NCBI RefSeq assembly: GCF_044704955.1
Contig: NC_091992.1
Coordinates: 73,966,001 to 74,030,000 of the forward strand
Length of the DNA: 64,000 nt
From: Pristiophorus japonicus
Lineage: Eukaryota
Reading direction: 5' to 3'
In this document: one piece after another, positions 1 through 64,000 of the stretch
Position numbering within the stretch: the stretch's first letter is position 1
Layout: each line of letters begins with the position of its first letter
Translations under genes and position numbers: made by a program
Notes under the pieces: generated by a model
Told to the model about the DNA's origin: nothing
The model's input: only the letters and a program-made list of their open reading frames with translations
Databases searched by the model: none

Positions 1-260
1 CACTGGGGTACAGTACTGATGGGTACAGATTTGTCACTGTACAACATTGGGGTACAGTACTGGTGAGTACAGGTCTGTCACTGTATAACACTGGGATGCA
101 GGACTGGTGGGGACAGGTCTGTCACGGTAGAAGACTTGTACAGTACTGGTGGGTACAGGTCTGTCACTGTATAACACTGAGGGTACAGTACTGGTGGCTA
201 CAGGTCTGTCACTGTATAAAACTGGCATACAGTACTGGTGGGTACAGGTCTGTCACTATA
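1..260. repeat. 44-bp tandem repeat array (CACTGGGGTACAGTACTGGTGGGTACAGGTCTGTCACTGTATAA)n, about 6 units
   Basis: Unit visible directly; same family inverted at ~38203-38345 and direct at ~44013-44130. Confidence 0.9.
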
Positions 261-365
261 CCATCTATTGATTGCCTTAATGAGTAGACATTCAGTTCCA
301 TTTTCTTCTCATCAAGGTGAGGAATGGAACACTTTCCATTTCAAGTGTCTGTTTGGAGCACTCCT

Positions 366-648
366 AGGTAAAGCTCCCTCTGCACTGTCCCATGAAACGC
401 TCCCAGGGCAGGTACAGCACGGGTTAGATACAGAGTAAAGCTCCCTCTGCACTGTCCCATGAAACGCTCCCAGGGCAGGTACAGCACGGGTTAGATACAG
501 AGTAAAGCTCCCTCTACACTGTTCCATCAAACACTCCCAGGGCAGGTACAGCACGGGGTTAGATACAGAGTAAAGCTCCCTCTACACTGTCCCATCAAAC
601 ACTCCCAGGGCAGGTACAGCATGGGTGGGATACAGAGTAAAGCTCCTT
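366..648. repeat. 67-bp tandem repeat array (CAGGGCAGGTACAGCACGGGTTAGATACAGAGTAAAGCTCCCTCTACACTGTCCCATCAAACACTCC)n
   Basis: Unit starts at 404, 471 and 538 (period 67); family recurs at several other sites in the window. Confidence 0.92.
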
Positions 649-904
649 CCATATTAGTGTCCTACTGTTCCCGTCTAACATCCAATATCTATGGACTGAG
701 TGATACTATCAATTTAGTGCTAAATATTGGACACTGTTGTCATCTGAAACGTGTTCTGGATGGACACTGCACAGATTTATTTCTCTTCAGGCCCATAAAC
801 ACAACAGAGTGACATTCACCCCATTAGGTGATTTCTGCATCACTATCTCTTGGTCTCCTCCAGGCCCCTCAACGAGGCAATGAAAATCTTGTTGCCTTAT
901 ATTG

Positions 905-1290
905 CCTATGAGTCAGAATGTTTCAAGCTCCACACCAGGGACTTAAGCCCATAATCCATTCTGACGCGGCAGCACTGTCGGAGATGCCGTCTTTTAAATG
1001 AAATGTTAAACCAAGGCCCCACTTGCCCTCTCAAGTGGATGTAAAACATCCCAGGGCACTTCTCTAAGAAGAGGAAGGGGAAATCTTCCACTGTCCTGAC
1101 CAAAAACAGATAAACCCGTCATTAAACTCAGGCGCTGTTGGCGTGACCTTGCTGTGAATGTTTGGCTGCCGTTTTTGTCTGTGTAATAACTGCGGCTACA
1201 CTTGGAAGTAATTCAATGGTTGTGAAGTGATTTGCGAACCCTGAGGATGTGAAAGGTGTTGTATGAATGCAAGCTATTTCTCCTTTCTTT
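905..1290 (+). mobile_element. Degenerate tRNA-derived Deu-domain SINE (SacSINE1-like)
   Basis: GAGTCAGAA..TTCAAG head, GCACTGTCGGAGATGCCGTCTTT..GTTAAACC body and GAAAGGTGTTGTATGAATGCAAG tail match the intact copies at 29897 and 61627. Confidence 0.7.
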
Positions 1291-1719
1291 CCCTCCGCAA
1301 TTCTCAGAGCGTAATTCTGTGCAGACCCGAGTCCTGCTCCCAACCTGTGTAGACTCCGCTAACAGCTCTCTCATTCCCGGACAGGAAGCAAGATCAGCTT
1401 GATGTCCAAATGCAAGCATGATAGATTTCTTTCAGAAAATAACATTTTGGGATGCAGTGTGTGAATGATTTGAGACATGACGTGTGGTGAGTGTAGCGTG
1501 CTTGGGAGGAAGAGGGGACTTTGGCCCTATGGTTCCCAAAGCTCTCCACCCCTGGGGTTTCCTCGCCTCATGTCTGGGTCTGTTGGAGACTCATTGATGG
1601 ACATCGATTGCTGTGATTGATCAACAACTCCATTATCGTTGTATCATGTGACTACCGGGATGGTAGAAGGTGAACTAGATGAACCGTGGCTTTTTTAAGT
1701 CTGTCAATTCTTATGTTTC

Positions 1720-4500
1720 AACTTCAACAATTGGCATCACGGAGACATGGCTCCAGGGTGACCAAGGCTGGGAAGTCAACATCCAGGGGTATTCAACATT
1801 CAGGAAGGATAGACAGAAAGGAAAAGGATGTGGGATAGCATTGCTGATTAAAGAGGAAATTAACGCAATAATAAGGAAGGACATTAGCTTGGATGATGTG
1901 GAATCGGTATGGGTGGAGCTGCGCAATACCAAAGGGCAGAAAACGCTAGTGGGAGTTGTGTACAGTCCACCAAATAATAGTAGAGAGGTTGGGGACAGCA
2001 TCAAACAAGAAATTAGGGATGCATGCAATAAAGGTACAGCAGTTATCATGGGCGACTTTAATCTACATATAGATTGGGCTAACCAAACTGGTAGCAATGC
2101 GGTGGAGGAGGATTTCCTGGAGTGTATTAGGGATGGTTTTCTAGACCAATATGTCGAGGAACCAACTAGAGGGCTGGTCATCCTAGACTGGGTGATGTGT
2201 AATGAGAAAGGACAAATTAGCAATCTTGTCATGCAAAGCCCCTTGGGGAAGAGTGACCATAATATGGTAGAATTCTTTATTACTATAGAGAATGAAACAG
2301 TTAATTCAGAGACTAGAGTCCTGAACTTAAGGAAAGGTAACTTCGATGGTATGAGGCGTGAATTGGCTAGAATAGACTGGCAAATGATACGTAAAGGGTT
2401 GACGGTGGATAGGCAATGGCAAACATTTAAAGATCGCATGGATGAACTTCAACAACTGTACATCCCTGTCTGGAGTAAAAATAAAACGGGGAAGGTGGCT
2501 CAACCGTGGCTAACAAGGGAAATTAAGGATAGTGTTAAATCCAAGGAAGAGGCATATAAATTGGTCAGAAAAAGCAGCAAACCTGAGGACTGGGAGAAAT
2601 GTAGAATTCAGCAGAGGAGGACAATGGGGAAAATAGAGTATGAGAGGAATATAAAAACTGACTGCAAAAGCTTCTATAGATATGTGAAGAGAAAAAGATT
2701 AGTGAAGACAAACGTAGGTCCCTTGCAGTCAGATTCAGGTGAATTTATAATGGGGAACAAAGAAATGGCAGGCCAGTTGAACAAATACTTTGGTTCTGTC
2801 TTCACGAAGGAAGACACAAATAACCTTCCTGAAGTACTAGGGGAACGAGGATCTAGTGAGAAGGATGAACTGAAGGATATCCTTATTAGGCGGGAAATTG
2901 TGTTAAGGAAATTGATGGGATTAAAGGCCGATAAATCCCTGGGGCTTAATAGTCTGCATCCCAGAGTACTTAGGGAAGTGGCCCTAGAAATAGTGGATAT
3001 ATTGGTGATCATTTTCCAACAGTCTATCGACTCTAGATCAGTTCCTATGGAGTGGAGAGTAGCTAATGTAACACCACTTTTTAAGAAAGGAGGGAGAGAG
3101 AAAATGGGTAATTATAGCCTGACATCAGTGATGGGGAAAATGTTGGAATCAATTATTAAAGATGAAATAACAGCACATTTGAAAAGCAGTGATAGAATCG
3201 GTCCAAGTTAGCATGGATTTATGAAAGGGAAATCATGCTTGACAAATCTAGAATTTTAGAGGATGTAACTAGTAGAGTGGATAAGGGAAAACCAGTGGAT
3301 GTGGTGTATTTGGACTTTCAAAAGACTTTTGACAAGGTTCCACACAAGAGATTGGTGTGCAAAATTAAAGCACATGGTATTGGGGGTAATGTACTGACGT
3401 GGATAGAGAACTGGTTGGCAGACAGGAAGCAGGGATCTGGGATAAATGGGTCCTTTTCAGAATGGAAGGCAGTGACTAGTGGGGTGCCGCAAGGCTCAAT
3501 GCTGGGACCCCAGCTATTTACAATATACATTAATGATTTGGATGAAGGAATTGAGTGTAATATCTCCCAAGTTTGCAGATGACACTAAACTGGGTGGCAG
3601 TGTGAGCTGTGAAGAGGACGCTAAGAGGCTGCAGTGACTTGGACAGGTTAGGTGAATGGGCAAATGCATGGCAGATGCATTATAATGTAGATAAATGTGA
3701 GGTTATCCACTTTGGGGGCAAAAACACAAAGGCAGAATATTATCTGAATGGCGGCAGATTAGGAAAAGGGGAGGTGCAACGAGACCTGGGTGTCATGGTA
3801 CATCAGTCATTGAAAGCTGGCATGCAGGTACAGCAGGCGGTGAAGGCAGCAAATGGTACGCTGGCCTTTATAGCTAGGGGATTTGAGTATAGGAGCAGGG
3901 AGGTCTTACTGCAGTTGTACAGAACCTTGGTGAGGCCTCACCTGGAATATTGTGTTCAGTTTTGGTCTCCTAATCTGAGGAAGGACATTCTTGCTATTGA
4001 GGGAGTGCAGCGAAGGTTCACCAGACTGATTCCCGGGATGGCTGGACTAACATATGAGGAGAGACTGGATCGACTGAGCCTTTATTCACTGGAGTTTAGA
4101 AGGATGAGAGGGGATCTCATAGAAACATATAAAATTCTGATGGGACTGGACAGGTTAGATGCAGGAAGAATGCTCCCGATGTTGGGGAAGTCCAGAACCA
4201 GGGGACACAGTCTAAAGATAAGGGGTAAGCCATTTAGGACCGGGATCAGGAGAAATTTCTTCACTCAGAGAGTTGTTAACCTGTGGAATTCCCTACTGCA
4301 GAGAGTTGTTGATGCCAGTTCATTGGATATATTCAAGAGGGAGTTGGATATGGCCCTTACGGCTAAAGGGATCAAGGGGTATGGAGAGAAAGCAGGAAAG
4401 GAGTACTGAGGGAATGATCAGCCATGATCTTATCAAATGGTGGTACAGGCTCGATGGGCCAAATGGTCTACTCCTGCACCTATTTTCTATGTTTCTATGT
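1720..4500 (+). mobile_element. CR1-clade LINE, 5'-truncated ORF2 (APE endonuclease + reverse transcriptase) with stops and frameshifts
   Basis: ORFs 1679-3211 (GITETWL, VIMGDFN, GKSDHN), 3235-3582 (YLDFQK, GVPQGS) and 3609-4409 (RPHLEYCVQFW, RMRGDLIE); 3' tail (TTTCTATG)n near 4485-4500. Confidence 0.95.
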
Positions 4501-5389
4501 TTACAATATCTTTGGCATTTTCTACTCCAGGTGGCTGTGGATGCTCAGTCGATGAGTATATTCAAGACTGGGATCGACAGATTTTTGGGCACTAAAGGAA
4601 TCAAGGTATATGGGGATAGGGCGGGAAAGTGGAGTAGATGTAGAAATTCAGCCATGACCTTATTGAATGGCGGAGCAGGCTTGTGGTGCCCTATGGCCTA
4701 CTCCTGCTGCTATTATATTCTTATCCCTCTCTTACCTTTTTGTGTATCACAACCTTTCTTGTCTCTCGCTACTTTATTCATACTATTGCTCCTGCAATCT
4801 TTCCTTCCAAACACCCCATCCTGAACACTCCTTCTCCCTGCATACTATCTTAAAATCAACTGCTCTTTGTCATACTCTAGCTCGGCACCCGTAAACAATG
4901 CCGTTCCTCGCCTTCCTTCTCCACATTACTGGGTTTTAAAACTTTAGTTTGGCATCACTCAATCAACATTTCTTTTAATTTTTCAACCTTGATGCTATCT
5001 TCAACGTGGGCTGTAAAAGTAGTTCACATTCAAGAACATTTAAAATGATGCTGCAGGCTGCCGTTTAACAGAAGCTCTTCAAACAAAGAGAATAACGGCA
5101 GAGTCTGGTCTGACTGGGTCCTGGGCCTAACAATTGGGCTATGGCCTGGATGAGCTGTCCTTATTCTGATGTTATTTGGTAATTATAAGATTGGTTTGTT
5201 AATCAAATTAACTATACTAAGAGTCTGGTGCTGAGCAAGTGGGTTATTAATCAATCCAGGATTGACTGATTAGGTTATTGATCAGTCTGGTACTGGGAAA
5301 ACATTCTTAATCAATGCATCATTGAACAAATGGATAATTGATCAGTCTGTTATTGTGGATATCTAGATTTTCCGATGACTATGGTAATG

Positions 5390-6340
5390 TTCTGGATCAC
5401 CATGTAGAGGGGCGAGAGGGAATCAAAGCAATTATCATGGATGGCAGAATCACCGGTCACCATAATGATCACCACTAACCATGGAGATGGGTGGGATCAC
5501 CGATCACCATGGAGACAGTACGGATTATTCGGCATCGCCAGAGAGAAACGAGATTGTTCGACACCAGAGCGAGGGGAGGGGAAATGGATGAGATTATTAA
5601 TTGCCATGGAGGCGATTGGGATTATTTGTGACCAGAGACGAGAGAATTCATTGGTTATCATGGAAACGGGTGCATTATTGGTCACCATGGAGACAGGTGA
5701 GATTATTGGTCACCATGGAGACAGGTGAGATTATTGGTTGTCATGGAGATGGTGGGATTATTGATCGCCATGGAGACGGTGGGATTATTGGTCGTCATGG
5801 AGACGGCGGGATTATTGGTCGTCATGGAGACGGCGGGATTATTGGTCGCCACGGAGACGGCGGGATTATTGATCGCCATGGAGGCGGCGGGATTATTGAT
5901 CGCCACGGAGACGGCGGGATTATTGGTAGCCACGGAGACAGCGGGATTATTGATCGCCATGGAGACGGTGGGATTATTGGTCGCTATGGAGACAGCGGGA
6001 TTATTGGTAGCCACGGAGACAGCGGGATTATTGGTCGTCATGGAGACGGTGGGATTATTGGTCGCTATGGAGACGGCGGGATTATTGGTCGTCATGGAGA
6101 CGGTGGGATTATTGGTCGCCACGGAGACGGCGGGATTATTGGTCACCACGGAGACGGCGGGATTATTGATCGCCATGGAGGCGGCGGGATTGTTGGTCGT
6201 CATGGAGACGGTAGGATTAATGGTAGCCACGGAGACAGCGGGATTATTGGTCGCCATGGAGACGGCAGGATTATTGGTCGTCATGGAGACGGCGGGATTA
6301 TTGGTCGCCATGGAGACGGCGCGATTATTGGCTGCCATTA
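5390..6340. repeat. 27-bp minisatellite (GGGATTATTGGTCGCCATGGAGACGGC)n in KCTD2 intron 1; about 24 good units plus degenerate distal copies
   Basis: 9-aa periodicity in three overlapping ORFs ([27 protein letters not shown]); array abuts the exon-1 donor at 6341. Confidence 0.95.
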
Positions 6341-6341
6341 C

Positions 6342-6542
6342 CTTATCCGAGTCCAGGTCCGGGTCCTCCTGGCACAGGCGACACAGGAAGGATTTGGGAT
6401 CCCTGCACAGCGTTTGCTTGGTGCTGATGAAGTAGGTTCCGCCCACGTTCAGCCGCACCCATTTGTTGCCGGGTTTGTCCCCGGGCCCGGGAGAGCTCGC
6501 CCCGTTACCGCCCGCAGGCCCCGAATTTTGCAGCTCCGTCAT
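6342..6542 (-). CDS. KCTD2: KCTD2 exon 1 (start of BTB/POZ T1 domain); downstream exons lie left of the window
   Basis: MTELQ...[40 protein letters not shown] then phase-0 donor AAG|GTAATG at 6341. KCTD2/5/17 family; the N-terminus resembling human MAELQ and the head-to-head position with ATP5PD point to KCTD2. Confidence 0.92.
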
Positions 6543-6684
6543 CACGCCGCCATTTCCGGAAATGCCAACGCTGCTTCCGGGTTCACTTCCCGCTTCAGGT
6601 CTGCTACCGGGGTTATTGTGATGTATTTCCGGTTCCGCACCACCATCTTGCCGCCCTTGGAGGACTCAGGAGTCGCTGAGACAG
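6543..6684. promoter_or_regulatory. Bidirectional CpG-rich promoter shared by KCTD2 and ATP5PD
   Basis: YY1-type GCCGCCATTT (6546-6555) and CCATCTTG (~6643); ETS/GABP-type TTCCGG cores (~6554, 6575, 6627) plus ACTTCC (~6585); no TATA box; genes diverge from here. Confidence 0.8.
6620..6684 (+). other. ATP5PD: ATP5PD non-coding exon 1 (start approximate)
   Basis: Consensus donor ACAG|GTGAGT at 6684/6685; the coding exon at 11917 has an acceptor upstream of its ATG, so a 5' non-coding exon is required, as in mammals. Confidence 0.7.
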
Positions 6685-6764
6685 GTGAGTGTGGCTGGCC
6701 GGGGGTCAACCGGACCGCGGGGAGGGAGAGGCCCGCCACAGCGGGGGCAGCGGTATGGAGGGAT

Positions 6765-6855
6765 GGAGGGCTGGAGTGGAGGGAGGAAGGGAGGAAGGGA
6801 GGAAGGGAGGGAGGAAGGGAGGAAGGGAGGAAGGGAGGAAGGAGTGAGAGAGAGA
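6765..6855. repeat. Purine-rich simple repeat (GGAA/GGAG)n
   Basis: GGGAGGAAGGGAGGAAGG run in ATP5PD intron 1. Confidence 0.85.
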
Positions 6856-6859
6856 AATA

Positions 6860-7810
6860 AAAAGAAAGACTTGTATTTATATAGCGCCTTTCACGACCAC
6901 CGGACGTCTCAAAGCGCTTTACAGCCAATGAAGTACCTTTGCAGTGCAGTCACTGTTGTAATGTGGGAAACGCGGCAACCAATTTGTGCACAGCAAGCTC
7001 CCACACACAGCAATGTGATAATGACCAGATAATCTGTTTTTTTGTTATGTTGATTGAGGGATAAATATTAGCCCCAGGATACCAGGGATCACTCCCTTGC
7101 TTTTCTTCAAAATAGTGCCGTGGGATCTTTTACGTCCACCTGAGAGGGCAGACAGGGCCTCGGTTTATCCGAAAGACGGCACCTCCAACAGTGCAGCATT
7201 CCCTCACCAGCGGCAGGTCGGGGCCATAAAAGGAACGGTGAGCGGCGGCTATGAGCAGCTTGGAGGTGTACCACTCCAGGGTACAGCGCGAGCTGGTGCA
7301 GGAGGGCGACGGCAGCGAAGAGGGACATCAACAAGGTCCAGGTCGTTGATTGGAGCGTGGGCAGACACAGCAGGAGTGGCGAGAGATTGTAGAGCGACGT
7401 GACAGGGGCCCAGGGGAAGCGTGAGTTCAGGGCCCAGGGACAGCACGGGCCAGCCCACACTGCGATATGTGTGTGCACTAGTTCCGTGCAGCAGAACAGG
7501 TCTGCAGTCATCCTGGTTAACCCTTGCCACTGGACCAACACCTAGCTCTGTCAAGCCCGTGTGGTGGCTGGTGTGCAACGGCCACCCCACATTAAAAAAA
7601 TCCATGTACGGGCATCTTCCACCCTTCAGGATGTAGTTCGGGATCCGGAATATTAGATCCTTCTCTGAAACACCTGCAAACTCATCCTTTTTTGGTGTGG
7701 AAGCAAGTCATCCTCGTTACGAGGTACTGCCTCAATCTCTGGAGTGGGACTTGAACCCACAATCTTCTGACTCAGAGGTGAGTGTGCTGTCCACTGAGTC
7801 ACAGCTCACA
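6860..7810 (-). mobile_element. Deu-domain tRNA-SINE split by an RTE-tailed short element
   Basis: Tail AAAGACTTGTATTTATATAGCGCCTTTC at ~6865, Deu body to ~7205, head GGAGTGGGACTTGAACCCAC..CTGACTCAGAGG..CCACTGAG at ~7740-7805. Confidence 0.85.
7210..7733 (+). mobile_element. Non-autonomous RTE-related short element; other copies 11088-11404 (+), 39503-39808 (-), 58550-58945 (+), 60876-61295 (-)
   Basis: Shared body CAGCCCACACTGCGATATGTGTG...CTCTGTCAAGCCCGTGTGGTGGCTGGTGTGCAAC and 3' end GGAAGCAAGTCATCCTCG..CGAGG.ACTGCCT, closely matching the 3' end of the RTE LINE fragments. Confidence 0.8.
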
Positions 7811-8154
7811 CCGGAATTGAGCGGGAGGGGGCGAGTGTGCTAGTGCTATCTTTTATGTTCACTTAAAATTGTAGATGGGATAAAGGAAGCCTAGGATTTT
7901 CTACAAAGGATTTAAATATATGAGATTAAATTTAAAGCCATATTGGGGAGAATCCCCTTATACAAACAGCGAAAAATATTTGCAATAATCTGCAGGGCAG
8001 GGGTGTAGAAACAGTCAAGCGACTAAAGGGATGGGCTGTGATTGAACAGTTCATAGAATCACACCACACAGAAGGAGGCCATTCAGCCCATCAAACCTGT
8101 GCCACCTCTTTTGAAGAGCTATCCAATTAGCCGCACTCCCCTTTATTCAGTTAT

Positions 8155-11100
8155 AGGATGTGGGCATTGCTGGCAAGGCCAGCGATTGCCTGTCCCTATT
8201 GCCCTGGAGAAGGTGGTGGTGGTGAGCCACGTTGAACCGCTGTAGTCCTTGCAGTGAAGGTGCTCACACACTGCTGTTAGGGAGAGAGTTCCAGGATTTT
8301 GACCCAGCGACGTTGAAGGAACGGCGATATATTTCCAAGTCAGGAGGGCAACCTGGAGGTGATGGTGTTCCCATGTACCTGCTGCCCTTGTCCTTCTCAG
8401 TAGAGGTCGTGGGTTTGGGAGGTGCTTTCGGAAGAAGCGTTGTAGAGTTGCTGCAGTGCACCTTGTAGATTGTGTACACTGCAGCCACAGTGCGCCGGTG
8501 GTGGAGGGAGTGAATGTTGAAGGTGGTGGATGGGATGCCGATCAAGCAGATTGCTTTGTCCTGGATGGTGTCAAGCTTCTTGAGTGTTATTGGAGCGACA
8601 CTCATTCAGGCAAGTGAAGAGTATTTCATCACACTCCTGACTTGTGCCTTGTAGGTGGTGGGGAGACTTTGGGGAGTCAGGAGGTGAGATACTCACTGCA
8701 AAATACCCAGCCTCTGACCACAATTTAAGTTTCCGGTCAATGGTGAACCTCAGGATGTTGATGGCGGGGGATTCGGTGCTAATGAGCAGATTATTGGTAC
8801 GTAAGTGTTGCTTAATAACACTGTCATCGACATCTTCCATCACTTTGCTGATGATTGAGAGTAGACTGATGGGTTGGTAATTGGCCGGATTGGATTTGTC
8901 CTGCTTTTTGTGAACAGGACATACCTGGGCAATTTTCCACATTGTTGGGTAGATGCCAGTGTTGTAGCTGTACTGGAACAGCTTGGCTAGAGGCGCGGCT
9001 AGTTTTGGAAAGCAAGTCTTCAACATGACAGCCGGGATATTGGCGGGGCCCATAGCCTTTGCTGTATCCTGTGCGCTCAGCCGATTCTTGATTTCACATG
9101 GAGTGAATCGAATTGGCTGAAGACTGGCTTCTGTGTTGGTTGGGACCTCGGGAGGAGGCCGATATGGATTATCCACTCAACATTTCTGGCTGAAGATGGT
9201 TGCAAACGCTTCAGCCTTGTCTTTTGCAGTCACGTGCTGGACTCCGCCATCTTTGAGAATGGGGATGTACATGGAGCAGCCTCCTTCCATTAGTTGTTTA
9301 TTTGTCCACCACCATTCACCACTGGATGTGGCAAGATGTAGAGTTTTGATCTGATCCGTTGATTGTGGGATCGCCTAGCTCTGTTTATAGCATAAGAACA
9401 TAAGAAATAGGAACAGGAGTAGGCCATACGGCCCCTCGAGTCTGCTCCACCATTCAAAAAGATCATGGCTGATCTGATCATGGACTCAGCTCCACTTCCC
9501 TGCCTGCTCCTCATAACCCCTTAACTCATTATCCCCTTATTATTTAAGAAACTGTCTATTTCTGTCAAATTTATTCAATGTCCCAGGTTCCACAGCTCTC
9601 TGAGGCAGCGAATTCCACAGATCTACAACCCTCAGAAGAAATTTCTCCTCATCTCAGTTTTAAATGGGCGGCCCCTTATTCTAAGATCGTGCCCTCTAGT
9701 TCTAGTCTCCCCCACTAGTGCAAACATCCTCTCTGCGTCCACCTTGTCCAGCCCCCTCATAATCTTATATGTTTTGATAAGATCACCTCTCATTCTTCTG
9801 AATTCCAATGAGTAGAGGCCCAACCTCCTCAACCTTTCCTCATAAGTCAACCCCTTAATTCCCGGAATCAACCGAGTGAACCTTCTCTGTACAGCCTCCA
9901 AAGCAAGTGTATCCTTTCGTAGATATGGAAACCAAACCTGCACACAGTATTCCAGGTGTGGCATGCTGCTTCTGCTGTTTAGCATGCATGTAGTCTTGTG
10001 TTGCAGCTTCCCCAGGCACCTCATTTTTAGGTACGCCTGGTGCTGCTCCTGGCATGCTCTTCTACACTCCTCATTGAACAGGGTTGGTCCCCGGGCTTGA
10101 TGATAGAGAGGGATATACCGGGCCATGAGGTTACAGATTGTGGTGGAATACAATTCTGCTGCTGCTGAAGATCCACTGTGCCTCATGGATGCCCAGTTTT
10201 GAGCTGCTGGATCTGTTCTGAATCTATCCCATTTAGCACGGCGGTAGTGACACACAACACAATGGAGGGTATCCTCAGTGTGAAGACGGGACCTAGTCTC
10301 CACAAAGACTGTGCGGTGGTCACTGCTGCCAATGCTGTCATGGCCAGATGCATCTGCGACAGATAGATTGGTGAGGACGAGGTCAAGTAGGTTTTCCCCT
10401 CGTGTTGGTTCTCTCACCACCTGCCGCAGGCCCAGTCTGGCAGCTATGTCCTTCAGGACTCGGCCAGTAGTGGTGGTACTGAACCACTCTTGGTGATGGA
10501 TATTGAAGTCCCCCACCCAGAGTACATTCTGTTCCCTTGCTACCCTCAGTGCTTCTTCCAAGTAGTGTTCAACATGGAGGAGTACTGATTCATCAGCTGA
10601 GGGAGGGCGGTAGGTGGTAAACAGCAGGAGGTTTCCTTGCCCACGCTTGACCTGAAGCCATGAGACTTCATGAGGTCCGGAGTCAATGTTGAGGACTCCT
10701 AGGGCCACTACTTCCCGACTGTATACCATTGATTAAAGAGTCTGGGACGTTGGCTGAAAGGTATGACTTTGTGAATATGTCAGGCTGTTGCTTTACTAGT
10801 CCGAGGTGGATGCCGGGTGGTCCATCCGATTTTATTCCTATTGTTTTTTGTAGCAGTTTGTTACAACTGTGTGGCTCACTGGGCCATTTCAGAGGGCAGT
10901 TAAGCGTCAACCCATATTGCTGTGTGTCTGGAGTCACATATAGGCCAGACTGGGTAAGGACGGAAGATATCTTTCCCTAAAGGACATGAGTGAACCACAT
11001 GGGTCTTTACAACAATCCTGTCGTATCACCATTACTGAGTCTAGCTTTGTAATTCCATAGTTATTTAATTAACTGATTTAAATAAATGTGAGTATGGGGC

Positions 11101-11510
11101 CCAGAAGAGCCGAGGGCCCAGGAGCAGCACGGGCCAGCACACACTGCGATATGTGTGTGCACTAGGTCTGTGCAGCAGAGCAGGTCTCCAGTCGTCCTGG
11201 TTAACACTTGCCACTGGACCAAGACCTCGCTCTGTCAAGCCCGTGTGGTGGCTGGTGTGCAACGGTCACCACACGTTAAAAAAATCCACGTACAGGCATC
11301 TTCCACCTCCTCAAGATTGGAACATCGGGTCCTTCATTGAAACATCTGTGAACTCATCTGGAAGCAAGTCATCCTCGTTCGAGGGACGGCCTATGATGAT
11401 GATGAATTAACTGAATTTAAATTCCCCAGCTGCCATGGTGGGATTTGAACTCCTGTCTCTGGATCATTAGTGCAGGCCTCTGGGTTACTAGTCCACACAT
11501 CACCACTATG
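8155..11510 (-). mobile_element. Decayed CR1/L2-group LINE (endonuclease + RT) with tRNA-like 5' head; interrupted by a CR1 3' fragment (9390-9960) and an RTE-tailed element (11088-11404)
   Basis: TTYRPPSADES, WVGDFNIHH, LLDLVLTN, GSSDH (endonuclease); KAMGPANIP, WKIAQVCPVHKK, NYQPISLLS (RT); 3' tail at ~8155-8215; another 3' fragment at ~63405-63765. Confidence 0.85.
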
Positions 11511-11925
11511 CTGATGTTCCATACCCTGCTCCTTCCCCGTAGCCCTGTAAATTTCTCCTTTTGCAGTTAGGGTACTAGAGGGCTGGGCTGTGATTGGAGA
11601 GTGACTGAAAATGTTGAAGCTAACTGTGTATTGAAGCGTTCCTGTTACTGGTCTGATCAACAGTTCCCCAGTATTGCCGGCTCTGGTGTGCCAGTCAGAG
11701 AGACGAGCAATTTCACAGACCAGCACGTGGGAGAGGCAGAGAAAATGAACAGAGTCAAAGCTGCAAACACTGACGCCTGGAAAGGCAGCTGTGCGTCATA
11801 CTGTGTTAGCACCGCAGCGCTTGTGTGTGGATGGGCCACTGTGGGGGATCCTCAGCACGACGACCCGCTGCTCTGATTTCCCCGGGCTCAGTTTCTCCGA
11901 CACTCTCTTTTCCCAGATTGCGAAG

Positions 11926-12047
11926 ATGTCGACTCGTAGAGCTGCCATGAAAGCCGTCGACTGGTTGACGTTTGGTGAGCGGGTCCCACCCAACCAGAGG
12001 CCCATGTTCAACGCTCTGAAAACCAGAAGCGACGCTCTGTCCAGCAG
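11926..12047 (+). CDS. ATP5PD: ATP synthase peripheral stalk subunit d, exon 2 (first coding exon; exon starts at 11917)
   Basis: Acceptor CTCTCTTTTCCCAG|; AAGATGT start; MSTRRAAMKAVDWLTFGERVPPNQRPMFNALKTRSDALSS(R); donor CAG|GTCAGT; 122 nt. Joined CDS 122+97+72+63+132=486 nt = 161 aa plus stop. Confidence 0.96.
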
Positions 12048-12249
12048 GTCAGTGTCCCGCATCTCGGTGACTAACAAGCTCGCTCCTGGTACAGGAATGT
12101 GGTCTCGTGTAAATCCACAGCAGACCAATCCCCTCACTCCCACAGCTGTCAACACGATTTCTCTTGTCTTTTTTTCCCCCAAAATATTTTTTGTGCTCAT
12201 TGGCCTGAGGGACGTCAATGTTGAGGATTGAATATTTTCCATTTCAGGC

Positions 12250-12615
12250 ACCCAGGGCAGGTACAGCACGGGTTAGATACAGAGTAAAGCTCCCTCTACA
12301 CGGTCCCATCAAACACCCCCAGGGCAGGTACAGCACGGGTTAGATACAGAGTAAAGCTCCCTCTGCACTGTCCCATCAAACACTCCCAGGGCAAGTACAG
12401 CTCAGGTTAGATGCAGAGTAAAGCTCCCTCTACACTGTCCCATCACACATTCCCAGGGCAGGTACAGCACGGGTTAGATACAGAGTAAAGCTCCCTCTAC
12501 ACTGTCCCATCGAACACTCCCGGGGCAGGTACAGCATGGGTTAGATACAGAGTAAGGCTCCCTCTACACTGTCCCATCAAACACTCCCAGGGCAGGTATA
12601 GCAGTGTTTGATACA
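12250..12615. repeat. 67-bp tandem repeat array, about 5 units
   Basis: Same unit as 366-648. Confidence 0.92.
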
Positions 12616-12910
12616 ATGCAGAGAGATCTGTTTTTCGAACCTGTGCTGTATCTGAGCTAAATGCTAACACTGTGCCTAAAATGGAGAGTGTACTGAAAAT
12701 ACTGGAAAGACGCATTAGGTCAGGCAGCATCTGTGTGGAGAGAAACAGAGTTAACATTTCAGGTTGATGATCCCTACCCTTGAGCAAAAAATTCATGCAA
12801 AATACAATAAATTGCCTCCTGGTGGGCATGCCCCTGTAAAGTTGCGATACGAGAGATATGTGTGTGGGGTCTCTGCTCGCAGTCTACTGACTGCTGCTGT
12901 TTCCCCACAG

Positions 12911-13007
12911 GTTGACAACGCTCGCTGAGAAACCTCCGACCATTGACTGGAACCATTACCGCAAAGTGATTGCCAAGGCTGGTATGGTGGACGAATTTGA
13001 AAAGAAG
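12911..13007 (+). CDS. ATP5PD: ATP5PD exon 3
   Basis: TTTCCCCACAG|G; (R)LTTLAEKPPTIDWNHYRKVIAKAGMVDEFEKK; donor AAG|GTGAAG; 97 nt. Confidence 0.96.
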
Positions 13008-13139
13008 GTGAAGGAACAGTGTTGTGTTTGGGGGGGTAGGGGAAGCCCACAGAATTGCTCCCTGTGTGTCCTGTATAAACCGCAACATCTCGAGAGTGCT
13101 TTTAAAAGGGAATTCGTTGCTTGCAAAAGAGGAATATTA

Positions 13140-13360
13140 CATGGTATGGGGAGCGAGCAGGAGAGTGGGATTCGACTGGGTGGGATATTATGGAGGTGAG
13201 GAGATTGGGATTAGACTGGGTGGGATATTATGGGGAGCGAGCAGGAGAGTGGGATTAGACTGGGTGGGATATTAAGGGGAATGGAGAGCGAGCAGGAGAG
13301 TGGGATTAGACTGAGTGGGATATTATGGGAAGTGAGGAGATTGGGATTAGACGGGGTGGC
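13140..13360. repeat. Imperfect ~40-50 bp tandem repeat derived from a CR1-like 3' end (GAGCAGGAGAGTGGGATTAGACTGGGTGGGATATTATGG)
   Basis: About 5 copies, preceded by TTTAAAAGGGAATT and followed by a CR1-type 3' UTR remnant. Confidence 0.7.
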
Positions 13361-14009
13361 TCGTGGAGAAAACTAGCAGCCCAATGGCCTGTTTCTGTGC
13401 TGGGACATTGTATGCTCCAGTACTTGTTGTGGTGAGTCCTGTATTTCCATTTCTGTGGGAAGGAAAAGAATCCTAATTGCAACTGCATGGGGGGGGTGAT
13501 GAATTGCCCCTTCAGATGGATTCTTCCATCTCCCAGCGATTACAAAGCTGCAGCAAGCGATTTGTGCCTTTGGTGGAGGAGTCCATTTGCACCGAGGTTC
13601 AGTTCTGTGGCTGCCAGACACTTGCGCCTGAGCCTACACCCCGTTGGCTGGCTATTTGACCACAGTGAGCGTCACGGCCCAGGCCAATCCGATTCTGTGC
13701 TGACGGCCCCAAGTGCTTGTTTGCCAGCAGGAGTCACTGGGTGGTGATTGGGGAGGGGAGCCCGCGCTGGGTTTTCTCCTGCCTAGCCTGCGGAGCCAAG
13801 AATGATCTCAGCACATCAACTGGTGAGACCAGCTAACTCTGCACAGGCTGGCAATTGAAACTGGGGCCTTGGGGCATGAATAACTCGGTGCGTTTACCCA
13901 CTGCGCCACCAGAGAGCTTTGATTCACTGGGACCTTCCGTGTCCCCGAAGCATTTGCTGCAGAGAGCCAACTGTAGCCCAATAACATCTTCCGTAGATAC
14001 AACAATGAC

Positions 14010-14695
14010 ACAAGAACATAAGAATTAGGAGCAGGAGTCGGCCATTCGGCTCCTCGAGCCTGCTCCGCCATTCAATGAGATCATGGCTGATCTTCTACCT
14101 CAGCTCCACTTTCCTGCATTGTCCCCATATCCCTTGATTCCCATTATATCCAAAAATCTATCAATCCCTGTCTTCAATATACACAATGACTCAGCCTCCA
14201 CAGCCCTCTGTGGCAGAGAATTCCAAAGATTCTGAGTGAAGAAGTTCTCCTCATCTCAGTCCTAAATGGCCAACCCCTTATTCTGAGACTGTGACCCCTG
14301 GTTCTAGACTCCCCAGCCCGGGGGAAACATCCACCCTGCATCTACCCTGTCAGGCCCTGTAAGAATTTTGTATGTTTCAATGAGATCCCCTCTCATTCTT
14401 CTAAACTGTAGAGAATGTAGGCCTCGTCTACTCAATCTCTCCTCATAGGACAATCCCCCCATCCCAGGAATCAGTCTGGTGAACCTTTGTTACACTCCCT
14501 CAATGGCAAGTATATCCTTCCTTGGGTAAGGAGACCAAAACTGTGCACAGTACTCCAGGTGCGGTCTCACCAGGGCCCTGTATCATTGCAATAAGACGTC
14601 TTTATTCTTATACTCAAATCCTCTTGTAATAAAGGCCAACACTCCGTTTGCTTTCTTAATTGCTTGCTGTACCTGAATGTTAACTTTCAGTGACA
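14010..14695 (-). mobile_element. CR1 LINE 3' fragment
   Basis: AAGAACATAAGAA tail; ORF 14583-14777 QVQQAIKKANGVLAFITRGFEYK. Confidence 0.88.
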
Positions 14696-15495
14696 GGCAG
14701 GAAAAGACCAGCTGGTCAATCAAGACTGCCAAAACTTGTACCGAAAGCATCTTGACTAGACGTTTCATTGCACCCACCCACCCACCCCCAACCCAGCGGC
14801 CTGTAATCTCCTGGCAGAGGCAAAAAGCCTGAAAAAGGAACCCAGGGCCAAAATGGAGTGAAAAATACCCGGAAAAGTCCTCTCCGACCCCCTCGGGCGA
14901 TCAGAACCAGTCCAGGAGATCACACTGACCATGTGTACGTTAACTGTTAATCCACTCACCTTCTATACGATGCGATCGCTGCCCAGGCAAGAATTGGTCC
15001 AGCTCTCTCCAAGGCTTTGGGAGAGACAGCACCCACCACACCAGCCGCAGCACTTTCCAACCGCTCTATCCCAGATGCATTTGTGGGGAAGATGGATAAA
15101 CACACGAGAGAATAAAAGGATATGTTGATGGGGTTAGAAGAAGAGGGGTGTTGAGGCTCGTGTGGAGCATAAATGGAGGCATGGACCAGCTGGGCCAAGT
15201 GGCCTTGTTTCTGAGCTCCAGCGTCTGTGGAATTCTATGCAATCTTCTTACCTTTGTGTAGTTTAAATGCAGGTCCACTGAATCTCACTGCATTGAGAAT
15301 TTCAGTACAGCCGGGAAGTGGGGCAGGAAGGTGGGATACAGGATCTTCCCCCAGCACATTCGGGATATCTAATTCAGTAATTAATTACGTCTGTTTGATA
15401 GTGGGGGGGGCGGGCGTTGTGGGCGTGTCTGTGACCCTGATATTTTCACTTTACATTTTCTCTCTCCTCCCTCTTTCTCACCCCACCCCCAACAG

Positions 15496-15567
15496 TACGG
15501 TGCTCTGAAGGTTCCAGAACCCATTGACACACAGGTGGCGAAGATTAATGCCCAGGAGCAAGAGGCT
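15496..15567 (+). CDS. ATP5PD: ATP5PD exon 4
   Basis: Long pyrimidine tract, AACAG|; YGALKVPEPIDTQVAKINAQEQEA; donor GCT|GTGAGT; 72 nt. Confidence 0.95.
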
Positions 15568-15670
15568 GTGAGTAATGAGCCATTTTTATTATATTCGAGT
15601 CATACAGTCAGACGGACTCTCGCAACACGCTGGGTCTACATTCAATTAACGGTTTCTGTTTATTCAACAG

Positions 15671-15733
15671 GACAAGAGTGCTCAGTCCTACAGCCTGGCT
15701 TCTAAGGAGCGGATTTCCAAATATGAGAAGGAG
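15671..15733 (+). CDS. ATP5PD: ATP5PD exon 5
   Basis: TTTATTCAACAG|; DKSAQSYSLASKERISKYEKE; donor GAG|GTAATG; 63 nt after a 103-nt intron. Confidence 0.93.
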
Positions 15734-15823
15734 GTAATGCAACTGTGTACACCAGCTCCCATGGCCAAAAAACTAGCTGCATTTCCCCCGCCCCCCCCTG
15801 AGGGGCTGTGTCCCTGGGCAGAT

Positions 15824-16095
15824 TCCACAGGTGCTGTCCCTCCCCGGGGTACAGACTCCATGGATGCTGTCCCTCCCCGGGGTACAGACTCCATGGATGC
15901 TGTCCCTCCCCGGGGACAGACTCCATGGATACTCTCCCTCCCCGGGGTACAGGCTCCATGGATGCTGTCCCTCCCCGGGGTACAGACTCCATGGATGCTC
16001 TCCCTCCCCGGGGTACAGGCTCCATGGATGCTGTCCCTCCCCGGGGTACAGACTCCATGGGTGCTGTCCCTCTCTGGGGTCCAGGTTCCATGGGC
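15824..16095. repeat. 33-bp minisatellite (TCCATGGATGCTGTCCCTCCCCGGGGTACAGAC)n, about 8 units
   Basis: 11-aa periodicity in the overlapping ORFs on both strands. Confidence 0.93.
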
Positions 16096-16792
16096 ACTGA
16101 CTCTCAATCGGGTACAGAGCCATGGGTGCTGGGGCAGGGGGCTCTCTCGCTGGGGCACGGGTTCTGACACATTACGGCCAGTGCTGCGTGATTGCCAGCA
16201 GGTGTCTTACTGCTGCATCTGATCATGACCTCGCCCAACAGCTACAATCAGAGATTTACAGCACTGAAGGAGGCCATTTCAGCCCATTGTATCCACACTG
16301 GCTGACGAAGAGTTATCCAGCCTAATCTCACTTTCCAGCTCTAGGTCCGTAGCCCTGTAGGTTACGGCACTTAAGGTGCACATCCAAGTACTTTATAAAT
16401 GTGGTAAGGGTTTCTGCCTCTACCACCCTTTCAGGCCGTGAGTTCCAGACCCCCACGAGCCTCTGCATGAAGAAATTTCCCCTCAAATCCCCTTTAAACC
16501 TTCTACCAATTACTTTAAATTTATGCCCCCTGGTTGTTGACCCCGCTGCTAAGGGAAATAGGCCCTTTATATCCACTCTATCTAGGCCCCTCATAATTTT
16601 ATACATCTCAATGAGGTCTCTCCCCTGTTCCAATGAAAACAAATCCAGTCTACCTAATCTGTCCTCGTATCTTAGATTCTCCACTCTGGGCAACATCCTC
16701 GTAAATCTCCTCTGTACCCTCTCTAGTGCAATCACAACCTTCCTGTAATGTGGTGACCAGAACTACACGCAATACTCCAGCTGTGGCCTAAC

Positions 16793-19742
16793 TACATAGA
16801 AATGTAGGCCATTCAGCCCTTCTAGCCTGCACCGCCATTCAATGAGTTCATGGCTGAACATGCAACTTCAGTACCCCATTCCTGCTTTCTCGCCATACCC
16901 CTTGATCCCCCTAGTAGTAAGGACTTCATCTAACTCCTTTTTGAATATATTTAGTGAATTGGCCTCAACAACTTTCTGTGGTAGAGAATTCCACAGGTTC
17001 ACCACTCTCTGGGTGAAGAAGTTCCTCCTCATCTCGGTCCTAAATGGCTTACCCCTTATCCTTAGACTGTGTCCCCTGGTTCTGGACTTCCCCAACATTG
17101 GGAACATTCTTCCTGCATCTAACCTGTCTAACCCCGTCAGAATTTTAAACGTTTCTATGAGGTCCCCTCATTCTTCTGAACTCCAGTGAATACAAGCCCA
17201 GTTGATCCAGTCTTTCTTGATAGGTCAGTCCCGCCATCCCGGGAATCAGTCTGGTGAACCTTCGCTGCACTCCCTCAATAGCAAGAATGTCCTTCCTCAG
17301 GTTAGGAGACCAAAACTGTACACAATACTCCAGGTGTGGCCTCACCAATGCCCTGTACAACTGTAGCAACACCTCCCTGCCCCTGTACTCAAATCCCCTC
17401 GCTATGAAGGCCAACATGCCATTTGCTTTCTTAACCGCCTGCTGTACCTGCATGCCAACCTTCAATGACTGATGTACCATGACACCCAGGTCTCTTTGCA
17501 CCTCCCCTTTTCCTAATCTGTCACCATTCAGATAATAATCTGTCTCTCTGTTTTTACCACCAAAGTGGATAACCTGATATTTATCCACATTATACTTCAT
17601 CTGCCATGCATTTGCCCACTCACCTAACCTATCCCAAGTCACTCTGCAGCCTCATAGCATCCTCCTCGCAGCTCACACTGCCACCCAACTTAGTGTCATC
17701 CGCAAATTTGGAGATACTACATTTAATCCTCTCGTCTAAATCATTAATGTACAGTGTAAACAGCTGGGGCCCCAGCACAGAACCTTGCGGTACCCCACTA
17801 GTCACTGCCTGCCATTCTGAAAAGTACCCATTTACTCCTACTCTTTGCTTCCTGACTGCCAACCAGTTCTCAATCCATGTCAGCACACTACCCCCAATCC
17901 CATATGCTTTAACTTTGCACATTAATCTCTTGTGTGGGACCTTATCGAATGCCTTCTGAAAGTCCAAATATACCACATCAACTGGTTCTCCCTTGTCCAC
18001 TCTACTGGAAACATCCTCAAAAAATTCCAGAAGATTTGTCAAGCATGATTTCTCTTTCACAAATCCATGCTGACTTGGACCTCTCATGTCACCTCTTTCC
18101 AAATGCGCTGCTATGACATCCTTAATAATTGATTCCATCATTTTACCCACTACTGATGTCAGGCTGACCGGTCTATAATTCCCTGTTATCTCTCTCCCTC
18201 CTTTTTTAAAAAGTGGGGTTACATTGGCTACCCTCCACTCCATAGGAACTGATCCAGAGCCAATGGAATGTTGGAAAATGACTGTCAATGCATCCATTAT
18301 TTCCAAGGCCACCTCCTTAAGTACTCTGGGATGCAGTCCATCAGGCCCTGGGGATTTATCGGCCTTCAATCCCATCAATTTCCCCAACACAATTTCCCGA
18401 CTAATAAGGATTTCCCTCAGTTCCTCCTCCTTACTAGACCCTCCGACCCCTTTTATATCCGGAAGGTTGTTTGTGTCCTCCTTAGTGAATACCGAACCAA
18501 AGTACTTGTTTAATTGGTCCGCCATTTCTTTGTTCCCCGTTATGACTTCCCCTGATTCTGACTGCAGGGGACCTACGTTTGTCTTTACTAACCTTTTTCT
18601 CTTTACATATCTATAGAAGCTTTTGCAATCCGTCTTTATGTTCCCTGCAAGCTTCTTCTCGTACTCCATTTTCCCTGCCCTAATCAAATCCTTTGTCCTC
18701 CTCTGCTGAGTTCTAAATTTCTCCCAGTCCCTGGGTTCGCTGCTATTTCTGGCCAATTTGTATGCCACTTCCTTGGCTTTAATACTATCCCTGATTTCCC
18801 TTGATAGCCACGGTTGAGCCACCTTCCCTTTTTAATTTTTACGCCAGACAGGAATGTACAATTGTTGTAGTTCATCCATGCGGTCTCTAAATGTCTGCCA
18901 TTGCCTATCCACAGTCAACCCCTTAAGTATCATTCGCCAATCTATCCTAGCCAATTCACGCCTCATACCTTCAAAGTTAGCCGCCTTTAAGTTCTGGACC
19001 ATGGTCTCTGAATTAACTGTTTCATTCTCCATCCTAATGCAGAATTCCACCATATTATGGTCACTCTTCCCCAAGGGGCCTCGCACAACGAGATTGCTAA
19101 TTAATCCTCTCTCATTACACAACACCCAGTCTAAGATGGCCTCCCCCCTAGTTGGTTCCTCGACATATTGGTCTAAAAAACCATCCCTTATGCACTCCAG
19201 GAAATCCTCCTCCACCGTATTGCTTCCAGTTTGGTTAGCCCAATCTATGTACATATTAAAGTCACCCATTATAACTGCTGCACCTTTATTGCATGCACCC
19301 CTAATTTCCTGTTTGATGCCCTCCCCAACATCACTACTACTGTTTGGAGGTCTGTACACAACTCCCACTAATATTTTTTGCCCTTTAGTGTTCTGCAGCT
19401 CTACCCATATAGATTCCACATCATCCAAGCTAATGTCCAACCTAACTATTGCCTTAATCTCCTCCTTAACCAGCAATGCTACCTCACCTCCTTTTCCTTT
19501 TATTCTATCCTTCCTGAATGTTGAATACCCCTGGATGTTGAGTTCCCAGCCCTGATCATCCTGGAGCCACGTCTCCGTAATCCCAATCACATCATATTTT
19601 TAACATCTATTCATCCACCTTATTGCGGATACTCCTTGCATTAAGACATAAAGCTTTCAGGCTTGTTTTTTTAACACCCTTTGTCCTTTTAGAATTTTGC
19701 TGTACAATGGCCCTTTTTGTTCTTTGCCTTGGGTTTCTCTGC
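16793..19742 (-). mobile_element. Young CR1 LINE with near-complete ORF2 and a few frameshifts
   Basis: ORFs 18832-19590 (endonuclease), 17629-18822 ([10 protein letters not shown]), 17145-17642, 16868-17107; CATAGAAA tail. Confidence 0.95.
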
Positions 19743-20357
19743 CTAGTGTTTTATACAGTTCAAGCATAACCTCACTGCTGTTGTATTCTATTCCTCGGCT
19801 AATAAAGGTAAGTATTCCGTATGCCTTCTTAACCACCTTGTCTATCTGGCCTGCTACTTTCAGGGATCTATGGACATGCACTCCAAAGTCCCTTTGTTTC
19901 TCTACACATCTCAGTATCCTACCATTTAATGTGTATTCCCTTTCCTTGTTAGCCCTCCCAAAATGCATTACCTCACACCTCTCTGGATTAAATTCCATTT
20001 GCCATTGTTCTGCCCACCTGACCAGTTGAGTGATATCTTCCTGCAGTCTACAGCTTTCTTCTTATCAACCACACAGCCTATTTTAGTACCATCTGCAAAC
20101 TTCTTAATCATACCCACTATATTCAAATCTAAATCATTGATGTATATCACTAAAAGCAAGTGACCTAGTACTGAGCCCTGCGGAATCCCACCGGAAACAA
20201 CCTTCCAGTCACAAAACCACCCATCAACCATCACCCGTTGCTTCCTGCCTCTGAGCCAATTTTGGATCCAACTTCCACTTTGCCCTGGATCCCATGGGCT
20301 TTTACTTTCGTGACCAGTCTGCCATGTGGGACCTTATCAAAAGCTTTGCTAAAATCC

Positions 20358-20885
20358 ATCATCATCATAATCATAGGCAGTCCCTCGGAATCGAGGAAGA
20401 CTTGCTTCCACTCTAAACATGAGTCCTTAGGTGGCTGAACAGTCCAATACGAGAACCACAGTCCCTGTCACAGGTGGGACAGATAGTCGTTGAAGGAAAG
20501 GGTGGGTGGGACAGGTTTGCCGCTGCCTGCACTTGGTTTTTGCACGCTCTCGGTGATGAGACTTGAGGTGTTCAGCGCCCTCTCGGATGCACTTCCTCCA
20601 CTTAGGGCGGTATTTGGCCAGGGTCTCCCTGGTGTCAGTGGGGATGTTGCATTTTATCAGGGAGGCTTTGAGGGTGTACTTTTAATGTTTCCTCTGCCCA
20701 CCTTTGGCTCGTTTGCCGTGAAGGAGTTCCGCGTAGAGCGCTTGCTGTGGGAGTCTCGTGTCTGGCATGCGGACAATGTAGCCTGCGCAGCGGAGCTGAT
20801 CAAGTGTGGTCAGTGCTTCAATGCTGGGGATGTTGGCCTGGTCGAGGATGCTAATGTTGGTGCGTCTGTCCTCCCAGGGGATTTG
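20358..20885 (-). mobile_element. RTE-clade LINE 3' fragment; other copies 26708-27035 (-), 31925-32108 (+), 44732-45410 (-)
   Basis: WEDRRTN..LDQANIPSIE..RMPDTRLP..GKRAKGGQRK C-terminal motif; (CAT)n tail. Confidence 0.88.
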
Positions 20886-21650
20886 TATATCCATATACAG
20901 TGCATTATACCCTTTTCCCTCATCGACCCTCCTGGTTACCTCCTTGAAAAATTCAGTCGTTAGTCAGACACAACCTTCCCTTAACAAATCCATGCTGACT
21001 GTCCTTGATTAATCTGTGTCTTTCTAAGTGAAGATATCTCCTGTCCTTCAGGATTTTTTCCAATAACTTTCCCACCACTGAGGTTAGGCTGACTGGCGTG
21101 TAATTACTCAGTCTATCCCTTTCTCCCTTCTTAAACAAAGGTACCACATTAAGAGTCCTCTAGTCCTCTGGCACCACACCTGTAGCCTGTGTATCTCCCA
21201 GCAGGGGTCACTGAGCCACACAGCCTGAACCCCGGCTGTTTTTGCCTCCCCGACCTTGGCCTGTGTCGCTAAGGCAAAATTCGACTGTTTTGAGACCTGC
21301 CAACCCAGCCCTTCCTGTCCGAAGGTCACAAATACTTGTTGGCTTTACCACAGACCCCTGGGGGAACTTAACCAGGTTAGCTTGGACTAGTGTGTAACCA
21401 TCACAGCCAAAGCCTATCCTGATCCCGCCCTGTCGCTGCTCCCACACATCCCCCAGCCCCATCGCCATCCTCCTGCCCCATCCCGGCTCAGAGTCCTGGA
21501 CGAGTAAGCACAAGGGGGGTGTATTTGGCGGGGTGTATAAGGGAGTTTTACGGGCGGGGGATTTCCGGAGGGCAGACCAGTACCCTCTGGCTATCGGTGT
21601 ACTGTAACATGATACTTTCTCATTTGTTCTGCCCACTTGCTGTGTTCCAG

Positions 21651-21782
21651 CTGGCGAAATTCAGAAGCATGGTTCCCTTTGACCAGATGACCATCGAGGA
21701 TCTGAACGATGCTTTCCCTGAAACCAAACTGGACATGCAGAAGTATCCCTTCTGGCCCCACAAGCCCATCAATGAGCTGTAA
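21651..21782 (+). CDS. ATP5PD: ATP5PD exon 6 (terminal coding exon)
   Basis: TGTGTTCCAG|; LAKFRSMVPFDQMTIEDLNDAFPETKLDMQKYPFWPHKPINEL* matches the conserved subunit d C-terminus. Confidence 0.97.
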   Translation: MAKFRSMVPFDQMTIEDLNDAFPETKLDMQKYPFWPHKPINEL

Positions 21783-21835
21783 CTGCCCCCTACTCCAGCC
21801 TGCGCACTCTACAGATGTAACTTTATCTGTTGTAT

Positions 21836-21841
21836 AATAAA
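21836..21841 (+). terminator. ATP5PD polyadenylation signal (second AATAAA at 21934-21939)
   Basis: AATAAA 54 nt after the stop, followed by GT-rich GTGTTGAGTGAGTGTCTGTG. Confidence 0.75.
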
Positions 21842-22009
21842 GCTATGTTCAGTGTTGAGTGAGTGTCTGTGACCCTCCCTCCAATGGTGTATCAGCAGGA
21901 GCTGTACAACCAGCAACCTCTCCACCCAGTCTAAATAAAACAAAGTATTACACAAGGGCAAGTTGCCTCTTCCTTCACTTTGTTTTTCCTTCTCATCCTC
22001 TCTTGAATT

Positions 22010-22385
22010 CAAAATCTCAATTTCAAAATTTTCATCTTTATTTTCAAATCCTTTCATGGCTTCGCCCCTCCCTATCTCTCTAATCTCCTCCAGCCCCACA
22101 ACCCCCCGACATGTCTGCACTCCTCTAATTCTGCCCTTTGAGCATCCCTGATTGTAATCGCTCCACCATCGGTGGCCTAGGTCCCAAGCTCTGGAACTCC
22201 CTGCCTAAACCTCTCCGCCTCTCTACCTCACTTTCCTCCTTCAAGACGTTCCTTAAAACCTACCTCTTTGATCAAGCTTTTGGTCAACCTGTGCTAATTT
22301 CTCCTTTTTTAAAAATCTCATAATACTCCTGTGAAGCGACTTGGGACGTTTCACTACGTTAAAGGCGCTATATAAATACAAGTTG
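22010..22385 (+). mobile_element. L2-clade LINE 3' end; other pieces 33437-33990 (+), ~39040-40200 (-), ~48375-49375 (-)
   Basis: TTCAAAATT..CCCCTCCCTATCTC..CCCAAGCTCTGGAACTCCCTGCC..CTTAAAACCTACCTCTTTGA..AAGGCGCTATATAAATACAAGTTG. Confidence 0.8.
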
Positions 22386-22494
22386 ATGAATGCGCTGACC
22401 GACAGTGACGTACAGATCCGTGGGGGCTGCGAGTTGCAGTGCTTCATCCAGAGGCCATTCTGTGTGAGCCTGGAGCTATTCAGTGATTGGGGTC

Positions 22495-25400
22495 ATAGAA
22501 TCATAGAAATTTACAGCAGGGAAGGAGGCCATTTCAGCCCATTGTGTCCACTCCGGCCGACAAAGAGCTATCCAGCCTAATCCCACTTTCCAGCTTTTGG
22601 TCCGTAGCCCTGTAGGTTACGGCACTTCAAGTGCACATCCAAGTACTTTTTAAATGTGGTGTGGGTTTCTGCCTCTACCAACCTTTCAGGCAGTGAGTTC
22701 CAGACCCCCACCACCCTCTGGGTGAAGAAATTTCCCCTCATATCCCCTTTAAATCTCCTACCAATTACTTTAAGTCTATGCCCATAGTTGTTGATTTCTC
22801 TGCTAAGGGAAATAGGTCTTTCCTATTCACTCTAGGCCCCTCATAATTTTATATACCTCAATAAGATCTCCCCTCAGCCTCCTCTGTTCCAAAGCGTCTT
22901 AGCGAGAAGGAGGAACTGAAGGAAATACTTTAGTCAGGAAATTGTGTTGGGGAAATAGATGGAACTGAAGGCCGATAAATCCCCAGGGCCTGATAGTCTA
23001 CATCCCAGAGTACTTAAGGAAGTGGCCCTAGAAATAGTGGATGCATTGGTGGTCATTTTCCAAAACTCTTATAGATTCTGAATCAGTTCCTATAGATTGG
23101 AGGGTAGCTTATGAAACCCCACTTTTTAAAAAAGGAGGGAGAGAGAAAACAGGGAGCCTGACATCAGTAGTGGGGAAAATGTTGGAATCAATTATTAAAG
23201 CTGTAATAGCACCGCAATTGGAAAGCAGTGACAGGATCGGTCCAAGTCAGCATGGATTTATGAAAGGGAAATCATGCTTGACAAATCTTCTCGAATTTTT
23301 TGAGGATGTAACTAGTAGAGTGGACAAGGGAGAACCAGTGGATGTGTATTTGGACTTTCAAAAGGCTCTTGACAAGGTCCCATACAAGAGATTGGTGTTC
23401 AAAATTAAAGCACATGGTATTGATGGTAATGTATTGACGTGGATAGAGAACTGGTTGGCAGACAGGAAGCAAAGAGTAGGAATGAACAGGTCCTTTTCAG
23501 AATGGCAGGCAGTGACTAGTGGGGTACCGCAAGGTTCAGTTCTGGGACCCCAGCTATTTACAATATACATTAATGATTTAGACGAAGGAATTGAATGTAA
23601 TATCTCCAAGTTTGCAGATGACACTAAACTGAGTGGCAGTGTGAGCTGTGAGGAGGAAGCTAAGAGGCTGCAGGGTGACTTGGACAGGTTAGGTGAGTGG
23701 GCAAATGCATGACAGATGCAGAATAATGTAGATAAATGTGAGGTTATCCACTTTGGTGGCAAAAACAGGAAGGCAGAATATTACCTGAATTACCTGTCTG
23801 GCGTAAAAATAAAAAAGGGAAGGTGGCTATCAAGGATAGTATTAAAGCCAAGGAAGTGGCATACAAATTGGCCAGAAATAGCAACGAACCCAGGGACTGG
23901 GAGAAATTTAGAACTCAGCAGAGGAGGACAAAGAGTTTGATTAGGGCAGGGAAAATAGAGTACGAGAGGAAGCTTGCAGGGAACATTAAAACGGACTGCA
24001 AACGCTTCTATAGATATGTAAAGAGAAAAAGGTTAGTAAAGACAAACGTAGGTCCCCTGCAGTCAGAATCAGGGGAAGTCATAACGGAACAAAGAAATGG
24101 CGGACCAATTGAACAAGTACTTTGGTTCGGTATTCACTAAGGAGGACACAAACAACCTTCCGGATATAAAAGGGGTTGGAGGATCTAGTAAGGAGGAGGA
24201 ACTGAGGGAAATCCTTATTAGTCGGGAAATTGTGTTGGGGAAATTGATGGGATTGAAGGCCGATAAATCCCCAGGGCCTGATGGTCTGCATTCCAGAGTA
24301 CTTGAGGTGGCCTTGGAAATAGCGGATGCATTGAAAGTCATTTTCCAACATTCCATAGACTCTGGATCAGTTCCTATGGAGTGGAGGGTAGCCAATGTAA
24401 CCCCACTTTTTAAAAAAGGGAGAGAGAAAACAGAATTATAGACCAGTCAGCCTGACATCGGTAGTGGGTAAAATGATGGAATCAATTATTAAGGATGTCA
24501 TAGCAGCGCATTTGGAAAGAGGTGACACGATAGGTCCAAGTCAGCATGGATTTGTGAAAGGGAAATAATGCTTGACAAATCTTCTGGAATAGAGTGTACA
24601 AGGGAGAACCAGTTGATGTGGTGTATTTGGACTTTCAGAAGGCTTTCGACAAGGTCCCACACAAGAGATTAATGTGCAAAGTTAAAGCACATGGTGTTGG
24701 GGGTAGTGTGCTGACGTGGATTGAGAACTGGTTGGCAGACAGGAAGCAAAGAGTAGGAGTAAATGGGTACTTTTCAGAATGGCAGGCAGTGACTAGTGTG
24801 GTACCGCAAGGTTCTGTGCTGGGGCCCCAGCTGTTTATATTGTACATTAATGATTTAGACGAGGGGATTAAATGTAGTATCTCCAAATTTGCGGATGACA
24901 CTAAGTTGGGTGGCAGTGTGAGCTGCAAGGAGGATGCGATGAGGCTGCAGAGTGACTGGATAGGTTAGGTGAGTGGGCAAATGCATGGCAGATGGAGTAT
25001 AATGTGGATAAATGTGAGGTTATCCACTTTGGTGGTAAAAACAGAGAGACAGACTATTATCTGGTGACAAATTAGGAAAAGGGGAGGTGCAACGAGACCT
25101 GGGTATCATGGTACATCAGTCATTGAAGGTTGGCATGCAGGTACAGCAGGCGGTTAAGAAATCAAATGGCATGTTGGCCTTCATAGCAAGGGAATTTGAG
25201 TACAGGGGCAGGGAGGTGTTACTACAGTTGTACAGGGCCTTGGTGAGGCCACACCTGGAGTATTGTGTACAGTTTTGGTCTCCTAACTTGAGGAAGGACA
25301 TTCTTGCTATTGAGGGAGTGCAGCGAAGGTTCACCAGACTGTTTTCCGGGATGGCGGGACTGACCTATCAAAAAAGACTGGATCAACTGGGCTTGTATTC

Positions 25401-26705
25401 ACTGGAGTTCAGAAGAATGAGAGGGGATCTCATAGAAACATTTAAAATTCTGATGGGTTTAGACAGGTTAGATGCAGGAAGAATGTTCCCAATGTTGGGG
25501 AAGTCCAGAACCAGGGGTCACCGTCTAAGGATAAGGGGTAAGCCATTTAGGACCGAGATGAGGAGAAACTTCTTCACCCAGAGAGTGATGAACCTGTGGA
25601 ATTCTCTACCACAGAAAGTTGTTGAGGCCAATTCACTAAATATATTCAAAAAGGAGTTAGATGTAGTCCTTACTACTAGGGGGATCAAGGGGTATGGCGG
25701 GAAAGCAGGAATGGGGTACTGAAGTTGCATGTTCAGCCATGAACTCATTGAATGGCGGTGCAGGCTCGAAGGGCCGAATGGCCTGCTCCTGCACCTATTT
25801 TCTATGTCTATGTTTCTATGAATGGTGACAGATTAGGAAAAGGGGAGGTACAACGAGACCTGGGTGTCATGGTACATCAGTCATTGAAAGTTGGCATGCA
25901 GGTACAGCAGGCGGTGAAGAAGGCAAATGGCATGTTGGCCTTCATAGTGAGAGGATTTGAGTATAGGAGCAGAGAGGTCTTATTGCAGTTGTACAGGGGC
26001 TTAGTGAGGCCACACCTTGAATATTGTGTACAGTTTTGGTCGTCTAATCTGAGGAAGGATATTCTTGCTATTGAGGGAGTGCAGCGAAGGTTCACCAGAC
26101 TGATTCCTGGGATGGCAGGACTGACATAGGAAGAAAGACTGGATCGACTAGGCTTATATTCACTGGAATTTAGAAGAATGAGAGGGGATCTCATAGAAAC
26201 ATAAAATTCTGACGGGATTGGACAGGTTAGATGCAGGAAGAATGTTCCCGATGTTGAGGAAGTTCAGAACAGGGGTCACAGTCTAAGGCTAAGGGGTAAG
26301 CCACTTAGGACCGAGATGAGGAGAAACTTCACCCAGAGAGTGGTGAACCTGTGGAATTCTCTACCGCAGAAAGTTGTTGAGGCCAGTTCGTTAGATACAT
26401 TCAAAAGGGAGTTCGATGTGGCCCTTATGGCTAAAGGGATCAAGGGGTATGGAGAGAAAGCAGAAATGGGGTAATGAAGTTGCAAAAATGATCAGCCATG
26501 ATCATATTGAATGGTGTTGCAGGATCGAAGGGCTGAATGGCCTACTCCTGCAACTATTTTCTATGTTTCTAAAACAAACCCAGCCTATCCAATCTTTCCT
26601 CATAGCTAACATTCTCCAGTCCAAGCAACATTCTTGTAAATCTCCTCCGTACCCTCTCCAGTGCAATCACATCCTTCCTGTAATGTGGTGATCAGAAGTG
26701 TGATG
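22495..26705. mobile_element. Three-level CR1 nest: minus-strand host (22495-22893, 26571-26705), plus-strand CR1 (22894-23789, 25821-26570), young plus-strand CR1 (23790-25820)
   Basis: ORFs 23041-23712, 24097-24441, 24594-24968, 25087-25722, 25752-26129; each host sequence rejoins across its insertion. Confidence 0.9.
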
Positions 26706-28724
26706 ACCATCATCATCATCATCATAGGCAGTCCCTCGAAATCGAGGAAGACTATCTTCCACTCTAAAAGTGAGTTCTCAGGTGACTGAACAGTCCAATA
26801 CGGGGATTACAGTCTCTCGCCGGTGAGACAGACAGTGGTTGAAGGAAAGGGTGGGTGGGACTGGTTTGCCACCCGCTCCTTCCGCTGCCTGCGCTTGATT
26901 TCTGCATGCTCTCAGCGATGAGATTCGAGGTGCTCAGCGCCCTCCCGGATGCTCTTCCTCCACTTGGGGCGGTCTTTGGCTGGGGATTCCCAGGTGTTGG
27001 TAGGGATGTTGCATTTTATCAGGGAGGCTTTGAGATGACCAGGGTCATCACAGCTGATCACCTGACACATCACTCAGTAGAAGCAGGATCGCTTGCTGAC
27101 TTATATCCCTTTCTGTCCATTACCAATTGATATCTAAGGTTTCCTTATCCAATTTCAGCTGCAAGTAATGCACTGGCTTCACCTTTTCTATTCTGCTTGT
27201 ACTCTGAGGTCCTCTTTCAAGCTGAAGAGTTCTGAGGTTTGTCACTTTGGTCTAACACTGGGGATCAACAAGCATTACTTTTGCGCAGGGAGGGTGGGGT
27301 AACTTCTGGTCATTATCACATTGCTGTTTGAGAGACCTTACTGTGTTCAAATTAGCTGCCATGTTTCCTACATTACAATAGTGACTACACTTCACTTAAT
27401 TTGCTGTTTGGGATGTCCTGAGATTGTGAAAGGTGCTATATAAATACAAGTCTTTGGGCTTGTGCATAAAAAGCCCAATTATGGAGGGGGAGATACAGTG
27501 CAATACTTGGTGTATGACCAGAACTAATTCTGGATTACATACCCAGTATATTGCCTTGTGTTGATGTTGGTTGTGGTGGGGGTCAGCCCTTCGAACATGG
27601 CTGGTGTAGAATGTCAGTCTGCAGCCCGGCAGGGGCGAGTAGAATGTGTGTTTTAATCTCCATTCATTTGTGTTGTGATCCGAGATCATCACTAACTTGG
27701 GATTGATACGTGTTGCAGTAAAGGATATTTTTAAAAAACAGCTGCAAGTGGCACAGACACAATGGGTCGAATGGCCTCCTTCTGTGCCGTAAATTTCTGT
27801 GATTCTGTGAAGTGTCGAACCTGTAAGGGTCTGGAAATTTTTATTTGCAGTTGACCATTTTTTTTTGCAAGTTTTTCCTCTCTTGCCACCTCAACCAAGT
27901 AGTAACTCTTCCTCTGTTAGCCAGACAGTGGGTGCTGGCGGGCTGTTTGACCATAGGGGCCGCCACAGTCAGACCTGACATGGCACTATTCCAGTAATCA
28001 GGAGTGGAATGCCTGGTTGATTTCCCTCTCTGGGTTAGGGACCAATTGTAAACATCTCTATCATTCCCTGGCTGAGATCAGCTCTTGTCAGCAGAAGTTG
28101 GGGCTCAAACTTGGGCCCTTTCGGTTTGCTTTGCTGTTTCAGCCAGGTGAGGTGCTGGGGAATGCCCAGGTTTTATGAATGTTTGAAAGGGTTTTGCCCT
28201 TAAATAAGTTTAGATTTACTTAAATAAGTCTGTCCCCTCTTCACCCAGACATTCTCTTGTCAAGAATTAAGTCAAAATGATGCTACAAATACAGATCATT
28301 CACCAATTTCCTTGCTGCAAAGTTGTGGGAAGTGATCGGTTAGCTCCTAATTCAACAACAACAACTTTATATAGTGCCTTTAATGTAGTAAAACGTCCCG
28401 AGGTGCTTCACAGCAGTGTTATAAGACATTTTCAAGAGGGAGTTAGATATGGCCCTTATGGTTAAGGGGAGCAAGGGGTATGGAGAGAAAGCAGGAAAGG
28501 GGTACTGAGGTGATGATCAGCCATGATCTTATTGAATGGCGGTGCAGGCTCGAAGGGCCGAATGGCCTACTCCTGCACCTATTTTCTATGTTTCTAAACC
28601 AGATAAATTTGACAACATTCGTTTCACCAAAATTTGATTCACCAAACCAACTCATGCCAGGAAGAAACCAAAACGGGTGTAAATAAATTTGCTCACTCAA
28701 CATAGAGCAAATTGTAGTGCCCCA

Positions 28725-29095
28725 GTAATATAGACTAGTAATACAGAGGCCTGGGCTAATATGTAAGAGAATGTGGAGTTCAAATCCCACCACGGCAGGT
28801 TGAGAATTGGAATTCAGTTTGAAATGTCAGGAAATACAAAGCTGGTTGTCAGTAAAAGTGACCATGAAGCTTTCGGATTGTCATAAAAATTCAACTGGTT
28901 CATGAATGTTCTTTAGGGAAGGAAGCCTGTCATCCTTGCCCAGTCTGGCCCAACTCCAGTCTCGCGCCAATGTGGTTGACTCTTAACTGTCCTCTGGAGT
29001 GGTGAAAAACCCTTTTATCAATCACTATGCCACCTTCTCAGTGCAATAAGTATTGGCCTTGCCAGCGACATCCACAGCCCAACAATGAATAAAAC
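28725..29095 (+). mobile_element. tRNA-derived SINE sharing head and tail with the 8155-11510 LINE
   Basis: GACTAGTAATACAGAGGCCT..GAGTTCAAATCCCACCACGGCAG (B box) head; tail GGCCTTGCCAGCGACATCCACAGCCC. Confidence 0.75.
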
Positions 29096-29409
29096 ATAAC
29101 TAACATCTTAGAGGGCAGAAGGATCTGCTATTCATACTTTCCTCTTCTGCCCTAACCCCAGCTCTTCAAAATGAACCGTGGAATTCTTCCCACTGTGAAT
29201 CGTCGGGGAGGTGTGGGTGGGGTGGGGGGTGGGGGCTGCTCCAAGACCTGAAGCACCTGGATACGTGTTAAAAGTCCTAGTGAGGAGTTTGGAGGCCACA
29301 TTTCAATTCCTGCTGGTTCTTGGTCCATGGTGTCAAATGGTTAATCATGCTCAGACAGGCCACAGGATGGCTGTTGTGGGAATAGGGATAATGTTCCAAT
29401 GGGGTAGAG

Positions 29410-29680
29410 GGGTAGAGGGAGCTTTACTCTGTATCTAACCCCGTGCTGTACCTGACCTGGGAGTGTTTGATGGGACAGTGTAGAGGGAGCTTTACTCTGT
29501 ATCTAACCCCGTGCTGTACCTGACCTGGGAGTGTTTGATGGGACAGTGTAGAGGGAGCTTTACTCTGTATCTAACCCGTGCTGTATCTGCCCTGGGAGTG
29601 TTTGATGGGACAGTGTAGAGGGAGCTTTACTCCGTATCTAACCATGTGCTGTACCTGCCCTGGGAGTGTTTGATGGAACA
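29410..29680. repeat. 67-bp tandem repeat array, inverted orientation, about 4 units
   Basis: Reverse complement of the 366-648 unit. Confidence 0.9.
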
Positions 29681-29896
29681 CTAGATACCTGGATTTGAAA
29701 CTCCACTTCGTCATCACTAATATCTCTTTTTGATGAGCATAAAATGTCAAAACAGCTAAGCCTTTTAACTCTTGTTGCTTCTCAAGGTGTAAACTTGATG
29801 ATGACCCCCTTGAGACTTTTATACATTTTATATTTGGCCATCGAAGGGTTGTGGTTCCTTTACGGTGAATGTGAGCAGTGTTGCGGTGTGGGGCAA

Positions 29897-30358
29897 GTGT
29901 CAGCCGTGGCTCAGTGGGTGGCACTCTCACCTCGGAGTCAGAAGGTTGTGGATTCAAGGCCCACTCCAGGAGCTTGAGCACAATAATCCAGGCTGACACT
30001 CCAGTGCAATGCTGAGGAAGTGCTGCACTGTCGGAGGAGCCATCTTTCGGATGAGCCGTTAAACCGAGGCCCCGTCTGCTCTCTCAGGTGGATGTAAAAG
30101 ATCCCACGACACTATTTCGAAGAAGAGCAGGGGAGTTATCCCCGGTGTCCTGGCCAATATTTATCCCTCAATCAACATCACTAAAACAGATTATCTGGTC
30201 ATTATTACATTGCTGTTTGTGGGAGCTTCCTTGTGTGTGCAAATTGGTTGGCGCGTTTCCCACATTACAACAGTGACTACACTCCAAAAGTATTTAATTG
30301 GCTGTAAAGCGATTTGAGACGTCCAGTGATCGCGAAAGGCGCTATATAAATCCAAGTT
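29897..30358 (+). mobile_element. Full-length Deu-domain tRNA-SINE (SacSINE1-like); other copies 35965-36390 (+), 36560-36955 (-), 43125-43545 (+), 46970-47340 (-), 59585-60020 (-)
   Basis: A box TGGCTCAGTGG, B box GGATTCAAGGCC, Deu core TCTTTCGGATGAG.CGTTAAACCGAGG..AAAGATCCCA..CCCGGTGTCCTGGCCAA, L2-like tail AAAGGCGCTATATAAAT. Confidence 0.88.
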
Positions 30359-30361
30359 TTT

Positions 30362-30590
30362 CAATGCAAAAGCAACATTTTGCGGATGCTGGAATCTAAA
30401 ATAAAAACAGAAAATGCTGGAAATCTCAACGGGTCAGGCAGCATCTGTGGAGAAAGAGTTAACGTTTCGGGTCGATGACACTTCGTCACAACGTTCTGAC
30501 AAGGGTCACCGACCCGAAACGTTAACTCTGTGTTTCTCTCTCCACAGATGCTGCCTGACCCGCTGAGATTTCCAGCATTTCTCTGGTTTA
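30362..30590. mobile_element. Inverted pair of short Penelope-type (hammerhead-bearing) elements forming a ~190-bp palindrome
   Basis: Arms centred at ~30492 (CAAC|GTTC) are reverse complements; both hammerhead cores are mutated (GUGACGA; CUGAC-AA). Confidence 0.75.
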
Positions 30591-30599
30591 TATGTCTTT

Positions 30600-30950
30600 C
30601 TTCCATTGCTGCGGCCAGTGAGCTGGGGCCGGGGCCAGTCGGTGTCCCTTTAAGGAGCGGGACCAGCGGCATCTTTAAGGCGTGTCGAGGCGGCTGTCCC
30701 TTTAAAAGGGGCGGGGCGCTGTAAAGCCGCTTTGCAGACGCTGCTCGCCATCAGTCGGCCGGAGAGATGGCGCTCAACAGGCCGGGGGTGCCTGGCAACC
30801 ACAGGTACCGGGGAGTGGCGGGGAGAGAGAGAGGGCTTGCCGAGTCTGGGCCTCGGGCTGGGCCCGGGTCCGGGCTCGGGCCCGGCCTCAGGCTGCAGCC
30901 AGTCACCTAGGCCCGGCCGGCCGGCCGGCCGGCCGGCCGGCCTGTCTGTC
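30600..30950 (+). promoter_or_regulatory. WBP2 CpG island/promoter with GC box
   Basis: High GC and CpG, GGGGCGGGGC at ~30708-30718, three CTTTAA motifs; surrounds the first coding exon. Confidence 0.75.
30767..30804 (+). CDS. WBP2: WW domain-binding protein 2, exon 1
   Basis: GAGATGG Kozak; MALNRPGVPGNH(S), compare human MALNKNHS; donor CAG|GTACCG, phase 2, matching exon 2. Confidence 0.85.
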
Positions 30951-32318
30951 AATCATTTCTATTTATTCATTATGTTTGCTATTTAGATTACTTTTATATG
31001 TATTAGCTTTATTTGTTTATTTATATTTATTGCTGTTAATTATATTTATCAGTGACAATGTATAATGCAGCACAGAATGAGGCCATTCAGCCCATCGAGC
31101 CCATGCTTGCCCTTTGCTGCAGCGATTCCATTTATCCCACTCCCTGGCTCTTTCGCCATAACCCTGCATATTTTCCCCTTCCAGTATTTATCCAGTTCCC
31201 TTTTGAGAGTTACTATTGAATCTGCTCCCACTGCCCTTTCTGACATTGTGTTCCCGCTCACAACAACTTGCTGTGTTTTTTTTATAATGTTTCATCCTCC
31301 TGAGTCTTTTGCCAATCATCTTAAACCTGTGCCCTCCTGCCACCATTTCTCCTCCGTTACTCTTATTGCAACCATTTGTGATTTTGAACACCACCTATAA
31401 TCAAATCTCTCGACCTTCTCTGCTGCAAGGAGAACGACCCCAGTCTATCCACGTAACTGAAGTCCCTCATCCCTAGTACCATTCTGGTAAATCTCCTCTT
31501 GCCCTCTCCAAGCCCTTGTCCTTCCTAAAATGTGGTGTCCTGAACTGGCCACAATGCTCCCAGCTGGATGATTTATAAAGGTTTAGGATAACTTCCTTGT
31601 TTTTGTACTCTATTCCTCTATTAATAAATCCAAGGATCCCATATGCTTTTTAACAGCCTTCTCAACTTGCCCTGCCACCTTCAAAGATTTGTGTGCATAC
31701 ACCCCTAGATATATCTCTTCCTGTTTTCTGTCCCTTAGCCAATTTCATATCTACAAAGCCAATGTCCCTTTAATCCCATGGGCTTTCATTTTGCTAACAA
31801 GTCTATTCTGTGGTAGAACTTATCAAATCCGTGCTGACTTTCATTTATTAGCCCATGCCTTTACAAATGCCAATTAATTTAGAACCGTATTATTGTCTCT
31901 AATTCTGCTGACTAGCCTGTAGTCGCAGGCAGCAGAAGGAGCGTGCGGCAAACCAGGCTCCCTGCCCATTCTTTCCTTCAATGACTATCTGTCCGACCTG
32001 TGACCGAGACTGTGGTTCTCGTATTGGCCTGTTCAGCCACCTAAAAACTCATGCTAAGAGTGGAAGCAAGTCTTCCTTGATTCTGAGAGCCTATGATGAT
32101 GATTATGATGCTGGGTTTACCCCTCTCCCTTTCTGGAATAGGATTGTAACATTTGCAATTCTCCAGTCCTCTGGTACCACCCCCATATTTGAGGATTGGA
32201 AGATTGTGGCCAGAGCCTCTGCAATTTCTGCACTTGCTTCCCACAGAAACCGAGGATGCCTCCCATCTGGACTGGGTGACTTTTCTACTTTTGAGTACTG
32301 CCAGCCTTTTAAGTATCT

Positions 32319-33033
32319 TGGCCTGGATTATGCATTAATAATGGTGAGGCTAATCTAGCTCGCCATTATGCTGGAGTAAATCGGACATGCACATTTAAAT
32401 GCAGAAATCCAGAAGTTGCTGACATAAGAGATTCTGCTCTTCCACAGGGTGCACTGTGACTGACAGACTTGGCATTGAAGGACATTCAGTGGCATGAACT
32501 TGGGGTACTTGGCCACTAGTTCCCCACTAAAGATGCCATAAAAAAGTTAGGGCTGGTGAATTCAGGTGTAAGTGAATTTTTAATAGTGTGGTAATTGATA
32601 ATTACTGCCAAAATGACTTCTCTGGCCCTGAAAATTTAATTTTACAGATCTGGTGTCTGATTCCCTCAAGTTAATTAGCATTGGAGATTTTAAAAAATAA
32701 TTAATTTTTTTTTACATTTCTGTCTCTCTTTTATATCTCCCTCTTAATTCCATCTTGTCTTTCCAAATCTTTATTCCAGTTTCTGTACATGATTTAAATC
32801 TAATTTATACTTCCTACTTTGAACTCTGAACTCTGTGAATGTGAGGATTCTTCAATCTGATTGGTTAAAGAGCCTCACTTTTGCTTGACCAGCTCACAGA
32901 TGCCCTGTAAAAGCTGCCGTGCTGAATCAGACGTCTGATTAGAGCAAGTCTTCACTCACAAGCCCGCAAAAACTTTGTGGGAAGCTGTTGGTGAGGTGAA
33001 TGGCGAAGGCTGCTGATCGCAAAATCCCAGCCC
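32319..33033. mobile_element. Non-autonomous TIR DNA transposon (PIF/Harbinger-like MITE) inserted in an old CR1
   Basis: TIRs TGGCCTGGATTATGC / GCAAAATCCCAGCCC (11/15 match); 3-bp duplication TCT at 32316-32318 and 33034-33036. Confidence 0.6.
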
Positions 33034-33682
33034 TCTTTATTGTTATCGTGGCAGATATTGCTCCTGTCTCCTCTGGCACAGGTACACTGGCAGCATCCTC
33101 TTCTCTGGTGAAGACAGGTGCAAAGTACTCATTTAGTACCTCCGCTGTGCCCTCTGCCTCCACAAGAAGATCTCCTTTTTAGTCCCACCTGCCCTTTTTG
33201 AATAACCTTTTAACTATTTATATGTTTATAAAAGACTTTTAGATTCCTTTTAACCACTAATCTATTCTCGTACTCTCTCTTTGCCCCTCTTACTCCCTTT
33301 TTAAGATCTCCTCTGCACTTTCCATATTCAGCTTAATTCTCTACTGTATTCTGAACCTTACTTTTGTCATAAGCCTTGTTTTTCTGTTTCATTAAATTAT
33401 ATTCAATTATACATATTAATAATATTTATACTCTCCCATCACCCCTGTGCTTGCTGACCTAATATTAGCTTCCGGTTCAGCAACGCCTCAATTTCAAAAT
33501 TCTCATCCTTGTTTTCAAATCCCTCCATGGCCTCGCCCCTCCCTATCTCTGTATTCTCCTCCAGCACCACAACCCCTCGAGATGTCTGCGCTGCTCTAAT
33601 TCTACCCTCCTGAGCATCTCTGATTATAGTCACTCAACCATCAGTGGCCGTGCTTTCTGTTGCCTGGGCCCCAAGCTCTGGA

Positions 33683-33780
33683 AGTTCTGACTAAGGGTCA
33701 TCGACCTGAAACGTTAACTCTGCTTCCTCTCCACAGATGCTGCCTGACCTGCTGAAATTTCCAGCATTTTCTGTTTTTAT
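33683..33780 (+). mobile_element. Short hammerhead-type element inserted into an L2 3' end
   Basis: AGTT-CTGACTA-AGGGTCATCGACCT-GAAACGTT-AACT; target duplication TCTGGA at 33677-33682 and 33781-33786. Confidence 0.75.
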
Positions 33781-34609
33781 TCTGGAGCTCCCTGCCTAAA
33801 CCTCTCTACCCCTCGTTCCTCCTTCAAGACGCTCCTTAAAACCTACCTCTTGGACAAGCTTTTGGTTATCTGCGCTAATTTCTACTTGTGCGACTCGGTG
33901 TCAAATTTTTATCTTGTAATACTCCTGCGAAGTGCCTTGGGATGTTTTACTACGTTAAAGGTGCTATATAAATACAAGTTGTTGTTATACTGATTATTCC
34001 GATGTATTCATTATATAATTAGTTATATTATAATTATTACATAGAATATACAGTGCAGAAACAGGTCCATGCCAATGTTTATGCTCCTTTCCAGCTTACC
34101 TCATCTCTCCCTATAACCTTTATTTAATCTCGTATCCCTCGTGTTCACTTTAAGCTGGCCTGAGAGCCAATCCAGGCCCCCGGGGAGTAATGCTGCTTGC
34201 TGTGGAATATCCATATGGGCGGTGGGTTCAAATCTGTCCAATTCCATCCACAGTCTGTAGCTTGGTTTCCGGTACTCGGGACAGGTTTGAACCCACCGTC
34301 CGTCTCTATCTTCGCTTGGAGCCGCTCAGTTTAGTGAAATGCTGAAGAAAATTCTTGAGTTTTATTCTGTTCTACATTCCTCCAAGCTCTATGCAGCAGT
34401 GCCTTGCAGTGTGATTAATGCTGGGTCAGTGGACATTTTTGAGATCAATATTTTTTTGTTCGGTAAGGGTACAGAGGGATGTGGAGCAGAGGCAGGTAGA
34501 TGGAGTTGAGATACCGATCAGCCACGGTCTAATTGAATGGTGGAACAAGCTCGAGTGGCCAAAACTAAATGCACACACCAGGGAGTTTAATATTTTGTAT
34601 ATATTTTTC

Positions 34610-35650
34610 TAAATTAAAGGCTGGTTAACAAAATTGAGGCTAATGGAGTAAGAGGGTCTGTGTCAACTTGGTTAAGAAATTGGTTTAAGGACCAAAAACA
34701 GTGAGTCATGGTGAATGATTGTGTTTCAGACCAGAGGGTGGGGGACAGTGGTCCCCAGGGGTCAGTGCTCTGACCTCCTGCTTTTTTGATGTATATAAAT
34801 TACTTGGATATTGGGATACAGAGTAAAATTTGCTGATGATACCAAACTTGGAGGTGTGGCAAACAGTGAGGATGATACCAATTGACTGGAACAGTACATA
34901 GATAGGCTGGCAGAATGGTCAGACAAGTGGCAGATGAAATTTAAGAGAGAAAGTGAGGTGATGCATTTTGGCAGAAGGGAAGGGGAGAGGTAATATAGAC
35001 TTAATGGCACAGTTCTAAAGAGTGTGCAGGGACAGAGGGACCTGAGGGTTCATGTGCATCGATATTTGAAGGTGGCAGGACATAGAGAGAGAGAGAGAGA
35101 GAGAGATATATTAGTAAAGCATATGGGAAGCAGGGACGTTATGCTGAACCTTTTATCAAGCTCCGGTTAGACCACCTGACTTTAGGAAGGATATGAAGGT
35201 CCTTGAGAGGGTGCAGAGGAGATTTGCCAAAATGGTTCCAGGGATGAGGGATTTTAGCCACAAGGTTAGGTTGGCGAAGCTGGGGTTATGCTCCTTTTTT
35301 GAAGGAGGTTGAGGGGAGATTTGATAGAGGTGTGCACAATTATGACCGGGTTAGATAAGATAGAGAAAGAAAAGCTGTTGGTGCAACGACTAGGGGACAC
35401 AGATTTAAGGTTTTGGGCAAGTGATACAGGGGGATGTGAAGAGGAACTTTTTTACGCAGCAAGTGGTAATAACCTGGAACTCGCTGCCGACGAGGGTGGT
35501 GGAAGTGGAGACTATCAATGATTTCAAAAGGAAATTGGATAGACACTTGAGGGAAATAAACTTGCAGGGCTACGGGGATAGAGTGGGGCAATAGGACTGA
35601 CTGCATTGCTCCAGAGAGTTGGCATGGACTCCTTCTGTGCCATTATGACT
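34610..35650 (+). mobile_element. Old CR1 LINE 3' portion
   Basis: CAGGGGTCAGTGCT, TTTGCTGATGATACCAAACTTGG (FADDTKL), RGDLIEV motifs. Confidence 0.8.
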
Positions 35651-37583
35651 AAATACAGACTTTGAATGTCTTCAACTTGTCCACTGCAGCAACAGTATTT
35701 ACCTGAACCAGTTGCACAGCATAGACTTGGCTGGGAGACTGGTTAATGCTGATAAGTTGTACCATCTTACAAATAGCTTGACCGCCCCCCAAAGCCCCAC
35801 ACAGCTGAAGGCTTTTCAACAGGCTGAAGTTTCTCAATCGTAAATCAAGTGTCCTAATTTTAAACAGGATGTCTGTTTCCCCACCCCATTTCTGTGTCTT
35901 GTGATGTGCAACCATTGATAGTTATTTAAAGGGTAGACTCAATTTTCATTACCAGCAAATGCATTAGAAGGTTGTGGGTTCAAGTCCCACTCCAAGAACT
36001 TGAGCACATAAATCTAGGCTGACACTCCAGTGCAGTGCTGAGGGAGTGCTGCACCGGCAGAGGTGTGGTCTTTCGGTTGAGACGTTAAACTGAGGTCCCG
36101 TCTGCTCTCCAGTGGATGTAAAAGATCCCATGGCACTATATTTTGAAAAAGATCAGGGGAGTTATCCCTGGTGTCCTGGCCAATATTTATCCCTCAATCA
36201 ACATAACACAAAAACAGATTATCTGGTCATTATCACCATGCAATTTTTTTTGAGCTTGCTGTGCACAAATTGGCTGCCCATTTCCCACAATACAACAGTG
36301 ACTACATTCCAAAAGTACTTCATTGGCTGTAAAGCACTTTGGGACGTCCAATGGTCGTGAAAGGCGCTATATAAATCCAAATCTTTTTCTTTAGAAGTCA
36401 AACCATAAAATTCCCTCAAGGTCCCAGTAGAGGGCAGCACTGCGCTTGTGCCTGGCTCGATTCCCAAGGGTGCTATAATAGTCCTCTGGGGCTGGGCTGG
36501 GCAGTGGCTAAATTAGCTTGTTCTCTTGCTCTTCTTCCTGCATTGAATTAAAGAAAAGACAAAGAACTTTCATTTATATAGCGTCTTTCATGACCTCTGA
36601 GCATCCCAAAGCACTTTACAGCCAATGAAGTAAAAAGAAAGACTTTCATTTTATATAGCACCTTTCATGACCACCGGACGTCTCAAAGCACTTCACAGCC
36701 AATGAAGTACTTTTGGAGTGTAGTCACTGTTGCAATGTAAGAAATGCAGCAGCCAATTTGTGCACAGCAAACTCTCTCAAACAGCAATGAAATACGATCA
36801 GATAAGCTGTTTTAGTGAAGTTGGTTGATAAATATTGGTCAGAACACTGGGGAGAACTCCCTTGCTCTTCTTCGAAATAGTGTCATGGGAACTTTTACAT
36901 TTTTCCCCCCTCACCCCCCAAGAGGGCAGACCGGACCTTGATCTGAAAGACAGTACCTACTGTGTTCCAAGTCTCTGGATTGGGGCTGGAACCCTTGTGA
37001 CTCCAATGCAAGTGTGCCACACACTGAGCCACGGTTGCACTCTGATATAGAATGTGCCCCATTTAAAAAAACCAGCCGTTCGGCCCAACCAGTCTGTGCT
37101 ATCCTTTATTCTCCACGTGAGCAGTAGTCCTAATCCCATCTGCCACCCTGTTCCCCTATCTCTTTATCCCCCTTTCCTTAAATTGTCTATCTAACCTATT
37201 CTGAAATGTTGACCTGGTCACTGACTCCAGTACTACATTCCACAGCCTCACAACCCTCTGCCCCAAATCTCTTCCATTTAATCTTATATCTGCCCCCTTG
37301 CTCTACACCCCTCAGTCATTCCTGATTGTTATCCAGTGACCTCTGCCAGAAAGTACATGTGTGGAGAGCAGGCTCTGCTATATTGCCCTCCTGTCAAATA
37401 GCCTGTGGGCGCTCACCTGTCTGGGAGGTCGGGCTGGATCAGGTTGTGGAGAAGTGAGTGTGTGAAGCCGTCCCTAATAACCTCATTAGTGACAGTCCTG
37501 CCTGATCGGGCCATGGGGCTGTCCGAGGGGTAGGTGCCCCTGTGTGAGTGTGATGTTACCCCTCTGATTTCCTGTGCTCGCAG

Positions 37584-37692
37584 CGTGCTGATGTTTTACG
37601 ATCACGTGGAGCTGTCGTTCAGTGACGTGGACAACGCCTTGGAGGCTTTCAAAGGCTCCAGGAAGGGAACCGTTTACCTGATGCCTTACCAA
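37584..37692 (+). CDS. WBP2: WBP2 exon 2 (GRAM domain)
   Basis: CTCGCAG|; (S)VLMFYDHVELSFSDVDNALEAFKGSRKGTVYLMPYQ; donor CAA|GTAAGT; 109 nt. Confidence 0.95.
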
Positions 37693-37974
37693 GTAAGTGA
37701 CACCGCCACCTCCTGCATCTGTGAGATACTGAGCTCCGCTCCTTTCCATTCCTACATTAAATAAACACACAGGCTTTTTATTTTCGAATACGTCACCTGT
37801 CAGTGTACAATAGACCAGAGCCTTTCCCTGGCGTACCAGGATTGAGACCCAGCCCAGATTGATGGGGAGTGTCTCTCCTGTCCTTTGGCTGTAAGGGGTC
37901 AGTATCAAATCAGATTGGGCAGTCCCAACATAGTCACTGGTGGGCAAGTGTCCTACAACACAAACCTGCCCCTA

Positions 37975-38345
37975 GTTTGGGAGTGTTTGATGGAACAGTG
38001 CAGAGGGAGCTTTACTCTGTATCTACCCCGTGCTGTACCTGCCCTGGGGGTGTTTGATGGGACAGTGAAGAGGGAGCTTTACTCTGTATCTAACCTGTGC
38101 TGTACCTGCCCTGGGAGTACTTGATACTAACGTTGGGTAACCTATTCCCCAGCAATAACATCCTGTACCTTGAGGATTGGTTGTGGGGATGGGGGAAACC
38201 ATTCTGTACCCCAGTGTTAGTGACAGACCTGTACCCACCAGTACTGTACCCCAGTGTTATACAGTGACATACCTGTACCCACCAGTACTGTACCCCAGTG
38301 TTATACAGTGACAGACCTGTACCCACCAGTACTGCACCCCAGTGT
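37975..38345. repeat. Inverted 67-bp array (37975-38118) followed by inverted 44-bp array (38203-38345)
   Basis: Reverse complements of the units at 366-648 and 1-260. Confidence 0.88.
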
Positions 38346-38487
38346 TGCACAGGGACACCCAGCAGTAATACATATACAGTGGCTCTGCCCCCAGCAGTAA
38401 CAGACCTGTACTGATATAACTGAATGAATTTGTTGGCCTTCCTGTATCCTATGTCACGGTGCTCTTCTGTATCTGTTTTTTTTTCAG

Positions 38488-38626
38488 GTAGCCTTTGTGG
38501 CAAAAGACAGCAGAGAGGCTCTGGAAAATTTCACAATGCCATTTTATTTGATGAAGGGCTGTGAGATCAAGCAGCCAGTGCTCGGGGCAAACTACATCAA
38601 AGGAACCATCACTGCTGAGCCAAGTG
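38488..38626 (+). CDS. WBP2: WBP2 exon 3
   Basis: TTTTTTTTTCAG|; [46 protein letters not shown](G); donor G|GTATGT; 139 nt. Confidence 0.96.
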
Positions 38627-38780
38627 GTATGTAGGAGTAAAGGGAACATTCCAGTAGTCCTCCTGCGTGTATCATGGGATATATTTCTGAAATCCTTCAG
38701 CTCGTTTATTTACAACAAGCAGTGGGAGAAATGAGTATTGATCAACGGCTGATCTCCATTGCTTTATTGGGAGAGGAACT

Positions 38781-39035
38781 GCATCCAGTGCTGGGTTAGC
38801 ATGCTGCACTCTCTGCATCCAGTGCTGGGTTGGCATGCTGCACTCTCTGGATCCAGTGCTGGGTTAGCATGCTGCACTCTCTGGATCCAGTGCTGGGTTG
38901 GCATGATGCACTCTCTCGATCCAGTGCTGGGTTAGCATGCTGCACTCTCTGGATCCAGTGCTGGGTTAGCATGCTGCACACGCTCTCTGCATCCAGTGCT
39001 GGGTTAGCGCGCTCTCTGGATCCAGTGCTGAGTTA
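38781..39035. repeat. 34-bp minisatellite (ATCCAGTGCTGGGTTAGCATGCTGCACTCTCTGG)n, about 7.5 units
   Basis: Unit starts at 38783, 38817 and 38851. Confidence 0.92.
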
Positions 39036-41316
39036 ATATGCTGTCGGACCAACAGATTAACCACACAGAGGCAGTGGAGGGGTCGAGAGTTGGTGAGGTA
39101 GAGCTGGATGTCATTAACGTACACCTGGAACCTGTCTACCTGCCGTTAGATGATGTTACCAAGGGGCAGCATGTGAGGAGGAGGAGAGGGGGGGGGGGGG
39201 GGAATAGATTCTTGGGGATTCCAAAGGTAACAATGTGGGAGCGAGAGGAGATGCCATTGCAGGAGATTCTCTGGATAAATAGGAATGGAAGCAGGTGAGG
39301 GCACGTCCACTCTGCTGGCCAATGGAGGAGAGGTGTTGGAGGTTAGTGCCGTGCACGATGTCAACGGCTGCAGACAGGTCAAGAAGGATGAGGAGGGATA
39401 GCTTGGCATGGTCACCGTCACATAGGATCTGATTTGTGATATTGTGTAGGGCTGTTCTGATGCTGTGGTACGGGAATAAACCTGTTTTGGAGAGATTCAA
39501 GCATCATCATATCATCATAGTCAGTTCCTCGATGCGAGGATGACTTGCTTCCATGCCAAAAAAGGATAAGTTCACATGTTCCAATGAAGGAGCTAATATT
39601 CCAGGTCCTGAACTACATACTGAAGGGTGGAAGATGCCTGTGCGTCGATTTTTTTTTTAAACGTGGGGTGACTGTTGCACACCAGCCACCACACGGGCTT
39701 GACAGAGCTAGGTCTTGATCCAGTGGCAAGAGTTAACCAAGACGACTGGAGACCTGCTCTGCTGCACGGACCTAGTGCGCGTGCACGTCGCAGTGTGAGC
39801 TGTGGCCCATGGTTCAAGCATAGAGTTGTGGGAAAGGTGGGCATGGATTTGGGAGGTGATCACTTGTTCAACGACATTTATTGAGGAGCGGATGATGGCA
39901 GTTTTGAAAGGGAGACAGAATCTGAGGAAAGGGTGTCATTTCTAATGCCAGCTAGTTTAATGGGAATGGATTCAAGGGAGCAGGAAGTGTGTTGGATGGG
40001 CAAAATGAGCTCGGAGAGAACCAGAGGGGAGACTGGAGAGAAAGTTGGCAGTTCAGAGCTGGGGCAATGGAAAGCTTTGTGTGTGAGGGAGGGTTGGCTT
40101 GGCAGGAAGCAGCTGAATGGATGGTCTCATCCTCGGTGACAAAGACATCCACGAGTTCCTCACAATTGTTGCTGGAGGTGAGGGGTAGGGGAGCGATTTT
40201 AAGGAGAGTTTTGGTCCTCTGCAGGATGAACCTGGAACATTGAGTGCAGTTGACAGTGAGGCTTGAATACTCTTGATGTGGTTCATCTGAGCCAGTTGTG
40301 CCACCTGGCTAGACCACATGATGTGCTATCGGGCCTTGCTCTACTCTGTGCACCTCTTGGACTTCAGGGAGTGTGGATGGGGGGGGTGGGTGGAGTGTGG
40401 ATTTTGCTGGGGACCAGGGCATCAAAGGCAGAGCTGATGGAGTAGTTGAGCAATTGCTGCAGAAGTATCCTGGCGAATGGGGGGCAAAGCCTCTGCGATT
40501 TGTTACTGATCTCGCTGTTGGTTACCTCCCTGTTTAGAGGAGTGAGCCTTTGGCTCTGTGGTGGGTAGTGAAGATTTCCTACCTCTGAGTCAGAAGTTGC
40601 AGGGTTCGATCCCTGCTCCAGACAATCTCGGCGAGTGGAGTCCCGAGCTCCGGCTCGGAATTCTGGGTTGACATCCTGCAGGATCCTTGGGTGTGGGTGG
40701 TCCCAACCTCATCGTATGGGCCGCGGGAGCCCGTCAAACCCCCCCCTCTGTCTGGGGCTATCAGCTGGTGTATAGATGGCTGTGGCCGTGGAGTGTTCAC
40801 ATTGTGGCCTGTCACACAGCTCATTGGCCGGTAAATCCCTCGGCGAATAGTGTGCAGCAGTGGAAGGAAGTGTGTGTATACACAACCGTAACCACTCGCT
40901 ATTATTGGGTGAGAGTTCTAGTCGGGATTCAGTCTCATCCTGTTGTCAGAGGCTAAAATTGAAGAGAATTGTCAAAACTTTGGTGTGGGTTCAAATCCCA
41001 ACAAAGTCGGGGGAACCTTTTTATTGAGTCACGTAATAAGTTAGAGAGACATTGAACAGACAGTATAAATGGAATCCAGATAATTGGAGAGGAGTTGAGG
41101 GGTATGGTGGGGGTGAGATTATCTCTGAAATAACGATCGGTTTGTTAGACCATTGGCCTTTCCTGCCCCTAAAATGTTTTTCTTTTCTGGGTCGGGAGAG
41201 AGTAAACGTTTAAAAAGGCAGAGAGTTTGCTCAGGATTTGTAGTCTGAGGGAATCCGAGTGGCTGCAATGAATTCCTGTTTTTCCACTCCATTCTAACCC
41301 ACTTTCTCTCCCACAG

Positions 41317-41409
41317 GGGGATGGGAAGGTTCTGCCACATTTAAACTTACCTTCAACAACGGAGGAGCCATTGAATTTGGACAACTGATGTTACGGACAG
41401 CATCGCAGG
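41317..41409 (+). CDS. WBP2: WBP2 exon 4
   Basis: CTTTCTCTCCCACAG|; (G)[30 protein letters not shown]; donor CAGG|GTATGG; 93 nt. Confidence 0.96.
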
Positions 41410-41464
41410 GTATGGCTTCATTCACTCACTCTGCAGGGTTCCACTCTGTCCCTCATGACCATAT

Positions 41465-42930
41465 AAGGAGCAGGAGTAGAAGTAGGCCATTTGGCCCCTC
41501 GAGCCTGCTCCGCCATTCAATACGATCATGGCTGATCTGATCCTGGCCTCAACTCCACTTCCCCACCTGCTCCCCATAACCCTTGACTCCCTTATCTTTC
41601 AAAAATCTATCTCCACCTTAAATATACTCACTGACGCAGCCTCCACAGACCTGAGGTAGAGAATTCCAAAAATTCATGACCCTCCTGAGAGAAGAAATTC
41701 CTCCTCATTTCTGTTTTTAAATGGGAGGCCCCTTATTCTGAAACTATACCCCGTAGTTCTAGATTCCCCCAAGAGGGGAAACATCCTCTCTGCATCTACC
41801 CTGTCAAGACCCCTCAGAATCTTGTATGTTTCAATAAAATCACCTCTAAGTCTTCTAAACTCCAATGAGCATCGGTCCAACTTGCTCAACCTTTCTTCAT
41901 ATGACAACCCCTTCATCTCGGGCATCAACCTCGTGAAGCTTCTCTGAACAGCCTCCAATGCAAGTATATCCCTTCTTAAATAAGCAGGACTTCCCTACTT
42001 TTATACTCCATCCCCCTTGCAATAAAGGCTAACATTCTATTTGCCTTCCTAATTACTTGCTGTACCTGCTTACTAACTTTTTCTGTTTCATGTGCAAGGA
42101 CCCTCAGATCCCTCTGTACTGCAGCATTTTGTAATATCTCTCCATTTAAATAATAATTAGCTTTTTTATGTTTTCTACCACAGTGGATAACCTCACATTT
42201 TCCCACATTATACTGCATCTGCCAAATGTTTGCCCACTCACTGAGCCTATCTATATCCCTTTGTAGATTCTTTGCGTCCTCCTCACAACTTGCTTTCCCA
42301 CCTATCCTTGTATCATCAGCAAATTTGGCTACATTACACTCTATCCCTTCATCCAAGTCATTAAATTAGATTGTAAATAGTTGAGGCCCCAGCACTGATC
42401 CCTGTGGCACCCCACGAGTTAGTTTGCCAACCTGAAAATGACCCATTTATCCTGGCTTTCTGTTAGTTAGCCAATCCTCTGTCCACGCTAATATATTACC
42501 CCCAACCCTGTGAGCTCATATCTTGTGCAGTAACCTTTTATGCACTTTATCGAATGCCTTCTGGAAATCCAAATACACGCCATCTACTGGTTCCCCTTTA
42601 TCCACCCTGCTTGTTACATCCTTAAAGAACTCGAGCAAATTTGTCAAACATGATTTCCCTGTCATAAAACCATGCTGACTCTGCCTGACTGCATTATGAT
42701 TCTCAAAATGGCCTGCTACTACTTCCTTAATGATGGACTTCAGCATTTTCCCAATGACCGATGTTAGGATAACTGGTCTATAGTTTCCTGCTTTCTGTCT
42801 CCCTCCTTTCTTTAAATAGGGGTGTTACATTTGTGTTTGCCAGTCTGCTGGGACTTCTCCAGAATCCAGGGAATTTTGGTAGATTATAATCAATGCGTGC
42901 ATTATTTCTGTAGCCACCTCTTTTAAACAT
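41465..42930 (-). mobile_element. CR1 LINE 3' half in WBP2 intron 4
   Basis: ORFs 42516-42746, 41976-42356 (AKFADDT), 41674-41958. Confidence 0.92.
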
Positions 42931-44370
42931 TACAGTCCAGCCTCACTCTCCCTTCACCATGCCTTTCCGCCTTCATATTTTGTCCCCTTATTCCTATAGC
43001 TGCTGACTTTTTTTGCTGGGCAATGGTTCCTGTTGGGAGGGAGGGGCATCAGTCCAGATGCTTGGTGATGCAAACCGTGGGGAAGGACTACCCTTTATAC
43101 TTCAGCTCACAGTTCCTTTTAATGTGTTAACTGTGGCTCAGTGGCAGCACTCTTGACCCCGTCAGAAGGTTGTAGGTTCAAGTTCGACTCCAAAGATTTG
43201 AGCCCATAATCTAGGCTGACACTCCAGTCAGAGGTGCCGTCTTTCGGATGAGGCGTTAAACCGAGGCATCGTCCACCCTCTCGGGTGAACATAAATAATT
43301 CCACGGCACTATTTCAAAGAACAGGGGAGTTATCCCCGGTGTCCTGGCCAATATTTATTCCTTAACCGACATCACTAAAACAGATTATCTGATCATTTAT
43401 CACATTGCTGTTTGTGGGACCTTGCTGTGTGCAAATTGGCTGCCGTGTTTCCTACATTACACCATGATGACAATTCATTGGCTGTAAAACGCGTTGGGGT
43501 ATCCAGGGGTTGTGAAAGGCGCTATAGAAATGCAAGTTTGTTCTTGAGGGAATTATCCCCTGGGATCACTGCACTAGGAGGCAGTTTGGGCTCAAAGTCT
43601 ATGATCTGGTTCATTTTATAGCGGGGGCATTGGGGGAAAAAAAGGGGATTTATAGATTTTAGTTCAAGGTTGCTGACGAGCCAGGAGGTTCTGCCCTGTC
43701 CGGCACAGTGGTCTGTGTGCTGGGAGCCAAGGCCATAAACCGGCTCCTCCGTTGAGCAATGTGGTCAGATTTGCTGGTCTGAGACATTAGTCTGGGGCCA
43801 ACTGATCCATTCCTAGTCGGCTGTTAATGATATGGCCCATTTCATGGACACTCAAGGACCGACTTTATCAGCTGAGAGTGCACTTTACATTGATCATTAG
43901 TGATGGACGCTTTCGATCCCCTCTTACCCCAACAATTGACCAGTGAATATTGTACTGCCTCCCACCCTTGGGTTACAACCAAATGAAATAAGGGGCAACT
44001 CAAGATCTCATCTTGGGGTACAGTATGGGTGGGTACAGGTCTGTCACTGTATAACACTGGGGTACAGTACTGGTGGATACAGGTCTGTCACTGTATAACA
44101 CTGGGGTACAGTACAGGTCTGTCACTGGGTGACACTGCCTCGTGATCAGATAAATTAAAGCTGGACTATTTCACAATGTTACATTGTCCTGACCTTTTTG
44201 AAAGATTTGAAGGTGTCTGTAGGGGAGGTGGTTATTGTGAGGTCTGGTGATGGAATTCCTATGCCTTGGTGCTGTGTTTGTGCAGTCCCTTACCACATTA
44301 TGTTCCGAATCGACCTTCAGTCTAATTGAGGGGTGCATGTGTTTACTAAACCCTCTCTATTCTCTCCCAG

Positions 44371-44511
44371 CCTCTCGGGGTGAAGTCCCAGCAGGAGTTT
44401 ACGGCTACACCTGTGTGCCAAACAGTGCCTGTGGAATGGTACCGCCTATGGGGGCCCCCGTGTACCCCCCACCACAGGCTGCAATCTTTGCTTACCCACC
44501 CCTGCCTCCAG
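44371..44511 (+). CDS. WBP2: WBP2 exon 5
   Basis: CTCTCCCAG|; (A)SRGEVPAGVYGYTCVPNSACGMVPPMGAPVYPPPQAAIFAYPPLPP; donor CCAG|GTGAGT; 141 nt. Confidence 0.94.
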
Positions 44512-46715
44512 GTGAGTTCACAGCCTCCTTTAGGAAGGTTGTGTTGTGCTGATAATCTATCTGTCACCGGCCAGGGGAGACTCTGTGTGCTTCACGTCAG
44601 GCTCTGGCACTTCCGCTGGTGCAGCTACTGGTTCAACTCTTATTCACCCATCCTTCTCTAGTCCACAACACGCTTCGAGTTAGCACGAGACACCTGATGG
44701 TGCTGTATATGGAACCAACATTATTCATATCCATCATCATCATCATCATCATCATCGGCAGTCCCTCGAAATCGAGGAAGACTTGCTTCCACTCTCAAAA
44801 TGTGTTCTCAGGTGACTACAGTCCAACCAATACGGGAATTACAGTCTCTGTCACAGGTGGGACAGACAGTGGTTGAGGGAAAGGTTGGGTGGGACAGTTT
44901 TGCCGCATGCTCTTTCTGCTGATTGCGTTTGGTTTCTGCATGCTCTCGGCGACGAGACTCGAGGTGCTCAGCGCCCTCCCGGCTGCTCTTCCTCCACTTT
45001 GGGCGGTCTTTGGCCAGGGACTCCCAGGTGTCGGTGGGGATGTTGCATTTTATCAGGGAGGCTTTGAGGGTGTCCTTGAAATGTTTCCTCTGCCCACCTG
45101 GGGTTCGCTTGCCGTGTAGGAGTTCCGAGTAGAGCGCTTGCTTTGGAAGTCTCATGTCAGGCATGCGAACAATGTGGCCCGCCCAGCAGAGCTGGTCGAG
45201 TGTGGTCAGTGTTTCGATGCTGGAGATGTTGGCCTGGTTGAGGACGCTAACGTTGGTGCGTCTGTCCTCCCAGGAGATTTTCAGGATATAGCGGAGAATT
45301 CGTTGGTATTTCTCCAGCGATTTAAGGTGTCTACTGCATTTGGTCCACGTCTCTGAGCCATACAGGAGGGCAGGTATCACTACAATCCTGTAGACCATGA
45401 GCTTAGTCAGCACAGGTGATTGATCTATACTGTACATCGAGTGGCCTTCGGTTTCTCCATCTATTGAGCTCTCCAAATAACTATTGAAAACCGTGCTCTT
45501 TTTTTTATGCCTTAGTTTGCTTACATCAAAGGTACATGTCACAGATAATTGCCCACGACTTATCTGTTCCTGAATCCTTTGAAAACAATCTATTTGCATA
45601 GAGTAAAATACCTCCCTCAAACAAGACTTGCTGACATATCCTGAATCTTTTTGAGGATTAATTTTATTTAACAGCTTATCTTCCTACACATCCCCTCTAA
45701 ACTATAGTTAATGGATCCCTCTGCGTATATTTATTGTACTAGCCACAAAAGTTATGCTTTAATCACCCATGGTTTAAATCACTACTGTCACTTGTTTCCT
45801 TGCACATAGTACTTGGCAGTAGGTAAGCCATGCTCTCCACTCTGGCCCCCTGCTGCTATCTTCATATTGGAAAGCCTGCTGCTCTAAGATAGAAGGAAAT
45901 TCGATTATTAGCCCTTATCTCTCCCAAGATGTCCCAACAGCAACCACCAACCCCCATCGCATGAATACCGGCCCCCCCTCTCCCCTCCACCCGCAAACAC
46001 CGGGAACACCTCACTTAACCCCCTTTTCCCCAACCCCCCCCCCCCATCTGGCCTAGTTTACGCTGAGTTATTTTGCCTCTGGAAGTTGTTGCCTTTCTTT
46101 ACAGTTTTGCCCATTCTCCCCCTCCCCATTAATTTGTACAACAGGCCTCTGGTCCCTTGGGAAGAGAGTGGAAGTCGGCCAGATTCCCACCAGTAATTAT
46201 TAGCTAACTCCTCAATCCACGTGTGTGGACAAAACTGGGCTCGGCCCACCATAGTTGAATAGCCGACCAACATTCTCCACAGAGAATGGTCACTTGGCCA
46301 AAGTATCCGTGACAGTGAAAATTCTTGGTCTCCACCAATTGTTTTAGTTTTAGTTTTAGTTTTTTTTTGTTCTCTTCCCCCCTCCTTTTTCTTGTTGGGT
46401 TACAGATTCATGGGGGCTGGTTTTCCTCATGAACCGGCCATTCTTTTGTGAGCTTAATTGTCGAGCATCAGGGTATTGGACCATGGGGTGCATCACAGCC
46501 GCTGCTGACCATGTCCCTGATTCGATGGGTCTACGTGTACAAAGCCCAGCAGGAGCCGCTGGCTAGCGGTCAGACGTAGTAACCAATAGCCCCAAGGTAC
46601 TGAGGCCAATTCTCTCTATTGCCACTCCAGCTGAGACCAGGGATCAATCCTGAGGTTTGTGTCCTTTTGTATCTGTTTGACACATTGCTTACACCCATTG
46701 CTCTCATCCCCACAG

Positions 46716-46835
46716 TTGGATTTTACCCAGGACCTCCTCCCATGGACGGTACAATGAACTATATGCCTCCGCCACCTTACCCAGGACCCATGACTCTTCC
46801 AGGAGCTGATGCACTACTCCCACGGACTCCAGCAG
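46716..46835 (+). CDS. WBP2: WBP2 exon 6 (contains a PPPY motif)
   Basis: CATCCCCACAG|; (V)GFYPGPPPMDGTMNYMPPPPYPGPMTLPGADALLPRTPA; donor CAG|GTCAGT; 120 nt. Confidence 0.95.
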
Positions 46836-48031
46836 GTCAGTAAGCCCTTGTGATTCTCAAATGTTAAGGTGGGGCTGCGAACTGAATGAACGCACTCCTG
46901 GAGCCCATTCCACCCTGGGTCCAGCACAGGGCCCTCTGTTGAATGGAGGATGCTAGACAACTAAGAGCAGGCACTGTTGTAATGTAGGAAACATGCCAGC
47001 CAATTTTCACACCACAAGATCCCATCAACAGTTATGAGATAAATGACCAGATGATCGCTCTCTTAGTGATGTTGATTGAGGGTTAAATAATGGCCAGGAT
47101 GCCAGGGAGGGCTCCCCTTGCTCTTTGTTGGATAGTGTCATGGCATCATGTACACCCGCAACAGAGCAGACGGGGCCTCACTTTAACGTCTTATCTGAAA
47201 GATGGCACCTCAGACAGTGCAGCGCTCCCTCAGCACTGCACTGGAGTGTCGGCCTAGATTACATGCTCAAGTCCCTGGATTGGGAACCCACAACCTTCTG
47301 GCTCCGAGTCAAGTGTGCTACCCACTGAGCCACCGCTGGCACCTACCGTACAAAGCAGAAAATCCCAGGTTTGATCCCTGTTCTGTGTGGAGTTAGAAAA
47401 TCTCGGCAGGGAGACTACAATCCGCCTCCTGGGGTTAGGGACATAAGAACACAAGAAATAGGAGCAGGAGTGGGCCATTTGGCCCTTCGAGTCTGCTCCG
47501 CCATTCAATAAGATTGTGGCCTCAACTCCACTTCCCTGCCCACTTCCCATAACCCTCGACTCCCTTTATAGTTCAAAAATCAGTCTATCTCTGCTTTAAA
47601 TATATTCAATGACCCAGCTTCCACAGCTCTCTGGGGTAGAGAATTCCAAAGATTCACGACCCTCGGAGAAGAAATTCCTCCTCATTTCTGATTTTTAAAT
47701 GAGCAACCCCTTATTCTGAAACTATGTCCCCTAGGGACAGGGAATACCAGCCAGGTACGCTCACTATATGGGTCTTGACATAGGAAGAGTGGCCTTTACT
47801 GCTGTCTGTGTGAGGAGGCGGGCTCCCTGTGCCTGTGGAACCATATCCTGACTGGAGTCAATGCCCTCGGGAGAGGTAGGGAGAATATTGAGGGGTGGGT
47901 GAAGATTATTTGGACTCTGTGATGGGGGAATGTTGTAGGTGTCTGGGTGTTGCTGTAGGAAGCAGTTGCTGTACTCTTTGGAAGTTGCACCATTGGCACA
48001 TGTGTGGTAACTCCTTGCTATTTCTTTTCAG

Positions 48032-48108
48032 CTGAGGCAAAGGCTGCAGAAGGGGCTGGAAGTACTTACAGGAGTCAGTCAATCCCTCACAGTATGTCTG
48101 CACCCATG
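48032..48108 (+). CDS. WBP2: WBP2 exon 7
   Basis: TTTCTTTTCAG|; (A)EAKAAEGAGSTYRSQSIPHSMSAPM; donor ATG|GTAAGA; 77 nt; exons 1-7 total 717 nt in frame. Confidence 0.92.
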
Positions 48109-49584
48109 GTAAGAAGTGGCAAGGGGAGCAATGTGTCTCCCTCTGATGCCAAGCATTTTTAATTGACCGTGTTAATGTTTTGCTCATCATTATCCAGTGA
48201 CCCTGCTGGAATGTTCATGTTGGAGGGAATGGAAGACTTTTTTTTTCACTTCAGGCACCCAGTGTCCTCCAGTGTTGTCAGGGTAGGTACAGCACTGGTT
48301 AGATACAGAATAAAGCTCCCTCTACACTGTCCCATCAAACACTCCCAGGGCAGGTGCAGCACGAGTTAGATACAACATCAACTTGCATTTATATAGCACC
48401 TTTTAGTGTAGTAAAATGTCCCAAGGTGCTTCACAGGAGCGTTATCAAACATAATTTGACATCAAGCCACATAAGGAGATATTAGGACAATAGTTTGGTC
48501 AAGAGGTTGGTTGAAGGAGTGCCTTAAAGGAGGAGAGAGGTATAGAAAAGTATAAAATTCTTGGAGGACTTCACAGGGCAGTTGCAGAGAGGCTGTTCAA
48601 CCTGGCTGGAGAGTCTACAGCTAGGGGTCATGGTCTCAATTGGCCATTTAGGACTGAGATGAGGAGAAATTTCTTCACTCGGGATCGTGACTCTTTGAAA
48701 TAATCTACCGTCAAAGGGCTGTGGATGCTCAGTCGATGAGTATATTCAAGATTGAAATCGATTAGATTTTTGGGCACTAAGGGAATCAAGAGATATGGGG
48801 ATTGTTGGGAATGTGGAATTGAGGTTGGAGATCAGTCATGATCTTGTATGGTGGAGCAGGTTCAATGAGCCATATGGCCTACTCCTGTTCCTATTTATTA
48901 TGTTTTGATGAGTGGCAGTAAGGTTTAGGGAGGGAATTCCAGAGCTTTGGGCCTAGGCAGCTAAAGGCACGGCCGCCAGCCAATGGTGGGGTGATTACAA
49001 TCAGGGCTGTGCAGGAGCGCAGATATCTCTGGGCAGGGGGTGGGGGGGAGGTGGTAGTAGGGTGGGCTGGAGGAGATTCGAGATAGGGAGGGGTGAGGTT
49101 GCTGGACCGGGAGTCAATGTAGGTCAGCGAGCACAGGGGTGAGCAGGACTATGTGTGAGTTACGATACGGGTAGCCAAGTTTTGGATGAGCTGAGGTTTA
49201 TGGGAGATCGACCAGGAAAGCATTGGAATAGTCAAGTCTCAAGGTAACAAAGGCATGATTGGGGGATTCAGCAAAGTATGAGCTGAGGCAGGGGTGGAGA
49301 CAGGTGATGTTATGGAGGTGGAAATCTTGGTGATTGGGCAGTTATGTGGTCGAGAGTTCCGCTCAGGGTCAAATAATAAAACTCCCTCTGCACAGTCCCA
49401 TCAAACACTCACGTAGGAACAGGAGAAGGCCATTAAATAACATCACACTCTTATCTACCCTGTTGGTTACCTCCTCAAAAAATTCAACTTGGTTCATTAG
49501 ATCTGACTTTCCCATTACAAATCAATGCTGGCTTTCTCCTGATCAGTTCATTTTGTCCAAATACTCATTCACGCTCTCGTTAAT

Positions 49585-52500
49585 AAGAACATAAGAAATA
49601 GGATCAGGAGTAGGCCATACAGCCCCTCGAGTCTGCTCTGCCATTTAATAAGATCATGGCTATTTCTGTCTTAAATATATTCAATGTCCCAGCTTCCACA
49701 GCTCTCTGAGGCAGCAAATTCCACAGATTAACAACCCTCCGAGAGAAGACATTTCTCCTCATCTGTTTTAAATGGGCGACCCCTTATTCTAAGATCATGC
49801 CCTCTAGTTCTAGTCTCCCCCATCAGTGGAAACATCCTCTCTGCATCCACCCTGTCAAGCCCATTCATAATCTTATACGTTTTGATAAGATCACTTCTCA
49901 TCTGAATTCCAGTGAGTAGAGGCTCAGCCTACACAACCTTTCCTCATAAGTCGACCCCCTCATCCCCGGAATCAACCTAGTGAACCTTCTCTGAACTGCC
50001 TGCAAAGCAATATATCCTTTCGTAAATATGGAAACCAAAACTGCACGCAGTATTCCAGGTGTGGCCTCACCAATATCTTGTATAGTTGTAGCAAGACTGC
50101 CCTGCTTTTATACTCCATCCCCTTTGCAATAAAGGCCAAGATACCATTGGCCTTCCTGATCACTTGCTGTCCCTGCATACTATCCTTTTGTATTTCATGA
50201 ACAAGTACCCCCAGGTCCCACTGTACTGCAGCACTTTGCCATCTTTCTCCATTTGATTTGCTCTTTGATTTATTTTCTGCCAAAGTGCATGACCTCACAC
50301 TTTCCAACATTATACTCCATCTGCCAAATTTTTGCCCACTCACTTGGCCTTTTTATGTCCTTTTGCAGGTTTTTTGTGTCCTCCTCACAAATTGCTTTTC
50401 CTCCCATCTTTGTATCATTAGCAAACTTGGCTAAGTTACACTCAGTCCCTTCTTCCAAGTCGTTAATATAGATTGTAAATAGTTGGGGTCCCAGCACTGA
50501 TCCCTGCGGCACCCCACTAGTTACTGGTTGCCAACCAGAGAATGAACCATTTATCCCGACTCTCTGTTTTCTGTTAGTTAGCCAATCCTCTATCCATGCT
50601 AATATATTGCCCCCAACCCTGTGAACTTTTATCTTGTGCAGTAACCTTTTATGTGGCACCTTGTCAAATGCCATTTGGAAGTCCAAATACACCACATCCA
50701 CTGGTTCCCCTTTATCCATCCTGTTTGTTACATCTTCAAAGAACTCCAGCAAATTTGTGTCTGCCTGACTGAATTTTACTTTTCCAAATGTCCTGCTACT
50801 GCTTCTTTAATAATGGACTCCAACATTTTCCCAAACACACATTAGGCTAACTGGTCTATAGTTTCCTGCTTTTTGTCTGCCTCCTTTTTTAAATAGGGGA
50901 GTTACATTTGCAGTTTTCCAATCTGCTGGGACCTCCCCAGAATCCAGGGAATTTTTGTAAATTACAACCAATACATCCACTATCCCTGCCGCTACTTCTC
51001 AAGACCCTAGGATGCAAGCCATTGGGTCCAGAGGATTTATCTGCCTTTTAGTCCCATTATCTTGCTGAGTACCACCTCCATGTAATAACATACAGTATTC
51101 TAATAACTTCCCCACAACTGAGATTAGACTCAGACCTGTAATTTCCCAGTTTATTTACTACTATTCTTAAATAATGGAGTGACATTGGCAGTTTTCCAAA
51201 CCAAGGGGACAATTGAGAGTTTTCGAAGATCACCAACAATTTCCTTAACTATTTCCTTTAATACGATGGGGTGGATAATTGTCTATCTTGAACATTAGTT
51301 TGTCCATCACCAATTTAAAAAAGCACTTGTATTGGAATCTAGTTAAGATTCTGGTACTTTATCCTGTTCCTCTACTGTGAAGACCGATGCAAAGTAAATA
51401 TTTCGGAAGTCTGCCGTTTCCTGATTTCCAATTACAATATCCCCTGTTGTCTTACGAACATAAGAAATAGAAGCAGAAGTCGGCCTTGAGCCTGCTCCGC
51501 CATTCAATAAGATCGTGGCTGATCTTCTACCTCAACTGCACTATTCCCATAATCCCTCGATTCCCTTAATATCCAAAAATCTGTCTTGAATATTCTCAAC
51601 GACTGAGCCTCCACAGTCCACTGGGGTACAGAATTCCAAAGTTTCACCACCCGCTGAGTGAAGAAACTTAGAATCATACAAGTTTACAGCACGGAAGGAG
51701 GCCATTTCGGCCCATCGTGTCCATGCTGGCCAACAAGAGGCTATCCAGCCTAATCCCACTTCCCAGCTCTAGGTCCGTAGCCCTGCAGGTTATAGCACTT
51801 CAGGTGCACATCCAAGTACTTTTCAAATGTGGTGAGGGTTTCTGCCTCTACCACCCTTTCAGGCAGTGAGTTCCAGACCCCCACCACCCTCTGGGTGAAG
51901 AAATGTCCCCTCAAATCCCCTCTTAAACCTTCTAACAATTACTTTAAATTGTTGACCCCTCTGCTAAGGGAAATAGGCCTTTTCTATCCACTATATCTAG
52001 GCCCCTCATCATTTATACAGCTACATGAGGTCTCCCCACAGCCTCCTCTGTTCCAAGGAAAACTAATTCAGCCTATTCAATATGTCCTCGTAGCTAAGAT
52101 TCTCCACTCCCGGCAACATCCTCATAAATCTCCTCTTTACCCTGTGACAAATTTGCTGGTGTTCTTTGAGCATGTAACGAGCAGGGTGGATAAGGGGGAA
52201 CCAGTGGATGTGGTGTATGTATTTGGATTTCCAGAAGGCATTTGATAAGGTGCCACATAAAAGGTTACTGCACAAGATAAAAGCTCAAAGGGTTGGGAGT
52301 AATATATTAGCATGGATAGAGAATTGGCTAACTAACAGAAAACAGAGAGTCGGGATAAATGGGTCATTCTCCGGTTGGCAAACAGTGACTAATGGGGTGC
52401 CGCAGGGATCAGTGCTGGGTCCTCAATTATTTACAATCTATATCAATGACTTGGATGAAGGGACCGAGTGTAATGTAGCCAAGTTTGCTGATGATACAAG

Positions 52501-53380
52501 GATGGGTGGGAAAGCAAATTGTGAGGAGGACACAAAATCTGCAAATGGATAGACAGGCTAAGTGAGTGGGCAAAAATTTGGCAGATGGAGTATAATGTGG
52601 GAAAGTGTGAGGTTATCCACATTGGCAGAAAAAAATAGAAAAACAAATTGCAATTTTTCTCCATTTAAATTGCAAAGTGCTGCAGTACAGAGGGACTTGG
52701 GGTCCTTGTGCTTGAAACACAAAAAGTTAGTATGCAGGTACAGCAAGTAATCAGGCAGGCAAATGGAATGTTGGCCTTTATTGCAAGGGGGATAGGGTAT
52801 AAAAGCAGAGAAGTCCTGCTACAACTGTACAGGGTATTGGTGAGGCCACACCTAGAGTACTGCATACAGTTTTGGTCTCTGTATTTAAGGAGGGATATAC
52901 TTGCATTGGAGGCTGTTCAGAGAAGGTCCACTAGGTTGATTCTGGAGATGAGTGGGTTGACTTGTGAAGGTAGGTTGGGCCTATACTCATTGAAGTTCAG
53001 AAGAATGAGAGGTGATCTTATCGAAACCTATAAGATAATGAGGGGGATCGACAAGGTGGATGCAGAGAGGATATTTCCACTCATAGAGGAAACTAAAACT
53101 AGGGGACGTAGTCTTGGAATAAGGGGCCGCCCATTTAAAACTGATGAGGAGAAATTTCTTCTCGGAGGGTTGTAAATCTATGGAATTCTCTACCCCAGAG
53201 AGTAGTGGAGGCTGGGTCATTGAATATATTTAGGCGGGGATGGACAGAATTTTGAGCGATTTAAGGGAGTAAAGGGTTATGGGGAGCGGGCAGGAAAGTG
53301 GAGCTGATCCATGATCGTATTAAACGGCGGAGCAGGCTCGAGGGACCAGGTGGCCTACTGCTCCTATTTCTTATGTTCTT
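49585..53380. mobile_element. Cluster of CR1 fragments: 49585-51070 (-), 51455-52143 (-), 52144-53380 (+)
   Basis: ORFs 50270-50752, 49972-50343, 52208-52552 and 52708-53175 with RT and C-terminal CR1 motifs. Confidence 0.9.
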
Positions 53381-53471
53381 GCCTACTCATTTAACCTGTC
53401 TATATTCCCTTGAAGCCTCCTCACAACTTACAAAACTAGGTGGGAATGCATCATCAGCAAACTTGGATATG

Positions 53472-55196
53472 CAGGGACAGTGTCAAATCTGGACACTGAT
53501 CTGTGGTGGGGTCGTCCGGAATCCGGAACCCCTGCCTCGGACCACTGCCGACTGTGCCCCCATCTCGGACGGGGTCCAGGGAGCGTCAGCATGCGGCTTC
53601 CCCAGGGAGTGGAGAATGGCCTTGAGCCCAGGGGATTGTATACCCTCCGACCCGCCTGTGGGAGGGGGAAATCCGAGCTTGGGCTCACTCCGGGCACTGG
53701 CATTGAGTGCGCCACTGTCACGGAGGTCAAAGCCCCAGGGTGGGGTGGAAAGCGCTGCAGTCAAAAGGGCAGGACCCTGGGCTTCCCAGGTCAGACTGCT
53801 GCATCCCAGGGACCCGAGGCTAACGGTGGGGTGCTGAACTGTGGAGGTCACAGGCTAACGGCGGGGTGCTGAACCGCAGAGGTCACCGTCTGAGGGCGGA
53901 GCCCGGGACAGCTCGGGCTACTGACCGTAACGGTGGGGAAACCAGAGTGGAACCTGAGAGTGGCGAGTTTGTAGAAGGGAATATGAATGAAGCGTATCAA
54001 ACCTAGAGGGAGCTGCTCTTTGGAGTTTTATAGGAATGTGCAGGCTAGGAGGCTGACCGCTTCAGGGACATGGGGAGTTTCTGTAGATACGGCTCAGAGC
54101 TTCCAGTGGGACGATTTGAGGAGTGGACGGAGTAAACCATGAGCCAAGGTGGGGACACAGCTCACGAACTGGACATGTTGGAGATTTGGGGTTGAAGGAG
54201 TTGGCTGTAAGATTCCCAGAAGGTGTTAGCGCAGGCCACAGACCTCGATGGTCTTGGCATTGATGGGAGGTGGGGACTGGGATGACAACTTTCAGAAGGG
54301 TAATTGAAGAGTACGAAACGAGAGAGAAAGGACCTCCCCCAGCACTTACAACCGAATGTCACTCTTGGAAGTTTTTTTTTAATATATGCCCAGTGAGAGT
54401 AAAAAGGGAATTCAGTGTAACTTTTGAATCTTCGGGTTTTACTTGCTATCAAGGAGACCTCACCCCCGCCTCGGACCTCTGCCTCGGGCAAATGCCCCCC
54501 CCCCCCCACCCCACCATCTCTACCTACCTACCTACCTACCTTTGTGAATGTTTAAAAATGTATAGAGACATTGAAGTTGAGAACGTGGGAATTGTATAGG
54601 GACAGTATAAGCTAACAAAGAATTCATGGAGGAATAGCCATGACATCTCAGACTCGAGACTGCGAAATGTTACAACACTAACACATATTGAAACAAAACC
54701 CACAGCTTGCAGAAAAACCTCAAGGTCTTATTAAATCATGTTATTAACCTGAAACATTAACAGAAGGTCTTTGTTTAAAATCAGACTATACTTGGGTCGA
54801 CTTATGAGTGGACAAAGGGAAAGAGGGATCAAAAGAACTAGGATGTCACTCTAGCCCTATCTTGTTATCTTTTGCCGAAAATGTATAACCGTTGTCCCTT
54901 TACAATGTAATGTCACTTTGTCCGTAGGAAGTGGGTGCGTTCTATCAGAGTTACATTCCTTCTGTCTGATAAGGTCCCCGATCGGGATTTGCTTTTTAAA
55001 TAAAAGCTTGCTTTGTTTAAAGCACAAACGGTATTCGTTTCGGTAATTTTGCTGAACCAGATTGAGGTAAAAGAATCCAGAAATCAACACCTTGGCCCAG
55101 GCGTTTCAGGATTTGGGGTCGGAAAGACGTTCCGAAATAAACAGAATCCGGAACGGCCTTGGTCCTGAGGCTTCTGGATTCATGACGCTGTACCTG
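53472..55196. mobile_element. Tigger/pogo-like (Tc1-mariner superfamily) non-autonomous DNA transposon inserted at TA in a CR1
   Basis: TIRs CAGGGACAGTGTCA / TGACGCTGTACCTG (12/14); TA on the right, TG on the left; host CR1 reads GCAAACTTGGATA|TA|TTACATTTGGTCCC when rejoined; subterminal ATCCGGAA motifs at both ends. Confidence 0.65.
54543..55089 (+). mobile_element. Solo LTR (547 bp)
   Basis: TGTGAA...TCAACA termini; 4-bp duplication CCTT (54539-54542, 55090-55093); internal TATAA (~54883) and AATAAA (~54999). Confidence 0.72.
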
Positions 55197-58100
55197 TATT
55201 ACATTTGGTCCCCTCATCTAAATCATTGATATAGATTGTGTATAATTGAGGCCCCAGCACTGATCCCTGTGGCACCCTGCTAGTTACAGTCTGCCAACCC
55301 GAAAGTGACCTGTTTATTCCTGCTCTCTGTTTTCTCTCCGTTGACCAATCCTCAATCTATGCTGGTATATTGCCCCCAATCCCATGAGCCCTAATTTTGT
55401 TTAATAATCCTTTTATGTGGCACTTTATCGACTGCCTTCTGAAAATCCAAATACACCACATCCCCCTTATCTATTCTGCTAGTTATAACCTCAAAAATCT
55501 CAACATGATTTCCCTTTCATAAATCCATGCTGACTCTGACCAATCCTATCATTATTTTCTAAGTGGCCTGTTACCACACCCTCGATAATCGATTCTAGCA
55601 TTTTCCCTACTATTGATGTCAGGAGTTAAAAAGAAAAACTTGGAGTTTTATTTGATGAGCCTAGATAGCTCAGTTGGTAGAGCTTTAAGTGAGTCTTTAA
55701 GCGACCCACATTACTCTTAGCCACCCTCATTCTTGTAATATATTTGTAAAAACCTTTACTGTTGCCCTTGATATCCCTCGCTAGTTTTTTCTCCTTCTCC
55801 TTTTGGCAGCTTTTGCCACTTTAGAAACAAACATAGAAAACAGGAGCAGTAGTAGGCCATTTGGCCCTTTGAGCCTGCACCGCCATTCAGTATGATCATG
55901 GCTGATCCTCTACCTCAACACCATATTCCCGCTTTTTCCCCATGCCCCTTGATGCCTTTTGTGTCTAGAAATCTATCTCTCTGAATTCCTCTGCTGCTCC
56001 ATATCTCCCCCAATCTGTGGGATCTCTCCTGTTCTTTGTCTTTGTATAAGCGCTTTCTTTTAGTTTTATACAATCTCTCATTCTCTTGTTGAAAATACGA
56101 AATAGGAGTAGGCCATACATCCCCTTGAGCCTGCTCCGCCATTCAATAAGATCATGGCTGATCTGCTCATGGCCTCAACTCCACTTCCCTGCCCACCCCC
56201 CATAACCCCTTATTCCCTTATCGCTCAAAAATCTGTCTATCTCCGCCTTAAATATATTCAATAACCCAGCCTCCACAGCTCTCTCTGGGACAGAGAATTC
56301 CACAGATTCACCACCCTCTGAGAAGAAATTCCTCCTCATCTGTTTTAAATGGGTGATCCCTTATTCTGAAACTATGCCCCCTAGTTCTAGATTCCCCCAC
56401 AACGAGGGGAAACATCCTCTCTGCATCTACCCTGTCAAGCCCCCTCAGAATCTTATACGTTTCACCTCTCATTCTTCTAAATGAGTATAGGCCCAACCTG
56501 CTCAACCATTCTTCATAGACCAAGGTTGTTTAATTACACAAGTGGATTTCTCTTCCCTTTAGGGCTATGTACAGGACTTGTATTTTACCAAATGCGTTTA
56601 TGAACACCTCCCTCCGTTATCCGTAAAGCGCTCTGCCCAGTCTGTTGTGGTCAATTCCTGAGCCAGCTTGACCTAAATTTAAAACTTTGGGTTATGACTC
56701 ATCCTTCTCCCTCTGGAAGCAAACCCTTTCATGTTCTGGTCACTGTTAGCTCGGTGTTCCCTTACCGTTAGATAGTTGACTAATTCAGTCTCATCATTTA
56801 CTCATCACTGTGTCTAAGTGGACTGTTTGCTTTTAGTTCACAGATTGTTCAAGAGATTTCTCTTGAAATTTGCTGCTTTTGGGATTCTGTTTTGCTTCCC
56901 CCAGTCTATGAAAGTTAAAGTCCCTTGTTGTATCTACTCTGTCTTTTGAAACAAGCTCCTCTGATCTCTGCATTTATGTATTCCTCTACTTTATCACTGC
57001 TATCTGGAGGTCTGTAGACAACTCCCACCGAAGTCTTGCATCCTTTTCTATTCCTCAATTCCACCCATGACTTTTCTACTGCTTGTTCAGCCTTCCCGAA
57101 ATCCCCTCTTGCTAATGCAGCAATGGTGTTCCTTGTCAATAATGTTAGTCCTCCTCCCAGGGGAGATACAGCAGCTGACATTCCAGGAAATTACTGATTG
57201 AGCGCTGCACTGTTCAAGGTGCTGTAACTCAGATGGGATGTTGAACTGGGGCCCCGTCTGCTGCCTTGGGTGGGTGTAAAGCCCATGCACAGCGGTAGGT
57301 TTTGGCAATTGCAGTAAATGTAAATTGGTTCTTGACGATCAGCAGCACATCAGTCGTCGCAACCATAGTGCGAATTTAATTGCAGGCTTCCCAAATCTCC
57401 GTCTTAGCTGGCTTTCACGTTAACCGTGTCATGTCCGACACCCCGAATCACAGGCCGTTCAGTGACCCTATGGTGGGCCTCTAGTCTGGAAGCAGTCACC
57501 TGTAACTTGGGCACAATAGTTGGTTGTGTAGCAGGCTGAATGGACTAGGTCCATCAGTCAGCACCTTCCGTCACTTGTCTTAATTTAGCACAGACTGCCT
57601 CCTAGCTACTAGGAATCCATTTCGGGTCAGGTAACCAATCGAAGGCCAATTTGGTTACATAGACCCCTTTGTCACATGGCAATGTCCTGGAGTGTCAAAA
57701 CTGTTCGATGTATGGCAACCGTAGCCAGATAGCGTCAACCACCCATCAATAACTTAGACAATAGGTCTCGGCACCGCATGATGCCTTCAGTCTCACAGCC
57801 GTCTACTTCCTAGTTTCTCCTCAAGGCCGAGTGCCAAAGGAGGAGCGGCTCCTGTATGTCGGAACATAACAGGAGGAGGTCGTTCAGTCCCTCGAGCCTA
57901 TTCTGCCTTTCAGTTAGATCATGGCTGGTCTGTACCTCCACTTCACTTACCTGTCCTTGCTCCATATCCTTTGATGCCCTTACCCAACAAAATCTGTTGA
58001 TCTCTATCTCAATTTCCAACTGAACCCCAGCATCTAGAGACTTTTGGGAGATAGTTCCAGATTGCCACTACCCTTTGTGTGGAACAAGTGCTTCCTGGTT

Positions 58101-59290
58101 TCGTCCTTGAACAGCCTGGCTCTAATTTTAAGGTCATGCCCTCTTGTTCTGAATTCCCCACCAGAGGAAATAATTTCTCTGCATTGACCCTATCAAATTC
58201 CTTTCTTGTATTTTAAAAGCCTTGATCAGATTACCCTTCGACCTTCTAAACTCAAGGGAATATAAGCCAAGTTTATTTAACCCTTTTAGCCCCGGTATCA
58301 TTCTGGTGAATCCGTGCTGCACCCCCTCTAAGGCCAATATATCCTTCCTGAGCTGCCTTGCTCAAAGCTGAATGCAGTGCTCCAGTTGGGATCTGACCTT
58401 GTCTGAATGCTAAAATCACAAAGGGAAAAAATTAACCCCTTTGGTGAGACTATTAGCAATAAACCCTTTTTGGTGGAGCTGGAAAGATAATAAAACAAGG
58501 CCAGCTCAGATATAGGCCTAGACTTTCCGATCAAGGATATTTTGACGTGGGTGATGCAGATCGGGGCGAAGGAGCGGTGAGAAATTGCAGAGGGACGTGA
58601 TCAGGGCCCAGCTGAGCCGAGGGCCCAGGGGCAGCACGAGCCAGCCCACACTGTGATGTGTGTGCGCACTAGGTCTGTGCAGCAGAGCAGGTCTCCAGTT
58701 GTCCTGGTTAACCCTTGCCACTGGACCAAGACCTAGCTCTGTCAAGCCTATGTGGTGGCTGGTGTGCACCGGTCACCCCACGTTTTTAAAAAAAAAAAAA
58801 AAAAATCCACGCACAGGCATCTTCCACCCTTCAACATGTAGTTTGGGATCTGGAATAATAGGTCCTTCATTGAAACACCTGTGAACTCATCCTTTTTTGG
58901 TGTCGGAAGCAAGTCATCCTCGATACGAGGGACTGCCTAAGAAGACGACAACAACATTCCCATTTTATTGCAGTGCACAAGTCTGACATTGTGTGTGCGT
59001 GTCCCTTATCGTTCAAAAATCTGTCTCTATCTTCAATATATTCAATGATCCACCCTCCATAAGCTCTCTGGGGTAGAGAATTCCAAAGATTCACCACCCT
59101 CTGAGATGGGCGACCCCTTATTTTGAAACTCTGTCCCCTAGTTCTACATTTCCCCCATGAGGGGAAACATTCTCTCTGCATCTACCCTGTCGAGCCCCCT
59201 CAGAATCTTGTATAAGGTCTTCAATAAGATCATATCTCATTCTTCTAAACTCCAATGAGTATAGGCCCAACCAGCTCAACCATTCTTCAG
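55197..59290 (-). mobile_element. Patchwork of CR1 fragments (55197-55620, 55825-55975, 56095-56520, 56560-57160, 57862-58400, 59000-59290)
   Basis: ORFs 56308-56523, 56915-57181 (WVELRN..GVVYRPP), 58134-58337, 59118-59303. Confidence 0.8.
57589..57612 (+). CDS. WBP2: Candidate WBP2 terminal exon (HRLPPSY*)
   Basis: Pyrimidine-rich acceptor CCTTCCGTCACTTGTCTTAATTTAG|, phase 0, encodes a PPxY motif then stop; very short and may be a chance match. Confidence 0.25.
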   Translation, partial: HRLPPSY

Positions 59291-61626
59291 CATTGCTCCC
59301 CACTCTCGGGCGCTCTTTTCATCAGCCTCCGATCTCGCTGTCCCTTGCTCTAATCTTGCTGTGGGATTCTCTGAGTGCTTTCTCACTCCCAGTTTAGCAT
59401 TGGTGCGACATGATTTCATATACTCGGTGACCAAGTGTAAATTGGGAATTTAAGGGCTGACCCGCCAGAGTAGTGGAGTGACCCTGGGAGGGGGATTCTC
59501 TTTCTCCGCACGGAGCGCAGATCCAGTGAAACCTGGTCTACAACGTGCCCCGAGCAGCTGCAGGCACTTTGTCAACACACCTAATATAAAAAGACTTGCA
59601 TTTATATAGCGCCTTTCATGACCACCGGTCTTCTGAAAGCGATTTACAGCCAACCAATTTTTGAGTGTAATCACTGAAATGCAGCACAGCAAGCTCCCAC
59701 AATCAGCAATGTGATAATGACCAGATCATCTGTTTTTGTGATGTTGATTGAGGGATAAATATTGGCCAGGACACTGGGGAGAACTGCCCCACTCTTCTTT
59801 GAAATAGTGTCTTCGGATTTTTTATGTTCATCTGAAAGGGCAGACGGGGCCTTGGATTAAAGTCTCATCTGAAAGACTGCACCTCTGACAGTGCAGCTCT
59901 CCCTCAGCACTGCACTGGAGTGTCAGCCTGGATTATGGGCTCAAGTCTCTGGAGTGGGGCTTGAACCCACAACCTTCTGACTCGGGTGAGAGTGCTATCC
60001 ACTGAGCCAAGGTTGACACCAGTTTAAATGTTTAGGGAGCGTGGATTCTCCTCTGCCGCTCTCTACACATTAAAACTTTTTAATATGGCTGTACTGGACA
60101 AGTCTAACCAGGCCATGTGAAGGCAGTTCTGGTATCTGTGGTGTGATGGCTCCCTTGGACATTCAGTCCACTACTGAATATAAAATGTGACCACCTGGTT
60201 AATTTTATCTCCACTAAATCACCAACTTTGTTGCACAGTTGAGGCCTGACATTGGAACTTGCAGCTATTTATTAAAAAAACTTTACTTATTAAAACAGTT
60301 AATTCCAAAAACAGGTGAATTTTATTTCCCATACTTCCCCACACTGCACAACTAATCAGTTTTTAAACTGTCTGTACATCAATCTTGCTGCAGTAATGGG
60401 TGTCCACCACCCAGCGTATTTAAACATTAAAACAAACCCACTCCATTCCTGTAGCTATAAAGAGCTTCTTTCTCTCTTTAATTCTTGTCAGCGATTCTTG
60501 TCATCAACCATTTTCCCTAGAATTGATGAAATCCTTGTTGATCAGATTTTGAACATTGCCATTAACCTGTGATTCCTTTTGACTTCTGATTGTGTCAAAA
60601 AGCAGTGTTTCTGTACTCCATCTAGCTATCCTGCAATTCAAAGGTATGAGGGTGGTCTCCTTAAAGTGCCGTGTGTCATTGGGTTAATCCTCTTGTCATC
60701 AAGGAATTCCCAATCCAGTTTTCATTTCTGGAAATGTCTTGCCTCACAAGAATTGTTGGTGGGATCCAAGGTTCTCCTGACTGGTCTGACATTATTCCAG
60801 ATTTTCTCCCAGCTGCTGATGCAACAGTTGAATACTCAATCAGTGCCCATAATTCCGGCTGTATGGATCTCTCTTAGGTGGTCCCTCGTATTGAGGATGA
60901 CTTGCTTCCATGCCAAAAAGGGATGAGTTCACAGGTGTTTCAATGAAGGACCTAATATCCCAGATCCTGAACTACATGTTGAAGGGTGGAAGATGGCTGT
61001 GCGTGGATTTTTTTAACGTGTGGTGACTATTGCACACCAGCCACCACACGGGCTTGACAGAGCTAGGTCTTGGTCCAGTGGCAAGGGTTAACCAAGACAA
61101 CTGGAGACCAGCTCTGCTGCACGGACCTACTGCGCACACATATCGCAGTGTGGGCTGGGCCCAGGCTGCCCCTGGGCCCTTGCCTCTTCTGGGCCCCGAA
61201 CTCGTGCCTTCCCTAGGCCCCGATCACATCACACTACAATCTCTCGCCACTCCTCTGCTGCTTGCCGCCTCTCCTGCTGTACCTGCCCACGCTGTACAAA
61301 TACCTAAAGCCTGTGTTAGAAACATAATTGGACCTGCACAATAACGGAGTATAAATTTTCAATTGGTCAAAAAATAATGGGATCTCTTCTGTAAATGTAA
61401 TGAGCACCAATCACTTCATTCTCCTTTCTTGTTGCTCAAATCCCTCTTCCCCAGTTATTGGTCATCTTTTAGCTGGCCTCTGTCTGAGCTGGGGGCTTGG
61501 ATCGAGTCGAGCTTTGGTATTTTGGTTAAGGAAGGTGTTTGGGGAGAATGCTGTTGTCTCCCGGACAGTCTGCTCATGTTGGTGAGCCCCTCAGTCCTCT
61601 GGATTTGTTGCATGCCTTCTAACTTT

Positions 61627-62095
61627 GTGTCAGCTGTGGCTCAGTGGGCAGCACTTTCGCCTCTGAGTCAGAAGGTAGTGGGTTCAAGTCCCGCTCCAGG
61701 AACTTGAGCACAGAAATCTAGGCTGACGCTCCAGGGCAGTGCTGAGGGAGTGCTGCACTGTCAGAGGTGCCGTGTTTCGGATGAGATGTTAAACCGAGGC
61801 CCCATCTGCTCCCTCAAGTAGATGTAAAAGATCCCATGGCACTATTTTGAAGAAGAGCAGGGGAGTTATCCCCGGTGTCCTGGGGCCAATGTTTATCCCT
61901 CAATCGATATCACTAAAACAGATTATCTGGGTCATTATCACATTGCTGTTTGTGGGAGCTTGCTGTGTGCAAATCGGCTGCCGTGTTTCCCACATTACAA
62001 CAGTGACTACACTCAAAGTACTTAATTGGCTGTAAAGCACTTTGAGACGTCCGGTGGTCATGAAAGGTGCTGTATAAACCCAAGTCTTTCTTTCT
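61627..62095 (+). mobile_element. Full-length Deu-domain tRNA-SINE
   Basis: TGGCTCAGTGG A box, GGTTCAAGTCC B box, Deu core, tail AAAGGTGCTGTATAAACCCAAGTCTTTC. Confidence 0.9.
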
Positions 62096-62464
62096 CTTCA
62101 CTCTTTCTCCCATATCCTGGCTATCTTTAGCTCATCAGGCCGTTGGTGTGGAAGCTGCCTCCTCCTTTGCCAGGGACTTGTGCTCTTCGTGACTATAATT
62201 CCTATCTATGGAATCACTATTCCAATCTTTCACTCCATCACTGTCCCTTGAACTCTTATCCTGCCAGTCCAGAATGGAAAGAGAGAAGAACTTGCATTTA
62301 TATAGCACCTTTCACAACCTCAGGATATGCCAAAATGCTTTACAGCCACTTAATTACTTGTTAAAGTGTAGTCACTGTTGTAATGTAGGAAATGCAGCAG
62401 CCAATTTGCGCACAGCACGCTCCCACACACAGCAATGTGATAATGAGCGGATAATCTGCTTTTT

Positions 62465-62505
62465 AGAGTTCTGACGAAGAGTCATCGACCTGAAACGTTA
62501 ACTCT
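62465..62505 (+). ncRNA. Second minimal hammerhead ribozyme motif (weaker stem II)
   Basis: AGAGUU-CUGACGA-A-GAGUC-AUC-GACCU-GAAAC-GUU-AACUCU; 6-bp stem I; one mismatch and one G-U pair in stem II. Confidence 0.55.
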
Positions 62506-62930
62506 GTTTTTCTCTCTCCACAGATGCTGCCTTCTCCACAAATGCTGCCTGACCCGCTGAGATTTGCAGCATTTTCTGTTTTTATTTCAGATTCCAGCCT
62601 CTGCAGTGTTTTGCTTTTGTAATCTGTTTTTGGGTGTTGGTTGAGGGGTAAATATTGGCCAGGACACCAGGTCAATAACTCCCCTGCTCTGCTTTGAAAT
62701 AGTGCTATGGGATCTTTTACGATCCTGAGAGAGCAGACAGGGCCTCGGTTTAACATCTAATCTGAAACACACCACCTCTGACAATGCAGCACTCCCTCTG
62801 CACTGCACTGGTGTGTCAGCCTAGATTATGTTCTTGAGTAAAAACAGAAAATGATAGAAATACTCAGCAGGTCAGGCAGCATCTGTGGAGAGAGAAACAG
62901 AGTTAATGTTTCAGGTCAAACCCAGAACCC

Positions 62931-62967
62931 AGTTCTGATGAAGGGTCATTGACCCGAAACGTTAACT
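62931..62967 (+). ncRNA. Minimal type I hammerhead ribozyme motif (Penelope-type)
   Basis: Stem I AGUU/AACU; core CUGAUGA (62935-62941) plus extra A; stem II GGGUC-AUU-GACCC; GAAAC; GUU cleavage triplet with palindromic AACGUU stem III. Confidence 0.7.
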
Positions 62968-64000
62968 CTGTTTCTCTCTCCACAGATGCTGCCTGACCTG
63001 CTGAGTATTTCTATCATTTTGTTTTTATTTCAGATTCCAGCATCCGCAATGTTTTGCTTTTATATTTATGTTCTCCAGTCCCTGGTGTGCGACTTGAACC
63101 CACAACCTTCTGACTTGGAGTAGAGAGGGCTACCCACTAAGCCATGGCTGACATGTCGGGGCTAAGAGGAGTTCAGACATGGTCACCTTGCTTCGTAACC
63201 GTCAACTGATGGCTGCTTTAATTTCTCGCTCCACCTATAATTGTGTAAACATCCACGGGTGAACTTTATTTTTCTTCTCTGAAATAATTTGCATGGTGGC
63301 TCCACATCCAAGGTTTTTGCTGGCTGGTCTGACATTCCAGATTTTTTTCCAGATGAAGCCTTTTCCATGATGGTATAACCAATGGGACTGTTTTTTTTTT
63401 TCCTTCTTGGGCATCACTGGCAAGGCCAGCACTTATTGCCCATCCCTAATTGCCCCTTCACTGCCACCTTCTTGAACCGCTGCAGTCCCTGTGGTGAAGG
63501 TGCTCCCACAGTGCTGTTGGGGAGGGAGTTCCAGGATTTCGACCCAGCGACGATGAAGGAATGGTGATATATTTCCAAGTCCGGATGGTGTGTGATTTGG
63601 AGGGGAACGTGGAGGTGGTGGTGTTCCCATGCTCCTGCTGCCCTTGTCCTTCTAGATGGTAGAGGTCACGGGTTTGGGAGTTGCTGCAGTGCATCTTGTA
63701 GATGGTGCACACTGCAGCCACAGTGCGCCGGTGGTAGAGGGAGTGAATGTTGAAGGTGATCTAGATGCCCAGAACCAGAGATTCACACATCTTGTGTGGG
63801 TCAAAGTTACTCACCTGAGGGAGGTGTGAAAGCAGAAATTTCCTTTAGTCTCTTAAGCGAAATAGGAGCCTGATGCCTTGGGTCTGCTAGGTACCCCAGA
63901 CCGTGTCTCTCCAAACTTGCGGTGGGCCAAAGCCACTCCCAACCATGGCTGGCTGTTGAAGGGTCCCAGTCCCAAATTGCTGGGTTTCTCCCTGGCGCAC

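Follow-up and report, generated by a model that had tools for sequence, protein, structure and literature searches.

Results

The Locus and Its Repeats

The window, by which we mean the whole 64-kb stretch of shark DNA analyzed here, carries on its plus strand the exons of ATP5PD, the gene for ATP synthase subunit d (11930-21780), with LINE-type APE and reverse transcriptase (RT) pieces in one of the introns. The ATP5PD exon compared with known proteins matched that of Pristiophorus japonicus at 100% and those of eight other elasmobranchs at 82-86%. A BTB-domain exon on the minus strand, which we take to be KCTD-like, is directly followed by a 27-bp minisatellite of 25 copies (5659-6338) that creates a spurious frame of 9-residue repeats. 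A 67-68-bp minisatellite family occupies four dispersed sites (368-646, 12251-12615, 29412-29680, and 37978-38125), and a 44-bp minisatellite is found at 1-257, 38204-38357, and 44014-44118. Pfam analysis of 87 of the 109 open reading frames (ORFs) of at least 100 amino acids recovered APE-endonuclease and RT pieces, ATP synthase d exons, and the BTB exon, and detected no GIY-YIG domain in these 87, in keeping with the original prediction that the window holds no Penelope ORF.

Dispersed in this sequence are seven copies (arms) of a short unit, grouped into five insertions of 85-230 bases (A-E; Table 1), which together make up 793 bases, or 1.24%, of the window. BLAST and a hidden Markov model of the unit recovered these five, at the sites where recurrence had been predicted, and no others in the 64 kb. 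B, D, and E are single copies, whereas A and C (two of the five insertions) are head-to-head inverted pairs, each of which joins one short and one long arm. In both pairs the two arms are mutual closest relatives, with 97.2% or 95.3% identity as compared with 80-94% across the other 19 arm pairs; those of A are identical at 69 of 71 positions. Such likeness fits a single event from a single template, but gene conversion could be an alternative. The arms of C meet at AAC|GTT (30492/30493), and the cores of both are broken; B has an internal duplication of 18 nt at 62515-62550. If transcribed, the inverted pairs are predicted to fold into long double-stranded hairpins of about -140 to -149 kcal/mol. 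The copies in the window are probably inert. Immediately downstream of the C pair come a GC-rich stretch that resembles a promoter and, at 30768-30805, what seems to be a first coding exon.

Table 1. Insertions of the unit, their parts, and flanking duplications (TSD, target-site duplication)
Feature	Position	Strand	Remarks
Insertion A	62840..63065	.	Head-to-head inverted pair: short minus arm and long plus arm
A plus arm (A+)	62929..63065	+	Long form with tail; starts with CCAG
A minus arm	62840..62928	-	Short form; core and 5' strand of stem II deleted
Putative minimal type I hammerhead motif	62931..62967	+	In A plus arm
Optional 3' extension (tail), about 35 nt	63030..63065	+	Only in A+, B+, and C-
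A left TSD, 14 bp	62826..62839	+	Agrees with right copy at 12/14 positions; single in 6 empty host copies
A right TSD	63066..63079	+	
Insertion B	62467..62619	+	Lone long arm; core kept; stem II has an A.C mismatch
B left TSD, 14-15 bp	62452..62466	+	Once in 8 empty host copies
B right TSD	62620..62633	+	
Host repeat copy	62284..63153	+	Interrupted by both A and B; flanks match several uninterrupted copies in the window
Insertion C	30363..30593	.	Head-to-head inverted pair: long minus arm and short plus arm
C possible TSD, 7 bp	30356-62 / 30594-600		6/7 matching; no empty copy found in the window
Insertion D	33683..33780	+	Lone short arm; G8 changed to T
D TSD, 6-7 bp	33677-82 / 33781-86		Site once in 1 empty host copy
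Insertion E	12692..12776	-	Degenerate short arm; begins in stem II; no core; inside an ATP5PD intron; no TSD found

Target-Site Duplications

The host repeats, which we take to be L2 or SINE elements, are multi-copy in the window, and candidate duplications were checked by comparison with uninterrupted host copies within it. Three of the five insertions (A, B, and D) have duplications of 6-15 bp that are confirmed by such empty copies (six, eight, and one, respectively), one has a possible duplication, and for one we found none. The claim of three duplications of variable length stood. The lengths had to be revised: that of A is 14 bp rather than 9 bp, and re-measurement gave the values in Table 1 for B and D.

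A Minimal Hammerhead Motif

The best copy, A+, has the full core at the coordinates predicted for it. Stem I is formed by 62931-34 (the 5' arm, AGTT) and 62964-67; it is followed by the core CUGAUGA (62935-41), an extra A (62942), stem II (62943-47/62951-55), GAAA (62956-59), and a palindromic ACGU, and cleavage is predicted after U17 (62963). A+ matches every consensus position of the minimal hammerhead known from Penelope-like elements (PLEs), down to the additional nucleotide that separates A9 from G10.1, and this match supports the assignment to the minimal type I hammerheads of Penelope kind. A strict descriptor of that motif had its sole match in the window at 62935 and no match in 100 Markov-resampled 64-kb sequences. 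CUGANGA is kept in two of the seven arms, A+ and B+, in which the CUGANGA and GAAA boxes and the NUH site are all intact, and is broken in the other five. The stem II closing pair is G-C in three arms and G.U in three. Five of the seven arms have the ACGU palindrome, with no helix III loop; the remaining two show CpG-type changes.

Two-sided changes affected none of the nine helix pairs across the seven arms, too small a sample to weigh for or against compensatory variation; this is as expected of dead copies from one source. The Rfam search proposed with the original prediction gave no hammerhead match at gathering score in the window and none among the 17 matches at E<=10 in 62400-63100. None of the miRNA-family matches that Rfam returned in that interval reached gathering score; they stem from the inverted pair. 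Folding of A+ gave -13.7 kcal/mol for the double hammerhead as against -28.1 kcal/mol for a competing duplex. With the double hammerhead 14 kcal/mol above its competitor, and with the pairs predicted to form hairpins, we expect the ribozyme to have no activity in situ.

Clustered 5' Starts and Two 3' Ends

The units had been said to begin exactly at stem I. Six of the seven arms do start within a 4-nt window, CCAG|TT, but not at one base: they begin with CCAG, AG, or G, and the arm of E has its start in stem II. The chance of four of five insertions falling within 4 nt, if truncation were uniform over 100-40 nt, is 0.001-0.011 (a post hoc calculation). The six starts lie 31-35 nt upstream of the predicted cut. 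Self-cleavage is therefore unlikely to be what defines this boundary, contrary to the proposal that the ribozyme forms the edge of the element, and the RNA that was copied was uncut there.

The 3' ends, measured in six arms, are bimodal, falling 43-46 nt (short) or 78-82 nt (long) past a shared anchor, that is, about 35 nt apart. In both pairs the tail is carried by one arm. Inverted pairs and two 3' ends, neither of which figured in the original prediction, are the most diagnostic PLE features of the family. Within 63005-63065 (plus strand) the tail resembles a diverged repeat of the preceding 30 nt (CCAGCAT, then a T-rich run ending near ATT), and given this likeness each 3' end falls at the matching point of one of two tandem motifs. 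Back-pairing of the tail with 62985-62991, or with the counterpart of that stretch, is predicted in A+ and C-.

Copies in Public Contig Runs

Contigs from four public runs (three organisms, out of 24 runs listed) were aligned to 62916-63095 at 80% likeness; one of the runs, X1, may be the source of the assembly. The numbers of contigs aligned (43,176, 1,833, 30,208, and 1,652), which are not copy numbers, show that the family is abundant in all four, as had been proposed. The helix II closing pair is G.U (62955 C>T) in 76-99% of the depth, that is, in most copies.

The idea of an independent tiny element was not supported by these contigs. In all four runs, loose ends before 62929 ran into one common sequence (712, 71, 319, and 36 contigs; agreement 0.51-0.63), and this class was the best-supported left loose end in every run. 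Many copies therefore extend at least 30 nt further upstream, as expected for the clipped ends of a longer element. At its 3' end the shared sequence has CTAAC, then a T run, then CCAG, an order that resembles a branch point and splice acceptor; an A/T-rich box lies about 25-30 nt before CCAGTTC, which fits the initiator pattern YYANWYY. A second class, starting at 62932, has long flanks of low agreement and was found, among the ends listed, in X1 (277 contigs, 0.35) and X13 (178 contigs, 0.34) and not in X5 or X19; it is mixed, since traces of the shared upstream sequence persist in its majority line. The long 3' end, at 63061, was likewise followed by low-agreement flanks (413 contigs in X1 and 25 in X5), and the ends listed included no shared sequence downstream of the tail. 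The short 3' end is invisible in the runs, as a private 2-nt deletion at 63020 clips the alignments; the depth profile is triangular, is distorted both by short contigs and by changes private to the reference arm, and is unreadable for truncation; and opposite-strand joints were too few and too ambiguous to interpret.

A 14-nt piece of the shared upstream sequence had 16 loose matches in the window, with 6.7 expected, none of them adjoining an arm. The best, at 28052, has no hammerhead following it. The 40-codon frame at 62953-63072, a very short query and hence weak evidence, had no match among longer proteins or among 1.84 billion representatives. Exact-pattern scans returned nothing from viral contigs, two metagenome scans, or prokaryote genomes, collections in which shark DNA is not expected.

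Discussion

Probable Terminal Pieces of a Penelope-Like Element

We consider it probable that the insertions are short terminal pieces (a pLTR with an optional tail) of an endonuclease-bearing shark PLE, written by the element's own RT and not excised by the hammerhead. Mobilization by a PLE reverse transcriptase, as originally proposed, is supported as the most likely course. The account starts from what the window displays: insertions, single or head-to-head, with 6-15-bp target duplications and two discrete 3' ends about 35 nt apart. By extension from the biochemistry described for Poseidon_Ac (PMC11167929), a GIY-YIG/RT protein would nick the target DNA, and cDNA would begin about 95 nt or about 130 nt downstream of hammerhead C3, at one of two internal sites, so as to give short or long arms. 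Synthesis would usually stop at CCAG|TT, the front of helix I. On a long RNA, cDNA primed in the 3' pLTR would run further upstream and yield the class with the shared upstream sequence. Inverted pairs would result from priming on both target strands or from fold-back of one cDNA. The hammerhead would likely be a passenger in the copies, being copied uncut, decaying without compensation, and, in the pairs, trapped in a predicted long hairpin.

As to what might stop the cDNA at the front of helix I, we favor, within the explanation just given, that the cDNA runs off where transcription starts in the 5' pLTR; the alternatives are that it stalls at a splice acceptor or at a point of fold-back. 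We put our preference at no better than about even chances, since a splice-acceptor stall suits the same 4-nt window and has a precedent in Drosophila virilis. In the D. virilis Penelope the intron ends at the front of helix I (PMC4209133); the element's start site lies 46 bp before the intron (416-491; PMC2377424), and C3 is at 496 (PMC4209133), which places transcription start about 125 nt upstream of the hammerhead (PMC4209133, PMC2377424). By analogy, this arrangement would speak against the transcription-start step. A spliced template, for its part, is less likely, since none of the arms has a distinct exon joined upstream of it.

In favor of the PLE reading, the motif fits the minimal hammerhead consensus, including the palindromic 15.2/16.2 pair. 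Against it, no parent ORF is linked to the unit, so that its membership among the PLEs is judged from anatomy, and the sharp 5' start is absent from PLE descriptions as given in the sections we draw on, where 5' truncation is variable (PMC8557442, PMC8969392).

Other Readings

The same pieces could come from a dedicated non-autonomous mini-element, a SINE-like parasite of PLEs whose short non-coding master RNA has its own promoter, starts at CCAG|TT, and is copied in trans by a PLE RT; of the alternatives, this one comes near the original prediction. The tight starts of six of the seven arms, the density of five insertions per 64 kb, the missing link to an ORF, and the shared upstream line, with its A/T-rich box and initiator-like CCAGTTC, would all suit such an element. 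Non-autonomous PLE derivatives are, moreover, on record (PMC8557442; bioRxiv 10.64898/2026.07.22.740005). We nonetheless regard this reading as unlikely. Contigs that continue upstream form the best-supported class in every run; the 5' end of an autonomous mRNA predicts identical short products and makes a separate master unneeded (judging by the account of Poseidon_Ac in PMC11167929); and the missing ORF can be attributed to the absence of a genome to search.

The original prediction also likened the unit to a retrozyme, in which hammerheads of tandem units cleave as dimers and circular RNA is released and reinserted. Retrozymes made of tandem units have been reported in one chondrichthyan genome, with an average of 363 bp, and have been traced to PLE pLTRs in Xenopus (bioRxiv 10.64898/2026.07.22.740005). 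The shark unit resembles the non-LTR retrozymes in being non-coding, in its type I hammerhead, in its proposed PLE origin and mobilization, and in its dispersed monomers; it differs in that the defining traits of retrozymes are tandem units arranged head-to-tail and a circular RNA, and we saw neither here (PMC7761336; bioRxiv 10.64898/2026.07.22.740005). None of 24 TRF rows for the window is a tandem array holding the unit, insertion ends do not coincide with the cut site, and the pairs are inverted rather than head-to-tail; with their arms on opposite strands, they cannot form a cis dimer. One X1 contig, the only head-to-tail one among the joints listed, passes from the long end (63058) to a new start at 62929 by way of 32 letters that resemble the shared upstream sequence; it may represent a unit of about 162 nt or else a partial tandem, and is equally accounted for as a partial tandem of a PLE. 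The retrozyme reading is in our judgment very improbable. Even less credence is due to the idea that self-cleavage makes the fixed boundary. The boundary does coincide with the front edge of the motif, but a cut after U17 would leave an RNA starting at 62964, whereas the arms include the cut site, and no left loose end was found at 62964 among those listed. As TSD-flanked fold-backs, finally, the pairs recall MITE-like DNA transposons with long terminal inverted repeats, in which the hammerhead match would be incidental. This reading we regard as next to untenable: it is already contradicted by the single arms B and D, which have their own TSDs, and it sits poorly with TSDs varying from 6 to 15 bp, with a motif that fits at every consensus position, and with the 35-nt tail by which pair ends differ, so that the termini are not inverted copies of each other.

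Comparison with Known Systems

The minimal hammerhead of PLEs was defined by Cervera and De la Pena (2014; PMC4209133), and the shark motif shares with it CUGANGA plus one extra nucleotide, the G10.1 pair, GAAA, the palindromic 15.2/16.2, a short helix I, the lack of a helix III loop, and U-rich sequence upstream. According to that paper, such motifs number thousands per genome in coelacanth and Xenopus, are mostly single and dispersed with some opposite-strand pairs, are read as probable truncated PLEs, and have low activity even as dimers. G.U closings occur in its alignment, but the 5-bp helix II of the shark unit, G.U-closed in most copies, is a difference from its motifs. Its 56-motif alignment and Table S1 include no chondrichthyan, and in the sections we draw on it describes no fixed 5' start at helix I, such as the shark arms have (PMC4209133). 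Our literature search, thin in subscription papers, found no publication on minimal hammerheads in sharks; the shark family may already be catalogued in repeat databases such as Repbase and Dfam.

In the Anolis element Poseidon_Ac, as described by Frangieh et al. (2024; PMC11167929), a 30-40-nt tail lies between two internal sites at which the RT starts, both target strands are extended in vitro, cleavage is protein-assisted, and uncut RNA is the main substrate. The shark unit likewise has two ends downstream of the hammerhead with a tail of that size between them, the long site lying 127-130 nt after C3 as compared with 117-124 nt in Poseidon_Ac (counted from the published text). It differs in that the parent of Poseidon_Ac is known and its ORF starts in stem II, whereas the shark unit has no linked ORF, and in that the downstream sequence is U-rich in the shark and AC-rich in Poseidon_Ac (PMC11167929). 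Likenesses to the D. virilis Penelope and the Pen elements of Adineta vaga are head-to-head inverted pLTRs, solo pLTRs, TSDs (8-10 bp in those elements), and an optional 31-34-bp tail on one arm; their pLTRs, however, are about 190-220 bp or longer and flank ORFs, whereas the shark insertions measure 85-230 bp and contain none (PMC2377424, PMC3846280). More generally, inverted pLTRs, a one-sided tail of 30-40 bp, 8-10-bp TSDs, solo pLTRs, and TATA- and Inr-like pLTR motifs are described as PLE traits (PMC8557442, PMC3846280), and fold-back has been proposed for head-to-head junctions (PMC8557442, PMC3846280, PMC2377424, PMC8969392, PMC7761336, PMC6155905). Inverted pairs, an optional 30-40-nt tail, solo ends, and dispersed minimal hammerheads are thus all published traits, and the best reading of the shark insertions is as pLTR and tail fragments that arise when PLE reverse transcription is initiated internally, rather than as retrozymes.

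How PLEs integrate and what their hammerheads do are treated as open questions in the sections of the literature we draw on (PMC11167929, PMC8557442, PMC7761336). A dense family of short, TSD-bounded copies is useful for testing PLE mechanism, as its predictions can be counted genome-wide without bench work: whether inverted pairs always combine a short and a long arm, whether 5' ends fall at the cut or at helix I, and whether the point at helix I marks the start of transcription or a splice acceptor. Most worth such a count are the fixed 5' start and the pairing of short with long arms. A more ambitious claim is tentative, and we would sooner doubt than assert it: "strong-stop" PLE insertions flanked by TSDs may be very numerous in shark genomes and may preserve a record of the two internal RT start sites and of a single fixed stop at the front of an uncut hammerhead, with pairs that are always short plus long. 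Such a set would represent either an independent ribozyme mini-retroelement with its own start site or the trace, left in vivo, of a PLE RT dimer that primes on two strands and needs no self-cleavage.

Finally, each arm contains two more splice-acceptor-like tracts (a branch-like TTAAC or CTGAC, a pyrimidine run, and CAG), located in A+ at 62960-62986 and 63005-63036 (plus strand), the first with an ATG directly after it, at 62986. These tracts could make cryptic exons if a copy lands in an intron in this orientation.
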